IMG/VR virus record: IMGVR_UViG_3300021082_000031
Coordinates: 1-51,562 of that record
Origin: a virus
Taxonomy: Duplodnaviria; Caudoviricetes
Length of the DNA stretch: 51,562 bases
Direction: 5' to 3' (one strand)
The notes under the pieces are model-generated. The model saw only the letters and a program-made list of their open reading frames with translations, made no database searches and was not told where the DNA came from. Numbering within the stretch: the first letter of the stretch is position 1; every line of letters starts with the position of its first letter. A program made the position numbers and the translations under genes. Below are positions 1 through 51,562 of the stretch, in pieces.

Positions 1-153
1 CCTCGCGCGCACACACACACACACGCGCGCAGGCGCGACGTAGATCTTTGTTTTAGTACCTCCTACTTCTAGTGATCTACAGAGTCAGAGTCAGAGGGAC
101 CCCCTTCGAAGGGGGTTCGAACACCCTTCCGACCCCCTTACCTTTCCCCGTAG

Positions 154-166
154 AATCAACAACTTA
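154..166 (+). promoter_or_regulatory. IHF-consensus binding site
   Basis: AATCAACAACTTA matches WATCAANNNNTTR exactly and lies in an AT-richer patch of the non-coding end. Confidence 0.55.
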
Positions 167-224
167 GAAAAGTCGCCATCCCTAGCTAGATATTGTTAGT
201 AAAACCAAGGGACTTCCTGGCCCC

Positions 225-253
225 CAACCTTGAGGTACAACGTGTCAAGGTTG
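225..253. repeat. Inverted repeat, 9-bp arms and 11-bp spacer (operator-like)
   Basis: CAACCTTGA-N11-TCAAGGTTG. Confidence 0.6.
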
Positions 254-527
254 TGAGTAGGAATACCCACACTCCACCCGCCTCCCCACCTTGGGCGTCT
301 CCCCCACTTTCCCCTACTCGCTGTAGGCTGAACGACAGAACGCCGGTCCAGTCCCCCGGCCTTCAGGAGCGCCAGGTAGTCCTGCCCATCGGCTCACCCC
401 TCCCTCGAGCCGCTACATGCGAACACCTGGCGCTCCGCACGCCCCTCCACCCCCCTCCACCGCGCTCCACCGCGACCCCACAGGTTCCTAAACGCCAGCT
501 TCCCAGCCTGCCTGATCGCTCCCCCTG

Positions 528-560
528 CCCCCCGCCGGGGGCGGGGGCCCCGGCGGGGGG
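528..560. repeat. Perfect 13-bp GC hairpin
   Basis: CCCCCCGCCGGGG (528-540) and CCCCGGCGGGGGG (548-560) with a 7-nt loop. Confidence 0.7.
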
Positions 561-653
561 GTTTCCGCCGTTTCCGGCGTTTCCGCGAGCCCGAGGCGAG
601 CGTTTCCGGCCGCCCAAGCGGCCTGGCTGTGCCGTTTCCGTTCGGGCGTTTCC
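561..653 (+). repeat. Iteron-like GTTTCC array (6 copies)
   Basis: GTTTCC at 561, 570, 579, 602, 634 and 648; the first three have a 9-bp period. Confidence 0.6.
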
Positions 654-738
654 AGCCTCGAGCGCCTCGAGCCCGCCGGCGCTGGCCGACCGGGCATGTC
701 GCCTCGAGCGCCTCGCCGGCTCGCGTCTCGCGGTGCAG

Positions 739-754
739 TGTTCCACGTGGAACA
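739..754. promoter_or_regulatory. parS: parS centromere-like site (ParB/Spo0J binding)
   Basis: TGTTCCACGTGGAACA is a perfect palindrome matching the chromosomal parS consensus TGTTNCACGTGAAACA family; the palindrome extends to 738-755. Confidence 0.85.
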
Positions 755-785
755 CACGTGCCGGCATGGCTCGCCCCTCGAGCGT

Positions 786-825
786 GCTAGGTCATGCGCC
801 CAATCTGACGCTAGGGCATGCGCCC
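786..825 (+). repeat. 16-bp direct repeat upstream of the early promoter
   Basis: GCTAGGTCATGCGCCC (786-801) and GCTAGGGCATGCGCCC (810-825). Confidence 0.6.
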
Positions 826-912
826 GAAGGTAGGGCAAACGCCACACTTGTCGGCCGGCCGACATCGGTCGGCGAGTCGGCGCCCCGCGTCTCGTGGCTC
901 CTCACTTGGTGC

Positions 913-942
913 TTGACGGCTCGGCGAGCGGTGTGGTAGTCT
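913..942 (+). promoter_or_regulatory. sigma70-like early promoter
   Basis: TTGACG-N18-TAGTCT with TG upstream of the -10; about 90 bp before the first gene. Confidence 0.6.
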
Positions 943-1030
943 GGCGACCTCGGGCGCGTAAAAAGCCTGGGACGCGCGACTGGCCGTCGCATGGAGCGAG
1001 GGCGAACCAAGGCGCAACGAGGGGTGACAG

Positions 1031-1267
1031 ATGGCGACAGCGAGACAGCACAGAGCGAGTGCGGGAGCGTGGCGGCAGTTGGCCGAGGAGTTCGGGCGCA
1101 AGGCCTTGCGAGACGTCGAAGCGTTGACGGCGGTGCCTGGCGTGGTGACGCTGACGGAGCCGGAGCGGCGGCAGGTCGAAGCGTGGCTGGTGGCGAGCGT
1201 GCGCGATGCGTGCTACTTCGGGCGGCTGGCACAGATGGCGGCGCGCAACGCGCAGGGGGTGAAGTGA
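1031..1267 (+). CDS. Early hypothetical protein
   Basis: ATG preceded by GGGGTGA SD; coupled to the next gene. Confidence 0.75.
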   Translation: MATARQHRASAGAWRQLAEEFGRKALRDVEALTAVPGVVTLTEPERRQVEAWLVASVRDACYFGRLAQMAARNAQGVK

Positions 1268-1464
1268 TGGCGCGGGCCACGGTGGTGCTGGTGGTGTACG
1301 GGCTCGCGGGTGTGGGGCTTGGGCTGCTCGCGGGGGCGGCCTGGGTGGCAGTGGCGCGGCTGCTGTCGCGGTGCGTGGTGGGGCTCGTGTGGCCCGAGGA
1401 TGCGGAGCTCGCGCGGGTGGCGCGGGTTGGCCGAGGCGCGGGAGCAGCGGGCCCGCGGGTGTGA
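1267..1464 (+). CDS. Small membrane protein
   Basis: TGATG overlap, GGGGTGA SD, hydrophobic N-terminal half. Confidence 0.6.
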   Translation: MARATVVLVVYGLAGVGLGLLAGAAWVAVARLLSRCVVGLVWPEDAELARVARVGRGAGAAGPRV

Positions 1465-1473
1465 GGTGGGGCG

Positions 1474-1806
1474 ATGAGCCGGCCTGGGGTGGTGGTGCTC
1501 GCGGAGTACCCCAGCGCGCGCAGTGGGGCGCGGCTGGTGGCGACCATGCAGCGGCTCGCGGTGCTCGAGGCGCGCATGAGTGTCGAGCGGCTCCGCGCGG
1601 GCGACTTCGTCGGCGCGCACATGGCGGCCGAGCGTGCCGAGGTTGAAGCGCGGGCGACGGGCTGGCTGGTGATGGCAGAGGCGGCGATGCGGATGCAACG
1701 GCGCGCGAACTTCGCGTTGTTGGAGCAGAGCATCAGGGACGCGCAGCAAGCTGCACAGGCCGACTACTGGTGTGGCCTGGCGATGACGGATCGGGGGCTC
1801 TGGTGA
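1474..1806 (+). CDS. Early hypothetical protein
   Basis: GAGGTGGGG SD; helical composition. Confidence 0.7.
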   Translation: MSRPGVVVLAEYPSARSGARLVATMQRLAVLEARMSVERLRAGDFVGAHMAAERAEVEARATGWLVMAEAAMRMQRRANFALLEQSIRDAQQAAQADYWCGLAMTDRGLW

Positions 1807-2360
1807 GTGGCGCGCGTGCAGTCGTGGCGCGCGACCTCGCGCAAGCGGCGGCCTGGCGCGCGGTAGCTTCGGCTGCCGCGCGAGCGGCGCGCACGTTGCC
1901 GGCAGGGTGGACGAGCGTGCGACAGGAGGCCTACGGCGAGGCCATCGCAGCGGCGCGGGAGTGGCTCGCGTCGGCGCGGTCGGTACGGCTGGAGCTCGAG
2001 CCGCGGCCCGCGTGCAGCGGGTGTCCCGATGGCTGCCGGGAGTGTGAGGAGCTCAACATGCCGCGAAAGCGACTGGACGAGCGGAGGGGCGTCGTGAGCG
2101 GCGATCTTGGGCTCAGCCGACCGATGCGCATGGATTGGTCAACGGTCAAGCCTGGGGACCGTCTCGAAGTCTGGAGCGGGCGCGGGTTCGAAGTGGTCCT
2201 CGTCGTCGAGGTGCGAGACGAGGATCTCGGATCGCCCCTGTTCCCGCGTGTCGAGCGGGCGGTACTCGTGCGGACCTTGGAGGAGGGTGGATCGTGCGGG
2301 TTGCGGCGACTGTGGCAGAGCAGTGCGCGCGTCCGGTTGCATGAGGTGAGTCTGTTCTAG
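1803..2360 (+). CDS. Early hypothetical protein (CxxC-CxxC motif)
   Basis: GTGA overlap; CSGCPDGCREC. Confidence 0.6.
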   Translation: MSGARAVVARDLAQAAAWRAVASAAARAARTLPAGWTSVRQEAYGEAIAAAREWLASARSVRLELEPRPACSGCPDGCRECEELNMPRKRLDERRGVVSGDLGLSRPMRMDWSTVKPGDRLEVWSGRGFEVVLVVEVRDEDLGSPLFPRVERAVLVRTLEEGGSCGLRRLWQSSARVRLHEVSLF

Positions 2361-2438
2361 TGGGCCAGTGTGGGCCCGTCAGGTGGCAGCCTGGCGGGCC
2401 CGAGCGGGCGCACTAGGGCGCACGAGTAGGGGTGAGAC

Positions 2439-2771
2439 ATGAACGCGAAGATCGAGACGGCCGAGGCCGTCACCATCAAGTTGAGCGGGTTCAACGAGCA
2501 GAGCAGCCCGGCGGGCAAGCTGGCCGACGCGGAGATCCACTTCGGACCTGGGGCCGGGTTGTTGGCCGGGTTGAAACTGATCGGCTTTGCGGTGTGGGAG
2601 CGGCGTACCGCGAGCAGCCGGCGCAACGTCACCTTTCCCTCGCGGACGTACAGCGTGAACGGCGAGCGGCGATCCTTCGCCCTGTTGCGCCCGACCGAGG
2701 ACGTCGGCGCGCAGGACGCGCTACGAGACGCCATCCTGGCGGCCTACGCCGAACACGAGGCGGTGCGCTAG
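2439..2771 (+). CDS. SpoVG-like nucleic-acid-binding protein
   Basis: KLADAEIHF..GLKLIGFAVWER..NVTFPSR..LRDAILAAY pattern resembles the SpoVG fold; strong SD. Confidence 0.65.
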   Translation: MNAKIETAEAVTIKLSGFNEQSSPAGKLADAEIHFGPGAGLLAGLKLIGFAVWERRTASSRRNVTFPSRTYSVNGERRSFALLRPTEDVGAQDALRDAILAAYAEHEAVR

Positions 2772-3130
2772 TGGGGTGGTCGGGGCCCCGCGAGGGCTAC
2801 CGCAGCATCGCTGCCGCCATCAATGCCGAGTTCAACCCGGAGCACATCGACGAGCAGCGGATCGTGGGGCCTGGCCTGGCGTGGGTCCTGCTGAACGCGA
2901 GCGCCACCGAGAGCGGCGAGCCGCTGATCTGCTGTGTGCTGCTCGAAGGTGGACTCGCCAAGATCATGAGCACGGCCGAGGGTCCGTATTACACCGGGTG
3001 TCCGCTGGCGTGGTACGCGCGTGTGCCAGTGGCCGAGTACGGGTACGACGCGGAGTGGCGGCGGCGCAACCGGGCCGCGGCGCAGGACGGCCAGGATCGG
3101 CGGCGCAGTCTCGGCGCGGGGGTGCACTGA
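2771..3130 (+). CDS. DUF6927-like protein
   Basis: KIMSTAEGPYYTGCPLAW..AEWR motif; TAGTG overlap. Confidence 0.55.
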   Translation: MGWSGPREGYRSIAAAINAEFNPEHIDEQRIVGPGLAWVLLNASATESGEPLICCVLLEGGLAKIMSTAEGPYYTGCPLAWYARVPVAEYGYDAEWRRRNRAAAQDGQDRRRSLGAGVH

Positions 3131-3336
3131 TGGCGCGGTGTGAGGACTTCCCCTGTTGCGGCCACGAGGCCGGCGATTGCCCACGGATTGATCGCCAGGG
3201 GCGCGAACGCTGGCGGTGCGTCGAGTGTGGCAAGACGTTACCGCGGGCGGCGACGTCGTCGATCTGCGCGTCGTGCATGCGGGCCGCGCGTCGGCGGTAC
3301 ACCGAAACCGGCGAGATGTTCAGCGACCGAGACTAG
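3130..3336 (+). CDS. Small Cys-rich Zn-finger protein
   Basis: CEDFPCCGH, CVEC and CASC motifs; TGATG overlap. Confidence 0.7.
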   Translation: MARCEDFPCCGHEAGDCPRIDRQGRERWRCVECGKTLPRAATSSICASCMRAARRRYTETGEMFSDRD

Positions 3337-3393
3337 ATCAACCAGGGGCGCGCGTCCTCGGGCGCGCGTCCACTTCTCAGGCAGGGGTGACAG

Positions 3394-3744
3394 ATGGATC
3401 CACAAGCGAACATCGAGGAGCAGGAGCGGATCATCACGCGACGGCTCGAGGGGACACCGCAACCAGACGACGAGGTGAGGCTTGCCGAACTCCGGATCGC
3501 GTTGCGTGGCTGGCTCGCCGCGGGCGGGTTCCAGCCGACCTGGACCACCGCACCGCGGGCCGCGTGCTACTTCGCGGCGCATCGGTTGATCGACCCGCGG
3601 CGCCAGCGCGAGGCGGCCGCCGCGAGCTTGACGGCCGTGCTCCGCGAGATCGCGGGCCTGGCGCCCAGCACCACCGACGACGACGGGCCCACCACCGGAG
3701 GCGCGCACGGCGCGCGGGTGCTGCCGTTCCGGGTGAAGTCGTGA
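3394..3744 (+). CDS. Phage hypothetical protein (MDPxAN.. type)
   Basis: GGGGTGACAGATG start; LRGWLAAGGFQP motif. Confidence 0.75.
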   Translation: MDPQANIEEQERIITRRLEGTPQPDDEVRLAELRIALRGWLAAGGFQPTWTTAPRAACYFAAHRLIDPRRQREAAAASLTAVLREIAGLAPSTTDDDGPTTGGAHGARVLPFRVKS

Positions 3745-3986
3745 GCGGCACCGCGGCGGCCGTCCCGTGGTCCTGGCGCGTCCTCGAGGTACGCGGCCAG
3801 AGCGCACGCGGGGGCGGCGTCCTGTTCCTGCGCATCCCGCGCGAACTCCAACGGCCGATGGTGGGCGCGTGCGCGTGCGACTACTGCGCGGCGCACCCGC
3901 TTGAGGCGCCGACGTGGGACACGCTCGCCGTCCCGACCACAGCGGGCGAGTACACCTACGCCGTGCACCTCCCGGGGGCCAAATGA
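3741..3986 (+). CDS. Hypothetical protein (CxCxxC)
   Basis: GTGA and ATGA overlaps at both ends. Confidence 0.6.
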   Translation: MSGTAAAVPWSWRVLEVRGQSARGGGVLFLRIPRELQRPMVGACACDYCAAHPLEAPTWDTLAVPTTAGEYTYAVHLPGAK

Positions 3987-4195
3987 GCCCGGCGACCGAG
4001 CAGCACGCCGCACGCATCGCGCGACGGATGATCGCGCACTACGGGCGCGCGTATGCGGCCGCCGAGGCCGCGCACGACCACGCGACCGATCATCCACAGG
4101 GCTCGCATGGGCGGGCCTACTGGCAGGCCGTGCGGCGCGCGATCTTGCGCCTGGCGGCCGAGAGCGTCAAACCACGATCACGGGGTGACAGATGA
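3983..4195 (+). CDS. Hypothetical protein
   Basis: ATGA overlaps at both ends. Confidence 0.65.
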   Translation: MSPATEQHAARIARRMIAHYGRAYAAAEAAHDHATDHPQGSHGRAYWQAVRRAILRLAAESVKPRSRGDR

Positions 4196-4581
4196 ACAAG
4201 TACAAGCGCAGCGATCCGAACTACACCACCGACACCGGGCGCGTGTTTGCGGACCCGCACGAGCCGGGGATCAAGGCGGCGATCCTGGCCGACGGGTTGC
4301 TTAGTTTTGCGGCGCTCGCCGATCAATTGGACGCGGCCGGGCTGCGTGGCCTGGCGGGGTATTGCCGCAACAACTCGATCCACTTAGGACCCGACGACAT
4401 GCCGACGCGGCGCGGCTTTTGGATCGGCGCGGCCGAGTACCTCGAGGCGCTCGCAGCCGAGCGGCTCGAGGAGCGCGCGCCCTTGCTGCCACCGGAGGCC
4501 GACGCGGCGGGGGAGGCCTTCCTTGACGAGCAGATCGCCGCGCTCGAGGCGCAGCGGCGCGACGACGAGGCGGGATCGTGA
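4192..4581 (+). CDS. Hypothetical protein
   Basis: GGGGTGACAGATG start. Confidence 0.75.
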   Translation: MNKYKRSDPNYTTDTGRVFADPHEPGIKAAILADGLLSFAALADQLDAAGLRGLAGYCRNNSIHLGPDDMPTRRGFWIGAAEYLEALAAERLEERAPLLPPEADAAGEAFLDEQIAALEAQRRDDEAGS

Positions 4582-4751
4582 GGCGCGCGAGGGTCGAGAT
4601 CTGCCGGGCTTGGGTGGCGACCGTGACCACCGCGGCCGGCGACGTTTACACGACCACCGTCCACGGACCCAACCCCACCGAGGCCGAGCAGCGTTACAGC
4701 GCGGCGCATCCTGGCGACCGCGTTGTGTTGCGGCTCGAGTTGCCGCGATGA
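4578..4751 (+). CDS. 57-aa hypothetical protein (not in ORF track)
   Basis: GTG..TGA fills the gap exactly, with 4-bp overlaps on both sides. Confidence 0.55.
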   Translation: MRRARVEICRAWVATVTTAAGDVYTTTVHGPNPTEAEQRYSAAHPGDRVVLRLELPR

Positions 4752-5032
4752 AGTCGCACGCGCGGATCTGGTTCGAGGTCCACACCGAGGGATCGCGACG
4801 ACAACACCGCGCAGCCGTGGCGGCTTGGGTCACACCAGGCCGCCCGGCGGCGCAGCTTGCGCAAGTACGCGCGGCGCTTGCGCAGCTTATGCACTTGCGC
4901 GCGTCCACCATCGGATCGGGCTCGTGGCGCGCGACGTTGCGCCACCGCTTGATCGTCGAGGCGCGCGATCTGCTCTATCACCTGCGACAAGCGCGGGCGG
5001 CCGGCGTCGTGCGCGTGCGGGTGCCGCGATGA
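4748..5032 (+). CDS. Hypothetical protein
   Basis: ATGA overlaps. Confidence 0.6.
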   Translation: MKSHARIWFEVHTEGSRRQHRAAVAAWVTPGRPAAQLAQVRAALAQLMHLRASTIGSGSWRATLRHRLIVEARDLLYHLRQARAAGVVRVRVPR

Positions 5033-5550
5033 TGACGGCGCGCGAGCGGGCCGCGGCACTCCGCAAGGAATACGGCGCATGCCGACCAGGCACGCCGGGA
5101 TGCGTCACCTGTGGCACATGCGGCCGGGCCTGGCTGCACGACATCGCACCATCGGCCCGCTGCCCGTGGGAATACACGAAGGAGCACCGACCACCGAAGG
5201 GGGACCGAATGACCGCACGCGGATCACGGCTACCACCAAAGCCGGAACCACCAAAGCCGAGAGAGGCCAAGACCATGAGCACGGACACGGGCGCACGCAC
5301 GGCGGCGACCCTTTACGAACTCCACAGCGACACCGGGCACACGGTGCTTGTTGAGGCGCCATCATGGCGCCGACACCAGCGGATCCCGACCGTGATCGCG
5401 TCGTGGGCGCGGGAGGTGTGGATCCCGTCGTTGCCTGGCGCGACGTCGGCGACGGTGGCCGAGGTGATCCCGCTGAAGTTCTACGCGGCGGCGCCCCACA
5501 CCATGAACCGGATCGCGCAGAGCATCGAGATCGGCAGCATCGAGAAGTAA
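5029..5550 (+). CDS. Hypothetical protein (Zn motif; possibly two fused modules)
   Basis: CGTCGRAW..ARCPWE motif, Pro-rich linker, internal ATG at 5275. Confidence 0.55.
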   Translation: MMTARERAAALRKEYGACRPGTPGCVTCGTCGRAWLHDIAPSARCPWEYTKEHRPPKGDRMTARGSRLPPKPEPPKPREAKTMSTDTGARTAATLYELHSDTGHTVLVEAPSWRRHQRIPTVIASWAREVWIPSLPGATSATVAEVIPLKFYAAAPHTMNRIAQSIEIGSIEK

Positions 5551-5568
5551 TCACGGAGGGGTGACGAC

Positions 5569-6006
5569 ATGACCACACAGAAAACCATCACGATCCCACT
5601 GATCAACCAGCGGCCGATCCGCATCATGGCGGATCGCTGGCTGATCATCGCGTCGGCCGAGGAATGGAACGGGCAGGAGCGCTGCCAGGCCAACCGCGAA
5701 CACACGCTCATCGTGCGCGAGGAAAGCAACGATCTCAACGCGGACGTGTGCGGGCGCATCCTCGTCCACGGGTCCTATGAAACGCAATGGGCCAACGAGC
5801 ATCAGCGAAAGGCCGGGCTACTGCTCGATGCGTTCATGGTGCTGGGCGATGACTACTGGCCGGCGATCATCCGCGCGATCCGGGAGGTCGGCACCGAGAT
5901 CGGCATGACCGAGCGCGGGATCAAGGAGTGCATCGCGGATCTGCCGCCGCGGGACATCGACGAGGGCGAACCAACGCAGGACAACAACGAAGGGGTGACG
6001 AAATGA
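5569..6006 (+). CDS. Hypothetical protein
   Basis: GGAGGGGTGA SD; globular composition. Confidence 0.75.
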   Translation: MTTQKTITIPLINQRPIRIMADRWLIIASAEEWNGQERCQANREHTLIVREESNDLNADVCGRILVHGSYETQWANEHQRKAGLLLDAFMVLGDDYWPAIIRAIREVGTEIGMTERGIKECIADLPPRDIDEGEPTQDNNEGVTK

Positions 6007-6866
6007 CGTACAGAGAACGCAGAGAGCGCAGGGCGGAACGGTTGCGGGAGTGGGCCGACAAGCGCGCAGCGAAAAGCGCGGCGGGGTTTCAGGCCGCCAA
6101 GCGGATCGCCGACGGGATCCCGTTCGGGCAGCCGATCCTAGTCGGGCACCATTCAGAGAAGCACCACCGGGCCGACATCGCGCGGATTGATAGCGGGATG
6201 CGGCGCGGGATCGAGAACGAAAACAAAGCGGCCGAAATGCGCAGCAAGGCCGCGAACATCGACGCCGCGGCCGACGCGGCGATCTACTCCGATGATCCCG
6301 ACGCCATCGAGGCATTGACGGCGAAGCTCGAGCGCCTCGAGGCCGAGCGCGAGCGGTGCAAGGTGATCAACAAGGCGATCCGAAAGCACGGGCTCGCGCT
6401 GCTGATGGAAGAGGCGAAGAACGGCGAGCCGATCCACCTGTTGCCGGCACTGACCGCGCGAGAGGCGGCGGATCTCCTGTCGGTCGTGCGTCATCAGCCG
6501 TATTACAACGCCGAGTCTAAGGGCTTCCCGCCCTACCACACGGCGAACTTGGGCGGCAACATCACGCGCGCCCGGCAGCGGCTCGCCGGGCTCAAGCGGG
6601 ACCAAGAGAACCGCGACCAGTGGCCCGAGGACACCGGCACGCGCGAACGGGTCGCGCTCGTGTGGTTCCTCGTCGAACACGGCGAAAGCGTCGACGCGAT
6701 CCCGGCGTGGCAGTTCGACACGCACCGCGACGAGTGGAGCCGCGACGACGGCGCGCGCGTGTTCCGGGTCGGCCCGCGCGGCGAAGCCTCGGCGTGCTTT
6801 GAAGCGCTGGAGGCGCGCGGCTACCCGCGGCGCGCGGTGTACTTCACCATCGGGGGGCGATCATGA
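6003..6866 (+). CDS. DUF3560 domain protein
   Basis: GIPFGQPILVGHHSE and IYSDDPDAIEAL signature. Confidence 0.85.
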   Translation: MTYRERRERRAERLREWADKRAAKSAAGFQAAKRIADGIPFGQPILVGHHSEKHHRADIARIDSGMRRGIENENKAAEMRSKAANIDAAADAAIYSDDPDAIEALTAKLERLEAERERCKVINKAIRKHGLALLMEEAKNGEPIHLLPALTAREAADLLSVVRHQPYYNAESKGFPPYHTANLGGNITRARQRLAGLKRDQENRDQWPEDTGTRERVALVWFLVEHGESVDAIPAWQFDTHRDEWSRDDGARVFRVGPRGEASACFEALEARGYPRRAVYFTIGGRS

Positions 6867-7339
6867 GCGCGCCCGACGTCCTGATCGCCGTCTATCCCGA
6901 GGACCACCCGCGCGCCTGGCAAAGCATCATCGCGGAGCTTGCGCCCGACGAGGCCGGCACGCTGCGATCCACCTACGGCCGGCAAACGGTCGAGGAACTC
7001 AGCGCCGAGGAACGCGGCCCGATCCGTGTGATGACGTGGGCCGAGTGGAAGGCCGGCGCCTCGGCGGCGCAGGCCGCGATCCCGGTCAAGTGGGAGGCGA
7101 TCACCGAGGCGCGCTATTGGGAACTGCTCGAGGTCCTGCCGCCGATCAATTGGAGCGGCGGCGCGTTCATGGTGTCCGAGGCCTGCGATCACGATTGGGC
7201 CACCGGGCGCGAGCGGTACCAGGCCGTGCGCGAGTGTGGGAGCGCACCCTACTACCGGACGTGGGATGCATCCTCGAGGCCGGTCACACACGCCGAACTG
7301 GCCGCCAACCGCGCCACGCCGCGCGGGGTGCGGTGGTGA
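6863..7339 (+). CDS. DUF1419-like protein
   Basis: ITEARYWELLEVLPP..AFMVSE motif. Confidence 0.6.
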   Translation: MSAPDVLIAVYPEDHPRAWQSIIAELAPDEAGTLRSTYGRQTVEELSAEERGPIRVMTWAEWKAGASAAQAAIPVKWEAITEARYWELLEVLPPINWSGGAFMVSEACDHDWATGRERYQAVRECGSAPYYRTWDASSRPVTHAELAANRATPRGVRW

Positions 7340-7410
7340 TTCCCTACTACCTGGGCGCGCTGCTGTTCGCGCTGCTGGTGATCCTGTGGATGCGCTACAC
7401 TGACGGCTGA
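7336..7410 (+). CDS. 24-aa single-TM peptide
   Basis: GTGA overlap; IPYYLGALLFALLVILWMRY. Confidence 0.5.
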   Translation: MIPYYLGALLFALLVILWMRYTDG

Positions 7411-7440
7411 TCGTTCGCGATCCGTCGTCACCCCGACGAG

Positions 7441-7488
7441 AGCGGCCCGATTCCCTCGGCAGGGGGGATCGGGCCGTTCTGCTGTTTT
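7441..7488. terminator. Bidirectional intrinsic terminator between convergent operons
   Basis: AGCGGCCCGATTCCCTC-GGCA-GGGGGGATCGGGCCGTT hairpin followed by a T-rich tail. Confidence 0.75.
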
Positions 7489-7867
7489 AGGGTTTGAGGC
7501 GAAAGCTCGAGGGGGGCGGGAACGTCCCCGGCGGCGGGTTCATGTTCACCTGTAACGCATTGCTCACGGCACCGGGACCAATGGTGCCGAACCCCACCGC
7601 TCGGACACCGATGAAGTGTGATCCCGACGGGATCGTGTCGGGGGTCGGGAACTGATACCAGCCGACCGTGGTACTCGGCGTCACGGCGATGTCCTTGCAG
7701 GCTGTGTCGGTCACGGCGTCCACGCAGAGTTGATACTTCATCGTCAGGGCGAAATTCTCGGTGCCGTGGTAGAACTCCAGCATTGTGCCGGCTTGGATCG
7801 GGAAAATCTGTGCGGACGCCGACGTGCCCACGCCCAGGCAGAGCAGCGTCAACCAGAGCACCTTCAC
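7487..7867 (-). CDS. Small secreted beta-rich (FnIII/Ig-like) protein
   Basis: GTGA overlap start; signal peptide KVLWLTLLCLGVGTSASA|Q; two Cys; Pro-rich C-terminus. Confidence 0.7.
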   Translation of the reverse strand: MKVLWLTLLCLGVGTSASAQIFPIQAGTMLEFYHGTENFALTMKYQLCVDAVTDTACKDIAVTPSTTVGWYQFPTPDTIPSGSHFIGVRAVGFGTIGPGAVSNALQVNMNPPPGTFPPPSSFRLKP

Positions 7868-8385
7868 GGCGGCGCCACCGCTGCGAGCCTGCCGTCCTCG
7901 GTGAACGTGTCGCTGCTCTCGAGGTAGGTCAACCCCACCGCCACCGCCGACCAGATGTCGGCCTTGATGCCGTACAGCGGCCCAGGCGCTTTCTTGGTCC
8001 CTCGAGCGCCGGCCCCACCGAAGCGATCGAGGATCGCCACGCGGATATTCGCGTCCTTCGCGCGGTCGAGCCCGCACAGGTGTTGCTTCACCCACCGCCG
8101 CGGAATCCGCACGTAGGGATCGGGTTGCCAGGCTTGGATGAAGCGGCCGGTCCACACGCACGTCTCGAACACCTCGGCGCCCACCGCCATGCCCATGCCT
8201 TGAATCTGCTCCACCGCTAACACGGTGCTCCAGCAGCGCGGGCGCAGCATCTCGACGAGTTCGGCATTCGGGATCAGCCCATGCTTGGTGATATACGGCC
8301 ACCGCTCGCCGCCGGCCATGACGACGTAGGCGCTGTCGAAGGGGCCCGGGTCGACCGCCACCACTACCGCGGCGCGAGGTCCCAT
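7864..8385 (-). CDS. RuvC-like Holliday junction resolvase
   Basis: VAVDPG..LAVEQI..KDANIR..DIWSAVAV acidic RNase H-fold motifs. Confidence 0.75.
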   Translation of the reverse strand: MGPRAAVVVAVDPGPFDSAYVVMAGGERWPYITKHGLIPNAELVEMLRPRCWSTVLAVEQIQGMGMAVGAEVFETCVWTGRFIQAWQPDPYVRIPRRWVKQHLCGLDRAKDANIRVAILDRFGGAGARGTKKAPGPLYGIKADIWSAVAVGLTYLESSDTFTEDGRLAAVAPP

Positions 8386-8582
8386 AGCACGCGCTGCATT
8401 TCCGTCCGACACGCGCGGACCCACGGGCCGGGGAAGCCCCGTGCGAGGGCTTTCGTGATGCTCGCCGGGCGCATCCCCAGCAGTTGCAGCCGGCGGCGAT
8501 AGCGGGCCTCGCGCGCTCGCCGATACCGCTCGGCCGGCGGCGGGATCGCCGGAATCCGAATCACCCCATAGAGTTGCGTCAC
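8364..8582 (-). CDS. Small basic hypothetical protein
   Basis: Fills the operon gap. Confidence 0.5.
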   Translation of the reverse strand: MTQLYGVIRIPAIPPPAERYRRAREARYRRRLQLLGMRPASITKALARGFPGPWVRACRTEMQRVLWDLAPR

Positions 8583-8585
8583 CGC

Positions 8586-9143
8586 TCACGCTCCACGTCC
8601 CTTGAACTGCACGAGTTCACCGCGCCGGTCGGGACTCCAGTTGTTGTTCTGCTTCTCTTCGTGCCGGATGGTCCCGGCGACGTTCTGCTGCTCGCGGAAC
8701 TTCTTCACCGGGTTGATCGCCCAGCACGAGCACCGATGCACGGCGTCGTACAGCCGGTCGCCATCGGGATCGTCCTCGCGCATGTCGCGCAGTTCGCGCA
8801 GTGGCTTGCGGACGTGGACCCAGCCCGTGTCGTCGCACCCCTCGTCGCACCACGCCACCTCGCCAGGGGGTCGCGGGTTGACGTAGCTCGGGCGCGTGGT
8901 CCGCTCGAGCACCGCCTGGCAGGCCTCGCGCAGATCGACGGGCAGCGGGAACTTGCGGAGCTTGCCTTGCAGTTTGAAGCTCGCCGCCTCCACCACTTCG
9001 ATGTCGAAGTCTTGGAGTTGCATCCAGTAGAGATAGACCCGCGCGTCGTCGAGTTCCTTCTTCGGATCGCGCATGAAGAGGATCGCGTGCAGGCCCAGCG
9101 CCGCTTTGAGTCGCGCCTGATGGTCGGGGTTGTGCTTATCCAC
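8586..9143 (-). CDS. Replication-associated protein (helicase loader-like, Zn finger)
   Basis: YWMQLQDFD..KFPLPVDL helical domain plus CDEGCDDTGW..CSC; lies downstream of the initiator. Confidence 0.5.
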   Translation of the reverse strand: MDKHNPDHQARLKAALGLHAILFMRDPKKELDDARVYLYWMQLQDFDIEVVEAASFKLQGKLRKFPLPVDLREACQAVLERTTRPSYVNPRPPGEVAWCDEGCDDTGWVHVRKPLRELRDMREDDPDGDRLYDAVHRCSCWAINPVKKFREQQNVAGTIRHEEKQNNNWSPDRRGELVQFKGRGA

Positions 9144-9573
9144 GGAACCGCTCCCGGCCCAGGCCGCGCCGTAGCTCGAGCACGTCGATGGTGTCGGCCA
9201 GCGCCATCGGCGGGTCGGGCCATACCTGATACCCGTCCACGTACATGATGCCCGCGTCCTCGAGCACCTCCCACTGCGCGCCCTTGAACACCCGGCGCAC
9301 GTTGGCCGGGGTGAGGTACAGCGGATCGGTGTCCAAGCGGCGCACCACCCGGTCGGCGTCCCAGCGGGCCAACCGGGCGTGCCGACTCACCCACAGCCGC
9401 CGCAGCCAGCCCCGCCGCGGCATTGGCGGCGCGTTACTCATCACCCGCGTGATGAAGTCCTGCGCGTCGTCCCGAAGCTCCACATGCGCCAGGTGGGCTC
9501 GCCGAATCAGGGCAGCGAGTTGTGCGGGCGTGATCTCGTCTAGCCGGCCGTCGTCGTCGCCACCCCGATCCAT
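9136..9573 (-). CDS. Hypothetical protein
   Basis: GGAGG SD; coupled to the next gene. Confidence 0.65.
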   Translation of the reverse strand: MDRGGDDDGRLDEITPAQLAALIRRAHLAHVELRDDAQDFITRVMSNAPPMPRRGWLRRLWVSRHARLARWDADRVVRRLDTDPLYLTPANVRRVFKGAQWEVLEDAGIMYVDGYQVWPDPPMALADTIDVLELRRGLGRERFRG

Positions 9574-9576
9574 GAC

Positions 9577-10224
9577 TTACCTCCGTCGGCGAATCACGCC
9601 GGCACCGATGAGGCCCAGGCCCAAGAGCACGAGCGTCGTCGGCTCAGGGACCACCTCGTCGCGCGGGCCCGCAATCAAAAACGCGGAGTCAGGGCCGTCG
9701 TTGCTGACCGGCATGATCGCGTGGAATTGCACGACATCCGTCCCCGCGAACCCGGCCAAATTGAAGCCGGTCAAGAGGTAGTCGGCGAACCCGTTGCCGC
9801 TATTCCCTGCGGGCGTCGGCGGCACGGCCTGCGGGCCCGTCCAGATGTCGACCACGTTGCCGTTGATGCTCATCGCGAACAAACCGAGAACCTGATCCTC
9901 CTGCCCATTGGCCTGCGCGAAGTCCAAGCCGACGATGAAGCGGTCGCCGAACAGGAACCGCACGGCGGCCACGCTGTATTCGGGCGACTCGAGATCCCAC
10001 GAGATATTCAGGCCCGCACCGCCGGTCGGCGTGGCCGTGAAGTTGGGAATCTCCGCGGTCACGCGCGAGTTGCAATTGCTGCCGCCGAACACACACGGGC
10101 GATTGGTCTGCTCCTGTAGTTCGGAGCCGATAGCGATCTCCGACAACGTGAGCACACCCGCCGACGCCACGCTTGGCAACACCAACAGTGCCGCCACCAC
10201 CGTTCCACAAATCAGTCGATTCAT
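9577..10224 (-). CDS. PEP-CTERM sorting domain protein
   Basis: N-terminal signal peptide (..PSVASA|G); C-terminal VPEPTTLVLLGLGLIGAGVIRRRR. Confidence 0.92.
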   Translation of the reverse strand: MNRLICGTVVAALLVLPSVASAGVLTLSEIAIGSELQEQTNRPCVFGGSNCNSRVTAEIPNFTATPTGGAGLNISWDLESPEYSVAAVRFLFGDRFIVGLDFAQANGQEDQVLGLFAMSINGNVVDIWTGPQAVPPTPAGNSGNGFADYLLTGFNLAGFAGTDVVQFHAIMPVSNDGPDSAFLIAGPRDEVVPEPTTLVLLGLGLIGAGVIRRRR

Positions 10225-10282
10225 CCTAGCCTCCCTCAGTCCCTACGTTAGTTGTCCCAGCCTTCGCTCTGCGTCCTGCGCG

Positions 10283-10528
10283 TCACCCCTCCTTCGGCGT
10301 CGAGCATGTCGACGATCCAGCCTTCCCCGATGCAGCGCAAGACGGACTCGAGGACCGCAATGCGGCGCGCTTGCGCTGCCCACGTCGCTCGGCCGGCGTG
10401 TACCCCTCGGCGTCGTACTCCCCGCGCCTTTGCGCGGCGTGATACTGCGCGATGAGCCGCTCCCCCTCGATCCGGCAGTCGTCGCAATGCCAACCCCCTT
10501 GGAAGTCGAAGGTGCGCTGCTCCATCAC
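10283..10528 (-). CDS. Small hypothetical protein
   Basis: GTGA overlap; GEYDAEGYTPAER motif. Confidence 0.55.
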   Translation of the reverse strand: MMEQRTFDFQGGWHCDDCRIEGERLIAQYHAAQRRGEYDAEGYTPAERRGQRKRAALRSSSPSCAASGKAGSSTCSTPKEG

Positions 10529-11445
10529 CCGCGCCGTAGCTGCTTGGGCGCCTGCCGAATGTGCTCAGGCACCATGCCCTCGAGGTCGAAGATCGAGCGC
10601 CCGGTGTCGAGCGCCTCGATGACGTCCTGCGTCCGCTGACTCGTGCCGGCGGCCGGCGCGGGCTCGGGCGCCTCCAGCCACCGCTCCTCGGCGAGCCACT
10701 TGGCGGCGTCGACCACAAACCCCTCGGCCCACCGCTGACTGGCGGTCCAGTGCTCCAGCCCCGCCATCACCGCGGCAAAGGGCGGCTTCTTCTTCATCCA
10801 CACTTCGCGCGCCTTGCTCTTACTGTTGCGGCCCTTCCGGTGGTACGCGGCCCACCACTGGTCGAACTCCGCGACTCGCTGATCCGCGACCGAGAGCGCC
10901 CGCGCCAGGGGAGCCGGCGGCGCCTCGAGCTCGGGCAAGAGCGACGGCGTCACCGACACCGTCACCGTCGGCGGGATCACGACGACGGCGCCGCCCCCGC
11001 CGTCGTCGCGCCGGTCCTCGAGGTGCAACAGGCCGACGTACATGTCGAAGTACGGCCCCAAGAACGGGTTCCTGGGGCACGCCCGATACCACCGGTTCGC
11101 GGCGGCGCTCATGTTGTCGCGCGGCGCCAGCGGGCGCCCCTCAATGAGTAACTGTCGAGCCGCCATGTTGATGACCCACACCCATTCCGTCAATGGGTCG
11201 AAGCTGGCAAAGCCGAGGGCGGCCAGGGTGCCGAGGCCGGTCGCCACCTTGGCCGGGGTCGCCGCGAGCTGCTCCATCATCGAGGCGCGCGGGTAGTGGT
11301 ACAGCCCCCACGGTTCGGCGAGGGCTTTGTCGTTGGTGAACAGGTTGATCGCCAGCAGGCGCGTGGCCTCGGGGTATTCCTTCAAGAGACGCCCCGTCTC
11401 TCCGCTGCCCCAAAACGTCGCGCTCATTTTGTTGAAAGACCGCAT
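10525..11445 (-). CDS. Phage replication initiator (O-like)
   Basis: N-terminal MRSFNKMSATFW..LLAINLFTN..GLY wHTH type; C-terminal FDQWWAAY.RK..SKSKAREVW..WLAEERW. Confidence 0.75.
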   Translation of the reverse strand: MRSFNKMSATFWGSGETGRLLKEYPEATRLLAINLFTNDKALAEPWGLYHYPRASMMEQLAATPAKVATGLGTLAALGFASFDPLTEWVWVINMAARQLLIEGRPLAPRDNMSAAANRWYRACPRNPFLGPYFDMYVGLLHLEDRRDDGGGGAVVVIPPTVTVSVTPSLLPELEAPPAPLARALSVADQRVAEFDQWWAAYHRKGRNSKSKAREVWMKKKPPFAAVMAGLEHWTASQRWAEGFVVDAAKWLAEERWLEAPEPAPAAGTSQRTQDVIEALDTGRSIFDLEGMVPEHIRQAPKQLRRG

Positions 11446-11460
11446 CGTGCCCAGGCCCCA

Positions 11461-11679
11461 CTACTTCAAGAGGCCGTTGACGAGGTCACGGATCTGCACG
11501 AGCGCCCGGCGCTTCTCGGCCTGATGCCAACTGGACCGGCATCGGGAGCCTGTGCAGAACCTCGGCGTGATCCCGTTGTGGTTGCGAGGTGGTGGGAGCA
11601 CCCGGCCACAATAGTCACAGTTTCGGATGGTTTGAACCGTGATAACGGTTCCACCGGCTTCGACGTGGTCGTCACCCAT
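11461..11679 (-). CDS. Small Zn-finger protein
   Basis: CDYCG..RFCTGSRCR. Confidence 0.65.
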   Translation of the reverse strand: MGDDHVEAGGTVITVQTIRNCDYCGRVLPPPRNHNGITPRFCTGSRCRSSWHQAEKRRALVQIRDLVNGLLK

Positions 11680-11699
11680 GCTCCCCTGCGGTTCGACGG

Positions 11700-12119
11700 C
11701 TAGTTGTCCACACTGAAGAGGGCGGCGGCGTCGGCCATCGCCAGGCGCTTGACCCGGTAGACGAGGTCGGCGAGGGTCGACGTCGGCCGCTTCTCCGCGA
11801 CGAACTCCACGGCGCGTCGGAGCGCCCGCACTTCCTCGTCCGTGACCGCCACGCCGCCCGCGCCGATGGCCTCGGCGTAGGTCACGGCGTGCGTCAGGAG
11901 CACCGAGATCACCGCCTCGGCGTCTTGGTAGCGGAGGTCCATCAGGGCGAGCTTCGAGGCAAGTAGGATCATCGCCTCATCGAACTCGCCGGTCGTCATC
12001 CGGCGCCGCGCCGTGTCGATGGCGTGCGCCGTGTCGGGGGAGGTCACGGCGCGCACCGTCTCGAAGTCCTCGAGCCCCAACGGCGTGCTGTCGGGGATGG
12101 CCTGGTGGTCGTAGCTCAC
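11700..12119 (-). CDS. Hypothetical protein
   Basis: GTGA overlap with recT. Confidence 0.7.
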   Translation of the reverse strand: MSYDHQAIPDSTPLGLEDFETVRAVTSPDTAHAIDTARRRMTTGEFDEAMILLASKLALMDLRYQDAEAVISVLLTHAVTYAEAIGAGGVAVTDEEVRALRRAVEFVAEKRPTSTLADLVYRVKRLAMADAAALFSVDN

Positions 12120-13036
12120 CGCGGCACCTTGGCGGCCTCTGCGGCTTCGCGTGCGGCGATTTCAGCATCGAGCCCGGCCAGGTCGTCGTCCTCGCCGTTG
12201 CCCGCCCCTACGCGCTCGGCAAGCGCCCCCTTGAGGACGTCGAGGCGGCCCGGCTTCTCGGTCGGCTTGGGGGTCGGCTCGCCGTCGAGCAGTTTCACGC
12301 CCTCGGGCAAGTCGAAGTTCTGCGACTGGCCGAGGTCGGCCGCCGCGTCGAGGTCGAGCAGCCGCGACATGGCCTCACTGCTCTTGGGCAGGTACTTGGC
12401 GATCTTGCGGATGGTCGTTTTCAAGGCCATCGCGTCGTAGTCCGTGACCCACGGGCCGCTGTCCTTGGCGCGCGACCGGGCCCGGTGCTCGTCAATCTCG
12501 ATCTTCGGCATCACCTCGAGTTGCAACCCCCCGCCACGCAACCGCGCGATGGCGTAGGCGGCGATGAAGGCGCCGCGCTCGGGCTTGCCGATCATCCAGT
12601 GCGGCTTGTGCGTCACGCGCGGGGTCGTGCCGTAGTCCACGTCGAAGAGGTCGTTGGCGTAGACGGCGCGCGGATGCAAGTCGATGGTCGCCCGTGCGCG
12701 ATCGATCAGGTTCCGGTAGCCCATGTAGCCGGGGATGAACGTCGCCTCGGGGTTGCCCGTCCGGTTGTTCTTGAACGGAATCAGCCACGCTTCCTGCAAC
12801 GGGCCGCCGAGGGTGAGCCCCAGCTTCAGCGCCTCGAACACGCCGCCCATGAGGCTCTCGTGCGTGCACTGGACGAGCTTCTCGTCGTAGCAGATCGCGT
12901 TGAACGCGACCCGGATCAAGCGCGTCGGGTCGCCCAAACTGCGCGGTGCGCTGCGCTCGAGCGCGGTGTTGTTGATCGTGAAGAGTTGCTGGACGGCCTT
13001 GCTGCGGTCGTCCAGTCGTACCAGTTGATTGCCCAT
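12116..13036 (-). CDS. recT: RecT family single-strand annealing protein
   Basis: LGLTLG..AWLIPF..GYMGYRNL..GPWVTDYDAMALKTTIRKIAKYLPKS. Confidence 0.95.
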   Translation of the reverse strand: MGNQLVRLDDRSKAVQQLFTINNTALERSAPRSLGDPTRLIRVAFNAICYDEKLVQCTHESLMGGVFEALKLGLTLGGPLQEAWLIPFKNNRTGNPEATFIPGYMGYRNLIDRARATIDLHPRAVYANDLFDVDYGTTPRVTHKPHWMIGKPERGAFIAAYAIARLRGGGLQLEVMPKIEIDEHRARSRAKDSGPWVTDYDAMALKTTIRKIAKYLPKSSEAMSRLLDLDAAADLGQSQNFDLPEGVKLLDGEPTPKPTEKPGRLDVLKGALAERVGAGNGEDDDLAGLDAEIAAREAAEAAKVPR

Positions 13037-13080
13037 GTCGTCGGTTCTCCCTGGAAGGAGCCAGTCGTCACCCCGGCTCG

Positions 13081-13269
13081 TCAGTAGATCACTTCGTCGC
13101 CGTCGTCGTAGTCGTCCACGTCGAACGGCGGGTCGTGCAGTTCCCCTTCGCAGCCTTCGGTCGCCTCACAGTCGAAGGTGTGCTCCCCGTCGTCGAGGGT
13201 CTGCCAGGCGCCGCACTTGGGACACTCCACCTCCCACGTCCCGCCGCCCTCACCGACGCGCGCTTTCAC
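13081..13269 (-). CDS. Small acidic Zn-ribbon protein
   Basis: CPKCG..C..C; acidic tail. Confidence 0.6.
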   Translation of the reverse strand: MKARVGEGGGTWEVECPKCGAWQTLDDGEHTFDCEATEGCEGELHDPPFDVDDYDDGDEVIY

Positions 13270-13631
13270 CTTCGGGTGCCTCGCTTCGGTTCGGGCTCGG
13301 GCTCAGGCTCGGGCTTGCCACGCGGCGGCAATCCCTGGTCGGGCTTGGGCCGGTCGCCCGGCTTGTCGCCCTCGCCCGGCTTGGGCAGCGTGTGGTCGGG
13401 CTTGGGCTTGTCCTCGGGTGTGGCCGTGGCCCGCACGGGCACGGCATTGGCCGCTTCCTTCTGCGCCATGTCCACTTCCTCTTCGGCGGCGGCGAGCGTG
13501 GTCCCCGCGGTCCCGACCATCTGCGTCCCGTCTTGGTTCCAGGCGTACAGGCGCACGCCGTCGTGGACGCCATCGAAATAGGCATCGCGGGCTTCGGTTG
13601 ACCCGAACCCGCCCGTCTTGACTCCGAACAT
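13266..13631 (-). CDS. Hypothetical protein with Pro/Lys/Glu-rich tail
   Basis: GGGAGG SD; PDHTLP/PDQGLP/PEPE repeats. Confidence 0.7.
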   Translation of the reverse strand: MFGVKTGGFGSTEARDAYFDGVHDGVRLYAWNQDGTQMVGTAGTTLAAAEEEVDMAQKEAANAVPVRATATPEDKPKPDHTLPKPGEGDKPGDRPKPDQGLPPRGKPEPEPEPEPKRGTRR

Positions 13632-13681
13632 GGCAACCTCCCTCAGTCAGTGAACAGCACCCCCGCGGTCGGCCCGCGGCT

Positions 13682-13888
13682 CTACTCGGCGACGAGCTCC
13701 ACGCGCCGCCGAAACTCTCCGTCATGCGGGAACAACCGCGCCAGCGTATCCGACCGGCGGCGCCGCGTCGGCAACGGGCTCACGCGCGTCTGCCAGCGCG
13801 ACTCGAGGATCTTGTCGGCCACAAAGAGCGCACCCGTGCTCAGGCCGACGGTGATCAGGATGACCGCGCTCATGTCGTTGCGCATCAT
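13682..13888 (-). CDS. Small membrane protein
   Basis: ATGA overlap; one TM segment. Confidence 0.55.
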   Translation of the reverse strand: MMRNDMSAVILITVGLSTGALFVADKILESRWQTRVSPLPTRRRRSDTLARLFPHDGEFRRRVELVAE

Positions 13889-14370
13889 GCGGTGACTCGG
13901 ATCTTCATGCGCTCCACCTTGTGATTGCGGGCTGCGAAGATGTGCCCGCACGTAGGGCACTCTACCTGCACCAGCGTGTAGCCGTGCGAGGGGGGTCGCA
14001 GGACCGCCACGCGCACCGCCGTGTACCCGCGATCCCGAAGCTGCCCCCGCACCTCGTGCTGCATCCAGTGGTGCGTCAGCGCCAGGGTGTGCAATTCCTT
14101 GCGCACCGTCTCGTCCTTCACGCGCGACAGTTCCTTGTGCGTGCCCCACGCGATCTCGTAGCTGCGGACGTGCAGCGGGAAGGCGCGGGCCGTCGTGCGC
14201 AGCGCGTACAGGTGCGTCCGACTCAACCCGGTCAACGCCATCGACGCGGCGAAGCGGACGTCGTAGCCCAGCGCCTCGCCGCGCAGCAACCAGTCGCCCA
14301 ACTCCCACGCCGTGCGCCGCTCGCGCCGCGTGTGCATGAGCCCTTCGTCCTGCCACTCGTCGCGCGTCAC
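13885..14370 (-). CDS. LmbU-like DNA-binding protein with C-terminal Zn ribbon
   Basis: WELGDWLLRGE..TGLS..ARAFP..R...W.TH.E; CPTCGH. Confidence 0.6.
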   Translation of the reverse strand: MTRDEWQDEGLMHTRRERRTAWELGDWLLRGEALGYDVRFAASMALTGLSRTHLYALRTTARAFPLHVRSYEIAWGTHKELSRVKDETVRKELHTLALTHHWMQHEVRGQLRDRGYTAVRVAVLRPPSHGYTLVQVECPTCGHIFAARNHKVERMKIRVTA

Positions 14371-14564
14371 GGGGGCGCCTCGAAGTCGGGACACCCGCAG
14401 CGCGTCTCTGGCGTCCCCGCCGAGAATCCTTCCCGGTCACAGTCGTAGCCGAGGCACCTGAACGGCGCGAGGTCCGGTGAGCACGGTTGCGGATGCGTCG
14501 ACACGCACGCCTCGTCGTCGTGGCGATGCCAATGATCGGGATGCCCGCACCGTGCGCAGATCAT
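14367..14564 (-). CDS. Small Cys/His-rich protein
   Basis: CARCGH..CGCPDF; 4-bp overlaps. Confidence 0.6.
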   Translation of the reverse strand: MICARCGHPDHWHRHDDEACVSTHPQPCSPDLAPFRCLGYDCDREGFSAGTPETRCGCPDFEAPP

Positions 14565-15208
14565 CGCGCCGCGTCCCACTCTTGGCCGCAGCGGTCGCAG
14601 CGCACCGTGCCGTGCCGGGTCTTGGCGCAGTCGTCGGGGTCCATCAGGACCGTCGGCGCGGCGCCCACGTCCACAAACGTCGGGTCCTCATGGTCGCCGG
14701 CATGGCCCGCCGGGAGACGGCAGACGCGCGGCGAGTAGCGGTCACGGTCCCCGCAGCGTGGCGTAGCGGCGAGGGCGGCGTCGATGATGAATGTCGCCGG
14801 GTCCACGTTGATGTAGTGCGCCCGCTGCCCCCCGATCCATTCTTCGCGCCGCGGGAGTTTTAGTAGTTCCTCCAACGCCTCCCGCAGCCGCCTATTGTCG
14901 GCGAGCAGATCCGCGCCATCGGCCCGACACGCCCAAATCACCTCGTCCTTCTCCTTCACTTCTTGCTCCAGCCGCAGCGTGTCCCACTCAAGACACACAT
15001 TGCGGGCGCTATCTCGTTCGGCCAAGAGCGCGGCCTTCTCCTGCTGGAGGGTGATGAGTTCGGTAGCGAGTCCGCGGATCACCACACCCGGCGTATCCAG
15101 CGTCTCGAAGTCGGCCTCGTTCGGCCCGGTCCCGCCGACGTTGATCTCCACGTAGTCGTGGCAATCGAAGTCACCGGCAACAAGTCGCGCCATCTGCTCC
15201 GGGGTCAT
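14561..15208 (-). CDS. Mosaic coiled-coil cassette protein (Ead/Ea22-like architecture)
   Basis: NRRLREALEE..IDAALA modules. Confidence 0.65.
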   Translation of the reverse strand: MTPEQMARLVAGDFDCHDYVEINVGGTGPNEADFETLDTPGVVIRGLATELITLQQEKAALLAERDSARNVCLEWDTLRLEQEVKEKDEVIWACRADGADLLADNRRLREALEELLKLPRREEWIGGQRAHYINVDPATFIIDAALAATPRCGDRDRYSPRVCRLPAGHAGDHEDPTFVDVGAAPTVLMDPDDCAKTRHGTVRCDRCGQEWDAAR

Positions 15209-15549
15209 TTCTGCCCCTCCTTCATGCCGGCGAGGGCGGCTCTTGCCTTGCATCCCGTGCATGTCCCGTGACGGGTGCCAAACGTCGGACAGTTGTCGCC
15301 GTACTCGCAATCACGTTCAGCGAAGTCCTCCAGCGCCTCCCGCAGCCGTCGATTCTCCTCAATCAACTCGTCCCGTTCCCGCTCGGCCTGTTCGGCGCGG
15401 GCCGTCATGTCGACGGCCGCATTGATGTCGCCCCAGCGGTAGTCACGGATATTCGCGAGCCGTGTCTGCGCGGCGTCCAGTTCCGCCTGGAGCCGTGCGA
15501 CGTGGTCGGCGGCATGCGCCTCAGCGGCGGCGTGGTATTGCACAATCAT
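15205..15549 (-). CDS. Mosaic coiled-coil cassette protein
   Basis: RAEQAE..NRRLREALED..ARAALA. Confidence 0.65.
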   Translation of the reverse strand: MIVQYHAAAEAHAADHVARLQAELDAAQTRLANIRDYRWGDINAAVDMTARAEQAERERDELIEENRRLREALEDFAERDCEYGDNCPTFGTRHGTCTGCKARAALAGMKEGQK

Positions 15550-16259
15550 GGCGTGGCCCCTTCCGGTGTGGGCGCGAGCGCGGCGTCGATGTGGTTTAGG
15601 GTCTTGTCGCAGTAGCACCCCGCGCACGCCTCCTCACCCATGCCGTCGTCGTAGTCGCTGACGATGCCGCATGTGTGGTAGGGACGGTCGTCCCTGACGT
15701 ACTGCGTAGCCGCCTCCAGCGCCGCCCGCAGCCGCGCGTTCTCGGCCTCGGCTTGTTCAGCGCGGGCCGCTGTGGTGATGGCATGCTCGATGTTCTCGCG
15801 CCGCGTCGGCTTGTCCAGCGCGGGACGTCGAGCCAGCACGGCGTCAATGCCGCGCAGTTCGGCCTCGGCCTGTTCGAGAGCGACCTTCGCTTTCTCCACC
15901 TCCAACTGCATCCGCGAGACGCCCTGCTTGAAATACTCCCCGGTTGCCATTGGCTCTAGTTCCGCAATGCGGGCTTCTAGTTCGCCGATGCGTTCTTCGG
16001 CCTGGATCGCCCGCACGGTCGCCTCCGCGGCGGCCTTGATGAATCCGAGGCGCTCGCGGTCAAGCGCCTCGAGCTCGAGGATGCGGGCCCGTAGCGCCTG
16101 CTCGCGCGACACCCCTTCCCACAGGAGCGCCTCGCGCTTTGTGTTCTCTTGTTCGAGCGCGAGCTTCTCCCCCTCGCACGCCGCGTACTTCGCCACCGCG
16201 GCGCCCCAGCACTCGCGCCAATACGCCGCATCGCGCACGGGCTCGCCGTTCACGACCAC
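15546..16259 (-). CDS. Mosaic coiled-coil cassette protein
   Basis: RAEQAE..NARLRAALE..IDAALA. Confidence 0.65.
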   Translation of the reverse strand: MVVNGEPVRDAAYWRECWGAAVAKYAACEGEKLALEQENTKREALLWEGVSREQALRARILELEALDRERLGFIKAAAEATVRAIQAEERIGELEARIAELEPMATGEYFKQGVSRMQLEVEKAKVALEQAEAELRGIDAVLARRPALDKPTRRENIEHAITTAARAEQAEAENARLRAALEAATQYVRDDRPYHTCGIVSDYDDGMGEEACAGCYCDKTLNHIDAALAPTPEGATP

Positions 16260-16621
16260 TCCGCATCGGTCACAGGGGGCGCCGCCAGGCGAGCCGCCGC
16301 GGCCGTTTCACTCCCCCGGATCAACCACTCCCGCACCTTGTCGGGCGAGCCGTAGCAGAGGTGCGGCATCTGCGCCAGGAAGATCGCGTAGCAGGCGAGC
16401 GCGGCCTGATTGGTCAGATCGCCGTTGCGGACGGCGCCCATCAGGTCGTTCTCGAGCACCGTCACGAGGAAGCTCCCCGGCCGGATGCCGTAGCGCAGGT
16501 ACATGCACAGCCCCTCGTGCATGTAGCTCGGCACGCCGGCTGCGTTCAGTTCGAGCTCGAGGTGCGCGTCGATGTCTGCGCGCCCGATGTTCACAAGCAA
16601 GTTGTACGTTTCACTCTTCAT
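16250..16621 (-). CDS. Conserved phage hypothetical protein
   Basis: YGIRPGSFLVTVLENDL..CYGSPDKVREW; GGGGTGA SD. Confidence 0.75.
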   Translation of the reverse strand: MKSETYNLLVNIGRADIDAHLELELNAAGVPSYMHEGLCMYLRYGIRPGSFLVTVLENDLMGAVRNGDLTNQAALACYAIFLAQMPHLCYGSPDKVREWLIRGSETAAAARLAAPPVTDAEWS

Positions 16622-16624
16622 CGT

Positions 16625-16870
16625 TCACCCCTTCGTCCGTTTTTCTACGTCCTCGATCCACCCCTTGACCGCGTCGATCATGCCGGCGCGCTCGCTGTTA
16701 GAAATCCAAAACACCGCGCCGCCTTGGTCCTTGGGAATGTCGCCGAACTTCACCATGAAGAGCCCCCACCCCCAACCCTCCGGTGCGGCCTCGTCGATCA
16801 TCGTGGCGATGGTGCGCAAGGCCCGCTCGATCTCGGGATTGCGCACCTCGTACCGCTCGTCGTGCTCCAA
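16625..16870 (-). CDS. Hypothetical protein
   Basis: PEGWGWGLF..WISNSERAGM; GGGGTGA SD. Confidence 0.7.
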   Translation of the reverse strand: MEHDERYEVRNPEIERALRTIATMIDEAAPEGWGWGLFMVKFGDIPKDQGGAVFWISNSERAGMIDAVKGWIEDVEKRTKG

Positions 16871-16873
16871 TCG

Positions 16874-17017
16874 TCACCCCTTCTTCTTGCTCGGTTTCCC
16901 CTTGCCCGCCTTGTCCATCGAGATCGCCACCGCCTGTTTCTGCGGGTAGCCCTCGTGCTGCAACTGGCGGATGTTCTGCGCGACCGTCTGCTTGCTTGAC
17001 CCCTTCTTGAGTGGCAT
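16874..17017 (-). CDS. Small basic phage protein (MPLKKG..QAVAI type)
   Basis: MPLKKGSSKQTVAQNIRQL..GYPQKQAVAI; AGGAG SD. Confidence 0.8.
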   Translation of the reverse strand: MPLKKGSSKQTVAQNIRQLQHEGYPQKQAVAISMDKAGKGKPSKKKG

Positions 17018-17025
17018 GGCTCCTC

Positions 17026-17208
17026 CTAGCGTCCTGGCAGCACGTTTGGCAGGTTCACGAAGCGCGTCAGGATGAACAACACGATGACGACCAACGCGAG
17101 CACCTGAATAGCGGTCGCCCACCCTGGCGGCATCGGCACCTTCGTCGTGAGCAGGTAGACCAAGAACCCCACCACCGCGAGAACGATCACCAGCATCAGC
17201 AAATCCAT
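17026..17208 (-). CDS. Two-TM small membrane protein (Thivi_2564-like)
   Basis: LVIVLAVVGFLVYLL..VPMP..VVIVLFIL; AAGGAGG SD. Confidence 0.7.
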   Translation of the reverse strand: MDLLMLVIVLAVVGFLVYLLTTKVPMPPGWATAIQVLALVVIVLFILTRFVNLPNVLPGR

Positions 17209-17227
17209 GTCGCCTCCTTTGGCGCAA

Positions 17228-17401
17228 TCAGAACCCACCGTCCTCGGCCTCGGGCAGCACGATAGCGATCTGCTCGAGCGCCTCGCGCACGGTCGGCCAT
17301 TCCCGCTCGGCGAACACGAGATCGCCCGCCTTGCCGTTCAGGAACACGCGGCAGTGCACGTGCGCGCCGCGCAGTTGCCAGTAGATCCGCATCCCCGGCA
17401 C
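17228..17401 (-). CDS. 57-aa hypothetical protein (not in ORF track)
   Basis: GTG start after GGGGTGA; MRIYWQLRGAHVHCRVFLNGKAGDLVF. Confidence 0.6.
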   Translation of the reverse strand: MPGMRIYWQLRGAHVHCRVFLNGKAGDLVFAEREWPTVREALEQIAIVLPEAEDGGF

Positions 17402-17403
17402 CG

Positions 17404-17772
17404 TCACCCCTCGCTCCGCGGGACTTCGATGGTCATGCCGCCCAGCCGGGCGCGGCGCTTCTGCGACTCCGACAGCGCATCGTAGGCCGCATCGTCCTGG
17501 CGGATGATGCGCGACACCGTCGCCACGGCGGGCGGCGGCGCGAGCATCTCGTAGATGCTGTCCTCAAGGGCTTGCGGGGCGTCGTCGCCGCTGTGGAGTG
17601 ACTTTGCGAGCACCCGCAAGTGTTCCTCAAGCGCCTCGACGCGGGCCACCGCTTCGACCGAGAGCGTGCGGTAGAACTGCATCCAGTGCTTGAAGCCTTC
17701 CTCGCGCCCCGACAGGTGGTCGTTGGCGATCCCGTAGGCGAGTTGTTCCTTGATCGTCCGCTGTCGCATCAT
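17404..17772 (-). CDS. Hypothetical protein
   Basis: GGGGTGACGACATG start. Confidence 0.7.
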   Translation of the reverse strand: MMRQRTIKEQLAYGIANDHLSGREEGFKHWMQFYRTLSVEAVARVEALEEHLRVLAKSLHSGDDAPQALEDSIYEMLAPPPAVATVSRIIRQDDAAYDALSESQKRRARLGGMTIEVPRSEG

Positions 17773-18167
17773 GTCGTCACCCCTTGTGAATGCCACGCGC
17801 CGCACCCGTTGCAGCGGTCCTGTTCCTTCGGGCGCCCGCAGTAGACGCACTCGCCGTCCCTGCTGCGCGCCCGCTTCCCGACTTGCAGGAACGGATCGAA
17901 CACCTCCCGCATCCGCGCCTTGAACGCCGTCACGTTGTCGAACTCGCGCATCCCGCGCGGGGTCCCCCGCACCAGGGCCCGCAGGGCCCGCCCGTGGTCG
18001 TGCTCCTGAATGTGCGGCGCGTAGAAGTTCCAGAACATGTCGAGCAACGCGCGCCCGTCGCGCCACGACTGCACGTCGACCCCCTCCAGTGGGAACAACA
18101 GGCCGTCGACATCGGCCACGGACGCCCGCTCCACGCGCCGCCGATGCTCAGTCGTCACCCTTGCCAC
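17769..18167 (-). CDS. Hypothetical protein with C-terminal Zn ribbon
   Basis: CVYCG..CNGCGA. Confidence 0.6.
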   Translation of the reverse strand: MARVTTEHRRRVERASVADVDGLLFPLEGVDVQSWRDGRALLDMFWNFYAPHIQEHDHGRALRALVRGTPRGMREFDNVTAFKARMREVFDPFLQVGKRARSRDGECVYCGRPKEQDRCNGCGAWHSQGVTT

Positions 18168-19170
18168 CGTGGCGGCGCAGCACGCGGAACTCGCTCTCCT
18201 TCACGAAGTGCGCCTTGCGCGTCTGGAAGCGCCAGGAGTACTTCAGCCCGTCGCTGATCGTCCCCATCGTCGCGTCCCCGATGGCCGCGCGGATCTTGTT
18301 CTCGGCCTCCTGCTGCATTTCTTTCGCGGCGTTGATCGTGACCATCGCATCGACGCGCTGCCGATCCCACTCGCGCGCTTCGGCCGGCAAGACGACCTCT
18401 TCGCCCGTGTCCTTGGGGTACAGCCGCGCGAGCAACGCCTTGGTGCTCTCGCTGCCATCGACCGGGGGCGGCTGCTCGTTCAGGACGCCCTTCCAGAACT
18501 CGATCTCCAGCGTCCGCATCATCGCGATCAACTCTTCGTCGCGCGCCACGTCGGCCCACAGGAAGCGGTTGCCGCCGACCAGCGCCGCAATCGAACCCCA
18601 GCGCAACCCCGTCACCATCAACTGATGCTGCAACTGCACGAGGTACTCGACGGGCGGCTCCTGCGCGTCGTCCCACAGCCGACCCTTGCTGACATCGACG
18701 TTCTTCACCTCGAGGATGCCAAGCGCGCCCAGCACGGGCGGCGGCGGCACGGGACCGTCCTCGGCCACGCCCGTCAGTGGATCGATCCGCACCGGCAAGA
18801 TCGTGGCGTCCGGTGAGGCGACGAGGAAGGACAGGTCGGGGTCGCGCGCCAACGTGAAGCGATGCGCCACGCCGGTCCTATCCTGTACGGCCGGGAACAA
18901 CTCGCTCGGCTTGGCGACGTCGCGCGCCGTGATGCGCTCGTAGCCGCGGATGATCGCGGGCTCGAGCGCCAGGCCCCACTCCATGAACTCGGTTTCCCCG
19001 CGGGTCTGCTCCCGCATCCCGCGCTTCTCGTAGTACAGCGACAGCGGGCTCTTCCACTTGCTCAGCCCGAGGATGACCGGCGCATCGCTGCTGCCGAGGC
19101 CCAGGCTCCGCGCCTTGATCCACTCGTCGCGCTCGTCAAACAGTTCCACTTGCAGGTTCGCTGTTGTCAT
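18148..19170 (-). CDS. yqaJ: YqaJ-family viral recombinase (lambda-exonuclease-like)
   Basis: WIKARSLGLGSSDAPVILGLSKWKSPL..WGLALE..ASPDA..LEVK..QLQHQLMVTG. Confidence 0.93.
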   Translation of the reverse strand: MTTANLQVELFDERDEWIKARSLGLGSSDAPVILGLSKWKSPLSLYYEKRGMREQTRGETEFMEWGLALEPAIIRGYERITARDVAKPSELFPAVQDRTGVAHRFTLARDPDLSFLVASPDATILPVRIDPLTGVAEDGPVPPPPVLGALGILEVKNVDVSKGRLWDDAQEPPVEYLVQLQHQLMVTGLRWGSIAALVGGNRFLWADVARDEELIAMMRTLEIEFWKGVLNEQPPPVDGSESTKALLARLYPKDTGEEVVLPAEAREWDRQRVDAMVTINAAKEMQQEAENKIRAAIGDATMGTISDGLKYSWRFQTRKAHFVKESEFRVLRRHGGKGDD

Positions 19171-19387
19171 CGTGATCGTCCTCCTGACGATGCATCTCGT
19201 CGCGTAAGCGGCAGGCTTCCTGCCGCAACGCCTCGTTAATCACCCCGTACACCTGCCTGGCACTCATCTGCAACACCGTGATCGTGCTGCCCTTCACAAA
19301 CCGCGGCTTGCCCGTCTGCATGTCCCGCTGGAGCAGTTGCACGTAGATCGTCGGCCGGATCGGCGTCTTACCTCTTGACCGCGGCAC
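19136..19387 (-). CDS. Hypothetical protein
   Basis: GGAGGGG SD; operon context. Confidence 0.55.
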   Translation of the reverse strand: MPRSRGKTPIRPTIYVQLLQRDMQTGKPRFVKGSTITVLQMSARQVYGVINEALRQEACRLRDEMHRQEDDHDDNSEPASGTV

Positions 19388-19550
19388 GCTTCCCCCTCCC
19401 GTTCCACCAGCCGTAGCGCGCCCACGTATCGAGCCGTTCAGCTTGCGCGAGCGCCGCCTGCGCCTTGCGCTCGAGACGGTGCCGCGCGAAGTCGACGATG
19501 GGCACCCCGAACAGCAGCCCGAGGTGGCCTACCGCGTACCAGAAGCCCAT
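19368..19550 (-). CDS. Small membrane protein
   Basis: GGAGGGG SD; MGFWYAVGHLGLLFGVPIV. Confidence 0.55.
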   Translation of the reverse strand: MGFWYAVGHLGLLFGVPIVDFARHRLERKAQAALAQAERLDTWARYGWWNGRGKRAAVKR

Positions 19551-19843
19551 GTGCCCCTCCGTGGTTTCACGCCCTTGTGCTTCCCGCGCACGGTGGCGAT
19601 CTGCGCGGGCGCCCCGTGGTTCTTCAGGAACACCTCGATCTGCGCCAGCGTCGTGGCGTGCGGCGTGTGCGTGCTCAACACGAGCCGCTTGATCGTGCTG
19701 AGACTCACCCGGTGGCCGGCGTGAAAGAGCATCGCTTCGATGCCCTCGAACGTGAGCCGGTGGCGCTCGCGGAACACCGCGAGCGCCTCCCCCACCTTCT
19801 TTGCCCGCAGCACCCGCTTTTCCGTGCGCGTCTGCTTTGCCAT
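19529..19843 (-). CDS. XRE/Cro-like HTH regulator
   Basis: LAVFRERHRLTFEGI..VSLSTIKRL..PHATTLAQIEVFL. Confidence 0.65.
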   Translation of the reverse strand: MAKQTRTEKRVLRAKKVGEALAVFRERHRLTFEGIEAMLFHAGHRVSLSTIKRLVLSTHTPHATTLAQIEVFLKNHGAPAQIATVRGKHKGVKPRRGTWASGTR

Positions 19844-19846
19844 ATA

Positions 19847-20188
19847 TCAACCTCGGAAGTTGGGTATTTGGGCGCCCAGGCCCAACCACCCTTTGTCCTG
19901 CGCGTGCGCCATCGGGTCGTCACTGCGGGGATCGGGCTTCACGCGGAAGTCGGCGTGCCCTTGGTTGCTGATCCCGTTGGTGCTCTGCATCCAGTCCTCG
20001 AACGTCGGGAAGGTGGGCGCTGGCTGGTTGCCGAAGATGTGCTGCTCGAGGGACCGGAACCGCTGGTCGTAGAACGCGGCTTGCTCGTTGACGTAGCGCG
20101 CGAGCGCGTTGATCACGCGCCCCTGCAACTCCACCGTCTCGAGCAGCCCGCCGACCTTGGGCATCTGGACGTCGTTGGTTGCCATCAC
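19847..20188 (-). CDS. Hypothetical protein
   Basis: GTGA overlap. Confidence 0.6.
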   Translation of the reverse strand: MMATNDVQMPKVGGLLETVELQGRVINALARYVNEQAAFYDQRFRSLEQHIFGNQPAPTFPTFEDWMQSTNGISNQGHADFRVKPDPRSDDPMAHAQDKGWLGLGAQIPNFRG

Positions 20189-20460
20189 AGTCGCACCGTC
20201 AGCGCCTTCACGACGTCCGCGAACAGGCGGTCGCGCCGGGAGGGCGCCTCACTGCCGTTCACGCTCGGCGGGTCCTCGTCGTGGATCGCGTGCAGCACGA
20301 GCGTTTTCCAGTGCCGCTGGATCTGCTCGTCCAACTCCCCCCACGCGCACGGCGGCGCCTCGGGGTTCGTGTGCGCCTCGTCGGCGGCGTAACAGACGTG
20401 CGCAATCGCGTCGATGTTGTGCTTCGCCAAGCTGCTCTCCCTGGTAGATGCGCCCCGCAA
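20185..20460 (-). CDS. Hypothetical protein (start uncertain)
   Basis: IAHVCYAA..WGEL..DRLFADVVKAL; first gene after the promoter. Confidence 0.6.
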   Translation of the reverse strand: MRGASTRESSLAKHNIDAIAHVCYAADEAHTNPEAPPCAWGELDEQIQRHWKTLVLHAIHDEDPPSVNGSEAPSRRDRLFADVVKALTVRL

Positions 20461-20474
20461 GTGGGGCGGCTGAG

Positions 20475-20504
20475 AGCGTACCGTTTCGTGTCACTTCGTG
20501 TCAA
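20475..20504 (-). promoter_or_regulatory. sigma70-like promoter of the middle operon with overlapping direct repeat
   Basis: TTGACA-N18-TACGCT; TGACACGAA twice at a 10-bp period. Confidence 0.7.
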
Positions 20505-20507
20505 ATG

Positions 20508-20542
20508 AAAACGGCGCACCGAAGGGGGCCCCCGGTGCGCCG
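20508..20542 (-). terminator. Intrinsic terminator of the late operon
   Basis: CGGCGCACCG/CGGTGCGCCG stem followed by TTTT on the minus strand. Confidence 0.7.
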
Positions 20543-20591
20543 GTTTAGAAACGAAAATCGATCTGTTTTCGCTTCAAAACTGGAGTCGGCC

Positions 20592-21263
20592 TTAGCCCTC
20601 CGTCGGTGTCGGTTCGGGCCCCTCGGCCTCGCGGCGCCCGTAGCGGCATGTGCCCTGGAGTTCGTTCGTGATGGCGGCGACGACGCCCTTGGACTGCTCG
20701 ACCATCCACGTCCCGATCTGGTCGGTGTCGGCGGCCTGTTGGTCGCGCGCCTCGGCGAGCATCTCGAGGATGCGATCCAACTTCTGATTGATGACGACAA
20801 AGGCCGCGTCGTTGTGCGGCGGCGTCACCGGGTCGGGCGGCACGGGCCCGGGGTCGGGGTCGGGACCGGGGTCGGGATCAATCGGGCCCCCGCCTGGCGG
20901 GAGGTCGCTCTGCTGCGGCAAGAACACCTCCTGCTCGGCCGGCAAGGGTTCACTGTGGCTGGAGATCGCGAACTTCCAGTTGGCCCCGCCCGCGCTGCCG
21001 ATGATGTCCCAATAGGTGCGCAAGGGCATCAGCACGATCACGTCGTCGGACTGTGGACGGCCCCCGCCTGCGCTCTTCAAATACCAGCGCGGATCGGGCC
21101 CACCGGGGTTGAATCTCGTGTGCCCGTACACCACGCACGCCAAGCCCGAGGCGAGCCACTGGTTGCGCTGCTCGCGCGTGCTCTTGTCGTCAGGCTTCCA
21201 GCCGTTGACGTGGTAGACATCCTCGATGATGTCGAAGGCTTCGTTGATGCCGATCTGTCGCAT
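20592..21263 (-). CDS. Hypothetical protein at the endolysin position (globular domain, Pro linker, helical tail)
   Basis: DPRWYLK..SDDVIV..WDIIGSAG; PDPGPDPDPGP linker; AGGAG SD. Confidence 0.7.
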   Translation of the reverse strand: MRQIGINEAFDIIEDVYHVNGWKPDDKSTREQRNQWLASGLACVVYGHTRFNPGGPDPRWYLKSAGGGRPQSDDVIVLMPLRTYWDIIGSAGGANWKFAISSHSEPLPAEQEVFLPQQSDLPPGGGPIDPDPGPDPDPGPVPPDPVTPPHNDAAFVVINQKLDRILEMLAEARDQQAADTDQIGTWMVEQSKGVVAAITNELQGTCRYGRREAEGPEPTPTEG

Positions 21264-21286
21264 TGCGTCGTCTCCTGGTTACGAGT

Positions 21287-21661
21287 TTATCGAACAGGGG
21301 GGCCGGGGGTAATCAGCACGTTGATCGGGCCCCACATCGTCGGCACGCCGGTCGTCGTCGGCGTGTAGGTGTACGGCGCGGAGTGGCCCGACTCGCGGTT
21401 TTGCGCGTCGGTCGCCGTCAGCGTCATCACATAGGTCCCCGGCGCGGTCGGAATCGGCGCGGGCGCCTCGCACTGGACCAGCGGCGCCGCGCCTGTGCAG
21501 ACCACGCCGGTCAACGGGGTCGGCACGCCCGCGATGTACAGCGTGTACCGCCACGCCATCGCGTCCGACGGCGAGGCCGCGTCCATGTCCCATAGCGCCG
21601 TCCCCGTGACCGGCGCTTGGAACAGGAGCAGCAGCGCGAGGCTACTTGATGATGACCACAT
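21287..21661 (-). CDS. Small secreted beta-rich protein
   Basis: Hydrophobic N-terminus; WD..Y..C..C..GTY..TLTA..ES.HS FnIII-like pattern. Confidence 0.65.
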   Translation of the reverse strand: MWSSSSSLALLLLFQAPVTGTALWDMDAASPSDAMAWRYTLYIAGVPTPLTGVVCTGAAPLVQCEAPAPIPTAPGTYVMTLTATDAQNRESGHSAPYTYTPTTTGVPTMWGPINVLITPGPPVR

Positions 21662-22157
21662 TGGTCGGTGACACCGGAGGGCCATACTGAATCGGATCAC
21701 CGGCGACGAAAGGGATAGACGCGACCACGCTCTCTTGCTTGGTGGTCGTCGGATCGCCGGCCGAGTCGAGGACGAAATTCCACGCGCTGATCTTCAACGT
21801 GTGCTGGCCGCGCGCCACGCCGCTCGTCGTGCGAAACGAGAACGGCAAGTCGTTCGGGTAGACGGTGCTCGTGCTCGGGCACGTCGTGAGCGCGGTCGCC
21901 TTGCCGATGTCGAACTTTTCGCCGCCGTCGATTTGCAGGTAGAACCCTTCGATGCGGGTCGGCACCGTCGTGTTGTTCTCGGCCACCGTGTCGGCCATGA
22001 TCCACTGCACCGTGAACGGCGAGCCGCTCGTCACCGTGAACGGGCCCTGCATGGTCGTGAAGCAGATTTGCGGCGCCGGTTCCTGCGCGAGCGCGAGGGC
22101 CGGGAGGGTCAGGACCGCCAGCGCGAGGACCGCGCGGCGCAGGGGTGGGGTGATCAC
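21642..22157 (-). CDS. Secreted beta-rich protein
   Basis: Signal peptide RRAVLALAVLTLPALALA|Q; two Cys; C-terminal PPVSPTNVVIIK. Confidence 0.75.
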   Translation of the reverse strand: MITPPLRRAVLALAVLTLPALALAQEPAPQICFTTMQGPFTVTSGSPFTVQWIMADTVAENNTTVPTRIEGFYLQIDGGEKFDIGKATALTTCPSTSTVYPNDLPFSFRTTSGVARGQHTLKISAWNFVLDSAGDPTTTKQESVVASIPFVAGDPIQYGPPVSPTNVVIIK

Positions 22158-22181
22158 ATTCGCACTTCCTTTCGTGACGAG

Positions 22182-22886
22182 TTACCAACCGTTTTTCAAA
22201 AAATCGATCCACGCGCAGTGATGCCACCGATAGAACATCGTCGGGTCGTGCAGCACGCCCGAGTGCCCGACCCCAGGGACGATGTCGGTCCAGTCGGGCC
22301 CGCGCGACGGGTCCTGCTCGAAGTCCCGACTGAAGGACGCGCGCCCGTCGCCGATGCCGCCGAACAACGCGATGGCGTCATCGTCGCCGCGGACATGCAA
22401 CCACTGGCGGATGTTGGGTCGCGCCTTCTCGATCACCGCCTGCATGTCCCGCCGGATCGGCGTGCCCACCGTCAGCAACCGATTGATGCGGAGCCCGCCG
22501 TAGGCCGCCGCGTAGAACACGACCTGGCCGCCGTGGCTGTGCGCCAGGATGTTGCGCTCGCGGACGGCCACGTACTCGTCGGCCTCTTGGTGCACGGGCC
22601 ACAGGTAGTACGAGAGCGCGTAGCCGCCCGCGATCCAGTCGCGGTGCGGGTCGTTCAGGCCCAGCCAGTGCCGCCAGAACCGATGGCCGTTCAGGTCGCA
22701 CGACCATGTGAACGGCCGATGCTCGTTCAGGTGGTACAGGCCCGCGTTGGTGAGCACGCGCATCAGCGGCGAGCCCGACTGCCACCACAGGCCGGTCGGA
22801 CACCCATCGTCGCCGTGCGTGCCGGGGACAGGGATCACCGCCGCGCGCACGACGTCGCCGACCGGGCGCTCGGTCAACTCATGCAC
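22182..22886 (-). CDS. Alpha/beta hydrolase (lipase/esterase-like; start uncertain)
   Basis: VPGTHG oxyanion segment, AHSHGG nucleophile elbow, TVGTP, D, GHS. Confidence 0.8.
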   Translation of the reverse strand: MHELTERPVGDVVRAAVIPVPGTHGDDGCPTGLWWQSGSPLMRVLTNAGLYHLNEHRPFTWSCDLNGHRFWRHWLGLNDPHRDWIAGGYALSYYLWPVHQEADEYVAVRERNILAHSHGGQVVFYAAAYGGLRINRLLTVGTPIRRDMQAVIEKARPNIRQWLHVRGDDDAIALFGGIGDGRASFSRDFEQDPSRGPDWTDIVPGVGHSGVLHDPTMFYRWHHCAWIDFLKNGW

Positions 22887-22893
22887 AGCGAGA

Positions 22894-23175
22894 CTACTTC
22901 CGACGGAGTGGAGAGACAACGCGGCACCCTTCCAACGCGCCAATGCACTCGGCTGGCTCCAGCCGTTGCAGGCGCTCGATCACTTCTTCCGCGATCCCTG
23001 GGTCGCCCGTGCCATCGGTGCCGAACAGTCGCTTGGTTTGCTCGTCCTGCACCGTCGCGATGAGCAGCTTCAGGTCGCCCAGCATCGTCGCCAAGGTCCC
23101 GATGCCCGACAGGCCGGCGGCGATCTGCGCCTCGAGCCGCGCCAGCCGTGCCTCAATCCCGACCGTGTCCGTCAT
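22894..23175 (-). CDS. Helical hypothetical protein
   Basis: ATGA overlap; AGGAG SD. Confidence 0.6.
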   Translation of the reverse strand: MTDTVGIEARLARLEAQIAAGLSGIGTLATMLGDLKLLIATVQDEQTKRLFGTDGTGDPGIAEEVIERLQRLEPAECIGALEGCRVVSPLRRK

Positions 23176-23486
23176 CGTGGCTCCTGCGCCCGGTAGCGGG
23201 CCCGCTCGTCGGCCCGCCGCTCGTCCGACTCCTTCGCCATCACCTCGACCAGTGTGCGGATGCGCGTCGTGTCCACGCGGATGCCGCCCACCTCGTGCTC
23301 CGTCTCGCGCTGCGCCTGCTCGAGCTTCTCGATGCGGGCGAGCAGCGCGGCGCCATCGCGCTCCATCATCGTCAGCCGTTCGCGCACGGCGAAGAACGCG
23401 ATCAGCGCCGCCAGGCCCCACGCGGCCAGGTGCGGCCACACTTGGTCGAAGAGCGCCACCAAGCGGTCGCCCAGCGCGTGTGGCAT
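23172..23486 (-). CDS. TM plus coiled-coil protein (holin/spanin-like)
   Basis: WGLAALIAFFAV TM followed by coiled coil. Confidence 0.6.
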   Translation of the reverse strand: MPHALGDRLVALFDQVWPHLAAWGLAALIAFFAVRERLTMMERDGAALLARIEKLEQAQRETEHEVGGIRVDTTRIRTLVEVMAKESDERRADERARYRAQEPR

Positions 23487-23496
23487 GGGGGGAGCG

Positions 23497-23853
23497 TTAC
23501 TTGAAGCGGTTGGTGAGTCGCTGCCGGTGGGCATCCTGCACCCGTTTCATCACCTCGGGGTCGCGGCCCACGATCACCTGCAACGTATTGTTGATCTCAT
23601 GCAGGGTGCGGCGCACCCGTCTAAGGTTAGAAATGGACCAATAAAAGAAAGCGGCCAGCGGGACCATGATCGCCACAAACAACAGGCCGAGTTCCACACT
23701 GCTCAGTGTCAGACCCACCACGGACGCCCCCAGGAACGGCGGCACGAGCACGAACCACCCCATCCGCTGAAGCTCCCGTGCGGGCTCCAGCAGCAGGGAC
23801 CACGGGTCCAGTAACACGTCGAGTTTGCGCACTAATTCGAGCGCGCCGGTCAT
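23497..23853 (-). CDS. Two-TM membrane protein (holin candidate)
   Basis: Two hydrophobic segments, basic C-terminus; ATGA overlap with the giant gene. Confidence 0.6.
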   Translation of the reverse strand: MTGALELVRKLDVLLDPWSLLLEPARELQRMGWFVLVPPFLGASVVGLTLSSVELGLLFVAIMVPLAAFFYWSISNLRRVRRTLHEINNTLQVIVGRDPEVMKRVQDAHRQRLTNRFK

Positions 23854-26800
23854 TGGTCCTCGAACTGCGCGTCGAACTCCGCGCGCCGCGCCAGGGGGGT
23901 CAGCCGCCGGGCCCGTTCCCGCGGCGACAGCCGCCGGCCCGCCTCGTAGGCCTTCCGCTGCCGACTGGAGAGCGCCTCGAGCGCCGTCCGTGCGCCCTCG
24001 GTGTCGCCACGGGCGAGCGCCACGCCGGCACGGCGCCGACGTCTGCGCGACAGAATGCTCTCTTCGCGCTTGGCCTCCTGGGAGAACTCGTACATCTCGC
24101 TTTCCTGTTTGCGCGTGGCCTCGCGCGCCGTCGTCTCGATGCCCAGCAGCGACAGGAGATCCTCTTCGGCGCTGATGTCGCGGAGTACCTCGCCCTTGCG
24201 GCCGATGATCTGGTGCGTGCCGCCCTGCTCAGCGGTGCGCTGGAGGACACTGCCGGCCTTGCTGATGTAGCGCGGCAGGACGCGATCCTCGGTGCCGCCG
24301 GGCTCGAAGTGCTCCTCGAAGTCGTGCTCCGCGGCGCCGAAGCCGTGCTCGAGGACGTCGTAGGCGGCCGAGGGTCCCGGCAGGCCGCCCATGCGCGGCC
24401 AGAAGAAGTTCATCCACTCGATGCCACTGATCGCACTGGCGGCATAGATGCCGGTCGCCATCGCCAGGAACCGCATCTTCACGCGCGGGTCGGGGTGCCG
24501 GGCCACGTCCTCGAGCATGGACGCCCACACGAACGGGTACTTGGTAAAGACCTTGAGTGGGCCCCAATGCCGGTGGAAGGGGTTGTTGCCGAGGTCGCCC
24601 GCGATGCCCTGCGTCTGCCCGACCAGTTGCCGCGCGAAGTCGTCGGCCGCTTCCGGCGACAGCCCGTGCTTCTTCGCGTAGTGCTGCGCGCCGGCCCACG
24701 TCGCCCGCCGGTTGGCCGAGTCGGACCACCGCATCGGCGTCTGCGAATACTCGAGGTACTTCTCGACCCACGGGTGAAACTGCGCCTCGACGGCCGAGTC
24801 GTGCCCCATCTGCCGCCGCGCCAGGTCGAGGAACTTGAGCTCCTGGCGGCCCTCTTTCGAGTAGGCCTTGATGATGCCCGCGACCGTGCTCTCGACCCCG
24901 ATCTGCGGGATGTTCATCAACGCCTGCGTCATGTTCGCCAAGCCCGAGTCGATGCCCCAGCCGAGGAGCTGGTGGTAGATGGCATTGGTGACGATGGCGT
25001 TGCCCTGCTGGACCTGTTTGCGCGTGATCTTGCCGCTCGTGAGGTCGCGGATTTGGTCCTCGATCCACGTCGGCTTGTTGGTCAACTCGTTCTTCAGTTC
25101 CTCGACGTACTTCAGCCGGCGATGATGCCCGAGGTCACGCGATCGCTGGCCCTCGGCGTCGAGGTGGGCGAGCGCCTCGTCGACCTTCTGCCGCCGCGCG
25201 AGGCGCCGCTGGAACGGCGTCATCGTCTCCTTGCCCTCGAGGTCGTAGAGGTCCCGCATGATCGGCTCGATGTGCTTCCACACGTCGGGGATCACCTTGT
25301 CGGGGGACCAGAACTTCATCGCGACCCCGCCGATGTCCTTCATCCGGTCGGGCGCCTGCCGCACTTGCGGGATCGGCTTGTACGTGCCGTTGACGATCAA
25401 GCGGCCCGTGTTGATGGTGTCGGTGAGGTGCTTGGTCAGCGTCGGCGCGGCCTTGATGGCGGCCTTGCTGAACTGCCACGCGCCTTTCGAGGCGTAGCCG
25501 GCCGCGGCGCCGATGAGAATGTTGTCGAGGAGGTTCTCGTCGTCCTCGCCGGCCGTCATGGCGCCCAGCAGGCCGCCGCCGGCCGTGCGCAACGCGGTCA
25601 GCACCGCGCCGGGGTTGCGCTTGTACGTGGCCTCGAGCGCCGGCAAGCCGTCGTTGGCATCGCCCAGGTCCAGCGGGAGACTGCCGCGCTCGTCGCCCAG
25701 CTTCTTCATCAGGCGCCGCGCACTGGCGACGACCGCCTTGGCCTTGTCGTCGATGGTGGCGTTGACGTTGTCGGTCGCGGTGGCTTCCTTGCGGCCCGCG
25801 TCTACGGCTCGGTCGTCGAAGAGTCCTCCAGCCGGATCGGCTTCGCTCCACTCGTCCGCGGTGCCGCTCCCGCCTTCGTCGCCGCCGAAGAGGCTCGGGC
25901 CTTCTTCGCCGCCTGCGCCCGGTCCCTCTCCTCCAGTTGGTCCAGCACCCGGTCCACCGGGCCCTGGCCCGCCGCGGACATCGGCTTCAAGGGCTTCCGC
26001 CACCCGGTCGGCCGCTTTGCCGAGGCTGAGACTTCCGGCTTGGTGCTCATCGAAGGCCTCCTTGAGTGCCCGCATCGTGTGCGAGCCCTGCGCGTTGACG
26101 AACTTGTCGAAGAGTTCCTCGGCCCGTCGCGCCTCGTAGCCGATCTTCGCCATCGCCGCTTTGTCGATCTTCGTGTCGCCGGCTGTCTGCAACACCTCGG
26201 CGTTCTTCGCGCCCCCGCCGAACGTGCGACGGTTCTTCTTGAACACCGAGAGGATCGACTGCTCGAACTTGACCATCGCTTCGGCGTTGGCCGTGCGCGT
26301 CAGCTTGCCGAAGATGTCGCCTTGGGTTTCCTCCGTGAGTTGCGCGGCCCCCTTCGCCAAGAGGCTCTTGGCCGCGCTGATATTGGGGAGGTCGCGGTTG
26401 CGCCCCAACAGGTCGAGCAAGGCTTCTTGCAGTTCGGCGCCCTTGTACTGGCTCACTAGGCGCGCGAACTTTGGGTCGAGCTCCTCCATGTCCAACAGGT
26501 GTGCGAACGCGGCGTCCTCGAGCGCCGCGAGGTCGCGACCCTGCCGGAACTTCTCGCCGCTGTCGGCTTCGATCTTCCCGACCCGTCGCTGCTCAGAGGG
26601 CGTGAACTCGCCACTGCGCAGCACCCGCGCGATGTCGACGGGGTCGGTGGTGCCGCTGACCAAGTTGCGCATGGCGCCGCCGCGGCGCGCGTCGGCCACG
26701 GTGACGCCTGCGGCCTCATCCCACACGACGGCGTAGAGGTCGGGCACCTCCTTGCCTTGGGCCAAGAGGTCTTGCGCCAGGCCGACGCGCTGATGCCCGT

Positions 26801-29800
26801 CGACCACGTAGTAGGAACCGTCGAGGCGCTTGTGCAGGATGACGCGCTCGGCCATGCCTGAGTCGACGTCCCACTCTTCGACACCCTTGAGCTTCGACGT
26901 GCGGCCGCGCTCGTCCGTGCCGCCCTTGAACTGGTAGGCGTCGGGGTCGATCTTGATCTTGTCGGCCGCGATCCGAATCTCTGTGCGCCCTGGCGGGTTG
27001 GTCGAGGGCGTGCTACTCGGGCTTGCGACGTTTGCGGAGGGCCCCGAGGGCGCCCCCGCCTGCGGAGGGTTTGCCGGCGGCACCCCCGGCCCGCTGGGTC
27101 CAGCCGGTGCGTGCCAGGACCGATTGTTCCCGACCTTGCCTTGCGTCCAACCGAGGCTCCGCAACACCGCGCGCCGCTGTTCGCGCACCGCGGGGTCGGG
27201 GTCGAGTGGCCGGTCGAGTAGCGTCGTCTCGCCGGCTGGCGGCGCCCACTCGCCGGGCGCTTTCGCCGTCGGCGCCGACCCGGCCGCCTTGCGCGTCGCC
27301 TTCGGCGCGGCGGGCTTGTCCTGCAACGGCGGCGGGTCCTCGCCGCGGAGGATGGCCGCGAGCGTCTCCTTGACGTCGTCGGTCGTGTACGTGCTGCCCT
27401 CGGGGACGTCTTTCTTCCAGCGCGGATCTTTGGCCCCCTTCGCCCAAGACGCCTTGAAGCCGTGCTTGGTGAGCACCTCGCGGATCGCCTTGGACGGGGA
27501 CCGCTCGAACGTCGCGCCGACGGAGGGCAGACCGTTGAACGTGCCGACGTCCACGACGGGCGGGCGCGTCGGCCCGTGCTCCGCGCCAGCGGCCGGCGTC
27601 TCGGGCGCGGCGGGCTCTGCGGGCTCCACTGGCTCGGGCGGCGGTGGGGGCTCGCCTGCGGCCTTGGCCTTGGCGGCGGCGGCCTCCCGGCGGGCTGTGG
27701 CGGCGGCGGAACGGGCCTCGGCCTCGGCTTTCTTGGCGGCCACTTCGTCGGCCTTGGCTTTGGCCTTGGCTTCCCGCGCTACGCGCTCGTTGTCGCGGAT
27801 GCTGGCGAGGTCCTTGTTCCACTTCTTCGGCGTCTTGCCGCCGTTGTTCTTCACGACCTGATAGGTGCCGTCGGCCTTGCGGATGACGAGGTTCTTGTTG
27901 GCCGCCGGATCGTGGCTGCGCCAGTCGTCGCCCAACGGCGTGAACTTGCCGGCCTGGTTGATGGTGCCGGGGGTGTCGCCCTCGGCGAGCGTGATGCCCT
28001 CGGCTTCGGGGAGGTTGGCTTTCGTCTCGGGCGCGGGCGCTTTCGTCTCGGGTGCGGCGGTCGGCGTCTCGGGCGTCGGCGTGACGAGCGCGTCGGCTTC
28101 ATCCGCAATGGCCGCCTGCGCCGTGACGCGGCCCTCCTGTCGCAGTTGCCCGCGCGCCCGCTGCTCGGCGAGGTCGGCGGCGCGCGTCATAATCCGCTCG
28201 GCGACGTCGTCACCCAGCGTCGACAGTGCTTCTTCCAGCCACTCGTCCGCGGCCTCGGGGTCGGCGGCCATCCGCTCGGCGATCTGTTCAGCGATGAATT
28301 GTTCCCCCTGCTGCGGCGTCAGGCCGCGCTCGCGGACCTGACCCACGAGCTTGCGGACCCACATATGCTCCTGCCGGATGGCGGCATTGGCTTTGGCGTC
28401 AAAGTCCTGCGGGTTCAGCGCGGCGGCGGTGGCCGCGGCCGATCCTGGCGGGTGCTCACGCAGCACCGTTCGGATCAACTCGATGTCGGCGTCATGCCCG
28501 CGACCCTGAAGGAAGAAGTACGCGAGGCGCTCGCGCTCGCCCTCCAAGGTGTCGGCCCGCCCCTCAAGGGGGGTGGCGCTTGCCATGTTGTCGGCCGCCG
28601 CCTCGTCCACGTCACGGAGGAGCGCGAGCAAATCGCTTCGCTGGTCGCCCGGCGTGATGAGCGTGTCGGCTTCGTCGGGTGTGGTCGGCTTCGCCTGCGG
28701 CGTCGTGACGAGGTCCTCGGGCGTGCCGGAACGTACCTCGGGCACGGGCGTGCCCAACCCCTCGATCTTGCCCTTGCTGTTGTACTGGTCCAACAGCTTC
28801 GAGATTTGCGCCGGGTCGTTGTTGGCGAGCTTGCGAATCCGCGCGAAGAACGTCGCGGCGTCGGCCTCGCTGACGCTGCCAGATTCCCCGCGCGCCTTGA
28901 GGATCGAGTCGAAGCGGTCGGACTGGCTCGAGACGGTCAGTGCCCACTTCGTGACCGGGATCTTGACCCCCGTGGTGGCGGGCGGGGTCGGGTTGAGCAA
29001 CTCGTCAATCTCGTCGCGCGCCACCTTCGCGTCGTGGGCCGCCTTGGTGTCGCCCGCGGCCTCGGCGGCGTCCATAGGCGCCACGGCAGGCGGGGGCTCA
29101 CCCTCGGCCTTGGGCTGCTGCCCGGCCTCCCACGCGGCTTTCTGCTCGGGCGAGGCGAACTGATCGAAGCCCGCCTGGTCGCGCATGGTGCGGTTCAGTA
29201 TCCGCGCCTGCTCGTCCCCGAACGGGACAAACGAGTTGAGGGGCGTCCCGTCGGGCCCGATCTCGGTGAGCGTGACGCCGTCGTGCCCGGCCTCCTGCAT
29301 CTTGCGCACGTAGGCCTCGGCGCCGCCCGCCGCGTCAATCTCTGCGGCCAGCTTCTCGCGCGTGCCGACGTGGTAGGGGTTCTCGAGCGTGACCGCGGCG
29401 TCGTAGTCGATGGGCCCGAAGTGCGCCGTGTCGCTATCGGTGAACCAGTGGCCGATGTCGTTGCGGCCAGCACTCGCGCCCGCCTCGCGGCTGAACGTGT
29501 CGAACGGCCGGTACGACGAATGCCGCAGCCGGCGCTCGCCGGGCTTGAGGTCCACGGGGCCGCGCGGCGCGACGGTGCCCCCGCCAGTGGCGGCGGCGTC
29601 CTGCTCGTCGGCCTGGCGCAGCATCGCTTCGATGTCGTCCTCGGGCGCGGCGCCGCCCTGCGCGGCGTCGAGGTCGCGGGCGAGCGGGCCTTCGCCCAGG
29701 CCCTCGGCCGGCGCGGCGCGTCCCTGGCGCGCTTCGATGTCGGCGACGGCCATGTACGCCGACAGTTCGCCCGACTGCTGCAACCGGGCGAGTTCGCGGA

Positions 29801-31826
29801 AGGCGTCGGCGCCGTGCTCACGCTGGAGCTTCGCCATCGTGTTGCCGAGGCGGATCGTCGGGTCGGTCGTCGGATCGACCGTGCGACCCCCGCCGCCCTC
29901 GCCACTCGGCGCCACGGGCTCGGGGGGACCGCCGCCTGGTGGGACACCGCCGCCCTCGCCACCACCACCGGGCGGCAGGCCGCCGCCGTCGCCGCCTGCG
30001 CGCGTGGGCACCCACTGCGTGCCGGTCCACATCATCTCGCGGCCCATGACGTTGACCGTCTCGCCGGGCTGCGGGATGCCCGCGCGCCGTTCCTCGCCGA
30101 CCTGGCCGAGTAGCTCGCGCATCAGCGGGTCCTCGTCGGCCGCGCCCGTCGTGATCTGCGAGGGCGGGAACTCGGGCGGCGTGAACTCGTCGCCGGGCAG
30201 GGGCTCGGCCGCCGCCGCCTCTGGTGGCTGTGTGAGGCCGGTGGAGGATTCCACCTCCGGTGCCGGTCGACGGCCGAGAACCATCTGGTCGGGCCCTGGT
30301 TGCGGCTTCCGCATCGGCGGCGCCACGGCGGCGGCCAAGTCGGGGAACGCCTCATAGAAGCGGTCCACGGGCAACGTGAACGGGTCCTTGGTGCCTTGGA
30401 ACCGGATCGTGACGGTCGTGCCGTCCGACGACACCTTGAGCGGGGCACCGAAGTTGCCGCCCGCGAGGTTGAGTTGCTTGGCGACCTTCAGCGGCACGTC
30501 CACGCTGAACGGGCCGGGCCCGCCCGCGGTGAGCGGTGGGCCGGGCTCGAAGCTGACGTCGGTCTGCGGGCCCTGCTCGAGCGCCATCCGCTGCACGTCG
30601 GCCTGCATCGGGTCCGCTTGGCCCAGCAGTTCCTCGAGCGTCGGGTAGGCCGGCGGCGGCGTGAAGGGCTCGGCGCCCTCGGCCACGGGACTCCCGGCCG
30701 GGTAGCGGCCGGCGGGCAGTTCGGGCGGGCCCACGGGGGGCTCGGGTCCGTACATCGGGAACGGGCCTTCGGGCGGGGGCTGCGCGAGCGGGTACGGGCC
30801 CACAGGCGGTGGCTGCGTCAGCGGGTTCGGTGCCGTCGGCGGGACGTTCTCGTAGGCGTTGATGCCGGGCGCGGGATGCCGCGAGCGCGGCGCCGGGCCG
30901 CGGATCGTGCCGCCGTTGGGCTGACGGTTGATGTTGTCGCCCATGTTGGCCTGGTTGCGCTGCCACGACTCCATCTCGCGCTCGGCCCAATACGGCGTCT
31001 TTTCGGGCGGCTGCGCGGCCTTGAAAGCGTCGATCTGCTGACGGAGCACCGTGTCGGCTTCGCCCTTGAGCCGCTGGCTGCGCGCCGCGAGCGCCGGCAC
31101 CGCGCCGACCGCCGCGCCGGCTGCGCCACCGATGCCGGTCCCCAGGCCGAGGTCCAGCGCCACGCCAGTCGGGTCCCACGGGTCGCCACCCTCGATGCCG
31201 CGTGTCACCGCGCCCTGTGCGACGTTGAGCGCGCCGCCTTCGGCCGCACCCGCGGCACCAGTCACCGCGGCCGGCGCCAGCCACTCGCCGGCCGTGTCGA
31301 CAAGCCGCTTCGCCAGGCTGGTCCCCGTGCGCTCGGCGAGCTTGGACAAGGGGCCGACGTAGTTGTTGAGCCCGCCGAACGCGGTCGCGATACCCAGCCG
31401 CGCGCCCAGCTTGCCGATGTCCTGCCCGATGCCGGCACCGGGCGGCATCGTCTTGCCGTCGAGGTACGCAATGGACTCGAGGCCACTCGCAATCGCCTCG
31501 CCCCCGAACCCGGCCAGCGGGCCGCCGAAGCTGCTCGCGATGCGGATCGGCGTGGCGGCACTGTCGGCCAGCGCGCCGATGACGCCGACGTTCCGGTTCG
31601 GCTGCAACCGCTGCGCGTCCTCGAACGCGGCGGTGCGGGCCTGCGAGGCCTCGAGTTCGGCGAGCGTGCGGTTGGTGCGCTCGGGGTCGGCCGGCAGGCC
31701 GCCCGCGAACTCCTTGGTTTCCGCGAGCAGTTCATCCACGTCCCAAATGTCCTGGGGCTTCTGCGCGAGCTTGCGCTGGCGTAGGGCATCGAGAACCGGG
31801 GTGGTCGAGACGTAGGGTCGCGGCAT
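23850..31826 (-). CDS. Giant internal virion/ejection polyvalent protein (ART-like and ParB-like domains)
   Basis: 2658 aa; Gly/Ala-rich membrane-like N-terminus; RH..FDTF..GHWFT..LENPY..GHDGV; IDPDAYQFK..YVVDGHQR; helical C-terminus. Confidence 0.85.
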   Translation of the reverse strand: MPRPYVSTTPVLDALRQRKLAQKPQDIWDVDELLAETKEFAGGLPADPERTNRTLAELEASQARTAAFEDAQRLQPNRNVGVIGALADSAATPIRIASSFGGPLAGFGGEAIASGLESIAYLDGKTMPPGAGIGQDIGKLGARLGIATAFGGLNNYVGPLSKLAERTGTSLAKRLVDTAGEWLAPAAVTGAAGAAEGGALNVAQGAVTRGIEGGDPWDPTGVALDLGLGTGIGGAAGAAVGAVPALAARSQRLKGEADTVLRQQIDAFKAAQPPEKTPYWAEREMESWQRNQANMGDNINRQPNGGTIRGPAPRSRHPAPGINAYENVPPTAPNPLTQPPPVGPYPLAQPPPEGPFPMYGPEPPVGPPELPAGRYPAGSPVAEGAEPFTPPPAYPTLEELLGQADPMQADVQRMALEQGPQTDVSFEPGPPLTAGGPGPFSVDVPLKVAKQLNLAGGNFGAPLKVSSDGTTVTIRFQGTKDPFTLPVDRFYEAFPDLAAAVAPPMRKPQPGPDQMVLGRRPAPEVESSTGLTQPPEAAAAEPLPGDEFTPPEFPPSQITTGAADEDPLMRELLGQVGEERRAGIPQPGETVNVMGREMMWTGTQWVPTRAGGDGGGLPPGGGGEGGGVPPGGGPPEPVAPSGEGGGGRTVDPTTDPTIRLGNTMAKLQREHGADAFRELARLQQSGELSAYMAVADIEARQGRAAPAEGLGEGPLARDLDAAQGGAAPEDDIEAMLRQADEQDAAATGGGTVAPRGPVDLKPGERRLRHSSYRPFDTFSREAGASAGRNDIGHWFTDSDTAHFGPIDYDAAVTLENPYHVGTREKLAAEIDAAGGAEAYVRKMQEAGHDGVTLTEIGPDGTPLNSFVPFGDEQARILNRTMRDQAGFDQFASPEQKAAWEAGQQPKAEGEPPPAVAPMDAAEAAGDTKAAHDAKVARDEIDELLNPTPPATTGVKIPVTKWALTVSSQSDRFDSILKARGESGSVSEADAATFFARIRKLANNDPAQISKLLDQYNSKGKIEGLGTPVPEVRSGTPEDLVTTPQAKPTTPDEADTLITPGDQRSDLLALLRDVDEAAADNMASATPLEGRADTLEGERERLAYFFLQGRGHDADIELIRTVLREHPPGSAAATAAALNPQDFDAKANAAIRQEHMWVRKLVGQVRERGLTPQQGEQFIAEQIAERMAADPEAADEWLEEALSTLGDDVAERIMTRAADLAEQRARGQLRQEGRVTAQAAIADEADALVTPTPETPTAAPETKAPAPETKANLPEAEGITLAEGDTPGTINQAGKFTPLGDDWRSHDPAANKNLVIRKADGTYQVVKNNGGKTPKKWNKDLASIRDNERVAREAKAKAKADEVAAKKAEAEARSAAATARREAAAAKAKAAGEPPPPPEPVEPAEPAAPETPAAGAEHGPTRPPVVDVGTFNGLPSVGATFERSPSKAIREVLTKHGFKASWAKGAKDPRWKKDVPEGSTYTTDDVKETLAAILRGEDPPPLQDKPAAPKATRKAAGSAPTAKAPGEWAPPAGETTLLDRPLDPDPAVREQRRAVLRSLGWTQGKVGNNRSWHAPAGPSGPGVPPANPPQAGAPSGPSANVASPSSTPSTNPPGRTEIRIAADKIKIDPDAYQFKGGTDERGRTSKLKGVEEWDVDSGMAERVILHKRLDGSYYVVDGHQRVGLAQDLLAQGKEVPDLYAVVWDEAAGVTVADARRGGAMRNLVSGTTDPVDIARVLRSGEFTPSEQRRVGKIEADSGEKFRQGRDLAALEDAAFAHLLDMEELDPKFARLVSQYKGAELQEALLDLLGRNRDLPNISAAKSLLAKGAAQLTEETQGDIFGKLTRTANAEAMVKFEQSILSVFKKNRRTFGGGAKNAEVLQTAGDTKIDKAAMAKIGYEARRAEELFDKFVNAQGSHTMRALKEAFDEHQAGSLSLGKAADRVAEALEADVRGGPGPGGPGAGPTGGEGPGAGGEEGPSLFGGDEGGSGTADEWSEADPAGGLFDDRAVDAGRKEATATDNVNATIDDKAKAVVASARRLMKKLGDERGSLPLDLGDANDGLPALEATYKRNPGAVLTALRTAGGGLLGAMTAGEDDENLLDNILIGAAAGYASKGAWQFSKAAIKAAPTLTKHLTDTINTGRLIVNGTYKPIPQVRQAPDRMKDIGGVAMKFWSPDKVIPDVWKHIEPIMRDLYDLEGKETMTPFQRRLARRQKVDEALAHLDAEGQRSRDLGHHRRLKYVEELKNELTNKPTWIEDQIRDLTSGKITRKQVQQGNAIVTNAIYHQLLGWGIDSGLANMTQALMNIPQIGVESTVAGIIKAYSKEGRQELKFLDLARRQMGHDSAVEAQFHPWVEKYLEYSQTPMRWSDSANRRATWAGAQHYAKKHGLSPEAADDFARQLVGQTQGIAGDLGNNPFHRHWGPLKVFTKYPFVWASMLEDVARHPDPRVKMRFLAMATGIYAASAISGIEWMNFFWPRMGGLPGPSAAYDVLEHGFGAAEHDFEEHFEPGGTEDRVLPRYISKAGSVLQRTAEQGGTHQIIGRKGEVLRDISAEEDLLSLLGIETTAREATRKQESEMYEFSQEAKREESILSRRRRRRAGVALARGDTEGARTALEALSSRQRKAYEAGRRLSPRERARRLTPLARRAEFDAQFEDQ

Positions 31827-31835
31827 GGGGGTGCC

Positions 31836-32855
31836 TTACTCGATCATCTTGTGCTTACGCATAATGTTGGCGGCCAGGTCGGGCGTGATGCCCATCTGGT
31901 CGGCGAACGCCTTCACCTTGGCGAAGCGCACGGCCTCCCGCTGCCGCGCGGCCGGGTCGGCGCCGGCCTGACCCGTCGGGGGGCCGGGCTGCGCGGCGGC
32001 GTCGAGGGTGCCAGGCTCATTGGGGCGCTGTCCGAAGCCCAACCCCTCCGTGATGCGCGTAATGCCCTCGTCGTACCGCTTGCGCTGGTCGGCGGCCGGG
32101 TCTACCGCGGGCCGCGCCCCGCGCCACGACGCGGGCAAGAACGGGGTCGCCATCGCCAGGCCCGGCAGGAAGCGGTACGGGTCTTGGGCGGGCTTGATCG
32201 CCGGTAAGGCCGACCGCGCCGCCTGGAGCGCCTCGATCCCCCGGCCGCCGGATTCGAGCCGCTGCGAGGCTTCGTCGCTCGCCGCCTGGATGCGCTCGGC
32301 TTCGATCCGGGCCGCCGCCTCGAGTTGCGCCGCGCGCACGTCCGCGTCGGCGCCGTAGACGTCGGCCTCCGCGCGTGCGACCGCGCCCTGCTGCCCGGCG
32401 TTCGCCAGCGCCAATTTCTGCGCCTCTTCGTTGCGCCGGATGCGCGCCACGTCGGGGTCGTTGTAGACGTCCACCTTACCGCGCGTCTCGAGCGCCGACA
32501 CGGCGTTACCGCGCCGCTGCTGCTCGAGGGCGTCGGCCTCGGCGAGCGCGTAATCCATCTGGCGCTCTTCCTGCGCGAGCTCGAGGTTCTGCCCGATGCG
32601 GTTGGTGCGGTAGGTGCGGCCGGCGGCGTTCATCGCTTCACTGGCGGCCTCGCGGCCACTGCTGAAGCCGCGCTGCTGGATGGCGTTGAGGGCAGGGTCG
32701 CTGATGCTGTCGACCCGGTTGGTGAGCATCGGCGAGCCCCCGCCGCCGCCTTCGACGGCGATGCCGTACTCGTTGATGTCGACGGTGGGCCGCTTGCGCG
32801 CACGCAACGCGGCGATCCGGCTATTCCCCGCGCCGGTCGGGATGATTCCGTCCAT
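31836..32855 (-). CDS. Probable ejection (internal virion) protein
   Basis: Ala/Gln-rich helical protein; position before the giant gene. Confidence 0.65.
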   Translation of the reverse strand: MDGIIPTGAGNSRIAALRARKRPTVDINEYGIAVEGGGGGSPMLTNRVDSISDPALNAIQQRGFSSGREAASEAMNAAGRTYRTNRIGQNLELAQEERQMDYALAEADALEQQRRGNAVSALETRGKVDVYNDPDVARIRRNEEAQKLALANAGQQGAVARAEADVYGADADVRAAQLEAAARIEAERIQAASDEASQRLESGGRGIEALQAARSALPAIKPAQDPYRFLPGLAMATPFLPASWRGARPAVDPAADQRKRYDEGITRITEGLGFGQRPNEPGTLDAAAQPGPPTGQAGADPAARQREAVRFAKVKAFADQMGITPDLAANIMRKHKMIE

Positions 32856-33009
32856 CAGGTTTCTCCCTGTCCCAGCGGCGTTCGGCGCCGCGCCGCGCTT
32901 GCTCGCGGGCTTCCTCTGCGGTCCACTGTCGCGTCACCCCGAGGGCGTGCCCGATGCGACCCGCGTCAGCGGCTTTGCCGGGCAGCGTGAATCCGGGGCG
33001 CTTCGCCAT
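32821..33009 (-). CDS. Small KGG/stress-repeat-like protein
   Basis: GGAGGTGA SD; GRIGHALG..QWTAEEAREQARRG. Confidence 0.55.
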   Translation of the reverse strand: MAKRPGFTLPGKAADAGRIGHALGVTRQWTAEEAREQARRGAERRWDREKPDGRNHPDRRGE

Positions 33010-33010
33010 C

Positions 33011-33634
33011 TCACCTCCGCGCGGTCAACGCTCCCATAGCGGTCGGCGCGGCCGGCGCGACCGCCGACATCTGTGGCTGCGCCTGCTGCGCGAGCATCAT
33101 CTGCCGCTTCTGTTCGGCAAGCCACGCATCGCCTTCGGTCTGGATGCGCTGCTGTTCGCGGACACGGGCCGCTTCCGCCGCGGCGGCCTGCTGCGCCTTC
33201 GCCAGCGCGTCCCCCTTGCGCGCGTAGGACTGCGCACTCACGTCCTGGAGTTGGCGCCGGCCCTGTCCGGTCATTTCGGGCGCGGGCGGGGCGCCATAGT
33301 TGCCTTGGGTCTTGCCGCCACTCGCGGCGAGGTTCTTGAGCTTCATCGCGGTCTGCAACAACTGCACGTCGTTGCCGCCGCCGCGATTCAGCCAGCCCGG
33401 CGTCCCCGTGCCCGCGCTGATGGTGGGAATGCCGCCCATGCGGTTGTTCTGCTCGCGCTTCTTCTCGCGCTGATTCCACGCGGCTTTCGCGGCGGCGTTG
33501 TAGTCGCCACCCGCGTCCTCCGCGTAGCGTTGGACCATGCCCGCCGTGGGGTCGTCGTAGGCTTCGCCGAACTGCAAGGTATCGGCGCGACCCTGTAACG
33601 CCTGCAACGCACCGGGGAGGTTGAAGGCTGGCAT
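33011..33634 (-). CDS. Probable ejection protein
   Basis: Ala/Gln/Gly-rich; position in the module. Confidence 0.65.
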   Translation of the reverse strand: MPAFNLPGALQALQGRADTLQFGEAYDDPTAGMVQRYAEDAGGDYNAAAKAAWNQREKKREQNNRMGGIPTISAGTGTPGWLNRGGGNDVQLLQTAMKLKNLAASGGKTQGNYGAPPAPEMTGQGRRQLQDVSAQSYARKGDALAKAQQAAAAEAARVREQQRIQTEGDAWLAEQKRQMMLAQQAQPQMSAVAPAAPTAMGALTARR

Positions 33635-33635
33635 G

Positions 33636-34520
33636 TCAGTAGCTCTTCGGCATGAACATGCCGAACAAGGACGGGATGCTCGAGAGCATCGGGTTCTGGT
33701 ACGGGTTCAGGAGCGCGTTGTAGTCCTGCCCGCGCTGCTGGATGGCGCCCTGGTAGTCGCCCGACCGCACCCCGAGGTCCTGCCCCCGCTGCGTCAGGCC
33801 CGCCGCCAGGTTGCGGTCATCGATCTGGTCGTGCCGCGCCATCGCGTCGAGCGCCTGGTCGCGGACGACGTCGCCCAAGCCGCTCTGTGTCTGCGCGGTG
33901 ATCTCGCGGGCGTCCTTGGCTTCGAGCCCGCTGTTCGCGCGCCCGCCCGCCGTGCTGCGATCCTTGAGCGCGGCCATCGCACCGCCGCCGATCTGCCCGA
34001 TGCGTTCCTTGGCGCGGCCGAACTCGGCCTGCTCCGCGGCGGTGCGGTCGGCCATGAGGGTGGGCACCTCGCGCGGCGGCGCGGGGCCCGGCGACTCGCG
34101 GCCTATCGGCTGCTGGGGCCCGCCCATCACGCCGAACTGCTTCATCAGCGCCATGATGCGCTGCATGTTCAGGTCGACGATGTTGGTGCCTTCGCCGCCC
34201 GTCCAGTCGGTGCCGCCCCACGGATTCGCTTGCGGCGTGTAGGGGGTCGCCATCCCGGTTGGGTCGACGTCCCACGTCTTACCGGTGGGCGAGACGCCGG
34301 GGACCGGCGCGGTGCCGGGCGCCTGCCCGTAGCCGCCCGTCGGGTTCGCGCCGACGTTGGTGAATCCACCGGGATTGACCCCTCCGGTGGTCGTGCCGCC
34401 AGCCGGCGTCTGCCCAATCGGATTGGTCCGCAGTGGGGGCGCCGTCGGGGGCTGATAGGTGCCCCCCCAGCCTGACCCGGCGAAGCCTGGACGCTGGATG
34501 CCGTTGCCTGTGTAGCCCAT
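33636..34520 (-). CDS. Probable ejection protein
   Basis: Gly-rich; QRGQD repeats; GAGGTGA SD. Confidence 0.7.
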   Translation of the reverse strand: MGYTGNGIQRPGFAGSGWGGTYQPPTAPPLRTNPIGQTPAGGTTTGGVNPGGFTNVGANPTGGYGQAPGTAPVPGVSPTGKTWDVDPTGMATPYTPQANPWGGTDWTGGEGTNIVDLNMQRIMALMKQFGVMGGPQQPIGRESPGPAPPREVPTLMADRTAAEQAEFGRAKERIGQIGGGAMAALKDRSTAGGRANSGLEAKDAREITAQTQSGLGDVVRDQALDAMARHDQIDDRNLAAGLTQRGQDLGVRSGDYQGAIQQRGQDYNALLNPYQNPMLSSIPSLFGMFMPKSY

Positions 34521-34547
34521 GGATCACCTCGGAAAGCCGTGCTGAGT

Positions 34548-37034
34548 CTACGTGCTCACTGCTGTGAAGTCATCGACATAGACCGCGCCTGCGGTCCCTT
34601 GGCACTGCACGACCACCTCGAGGACGCCGTCGGCCGTGACCGCGGCGCTCTGCCCGGTGAGCGTTTCCCAGGTGTCGGCCGCCGCCGTCAGGGACGCCAA
34701 CACCACGTCCACGGCGATGCCCATTGACCCGTTGGCGAGGAGCAGGAGCCGGGGCGCCATCGCGCCGTTATAGGCCGCACTCTTGCGGACCTTGGCGGTG
34801 AACGTGATCTGCTTGCTGCTCTCGACCGCGACCCCCATCGGCTGCGAGGAGAAGAGGCGCAGCGCGGCCTCGGGCGTCATCTTCATAGCCGGGCTCGTCT
34901 CGCCGACGGTGCCCGTCTCGTAGTCGATCTGGCCGTAGCCGAAGGTCCGGTGACTGTGGGCGCCATACACGCCGTCGCGCGACTGGATCGCCAGCGTGGA
35001 GCCGGGCTCGAGGGTGGCGGTGCTGATGTCGGTCGCGCCGCCGAACGTGCAGCCACTCACCGTGACGGCATACCGCGTGTTGGTGGTGGTGAAGGCAATG
35101 TCGGTCGTCGCCGCGATGCGCGTCCCGCCGATGGGGCTGAACACGCAGCCGTGGTAGTGGTAATTGCCCGCGCCGTTCTCGGCGCCCGTGTGCTCCACGC
35201 CGACCGTCTGCGCGAAGCCCGTCTCGTTGGCGAACACGCAGTCGAGCACCCGCACGTAGGCGTCATCGCACGTCATGCCGATGGTGCTGTTGCCGTAGCA
35301 CTCGCACGCCTCGAACCCGAGGTCGAAGCTGTTGACGATGCCGACACCCGGCCCATTGTTGCGCCAGGACCAGAGGCGCGTGATGCGACACCCGATGTTG
35401 GCCGCGTTGATGAACAGGGCCCCGTTGGCGGCGGTGTTGTTGGAGAGCTCGCAGTCGGTGATCGTCAGTTCCACCGGACCATCGAGGCGGCACGAGCCAA
35501 TGCCGGTGCCCGCGAAGCCCGAGATCCGCGTCCCCGTCATGGTCAGGGTGCTCAGGTTGCCGCCGCCGGCATTGATGTAGATCCCCGTCGAGGACGCGCG
35601 GCCATCCGCGATCAACGAGCAGCGCGTCAGGGTCCAGGTGTACGAGTTCGCGCTGGCGGCGGCAATGACAGCGCCGCCCGTGGTGGTCGAGGTATCCCAC
35701 GTCACGCAATCGGTGAGGGTGACGGTGCCGGTGCTCGAGGCCGCGGGAAAGAACAGGTCGTCCTCGCAGCGGGCAAACGCGCAGAAGTCGAAGGTATGCG
35801 TGCCGCCCGTGACGAGATCGAACCCGGCCTTGCCGGCGGTGCCCGTGCCGATGTACTCAAACAGCGCCCACTCGCAATCGAGGTTCCCCGCCACGACGTT
35901 GATGTAGGCGGTCGCGGTCGTCGTGACCACCGTCATCCAGCAATTGCGCGAAATGTTGATGATGTCGGCCTGGACCTTGTCGGCCGCGCTGCCGTCCTTG
36001 GCCGTGACCAAGCCCGTCGTGAACGCGAGGCCCGTGCCGATGGCGTCGGCGTTCAGCGGGCGCTCTTCGGCGTCGGTGATGAGCCGCTTGGTGCCGCTGA
36101 TCACGATGACGTTGGTGTTCTTCCACCCCGTGCTGTCGGCGGTCGTGAGCGAGGTCGCCAGCGCCGCCGCGTTGGCCGCCAACCGGGTCCGTGTGAACCC
36201 GGTCCCCCACGGGTCGCTGCCGCCGAACGTGAAGCCCGCGTAGGTCACGATCCCGAAGTCGCCATCGGCCGCGCAGTCAAATTCCCATTTGAACGACGTG
36301 CTCGGGGTCGCCTGGAGGTTGTTCGCCGACTCGAGCCAGAAATTCACGCACCCGGAGAGGCGGAACGCCGTCGCGCTCGCGGCCCGCGTCAGCGTCCCGC
36401 CCTTGGAGACGCCGAGGCTCGCCAAGGTGGTCGACGCGCTGCCGAAGTCGGTCGTCGTGGTGGTGTCGAGCGCCACGCTGCGATCTGTTTTGGTCGCCGC
36501 CGCCGTCCACTCGCCGCCGATGAACATGGAGTCGCCGGCCGCGGGCGCCTGCGTCGTCGTCGTGCGCAGCAAGCGGGAATGGTTGCCCGGCGTGCCGTTG
36601 TTGAACAGGTTCACCTGGCTTGCCACCGAGGTGTTGGCCTGCACGGTGTAGAGGGTCGCCGCGAGCAGCGTGACGGGCGCCCCGAACTTGAACATGAACC
36701 ACCCGATGCTGCACCCGCGGTAGCCGTTGGACGGCGCCACGACGTCGTCGGGAATATCGCTGACGTTGATCGTGACCGAGGTCCCCGCGACCGCCACGCC
36801 GCCGGTCGCCAAGCGCACCGTGATCGTGCCGCTGGGGCTCAGGGCACGGCTGGCGATCTTGACGGCAACCCCGTCCACGGTGATCGCCCCGGGCGTGAAC
36901 GTCGCGCTTGTGATGAACGCCACCGTGAGGGCGGTGTTGCCCGACTGCGAGTCGACCGACCCCGTGGCATCGCAGAGCCCCCACGTCGCGGCGGTCGTCC
37001 AGTTCCCGTCAGCGCGGCAGTGCAGGAGCGCCAT
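34548..37034 (-). CDS. Tail spike/fibre with beta-helix and C-terminal carbohydrate-binding-like domain
   Basis: GNWTTAATW N-terminus; Asn/Cys-ladder repeats; AADTWETLT..VYVDDF. Confidence 0.75.
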   Translation of the reverse strand: MALLHCRADGNWTTAATWGLCDATGSVDSQSGNTALTVAFITSATFTPGAITVDGVAVKIASRALSPSGTITVRLATGGVAVAGTSVTINVSDIPDDVVAPSNGYRGCSIGWFMFKFGAPVTLLAATLYTVQANTSVASQVNLFNNGTPGNHSRLLRTTTTQAPAAGDSMFIGGEWTAAATKTDRSVALDTTTTTDFGSASTTLASLGVSKGGTLTRAASATAFRLSGCVNFWLESANNLQATPSTSFKWEFDCAADGDFGIVTYAGFTFGGSDPWGTGFTRTRLAANAAALATSLTTADSTGWKNTNVIVISGTKRLITDAEERPLNADAIGTGLAFTTGLVTAKDGSAADKVQADIINISRNCWMTVVTTTATAYINVVAGNLDCEWALFEYIGTGTAGKAGFDLVTGGTHTFDFCAFARCEDDLFFPAASSTGTVTLTDCVTWDTSTTTGGAVIAAASANSYTWTLTRCSLIADGRASSTGIYINAGGGNLSTLTMTGTRISGFAGTGIGSCRLDGPVELTITDCELSNNTAANGALFINAANIGCRITRLWSWRNNGPGVGIVNSFDLGFEACECYGNSTIGMTCDDAYVRVLDCVFANETGFAQTVGVEHTGAENGAGNYHYHGCVFSPIGGTRIAATTDIAFTTTNTRYAVTVSGCTFGGATDISTATLEPGSTLAIQSRDGVYGAHSHRTFGYGQIDYETGTVGETSPAMKMTPEAALRLFSSQPMGVAVESSKQITFTAKVRKSAAYNGAMAPRLLLLANGSMGIAVDVVLASLTAAADTWETLTGQSAAVTADGVLEVVVQCQGTAGAVYVDDFTAVST

Positions 37035-37239
37035 GCGTCACCGTGAAGGTCGTATCGTCGAAGGTCAGCGGGCCGTCGCCCTCGAGCTTGAACGCCGCGC
37101 GCAAGTCCTCGAGGTTGGCTTCACAGCGGGCCCGCAGCCCGTCGGCCTGGTGTTGCGCGCCCTTGGCGCGGCGCACCGCTTCCTCCGCGTTGCGCAAGAG
37201 GCGGTACGACTCGGCCGAGAGGCTCACGACCCGGATCAA
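37009..37239 (-). CDS. Small coiled-coil protein (fibre chaperone?)
   Basis: TTGA overlap start. Confidence 0.5.
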   Translation of the reverse strand: MIRVVSLSAESYRLLRNAEEAVRRAKGAQHQADGLRARCEANLEDLRAAFKLEGDGPLTFDDTTFTVTHGAPALPR

Positions 37240-37559
37240 ATGACGCTCCACGGCCGACCGTTCAGCCAGTAGCGCAAGCCGCCATTGGCGGCGCCGCCGC
37301 CCTCGGGGTCGGCCCACTTGATGCCCGCGTGTGTCGTCGAGTCGGCCGTGAGCACCTGGCCGTCGGTGCCGACCGGGAGCCGCTGCAACCCGTCGGCGCC
37401 GTACACCAAGAGGTCGCCCTTGGTGGTCAGGTAGTTTTCGATCTCGAACAGGCGCTTGTAGAGCACCTCGAACAACTCGTCGATGTCGTCGGCCTGCTCC
37501 CCGCGCTCGATGACGTGGAACTTGCCCTTCTGGACGCCGTTGTTGACGCCGCCGCTCAT
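37236..37559 (-). CDS. Short tail-fibre-repeat protein
   Basis: TTKGDLLVY..RLPVGTDGQVLTADS..GIKW repeat. Confidence 0.75.
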   Translation of the reverse strand: MSGGVNNGVQKGKFHVIERGEQADDIDELFEVLYKRLFEIENYLTTKGDLLVYGADGLQRLPVGTDGQVLTADSTTHAGIKWADPEGGGAANGGLRYWLNGRPWSVI

Positions 37560-39409
37560 CGCCGCCCCAGGATGTTGACGGGCTCGATCTCAAAGCCGCG
37601 CAGTTCGACGTTCTGCTCCGCTTCGTCGTTGAGGAACTCCAACTGACAGACCCGGCCCGTCCCCAGCCGGCCCAGCCGATGCCGGTCGTAGTCGATCAAG
37701 GGGCAGTCGAGGTCACTGCGGATCGGGAGGGTCGCGGTGATGGTGCCGTTGGCCGGGGTCGCCGGCACGAGCGCGCCGATGTTGAACGTGAACGCCGTGC
37801 TCGAGGTCCGCACGATCTCCCAAATGCCGTTGTACTCCACCTCGGGGGTCGCGCCCGCGATGGTGACGGCCTGGCCACTGCCGAAGTGATGGGCGCCGTT
37901 GGTGACGACGGTCACGACGGCGCCGACGCGGTCCATCGACACGACCGACACGGCGCCCTGCGGCGCGTCGAGGTCGCCGACCCTGGCCTTGATGGTCAGG
38001 GTGCCGGTGCCTTCGACCTGATGGTGGATGGTGAGTTGCCCCCAAAACTTCTCGAGGTCGGGTTCGCCCTGGTGCATCGCGTTGGTAATGGCGCGCAGCG
38101 CAATGCTCTCGGACCCGTCGGCAAAGGTGCTGCGGTTCTTCAGCCACACGCCGCCGACGCTGCTGCCCACGGTGGGCCGCTGCCGCGCCGTGCTGTCCTC
38201 ACTGATCTCGGCGCACGTCGGCGTGAACGCCTCGGTGCGGTGCGGGCCCAGCCACTCCCCGGTGACGAGGTCGAGCGACACCCAGCGATCGATCACGAGC
38301 GAGTCGGTCGAGCACAGGAACAACTCGTAGGTGTCGAGCTTCTGGTTGTAGTGCGCGAAGGACTGCTCGAGCAGGCTCAGGTTGAACACGCCGCCCTTGG
38401 CCGCCAGGGGCTCGTTGAACCACGTATGGACGCGGTCGATGCTCAGGTTGGTCAGCCGTCCGTCCCACTTGTAGACGCCGTCCTCGGCCAAGAAGTAGAC
38501 GGTGTCGCGGATGACCACAATCGAGTCGGTCGCCCAAAAGCCGACGGTACTCGGGATGTCGGTGACGCCGAAGTCGTTGATGTCGTCGCCCGTGATCTTG
38601 TGCAGGCTGCGCCGCTTGCCGGCGAGCAATTCGTTCTTGCGCGGCGCCAGGCCCGTGATGCCGCTGAAGTCGGCCCCGTCGGCGCCCGCGACGAGGTAGT
38701 AATTCTCATTCCACCCGTACTGCACGCGGTTGCCGCAAAAGTGAATCCGGTCGGGGTAGAGGTCGGGCACGGCCCACAGCCGATCCTTCCACGTCGCAAT
38801 GTGCATGAAGCGCGTCCCCTCGGTGGTCCCGTAGGCCGGGCCGAGGCTCTCTTCGACCGGGAAGATCGCCTGCGCTTCGTCGGTGACGTTGTCGGTGTAG
38901 GTGGTGGTGGCGTTGTCCCAAATGGTCGCGGTGAGGAAGTAGACGTCGCCGCCGCTCGAGGCCGTGCGGTAGATCCGCCGCGCGTTGACGCCGGGGTCGA
39001 CGCTGACTTGGATGCCGGTGAGGCTGGCCTGGTCGACCGTCGTCGTGAGCGTGTTGCTGACGGCACTCAGGTCGCTCTCACTGATGACGACGTCACCTTC
39101 CATGATCGCGAACGTGTACTTCCAGGTGTAGTCGCCCGTGAGCACGCCGGCCGCGCCCAGCGCCGCGACACAGGCCGCGTTGGGGGCCCGCGGCTGCAAC
39201 AGGCGCGTGATCACGTTGGCGTCGATCTGGATGTTGCGCGAGACGCCGTAGACGAGCACGAGGCGGCGATTGAGCACGGAGCCGCGCACCGGCAGGTAGC
39301 TCGAGACGGTGACGCCGGCCGGGACGGCGATCTCGATCTGCTCGGTCGCGTCCAGCGGGTTCAGCCGCCACAGCTTCGAGTCGACTTGGACCAGTGTGTA
39401 GGACGCCAT
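37556..39409 (-). CDS. Tail nozzle / head-closure beta-propeller protein (P22 gp10/T7 gp12-like)
   Basis: WKDRLWAV..ITGL..VYFLAEDGVYKWDG blades; FnIII-like and FCCH-like inserts. Confidence 0.75.
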   Translation of the reverse strand: MASYTLVQVDSKLWRLNPLDATEQIEIAVPAGVTVSSYLPVRGSVLNRRLVLVYGVSRNIQIDANVITRLLQPRAPNAACVAALGAAGVLTGDYTWKYTFAIMEGDVVISESDLSAVSNTLTTTVDQASLTGIQVSVDPGVNARRIYRTASSGGDVYFLTATIWDNATTTYTDNVTDEAQAIFPVEESLGPAYGTTEGTRFMHIATWKDRLWAVPDLYPDRIHFCGNRVQYGWNENYYLVAGADGADFSGITGLAPRKNELLAGKRRSLHKITGDDINDFGVTDIPSTVGFWATDSIVVIRDTVYFLAEDGVYKWDGRLTNLSIDRVHTWFNEPLAAKGGVFNLSLLEQSFAHYNQKLDTYELFLCSTDSLVIDRWVSLDLVTGEWLGPHRTEAFTPTCAEISEDSTARQRPTVGSSVGGVWLKNRSTFADGSESIALRAITNAMHQGEPDLEKFWGQLTIHHQVEGTGTLTIKARVGDLDAPQGAVSVVSMDRVGAVVTVVTNGAHHFGSGQAVTIAGATPEVEYNGIWEIVRTSSTAFTFNIGALVPATPANGTITATLPIRSDLDCPLIDYDRHRLGRLGTGRVCQLEFLNDEAEQNVELRGFEIEPVNILGRR

Positions 39410-39412
39410 CGC

Positions 39413-40138
39413 TCAGAGCGCGTAGAGGCGCACCATCCCGAAGGAGGTCAGGTCGGAGACGCCGCCCCCGCCCAGGAGGTTGAGGTTGCCGCCGCTGTCG
39501 TTGCGGACCCGCATGATGAGGTAGTCGCCCGCGACGAGGTTGATGAAGCCGACGCACGAGAACGTGGTCCCGAGGTTGCCGTCGCCCGTGGTTTTGTCGG
39601 GCGTCTCTTCCTGAATGCCGACGCGCGAGGTGGTGCCGTTCTTGTAGACGTAGGCCCCCAATCGCCCCCCGCTGGCGTTGCGGCCTTCCCACGACGCCGT
39701 GGCGATGAAGAAGTAGATGCCGTCGCCGCCCGGCGGCACGGTCAGCCGCTCGGTGTTGGTCACGGCGTCGTGCAGGTTGCCGACGTCGAAGTCCTCACTG
39801 TCGAACGTGACCGTCTCGATGGTCGCGGTCGCGGTGGCTTCACTGGCGCTTTTCCACACCTTGACGTACATGGGATCTCCTGGGACGATGGGCTCCCCGG
39901 TGTCGGGGTGGATCGGCAGCGGGGGCCGGATGCCGACGTTCATCAACGCGAGCACGCTCGCCGTCCCGACATCCTTGAACAGTTCCAACCCGAACCGCTT
40001 CTGGATGCCGCCCGCTTCCCCCAAGAGACTCTTCTGGACGTTCTGCCCGAACGTCAAGGCGCCGTCCGCGAGGTGCAGGGGCGAGACGACGACGTTGACG
40101 CCCTTGGCGCCCAGGTCGAAGCGTTTCTCCTTGCTCAC
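39413..40138 (-). CDS. Tail protein: nozzle-like N-terminal segment plus C1q-like domain
   Basis: GVN..SP..QN..GGIQKRFG; TVTFDSEDFD..RLTVP..GIYF..LVAGDYL. Confidence 0.65.
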   Translation of the reverse strand: MSKEKRFDLGAKGVNVVVSPLHLADGALTFGQNVQKSLLGEAGGIQKRFGLELFKDVGTASVLALMNVGIRPPLPIHPDTGEPIVPGDPMYVKVWKSASEATATATIETVTFDSEDFDVGNLHDAVTNTERLTVPPGGDGIYFFIATASWEGRNASGGRLGAYVYKNGTTSRVGIQEETPDKTTGDGNLGTTFSCVGFINLVAGDYLIMRVRNDSGGNLNLLGGGGVSDLTSFGMVRLYAL

Positions 40139-40836
40139 CAGCGTTCCTCGAACATCGCAATGACGACGTTGTCCTCCTGCTCGTCACGGGGGGTGATCGA
40201 GACGAGGATGACGTCGATCTCCCGCTGGAACTGCTGCATCCGGCCGGCATCGGGCGCCGCGTCCCCGCGCTCGCGGCCCAGCGCGTAGGCGGCGGTCCAA
40301 TGCACGAGCGCCTGATCGAGCTCGCCCGGCAGCGGCACGTTGTCGGTGGCGATGAGCTCGGCGCCGATGGTCGGGCGGTAGGCGAGCGCAAGCGTGATGG
40401 TGGCGCTGACGACCGGCGCGACGTAGATCGTGGGCGCGGCGACCGGCGCCCCCGCGCCCGTCACCGAGTAGTAGATGGTCCCCGGCTGGCTCGGGTTGTG
40501 GGCGAGCGTCTCGCGGCGCGCGTTCTGGAACTCGGCCCGCGTGTACTCGAGGCCGATGAAGTTGATCGGGTACGCGACCATGTCCACCGGCTCGAGTTGA
40601 AAGACGATGGCGAGGTTGGACGGCACGCTCGAGAGCGAGGTCGCGTTGGCCGCGAGGCTGACGCTGCTGTTGATGCTGAAGCTGTAGTTCTGATTGGTGA
40701 GGCTGATCTGGCGCCAGGCATCGCGGATGCCGCGGTTCATGTACCGCAGCAATTCCGCGTCCGACCAAAAGCGCGGGACCGCCTCATTGATGGCGTCCCG
40801 CGTCATGTTGAGGATCGTCTGGAGGGTGGTCGCCAT
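40135..40836 (-). CDS. Head-tail adaptor protein
   Basis: TLQTILNMTRDAINE..FWSDAELLRYMNRG..ALVHWTA. Confidence 0.75.
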   Translation of the reverse strand: MATTLQTILNMTRDAINEAVPRFWSDAELLRYMNRGIRDAWRQISLTNQNYSFSINSSVSLAANATSLSSVPSNLAIVFQLEPVDMVAYPINFIGLEYTRAEFQNARRETLAHNPSQPGTIYYSVTGAGAPVAAPTIYVAPVVSATITLALAYRPTIGAELIATDNVPLPGELDQALVHWTAAYALGRERGDAAPDAGRMQQFQREIDVILVSITPRDEQEDNVVIAMFEERW

Positions 40837-40839
40837 CGG

Positions 40840-41424
40840 TCACGAGACTTCGCAGGTGATCTGCCCGTAGTCGTAGGTGGCGTCGGTCGAGGCCGCCCAA
40901 CTGCCCGCCGTGGAGATGTTCAGCACGACGTAGGTGGTCCCTGAGCTGGCGGTGACGCGCCCGCTGCCGCGCGTGCCGTTGTCGATGTAGTAGTGCGTCC
41001 CTTCACAGATCCGCGCCCAGGTCAGCCCGCCCGTGCCGACGCGCAACTGCGCGTGCGCCACGCCCCCGACCGTGGTGGTGTTCAACTGCCAGGTCAGCGT
41101 GACGATGTTGCCGACGCGCATGGTCGCATGGGCGCCGACGTCGCCCGCGGCGAGCGTCCACGTCTGCGTGCCGCCGGCCGTGAAATTGCCGGCCGCAAAG
41201 GTGATGTCGGCGCTCGTGCCCACCGCGGCAAAGTTGGCCGCGTTGGGCAGGGTGATCACGCCGGCCGGGGTGATGCGGAAGTACGCCTTGCCATCGGACA
41301 TGAGCTCGATGGGATTGGGCGCCCCGCCCCCCAGCCGGTAGACGGCGTCCTGCGTGACGGCCACGGCCGAGAACAGGGCCCACACCGCCACGAGGACCCC
41401 CAAGACCCCCAGCGGCGACTTCAT
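40840..41424 (-). CDS. Beta-rich protein with N-terminal signal/TM segment
   Basis: MKSPLGVLGVLVAVWALFSAVAV; RVGNIVTL fibre-tip-like domain. Confidence 0.65.
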   Translation of the reverse strand: MKSPLGVLGVLVAVWALFSAVAVTQDAVYRLGGGAPNPIELMSDGKAYFRITPAGVITLPNAANFAAVGTSADITFAAGNFTAGGTQTWTLAAGDVGAHATMRVGNIVTLTWQLNTTTVGGVAHAQLRVGTGGLTWARICEGTHYYIDNGTRGSGRVTASSGTTYVVLNISTAGSWAASTDATYDYGQITCEVS

Positions 41425-41831
41425 CCGAGGTCAGCCGGCGTGATGCCCGCCGCTCCTGGCGTGAGCCGCTGGTACGCCTGGACCTGAATCAGCCCGGCTA
41501 CGCCCGCGGTGCCCGACACCTCGAGGTGCTCGCCCGCGGGCAGCGCGTAGCCTTCCTCGAGGTCGATGAGAACGTGCTGGTCGCCCGCCGCGGCACTCGC
41601 CGGCAGGACGGCCGGAATGACCGTCGTGGTCGTCTGCGCGCGGAACGTGATCGCCTGCGCGGCGCTGGTCGTGACATGCACCGCGATCCGCTGGACGTAG
41701 ATCGTGTGCTTGCTGTTGAGGCACGTAATCAACGGCGCGCGGTCGGGGTCGGTCGCGGCGGTCAGCGCGTAGGTGATCGTCTCGTCGCGGAACATGCGGC
41801 GGTATTCCGCCGCCTTCGCTGGATTCGCCAT
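41421..41831 (-). CDS. Putative virion structural protein
   Basis: AAGGAG SD; beta-sandwich composition. Confidence 0.65.
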   Translation of the reverse strand: MANPAKAAEYRRMFRDETITYALTAATDPDRAPLITCLNSKHTIYVQRIAVHVTTSAAQAITFRAQTTTTVIPAVLPASAAAGDQHVLIDLEEGYALPAGEHLEVSGTAGVAGLIQVQAYQRLTPGAAGITPADLG

Positions 41832-41843
41832 GCGCCACGCTCC

Positions 41844-42245
41844 TTACAAGGCGCCCGACTCGGCACCCATCAGCGGCCGGTAGACGAGCGTCACGCCTCC
41901 CACCATCGCATCGCCCGCGCCGGTCGTCACCCGCACCGTGACCTTGTCGCCCGCGGCAAACGTCGTCGCATTGGGCGCCAGGCTCGTCATGGTGTCGGCG
42001 GCGACGGGGTCGATGGTCGCCGGTAGGATGCTCGCGGCATTGTTGAACAGGTCCACGCGGGCACTGTCGTCGGCGTCGGTCAGCGTGGCGCAGTACACGT
42101 AGGCCGAGACGAGTTTGCCCGCGAAGGGGATGCGGTGCCCGCTCTGGATGACGGCGACGGCCGAGGCGCCGACGTCGATGGGGAGATAGACGGACTGCCA
42201 GCCCCCGGAACAGAGGGTCGGGTCGAGGTTCTGGTTATGAATCAC
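41844..42245 (-). CDS. Putative virion structural protein
   Basis: AAGGA SD; PFAGKL..FAAGDKV beta-sandwich. Confidence 0.65.
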   Translation of the reverse strand: MIHNQNLDPTLCSGGWQSVYLPIDVGASAVAVIQSGHRIPFAGKLVSAYVYCATLTDADDSARVDLFNNAASILPATIDPVAADTMTSLAPNATTFAAGDKVTVRVTTGAGDAMVGGVTLVYRPLMGAESGAL

Positions 42246-42364
42246 CGTTGCGATCCTTTCGGCGTGTGGTCCCTACCACCGGTGAGGTCGGCGGCCACGG
42301 TCTACGGGTCCGTGGCCGCCTTGTCACCTTGCCGCGCGTTTTCCAGGGCCGCGCGGCGAGCCAG

Positions 42365-42829
42365 TTACGCCGCGCCGACGATAGCCCAGCCGGTCGCGGC
42401 ATCGGCCACCAGCGTTTTGCTGGAGCCGTTGACGGTCGTGTGCGCGCCGATGGTGACGCCCGTGCCCATCAGGAGCCCGTTGGGGAACAGCAGGACGTAC
42501 TCGCGCCCGCCCCCGCCCGTGCCCAGCAGCTTGACGACGATGTCGCCGTTGGCCGCGGCGGCGGTGGCGTGGTCGGACGCCTTGACCCACGAGTCGACGG
42601 TCGACGCGGTCGGCTTGCGCATGTAGACCGCGTAGAGCTTGCACGCGACGTCGGCGATGACCTTGTCGGCCGTCTCGAGGCCCGAGAAGTAGACCCACTG
42701 GAGGTCGGGATTGCCGGCGTGGTTGATGTGGTTCCAGAACCCCTTCAACAGTTCGGCGATGTGCCGGCCGCGCAGATCCGTGAACGTGCGCTGCTTGACG
42801 AGATTGGCGTTTTCGACGGTGAGGGCCAT
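42365..42829 (-). CDS. Putative capsid decoration protein
   Basis: AAGGAG SD; KLYAVY..FPNGL..GVTI beta-sandwich; downstream of the capsid gene. Confidence 0.65.
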   Translation of the reverse strand: MALTVENANLVKQRTFTDLRGRHIAELLKGFWNHINHAGNPDLQWVYFSGLETADKVIADVACKLYAVYMRKPTASTVDSWVKASDHATAAAANGDIVVKLLGTGGGGREYVLLFPNGLLMGTGVTIGAHTTVNGSSKTLVADAATGWAIVGAA

Positions 42830-42885
42830 GCGGATTCTCCTTCAGGGCGGCGGCACGGGCCACGGCTCCTGATTCGTGCGTGGGA

Positions 42886-43407
42886 CTACCTGCTGGCGGC
42901 GACGGGCGCCAGGCGGCGTGTGGGCGCCGCCCCCTTGCGTTCATTCATGTGGATGCGCGATCCGCGCAGCCGATCGATCACCCGGTAGCCGTGCCCCGCG
43001 ATCTGACTGGCGCCATCGGCGATCTCGCGGTCGAGGCGCCGTGCGGCGTCGGCTTCCCGGTCGTCGAGGTGTCGCGCCACCGCGTCGGGGTCCTTGAACT
43101 GCCACTGGTCGAACTGTGGGATCTCCTGAAGCACGCGCTCCCAACTCATGTCGAGCGAGGTCGGCAGGACCGACTTCCACGGCGCCAGGCCATACGCGAC
43201 AAGGATCGCGGTATCGGGGAAGCTCTGGATCACTTTCCAGATGTCGCGCGTGTGGGTCGTGCGCCGCGCCAGGCGGTAGCAGGGCTCGTGGGTGGACGGG
43301 AAGATGACGAGGTCGGCGTCGAGCGCGTGTAGCCCGGTCAGGAAGCTCGCGGGGGGCTCCTGCAAGTTGAACGGGTTGGCCGTGCGCACGTAGTTGCGCC
43401 GTGTCAC
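42886..43407 (-). CDS. Hypothetical protein
   Basis: GTGA overlap start. Confidence 0.6.
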   Translation of the reverse strand: MTRRNYVRTANPFNLQEPPASFLTGLHALDADLVIFPSTHEPCYRLARRTTHTRDIWKVIQSFPDTAILVAYGLAPWKSVLPTSLDMSWERVLQEIPQFDQWQFKDPDAVARHLDDREADAARRLDREIADGASQIAGHGYRVIDRLRGSRIHMNERKGAAPTRRLAPVAASR

Positions 43408-43970
43408 CGACCGTACTCCGCGCTGCCGGCCATTTCGTCGCCCTGCATCCCAAACGGGTTGGCGATGCTGATCGACACCTGGGACCGGCCGCCGTCGGCC
43501 GCCCACTTGTTGCTGGTCTGTGGCGAGCGGCGCGACCCGGGAATGTGCTGATGTTCGACCGTCTGCCGGTTGAGCGGCAACAGGGAGCGGTCCACGAGCT
43601 CGATGGCCTCGTCGTCCTGTTCGGTGTGCTCGGTGGGATGGCCCCACTCGGGGACGCAACAGAGCGGTTCGAAGTCATTCGGGTTCTGCGGATTGAGCGT
43701 GCCCATCTTCGGGTTCTGCCGCATCGCCGCTTCGGCCGCGAAGTACGGCATCGGGTACAGCAACACGTCGCCGTGCGGGCCGTTGCCGACGTAGGTCACG
43801 ATCTCCTTGCCGGTGCGCTTGTCCTTTTTGGGCTGGTCCAACTCGTCGAGGACGGGCACGGCTTTGAAGCCCGGCGGAATGACGTAGGGGTAGCCGTCCC
43901 ACGTCGCGTTGAGCGGCTTGGTGGTGCGATTGAGCAAATGGACGATGCGGATGTTGCGGGCAAAGGACAC
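43404..43970 (-). CDS. Hypothetical head-associated protein
   Basis: GGGAG SD; WDGYPYVIPPG. Confidence 0.65.
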   Translation of the reverse strand: MSFARNIRIVHLLNRTTKPLNATWDGYPYVIPPGFKAVPVLDELDQPKKDKRTGKEIVTYVGNGPHGDVLLYPMPYFAAEAAMRQNPKMGTLNPQNPNDFEPLCCVPEWGHPTEHTEQDDEAIELVDRSLLPLNRQTVEHQHIPGSRRSPQTSNKWAADGGRSQVSISIANPFGMQGDEMAGSAEYGR

Positions 43971-43986
43971 GGCGAGACTCCCTGGA

Positions 43987-44039
43987 AGAACGCAAAACCG
44001 TGGGCCCGCCCGTCCGCTGCGAACGCAACAGGCGGGCCC
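43987..44039 (-). terminator. Hairpin/terminator after the major capsid gene
   Basis: GGGCCCGCC..GGCGGGCCC stem followed by ACGGTTTT on the minus strand. Confidence 0.5.
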
Positions 44040-44063
44040 CTCGGGTCGAACTAGCGGGTCGAA

Positions 44064-45374
44064 CTAGCTCCCGGCCTCGCGGACCACGACCAACGACTGC
44101 CCTGTGATCGTGTCCAGCCGGAAGCTCTTAGAGGGACACCTGGCGTGATTCTGATACCGCTTGCGATACCACGCCTCGACCGCGTCCCGGCCCGTGCTGC
44201 CACTGCCGACGCGCGTGAACACGTTGCCGTCGGTGTCGAACCACGACCCCGGATCGGACACGTAGCGGACGCCTTCGACGCCTTTCTTGTCGAACCCGAA
44301 CAGGGTCGCCAGGGCGTGCGTGCGGATGGCCTTGATCGGCACTCCACCGAACGGAATGTCGCCCTGCGTGAACGAGGTGGTGCCGGCGTCGGGCTTCTGC
44401 AAGTTGCTGCCCGAGTAGCGGCGATCCGGCTGCGTCAACGCGATCACGAGCCGGCGCACCGAGTGGTGCGCGGTCATCACGTCGATGATCCCGCCGAGGC
44501 GCTGGTCGACGACGTCGGCCACCTGCTGAAACAGATCTTCCGAGAGCGTCCCGGTGGACGACTTCACGTAGCTCTGATACTGCGTGTAGCTGGCGCGGTC
44601 GACGCCGAAGTAGTTCGCGCGGTAGGTGCCGTCGTCAAAGAGCGCCTGGAGCCCGTAGGCGGCGTGCTCGAACGAGGTGTCGAGAATGTCCGTCACCGAC
44701 GAATTGGCGGCCTGCACCAAGTAGTCGTTGTCGGCCCACCCCGCGGGCGGCGCGGTGGTGAAGGTGACGGTAAAGCCATCGCTCGAGAGCGAGGCCACCT
44801 TGCGCACGCCAGATCGCAGCACGTTGGTCGCCGGATCGACGGCGCCGACGTACATGCCTGGCAGGAAGAAGCGATTGCCGAAATCATCGCCGGTGATCCC
44901 GCCCGGCGCATCGACGGTCATCGCCGCCGCGCCGCTCGGGGTGCTGTCGTCGATCAGCGCCAGGATGCCGCGGCCGTCGCCCGTGAAGCTGTACTCCTCC
45001 ATCCGCGCGATGTCGTCGATGATGCGCGTCATCTCGTCGCGCCGCGCCGACCGGAAGGCGCCTTCCGACTTCATGGTGTCCTCCATGACTTCGGTGGTCA
45101 TCCGCACCCGCGCCATGAGCTTGCGCTGGCCGATGCTGACCTTGACGGAGCCCTGCTGCCCGGCGTCGGCAAACGCGCCGTCCTCGCCGACCCACATGGG
45201 ACTGATGTTGCGCGTGACGTGCGCGTTGTAGGTCACGTCGCTGCCCGCGAACTCCGCTTTTTCGAATTTGAACAAATCTGTCAGCGGGTACTTCCGATTG
45301 GTCATTTCCGCGACGTAGTTCTCGAATTTGGTCTTGTACAGTCCCGAGAGGTTTTGTGTGTCGGCCCCGGCCAT
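44064..45374 (-). CDS. Major capsid protein
   Basis: 436 aa after the scaffold; AAGGAG SD; FTGDGRGILA, YGLQALFDDG..YFGVDRASY HK97-fold-type segments. Confidence 0.85.
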   Translation of the reverse strand: MAGADTQNLSGLYKTKFENYVAEMTNRKYPLTDLFKFEKAEFAGSDVTYNAHVTRNISPMWVGEDGAFADAGQQGSVKVSIGQRKLMARVRMTTEVMEDTMKSEGAFRSARRDEMTRIIDDIARMEEYSFTGDGRGILALIDDSTPSGAAAMTVDAPGGITGDDFGNRFFLPGMYVGAVDPATNVLRSGVRKVASLSSDGFTVTFTTAPPAGWADNDYLVQAANSSVTDILDTSFEHAAYGLQALFDDGTYRANYFGVDRASYTQYQSYVKSSTGTLSEDLFQQVADVVDQRLGGIIDVMTAHHSVRRLVIALTQPDRRYSGSNLQKPDAGTTSFTQGDIPFGGVPIKAIRTHALATLFGFDKKGVEGVRYVSDPGSWFDTDGNVFTRVGSGSTGRDAVEAWYRKRYQNHARCPSKSFRLDTITGQSLVVVREAGS

Positions 45375-45402
45375 GTGTCGGCTCCTTTAGGTCAGGAAAG
45401 GG

Positions 45403-46323
45403 TTACGCGCCTGCGCGTGACCGCTGGAGTTCGCCCCACGCTTCACCGAACACGTCGCGCTCACTGGCGGGGGTCTGCACCCGTGGCGCGGTTTGCGACG
45501 GAGTCGGGATCTGGCTCCCGCCCCCGCGTGGCAGGCCGGCGACGACCTGGCCGCGCTGCGCGACGGCCTGCTGGCCGGCACGGCGCGCGGGCTGGACGAA
45601 CCGCGACCGGAAGAACTGCCCGAACTCATCGACGACGCGCAGATCGCCGGCCTCGTACCGCTGGAGCGCCTTGGCGTTCTGTGGCTGCGTCACCCACATT
45701 TGGAACTGGTCGCTGAGGAGGTTTTCGTCCTCGCGGTTGAGCGCGGTGGCATCGACGCCGTAGTCGGTGGCGTAGATGCCTTTGAGCTTGTCGACGGTGG
45801 CGTCGGCGTACTGCTCGTAGAACGCGGCGACGGTCTGCTGATGCTGGGGGGCAGCGGTGAGCAAGGCCTGCAACGCCTGCGCCTTGACCGGATCGTTGAG
45901 GGCCGCGAGCAACGGGCCCAACGTCGGGATGCGCTTGATCAACGTCTGCTCGAGCGCAATGTCCTTGGGATCGCGCGGCGGCGGCGGCTCGGCCTCGGGC
46001 GCCTGCGGCTGCAAGCGCGCGGCAATCGAGGCGAGCAACTGCGACTGCTGCGCCAGGAGCAACGCTTCGGCCGACGGCGCCACGGCGGGCGCCGCGGGCG
46101 TCTGTGTGGGCCTGGGGACGCGGGCCGGCGTCGTGTCCGCGGCCGGCGTGTCGCCCTGCGCCGTCATCGGCGCGAAGAGCGGGTTACTGGCTTCGGGAAT
46201 GTCGGTGTCGGCCGGCGGCGCGGGCGCACTCGGCTGCTGCGGCTCGGCCGCAGGCGTCACACTCGACGGTGTGGAGCCGGTGACGTCACTCGGGACGTCG
46301 AAACTCGGAAATTCGTCAGGCAT
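45403..46323 (-). CDS. Capsid scaffolding protein
   Basis: Disordered acidic Pro-rich N-terminus, helical core; lies between portal and capsid. Confidence 0.7.
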   Translation of the reverse strand: MPDEFPSFDVPSDVTGSTPSSVTPAAEPQQPSAPAPPADTDIPEASNPLFAPMTAQGDTPAADTTPARVPRPTQTPAAPAVAPSAEALLLAQQSQLLASIAARLQPQAPEAEPPPPRDPKDIALEQTLIKRIPTLGPLLAALNDPVKAQALQALLTAAPQHQQTVAAFYEQYADATVDKLKGIYATDYGVDATALNREDENLLSDQFQMWVTQPQNAKALQRYEAGDLRVVDEFGQFFRSRFVQPARRAGQQAVAQRGQVVAGLPRGGGSQIPTPSQTAPRVQTPASERDVFGEAWGELQRSRAGA

Positions 46324-46358
46324 GGTGGACTCGACCCTGGTCGGATGAGGCCGCGGCG

Positions 46359-46387
46359 AGTCTGCAACCCTCGGCGCGGCGTGTCAA
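46359..46387 (-). promoter_or_regulatory. Possible internal promoter for scaffold/capsid
   Basis: TTGACA-N17-CAGACT in the intergenic gap. Confidence 0.45.
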
Positions 46388-46398
46388 TGTTGAGGCAT

Positions 46399-48771
46399 TC
46401 ACTCGGGCCCGTGATTCTGCGCGCCCTGCCCCGTGCCACTCGGGACACTGTCGGTATCGCCCCCTTCGCGGTTGCTGTGCCCGAGGTCGGACGTGCCGCC
46501 GCCTTTGGCCTGCGCTTCGGCCTGCTGTTGCTGCATGGCCTGCATCGCCATCCGCTGCTGATGTAATCCGATGAACGCATCGAGGGCGGCGCGCAGTTCG
46601 GGTCGCTGCGTGACGAGTTTCTGGATGCGGTCGCCGTTGGCCCACTTGATGTGCTCTTCGACGTGGACTTGGTCGCTGGTTTCGACCTGGGGCGTGCCCG
46701 GCATCGGGATCGACGGCTGCGGGGGCACCGGCATCGCCTGGCCGGTCATCGGGTCGGGCTGCGTCATCGGCTGGCCCGTCATCGGGTCGACCGCGGGCAT
46801 GAACTGCACTTGGAGCGCCCACGCTTCCCACTCGGTCTGTTCGACGCGCGCCCGCCGCACATGCACGTCCAACGAGGGCATCAATTTGGCCTGGCCGAAG
46901 GTGTTGAGAATCTGGTAGCCGGTATCGGGGGCCTGCGGGTTGATGACCCCCAACTTGGTCAACTGCTCGATAGCGGCGCGCTGCCCGAGGTTGGTTTTCG
47001 GGACCTGCGATCCGTCCTCGATTTGGATGCTGACGGTGCCCGCCAGATCGGCGGCGCGGAACAACTGCAACGCGCGTTCGCCATTGGGGCCCGCGACCGA
47101 CTCGAAGCGTTCCATCGGCCCATAGACGCGCTCGAGCTCGATCCACAACGCGAACAGGCGCGCGTAGGCGTCCCCGCGCTCCATCAGCACGGGCGTGAAG
47201 CGGCTCTGGCTCCGTTCCACCAACAACTGCAACGCGGAGAACGCTTCGACGCCGGTCGGCTTGCTGCCCTTGATGACGTCGTAGGTGCCGGTCAGCGATT
47301 CGATGTCATTGAGCAACTGGATGCGGAAGTTGACGAGGCTCGAGGGAATCTGCGAGCCCTCGATGCGCTCCGGTTTCGGGTTGTAGCCGGCGCCCGCAAT
47401 CGGGTTGTACTGGAGCACCAGGCCGGGCTCGCCGGTCTTGCGCTTGGTGTCGGCGCCCTTGGGCTCGATCCACACCGGGTTGGACATCCGCAACGCCATC
47501 AACTGCATCAAGGAATCGAGTTGGTTGATCTGGTCGTTTTTCTGGCGCACCAGTTCAATCGGCGAGGACCCCCAAAAGCGCCCCTCGACGCGCTCGTAGG
47601 GCAGATGCACAAACGGCCACAACGCATCGCCCTGGAGCGTCGTGTAGGGCAGATCGCGCTCTTCCTGGCCGCCCTCGCCCAAGATCTTGATCGATCCCTG
47701 CGATCCGACGTAGCGGATGAACAGGCCGTTCTCGTAGGGGTCGCACGGCTTGAACCAGATCTCGGATTCGACCGTGCCGTCGGTCAAGCCGCCGCTGCCT
47801 TCGCCACTTTCGATGAAATTGCCGCTGTTGGTGTCCGACATCGTCGCCAACCGGCGCAAGGTCTGGATGCTGGCGTCCGAGGGGCTCTTTTCGAAGCCAA
47901 AGCCCTGTTTTTCGACCCATTTCTCGCCAAACGTGCGTCGGTAGTACCACGACGTGCGCCACCGCTTGCGAATACAGCCGGGCGCGTCGTCCATCGACGT
48001 GTAGGCGTCGGGGACGAAGAACTCGAACGGCGAGAGGATGTCGGTGCAGCCCTTGCCCTGCGCGAGCTTGCTCTGAATCGGCTGCCCGTCGGGCCCGAGG
48101 GCCGGTTCGAACATCATCGATCCGCAATTCGGGCATTTCTGGCCCGCCTCGACGATGGCCGAGGGCGCGAACACGCCCTGGCACATGCTGCACCGCTCGT
48201 GGGCAATCAGGATCACGCCGTGGCGCGCGTCGGGGTCCCACCACGGATGCAGGATGACGTTGCCGGTGTTGATCTGCCAGAAGTTGCTCCGCATCCACAT
48301 GCGGCGCGCGTCGTGTTCGCGCTTGATCGGCTCTTCGAGCAGGTTGACGAGTTCGGCCGTCACCATGTCGATCTCGCGCGTGCCGGTGCCGCTGGCAAAC
48401 TGCGACAGGTCGACGGTGGCAAAGACGCTGTTGATCGCCTCGTACACCTCGTTGACCTTGTTGGTGACGGGCTTGGGGACCCATTTCGCCAACCGCTTGT
48501 CGCGCCAGCCGCCCCGCGCGTCCTTGGTGATCCACTGCCGGCCACTGCGGTAGTACAGGTTCGCCGTCCACGTATCCTCGTGCTGCGTGCGGCCGGCGTT
48601 GGCCTCGTGCTCGAACTCTTCGATGAAATCGCGGATTTTGTCGTCGTCCTCGTAGGGCGAGGTAGCCCGCGGCGGGACGTTGGCGCCAGGAGCGCCGAAC
48701 AGCGCCGCGCTCGCGGCGTCGAGGCCCGGCACCTCGGACGTGGGCGGCGGGGGGAACGCCAGTGTCGACAT
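46399..48771 (-). CDS. Portal protein (with Zn-ribbon insert)
   Basis: LYYRSGRQW..TNKV..FWGSSPIE..NDQINQ..SNPVW; Gln-rich C-terminus; position after terL. Confidence 0.85.
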   Translation of the reverse strand: MSTLAFPPPPTSEVPGLDAASAALFGAPGANVPPRATSPYEDDDKIRDFIEEFEHEANAGRTQHEDTWTANLYYRSGRQWITKDARGGWRDKRLAKWVPKPVTNKVNEVYEAINSVFATVDLSQFASGTGTREIDMVTAELVNLLEEPIKREHDARRMWMRSNFWQINTGNVILHPWWDPDARHGVILIAHERCSMCQGVFAPSAIVEAGQKCPNCGSMMFEPALGPDGQPIQSKLAQGKGCTDILSPFEFFVPDAYTSMDDAPGCIRKRWRTSWYYRRTFGEKWVEKQGFGFEKSPSDASIQTLRRLATMSDTNSGNFIESGEGSGGLTDGTVESEIWFKPCDPYENGLFIRYVGSQGSIKILGEGGQEERDLPYTTLQGDALWPFVHLPYERVEGRFWGSSPIELVRQKNDQINQLDSLMQLMALRMSNPVWIEPKGADTKRKTGEPGLVLQYNPIAGAGYNPKPERIEGSQIPSSLVNFRIQLLNDIESLTGTYDVIKGSKPTGVEAFSALQLLVERSQSRFTPVLMERGDAYARLFALWIELERVYGPMERFESVAGPNGERALQLFRAADLAGTVSIQIEDGSQVPKTNLGQRAAIEQLTKLGVINPQAPDTGYQILNTFGQAKLMPSLDVHVRRARVEQTEWEAWALQVQFMPAVDPMTGQPMTQPDPMTGQAMPVPPQPSIPMPGTPQVETSDQVHVEEHIKWANGDRIQKLVTQRPELRAALDAFIGLHQQRMAMQAMQQQQAEAQAKGGGTSDLGHSNREGGDTDSVPSGTGQGAQNHGPE

Positions 48772-48785
48772 ACGTCAGCCCTTCA

Positions 48786-49370
48786 TTACGGAATCTCAGT
48801 GAACGGGTCTGTCGTGGGGGCGTCCTGGCGCGTCCCCTCGGGCGGCTCATTGAACAGGTCCGCGGCGGCCTTCAGCAAGTCCGCGGGATCGACCGGCTGG
48901 GCCGCGCGCTGCTCGTCGCGCCGGGCCCGCAACCGCGCGACGACGTCGCCCGCGCTCTGCCCGTCGGGAATGGGCACCCCGCCGACGACGCCGTTGGTGA
49001 CAATCGGCCCCGGCGGCGGCGCGGCGCCCTGCCAGTCCAGCAGCGGCGTCGGATGCCGGTCCACCACGCCACTCTTGAGAAAGTCCACCAGGCTCCCGCG
49101 CTCGAGGGTCAGCCCGTTGATGTGCGCGACGGCCCACTCGGTCGTCGCCTGATAGGTCGCATTGTGGCGCTCGAGGGTGATCAACTGCGCCGCCACGCCG
49201 TGCGCCGCGCGTAACCGCTCGTGGGCGTCCTCGAGCAACCGGATCAACAACGCTTTTTCGGTCTGCGCGGCCTCGAGGTGCCGTTCGAGCCGCTGCACCC
49301 GATCCTCGGCCTCCACGACGAGCATCGACGCCGTCTTGCCCCCTCGCCGGCCGCCTGTGAACCACTCCAT
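48786..49370 (-). CDS. Coiled-coil hypothetical protein between terL and portal
   Basis: GGGGTGACGATG start; N-terminal GGRRGGKT. Confidence 0.7.
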   Translation of the reverse strand: MEWFTGGRRGGKTASMLVVEAEDRVQRLERHLEAAQTEKALLIRLLEDAHERLRAAHGVAAQLITLERHNATYQATTEWAVAHINGLTLERGSLVDFLKSGVVDRHPTPLLDWQGAAPPPGPIVTNGVVGGVPIPDGQSAGDVVARLRARRDEQRAAQPVDPADLLKAAADLFNEPPEGTRQDAPTTDPFTEIP

Positions 49371-49380
49371 CGTCACCCCG

Positions 49381-50850
49381 TCAGGCGTAGAACTCGCTCA
49401 AATCGTCCCCGCCGCCGTAGCCTTCGCTGCCGAAGGCAATTGCCATGTCCATCGGGTTGCCCGTCTCGCGTTCTTCCTCGCGTTCGCGCGCCCATTGCCG
49501 CCGTTCGCGCTCCCAATCGCCGGGTTTGGGTTCGGACTCTACCAGATCGGCGACGACGTCCTTGTCGGGCAATTCGGGCCACGTCATCAGCGCGTACCGC
49601 AACGCATCGGGCAAATCGTCGTTGATCTTGATGACCTGTTCGGTCAGGAGCTCGCCCAACTTGTTCGCGTTCTCCTTCCACCGGTACGAGCGCAAATCCT
49701 TGAGCGTCTCGATGCAGCGGCTCTGCACAAACCACAGCTTGCGACTGTGCATCCAGCTCGAGACGCGCTGAATGCCCGCGACCACCGCGTTTTCGGCCGG
49801 CGTGAAGAACTCGCCCATCTGGCCGAACTCGATGATCGTTTGCGCCTGGCTGCGGTCAATCGCGCGACACAGGATGGTCAACGGGCGCTCGGGCGAGAAA
49901 CTGTGCAAGATCTGCTGAATTTCGTGCCAGTGCTGCCCCAGCGATCGATACCGCTTCTTGTACTCGAACACCTGAATCAGCCCGTGCGTGGTCGGCACGA
50001 GCCCGACGACCGCAAACGGGTGATCCGCGCCGGGATCGACGCCCAAAATGATGCCCCGCGCGTGGTGAATCCGCGGCCATTCGGGGAGGAAGGCCTGGAC
50101 CTGGCCGTCGGTCAATTCCTGCGACGGCGGTAACGCCGTGTCGTCGTAGACCTGGCCCGAGAAGGTGACGAAATCGGCTTCGAACTCCTGGCGCGCGAAA
50201 ATCGGGTCCATCCGCCGCCGCCACGCCGCGACAATCTCCGGTTTCAGCAGCGGATTGTCGAGCGTTTTGTACTTGCAGGCCCACACGCCGGGATCGGACT
50301 CGGTGGCGGGAATCCAGAGGTCTTTCCAGCACCAATCGAAGCCATTGGGCGTGGTCGTGTGGATCGCCACGCCGTCGCGGTCGGCCAAGGCCGGCATCAT
50401 CGTGTGCCAGGCCAACTGCGCGATCTTGCGCGACTCGTCGATCCACGCGAAATCCAGGCCCGGCCCGCGCGCTTTGTTGGGGTCCTCGAGCGAGCGGAAC
50501 GCCAACCGCGTCTCGCCCTTGATGTAGAGCGTCTGGTGCTTCTCGCTCCAGTCCTGAATCCACCCCTTCGGGATCGCGTCAAACACCGCCGGCTTGACGA
50601 AGTCCTCGAGGTCGCCGTAGGTCGGCGCACACACCCACCCGAACTGCTTCGGCTTGCGCGCAATCAGCTTCGGGACCGCAATGCTGCCCGCGCGGGTTTT
50701 CCCGCCGCGTCGGCCCGCGAACAACGCTAACTGGGTAAACGACGGCCCGCCATCGGGCCGGGTCGCGGTCAACGCTTCGAAGAAGGCGTGCTGGTAGGGG
50801 TTGTACTGGAGTTTGACGGTGCCGTCGCCCCCCGCCAGGGTGCTAGACAA
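49381..50850 (-). CDS. terL: Terminase large subunit
   Basis: Walker A GRRGGKT, Walker B AWIDE, TTTPNG coupling motif, nuclease GVDPG and DDLPDALRY. Confidence 0.95.
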   Translation of the reverse strand: MSSTLAGGDGTVKLQYNPYQHAFFEALTATRPDGGPSFTQLALFAGRRGGKTRAGSIAVPKLIARKPKQFGWVCAPTYGDLEDFVKPAVFDAIPKGWIQDWSEKHQTLYIKGETRLAFRSLEDPNKARGPGLDFAWIDESRKIAQLAWHTMMPALADRDGVAIHTTTPNGFDWCWKDLWIPATESDPGVWACKYKTLDNPLLKPEIVAAWRRRMDPIFARQEFEADFVTFSGQVYDDTALPPSQELTDGQVQAFLPEWPRIHHARGIILGVDPGADHPFAVVGLVPTTHGLIQVFEYKKRYRSLGQHWHEIQQILHSFSPERPLTILCRAIDRSQAQTIIEFGQMGEFFTPAENAVVAGIQRVSSWMHSRKLWFVQSRCIETLKDLRSYRWKENANKLGELLTEQVIKINDDLPDALRYALMTWPELPDKDVVADLVESEPKPGDWERERRQWAREREEERETGNPMDMAIAFGSEGYGGGDDLSEFYA

Positions 50851-51463
50851 GCTCCCCGCCGCGTGGCGCCAGGTCCAGCCGATGCGCCTTGGGCACGCCC
50901 ACCACGCCCTCGAGCTTGGGCGCGGTGCCGCCCACCGAAATCATCACGCCGTTGGCGTCGACAATCTGCACGTTCAACTGCGTGGGCAACCGGCCATCGA
51001 CGACGTCGCCGCCGTTGCGCAACACCCCGACCCCGCGCAACGTCGCCAGGCCCGCCTCGAGGTTGTGCTGCTTGAGGTGCTCGTGCAACGTGTCGACCGC
51101 CATGTCGACCAAGTGGTCCTCGACAAAGGCCCGCGCCGCGTCGAGGGCCGGGAACGTCAGCTTGCGCGCCCGCCCCTCGGCCTGCCACGTCCGCAGCGTC
51201 CCGGTCGCCACCCCCAGCTTGCGCGCCACCCGCGCCAGCGGCAGCCCGTTGGCCCGGTACACCTGGACCGCCAGCAGCCGCTCGCGCAACTCCGCGTCGG
51301 TCAGCGCCGTGACCCCCGCAAAGTCGGCCACCGTCATCTGTGGCGGCTTGCGCAGCCCCTTCCGGTTGCCGGGGTCCACCGGGCCCCGCTCCCCGCGCTT
51401 GCTCTGGTTGAGTACCACCGAGGCCTGGCCCCCGACGCCGAACCGATGCTCCCGACTCCCCAC
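50843..51463 (-). CDS. Putative terminase small subunit (HTH; start uncertain, possibly near 51337)
   Basis: GLPLARVARKLGVATGTLRTW HTH; directly upstream of and overlapping terL. Confidence 0.6.
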   Translation of the reverse strand: MGSREHRFGVGGQASVVLNQSKRGERGPVDPGNRKGLRKPPQMTVADFAGVTALTDAELRERLLAVQVYRANGLPLARVARKLGVATGTLRTWQAEGRARKLTFPALDAARAFVEDHLVDMAVDTLHEHLKQHNLEAGLATLRGVGVLRNGGDVVDGRLPTQLNVQIVDANGVMISVGGTAPKLEGVVGVPKAHRLDLAPRGGELV

Positions 51464-51477
51464 CTTCCGCGGTAAGT

Positions 51478-51562
<85 letters not shown>

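Follow-up and report, generated by a model that had tools for sequence, protein, structure and literature searches.

A single host-type parS site in the control region of a P22-like podophage with a probable acidobacterial host

Introduction

Why should a phage that carries no recognizable partition genes bear the centromere site of a bacterial chromosome? Phage-plasmids such as P1, N15 and the extrachromosomal mycobacteriophage prophages bring their own ParA and ParB together with a private centromere. In phages phi29 and Nf, parS sites of the host type are read by the host protein Spo0J (PMC2731898). Here we analysed a 51,562-nucleotide stretch of DNA (the window), which is the entire virus record G000 of a P22-like podophage and has a chromosomal-type parS site near its left end. 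We describe the site and its surroundings, its distribution among relatives and in viral DNA generally, the probable host and a ParB-like region encoded elsewhere in the genome, and then weigh explanations for its presence.

Results

A perfect, single parS site

A preliminary description of this DNA, made from the sequence alone, had reported a perfect palindrome in the non-coding end and no second copy of it, and both statements stand. The palindrome, GTGTTCCACGTGGAACAC, is perfect over 18 bp, and its 16-bp core fits the parS consensus with no mismatch.

738..755, no strand: parS palindrome; core 739-754 is a chromosomal-type parS in single copy, identical to Pseudomonas aeruginosa parS2 and parS3 as given in PMC5098823 and to the candidate-host sites

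In the whole window this is the sole match at zero to two mismatches, and the two further places at three mismatches are as many as chance would give. An order-2 Markov model of the window gives 0.00016 as the expected count of any of the 16 consensus variants. The site thus has the features of a chromosomal parS in being a 16-bp consensus palindrome with the same sequence as the site of the candidate (probable) host. It differs from chromosomal ParABS in its place: chromosomal sites are origin-proximal and usually near parAB, whereas this one lies on a phage, between phage-native flanks, with no parA, parB, mnmG or rsmG nearby.

The phage genome and its control region

G000 encodes terminase, portal, major head protein, an SU10-type adaptor, an internal virion protein, RecE, RecT, an initiator and a resolvase. 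The early genes (plus strand, from 1031) and terS with the late genes (minus strand, across an unassembled junction) diverge from the non-coding region that bears parS. The features referred to below are as follows.

1..1030, no strand: phage-native non-coding control region, from which the early genes diverge on one side and terS, placed at the opposite end of the contig, on the other; parts match relatives L002 and L191
99..116, no strand: another 18-bp palindrome, conserved in the two nearest relatives
561..653, plus strand: six one-strand GTTTCC repeats, 3' of a G+C-rich block, also in both nearest relatives
913..942, plus strand: promoter-like element recognized by eye, with TTGACG at 913-918 (-35, 5/6), an 18-bp spacer, TG, and extended -10 TAGTCT at 937-942 (3/6)
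2439..2771, plus strand: 110-aa early gene used as host marker; no Pfam match; 74 of the 79 best GTDB loci titled Acidobacteriota
5928-6866, strand not given: DUF3560 protein in the early arm
9577-10224, strand not given: PEP-CTERM-tailed protein inside the replication module, between the initiator and resolvase genes
49381..50850, minus strand: terminase large subunit (TerL), the anchor for collecting relatives
50843..51463, minus strand: HTH protein in the small-terminase position; TerL-parS spacing estimated at about 1.85 kb on the inferred circular map
51486-51562, strand not given: poly-C tract closing the contig; record L001, which is nearly identical, also breaks off at this G-rich point

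The record is linear, with its poly-C end just past terS, and about 0.4 kb of junction, estimated from colinearity with L002, is unseen. CheckV gives a completeness of 46%, in conflict with terminally repeated relatives of 48.3-52.8 kb; the window is colinear with a 50.5-kb relative (the L191 contig). Family searches for tyrosine integrase, serine recombinase, ParA and ParB_N gave no match at E≤0.1 in the record, which covers all but the ~0.4-kb junction, and candidate-host ParA and ParB profiles and an integrase of the family, used as queries, found nothing in it either. The earlier statement that the phage has no parA, stand-alone parB or integrase therefore agrees with family and host-profile searches of the record.

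The early promoter that the preliminary description placed about 160 bp from parS survives in part: the spacing to the promoter-like element is 157 bp, but the element was recognized by eye, and a sigma-70 consensus scan of positions 1-3000 returned no promoter. Nor do the two nearest relatives, when aligned, show an evident counterpart of the element. Both relatives keep the palindrome at 99-116 and the G+C-rich block and GTTTCC repeats (500-653), though not parS; these conserved elements are candidate packaging or replication signals, and the GTTTCC repeats at 561-653 in particular are candidate TerS or initiator sites. The RNA fold of 480-960 has a z of -2.5. Searches of the window for tRNA genes and Rfam families gave no match, no iterons common to the non-coding region and the initiator gene were found, and a CCCTTC-type cluster upstream of TerL is present in only 3 of 44 loci.

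Flanks of the site and the nearest relatives

The possibility that the contig end is a chimera with host origin DNA, which the preliminary description had raised against its own reading, was rejected, since both flanks are phage-native and host similarity stops within a few bases of the site. To the left of parS, positions 97-130 and 500-597 match L002 (TerL 80%) and L191 (TerL 79%), and to the right about 783-850 aligns with L191. Compared with 13 host parS loci, the window is alike only over the site and a few bases next to it. One contig of 51,490 bp, possibly from the source sample, covers 39-3000 with zero differences; a contig from a second run spans 267-777 and ends 22 bases right of parS, so that it forms no formal bridge across the site. 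Two more runs, X3 and X4, give no coverage of parS, which carries no weight either way.

The same relatives bear on another point that had been named as damaging, absence of the site from close kin. Both nearest relatives (TerL 79-80%) keep the whole syntenic non-coding region without parS: the 47-kb G002 has no match at two mismatches, and the 50.5-kb L191 contig has none at one mismatch, the best place within its locus having four.

parS across the phage family

Relatives were collected with a 79-sequence TerL alignment, which gave 66 viral, 3 genome and 72 metagenome loci, merged into 90 clusters. At TerL identity of at least 40% there were 65 clusters; 28 of these had the full 2.5 kb upstream, and 5 of the 28 carried the site at no more than one mismatch, with 2 shorter loci in addition. 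The 25 more distant clusters included none with parS. Among the clusters at or above 40%, 7 sites fell within 108,666 bp of the 2.5-kb upstream zone and 3 within 517,197 bp elsewhere (reversed control, 0); the binomial p of 0.00035 is indicative only, as the zone was picked post hoc, is the main non-coding DNA and comes from related clusters. Most family sites lie 0.65-2.3 kb upstream of TerL.

In whole records, 13 of 50 matched at two mismatches, 6 of them at one or none (control, 1/50), and in the more distant whole records parS scored 0/14 and the control 3/14. Because P. aeruginosa sites with two mismatches are reported to be unbound in vivo (PMC5098823), only the 6 records at no more than one mismatch were counted. 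By the same measure 2 of 8 near-complete relatives carry the site (G007 and G028); G009, G047 and G051 have two-mismatch sites, and G002, G048 and the L191 contig lack any. The 10 carriers require 10 changes on a quick 59-row TerL tree, which excludes short and distant rows and takes its labels from fetched flanks only (L149 is unlabelled, though its record has the site).

Independent perfect copies occur in L230, L237 and L263. The place of the site varies: within the non-coding region it is at the late end (L263, L230), in the middle (L237, G028) or at the early end (window), and in L127 and L232 it lies past the portal gene. In L128, L230, L231 and L263, parS is seen about 35 bp from promoter-like boxes, recognized by eye, that face the terminase operon.

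Integrase was found in 2 of 13 records, and one of these, G028, also bears parS, which weakens the earlier suggestion that the site maintains a carrier state in place of integration. G002, G009 and G048 have neither parS nor integrase. Tyrosine recombinase genes lie near recombination genes at L561:4426-5763 and L562:5481-6914, so that the family mixes integrase-bearing and integrase-less genomes. In one parS-bearing relative, G020, ParB_N and HTH_ParB domains occur together in a stand-alone protein of 465 aa (L560:8070-9467), the sole example among 38 family records. Inspected by eye, its residue at the Arg173 position of parS readers is Ala, and its surroundings showed no ParA. Taken over the family, parS is likely an accessory that lineages gain and lose, and no core part of the life cycle.

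The probable host and its parS sites

The 110-aa early gene points to Acidobacteriota. With 37 of 64 GTDB parts scanned, 74 of the best 79 loci were Acidobacteriota, 3 belonged to other taxa and 2 named none; at least 29 of the Acidobacteriota loci name Vicinamibacteria, Vicinamibacterales or Luteitalea. The first 20 kb of the window matched 339 of 401 Vicinamibacterales genomes, among the matches listed almost all through this gene, whose homologues are 60-73% identical across genomes of the order and often number more than one per genome. The matches listed for these 20 kb in the 401 candidate-host genomes, with about two candidates scored in each, included no CRISPR spacer or provirus.

A contig of this phage family sits in the Vicinamibacterales bin G004. 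The choice of this order draws on that unpublished bin, as does the reading of locus L194, where, recognizing the genes by name, we take the order to be mnmG-rsmG-parS-parA. Two other family contigs are in Polyangiaceae and Burkholderiales bins, the nearest MAG relative being a lone contig in the Polyangiaceae bin, and binning alone is therefore weak evidence of the host. The predicted PEP-CTERM protein would fit a diderm host. Together, gene similarity and binning suggest that the host probably belongs to the Vicinamibacterales (Acidobacteriota), in keeping with the diderm host first proposed. Acidobacteriota are not known to sporulate.

The parS pattern was matched at no more than one mismatch in 140 of 151 genomes of the order, mostly one to three times each; the control also scores in some. 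When the site was compared with host parS, as the preliminary description had advised, the exact 16-mer preceded parA in all 6 candidate-host regions, which had been fetched because they matched. A canonical parB was shown in 5 regions, and in the sixth it was read from the next frame. Binding of parS by ParB is reported to need R173 and a small residue at 201 in Caulobacter numbering (PMC7383237), and the candidate-host ParB proteins keep the residues equivalent to R173 and G201.

parS in viral DNA at large

In IMG/VR, where counts are of redundant stretches and not species, the exact site occurs in about 2,600 stretches (estimated from 3 of 64 parts) and its T/A variant in about 5,700 (from 2 of 64 parts); full scans with control palindromes found 3 for the reversed sequence and 30 for that with the variable pair swapped. 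Judged from sequence counts, the parS motif is selected in phage DNA at large. The motif is strongly over-represented in phage DNA, and the undescribed system that had been suspected here is not peculiar to this phage.

The neighbourhoods of 80 viral parS loci (5-kb flanks) held ParA, MnmG or RsmG in none and a weak ParB_N in 2, and scanning 209 of 236 picked neighbouring ORFs gave matches to terminase, portal, capsid, baseplate, polymerase, helicase and microvirus pilot protein. The site lay within an ORF of at least 200 aa in 34 of the 80 and outside any ORF in 32, and most loci were single-copy. A general link between parS and terminase, suggested by neighbours on short contigs, was rejected on whole records: in the 30 of 50 records of at least 30 kb with TerL, the site was within 2.5 kb in 4 against 3.0 expected (p 0.35), within 5 kb in 6 against 6.0, and within 10 kb in 12 against 12.0. 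Only the subset with terminal repeats stood out nominally, with 4 of 14 at 2.5 kb against 1.2 expected (p 0.03, one of 12 tests).

In INPHARED, all 16 bases were matched in 39 of the 60 rows listed (77 records), including 10 Pseudomonas phage, 10 microvirus and 6 Klebsiella phage records, and a control palindrome from the window gave a full match in 0 of 32 records. Five of the 6 Klebsiella phages are 346-350 kb, and three are annotated with the match inside a baseplate gene. Enterobacteriaceae are described as being without chromosomal parAB (PMC4368675); a perfect match thus need not be functional, and these phages count against a simple rule.

Perfect parS sites were also seen in Microviridae genomes of 4.5-7 kb (L012:2485-2500; INPHARED H45, H46, H48, H58, H65, H66, H68 and H86-H88), for which chance is negligible. 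In Pseudomonas phage KPP25 the site is just 5' of the major structural gene (L378:5001-5018), and in Otagovirus M5.1 it lies 0.4 kb from the record start (L379:405-422).

A ParB-like region in a giant late protein

The window encodes a second element that recalls partition systems.

25950..26969, minus strand: ParB-like region, about aa 1620-1960 of a 2658-aa polyvalent-type protein (23850-31826), with a predicted ParB N-like fold and a helical DNA-binding-like domain

The structural model of this region has a pLDDT of 79 and was built on 7 sequences. The top Foldseek rows are ParB, Noc and Spo0J, with a best E of 0.005 and none at E≤0.001; VIA Z scores are 5.9-6.6, below the caution level of 8 for that tool, with 6.1 over 158 residues to Spo0J, and Atlas features give 0.93 to ParB_N clusters. 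Profile alignment to host ParB is weak and out of register, and the region has no Pfam match at E≤1 and no PDB sequence match. Homologous proteins are likewise giant, and ART-PolyVal occurs in some of them.

The domain was found in 7 of 26 records, among them G028 and G016 with the parS site and G002, G003 and G051 without it at up to one mismatch; in G007, which is terminally repeated and has parS, the domain was not found. The GK(S/D)R recognition-helix motif is absent in all 7 sequences, in which the position of G201 aligns to K, Q or E (the alignment is gapped around 173), and within 5-kb flanks none of the 80 other parS loci had a match to the domain. In phage polyvalent proteins, ParB domains have been described as unrelated to partition (PMC5512222), and the ParB fold is reported to be widely reused in phages (PMC12704722). 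We treat the predicted domain as separate from parS; the link between the two drawn in the preliminary description fails on co-occurrence and on the specificity residues.

Discussion

The parS site of this phage probably docks host ParB, as its identity with the candidate-host sites would suggest. For what purpose is a harder question, and our preferred answer, held tentatively and at a little less than even confidence, is inheritance of phage DNA during infections that stall in a slow-growing host. After injection, host ParB would load at the phage parS; host ParA and SMC would then position or segregate the unintegrated phage DNA, which would stay on the nucleoid and reach the daughter cells. 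We chose segregation as the purpose because of the phi29 precedent, the sufficiency of one site and the stabilisation of plasmids by the 16-mer: in P. aeruginosa a single such site, wherever placed, is reported to suffice for ParB loading, spreading and segregation (PMC5098823), and a plasmid was stabilised by this 16-mer with ParA and ParB (PMC4820964). Since ParB spreads over kilobases, parS tolerates changes of position. The co-option of host ParABS and SMC first proposed for this locus has thus gained an exact host-type site, the lack of ParA and ParB in the phage and viral enrichment of the motif, while the want of the site in both nearest relatives speaks against it.

Other uses of docked ParB can be imagined. 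Replicated phage parS might act as a decoy that titrates ParB from the few host sites and so stalls segregation or division in lytic growth, which we regard as unlikely. Most candidate-host genomes do have only one to three parS matches, position tolerance would suit a decoy as well, and Pseudomonas phages in culture, KPP25 and vB_PpuM-KoPa-4 among them, carry the site; we take these two to be lytic. A decoy, however, would pay in many copies, yet there is one here and in most of the 80 viral loci, and loss of ParB is non-lethal in P. aeruginosa according to PMC5521831. ParB spreading from parS might instead repress the early promoter as a switch between lysis and dormancy. Such gating is possible because native ParB represses genes beside the intergenic parS3 and parS4 of P. 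aeruginosa (PMC5521831), and the family sites are mostly in the non-coding control region, several of them about 35 bp from boxes that look by eye like promoters. This earlier proposal nevertheless fits poorly, and we consider it improbable: the site moves in the family, from the early end here to the late end in L263 and L230 and to a place after the portal gene in L127 and L232; 34 of the 80 other viral sites are within ORFs of at least 200 aa; the intragenic parS1 and parS2 are reported to have no effect on their neighbours at native ParB level (PMC5521831); the promoter-like element, picked out by eye, was missed by the sigma-70 scan; and the nearest relatives operate this region with no parS in it. 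An aid to entry, in which parS on the first-ejected DNA lets ParB loading draw in or protect the incoming genome, would suit the location of most family sites 0.65-2.3 kb upstream of TerL. If packaging is P22-like and headful, this DNA would presumably enter early. But this zone happens to be where the main non-coding DNA lies, and the 30 other parS records with TerL show no such placement (4 within 2.5 kb against 3.0 expected, p 0.35), so we hold this use to be very improbable.

The reader of parS could also be the phage itself, its ParB-like domain being injected within the 2658-aa protein and completing a self-contained two-part system. The resemblance of the model to ParB, Noc and Spo0J extends over the N and DNA-binding domains (Foldseek E 0.005; VIA Z 6.1). 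Against this, the domain is present in the site-less G002, G003 and G051, was not found in the site-bearing G007 and has no match in the 80 other loci; it lacks the GK(S/D)R motif and has K, Q or E at the G201 position, at odds with the rule in PMC7383237; and its kind is described in PMC5512222 as unrelated to partition. We therefore give this reading hardly any credence. Finally, the site may have no function: the palindrome could have arisen by chance, have come along with a fragment of host origin DNA or reflect chimeric assembly of the contig end. Its absence from the two nearest relatives, the 10 changes needed for 10 carriers on the quick TerL tree, the Klebsiella phage matches, which show that unselected perfect copies can exist, and the second-run contig that stops 22 bases right of the site all lean this way. 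The chance expectation of 0.00016, the phage-native flanks, the likeness to 13 host loci that ends within a few bases of the site, and the independent perfect copies in L230, L237 and L263 with no control match make a neutral origin improbable in our judgement. Docking of host ParB for segregation remains the reading that we prefer.

The principle of host-parS co-option is already known from phi29 and Nf. As in those phages, a podophage without partition genes bears the chromosomal parS of its (here probable) host, and host ParB is proposed to segregate the phage DNA (PMC2731898). The phi29 case as described there differs in its five sites, Spo0A boxes, sporulating host and spore entrapment, whereas the window phage has one site and a probable non-sporulating diderm host, and its nearest relatives lack the site. 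With P. aeruginosa parS2 and parS3 it shares the identical 16 bp, one copy of which is enough there (PMC5098823). The proposed segregation of an unintegrated phage genome is common to this phage and to the phage-plasmid cassettes; no counterpart of their own ParA, ParB and private centromere was found in the window. The giant late protein resembles the DdrB-like polyvalent proteins of PMC5512222 in having a predicted ParB-fold domain in a giant late-region protein beside virion genes without ParA, and differs in that its region has no Pfam match at E≤1 and adds a helical domain resembling the ParB DNA-binding domain. In the literature searched, which was mostly non-subscription, no paper was found that dealt with phages of non-sporulating hosts carrying host-type parS, or with an excess of such sites in viral metagenomes.

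To the known principle the present case adds a probable acidobacterial host, sister genomes without the site and a genome in which the site occurs together with an integrase. A general tie to terminase was tested and rejected, and cultured phages are at hand as test systems. For the window phage alone the importance is modest, because its nearest relatives do without the site. More broadly, we put at about evens the proposition that phages of non-sporulating hosts, including Microviridae and Pseudomonas phages, have repeatedly evolved a single host centromere as a gene-free plug into ParABS-SMC, whether for non-integrated inheritance or for disarming host segregation, and that the acidobacterial family shows gain and loss in progress. 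The same site is present in cultured phages of Pseudomonas putida KT2440 and P. aeruginosa, which puts a direct test within reach. If host ParB loads, thousands of phage genomes would engage host segregation through a 16-bp cis element that is invisible to gene annotation. The spore-entrapment trick of Bacillus phages would then extend to non-sporulating hosts, and phages classed as lytic would have a possible route to carrier states or pseudolysogeny.
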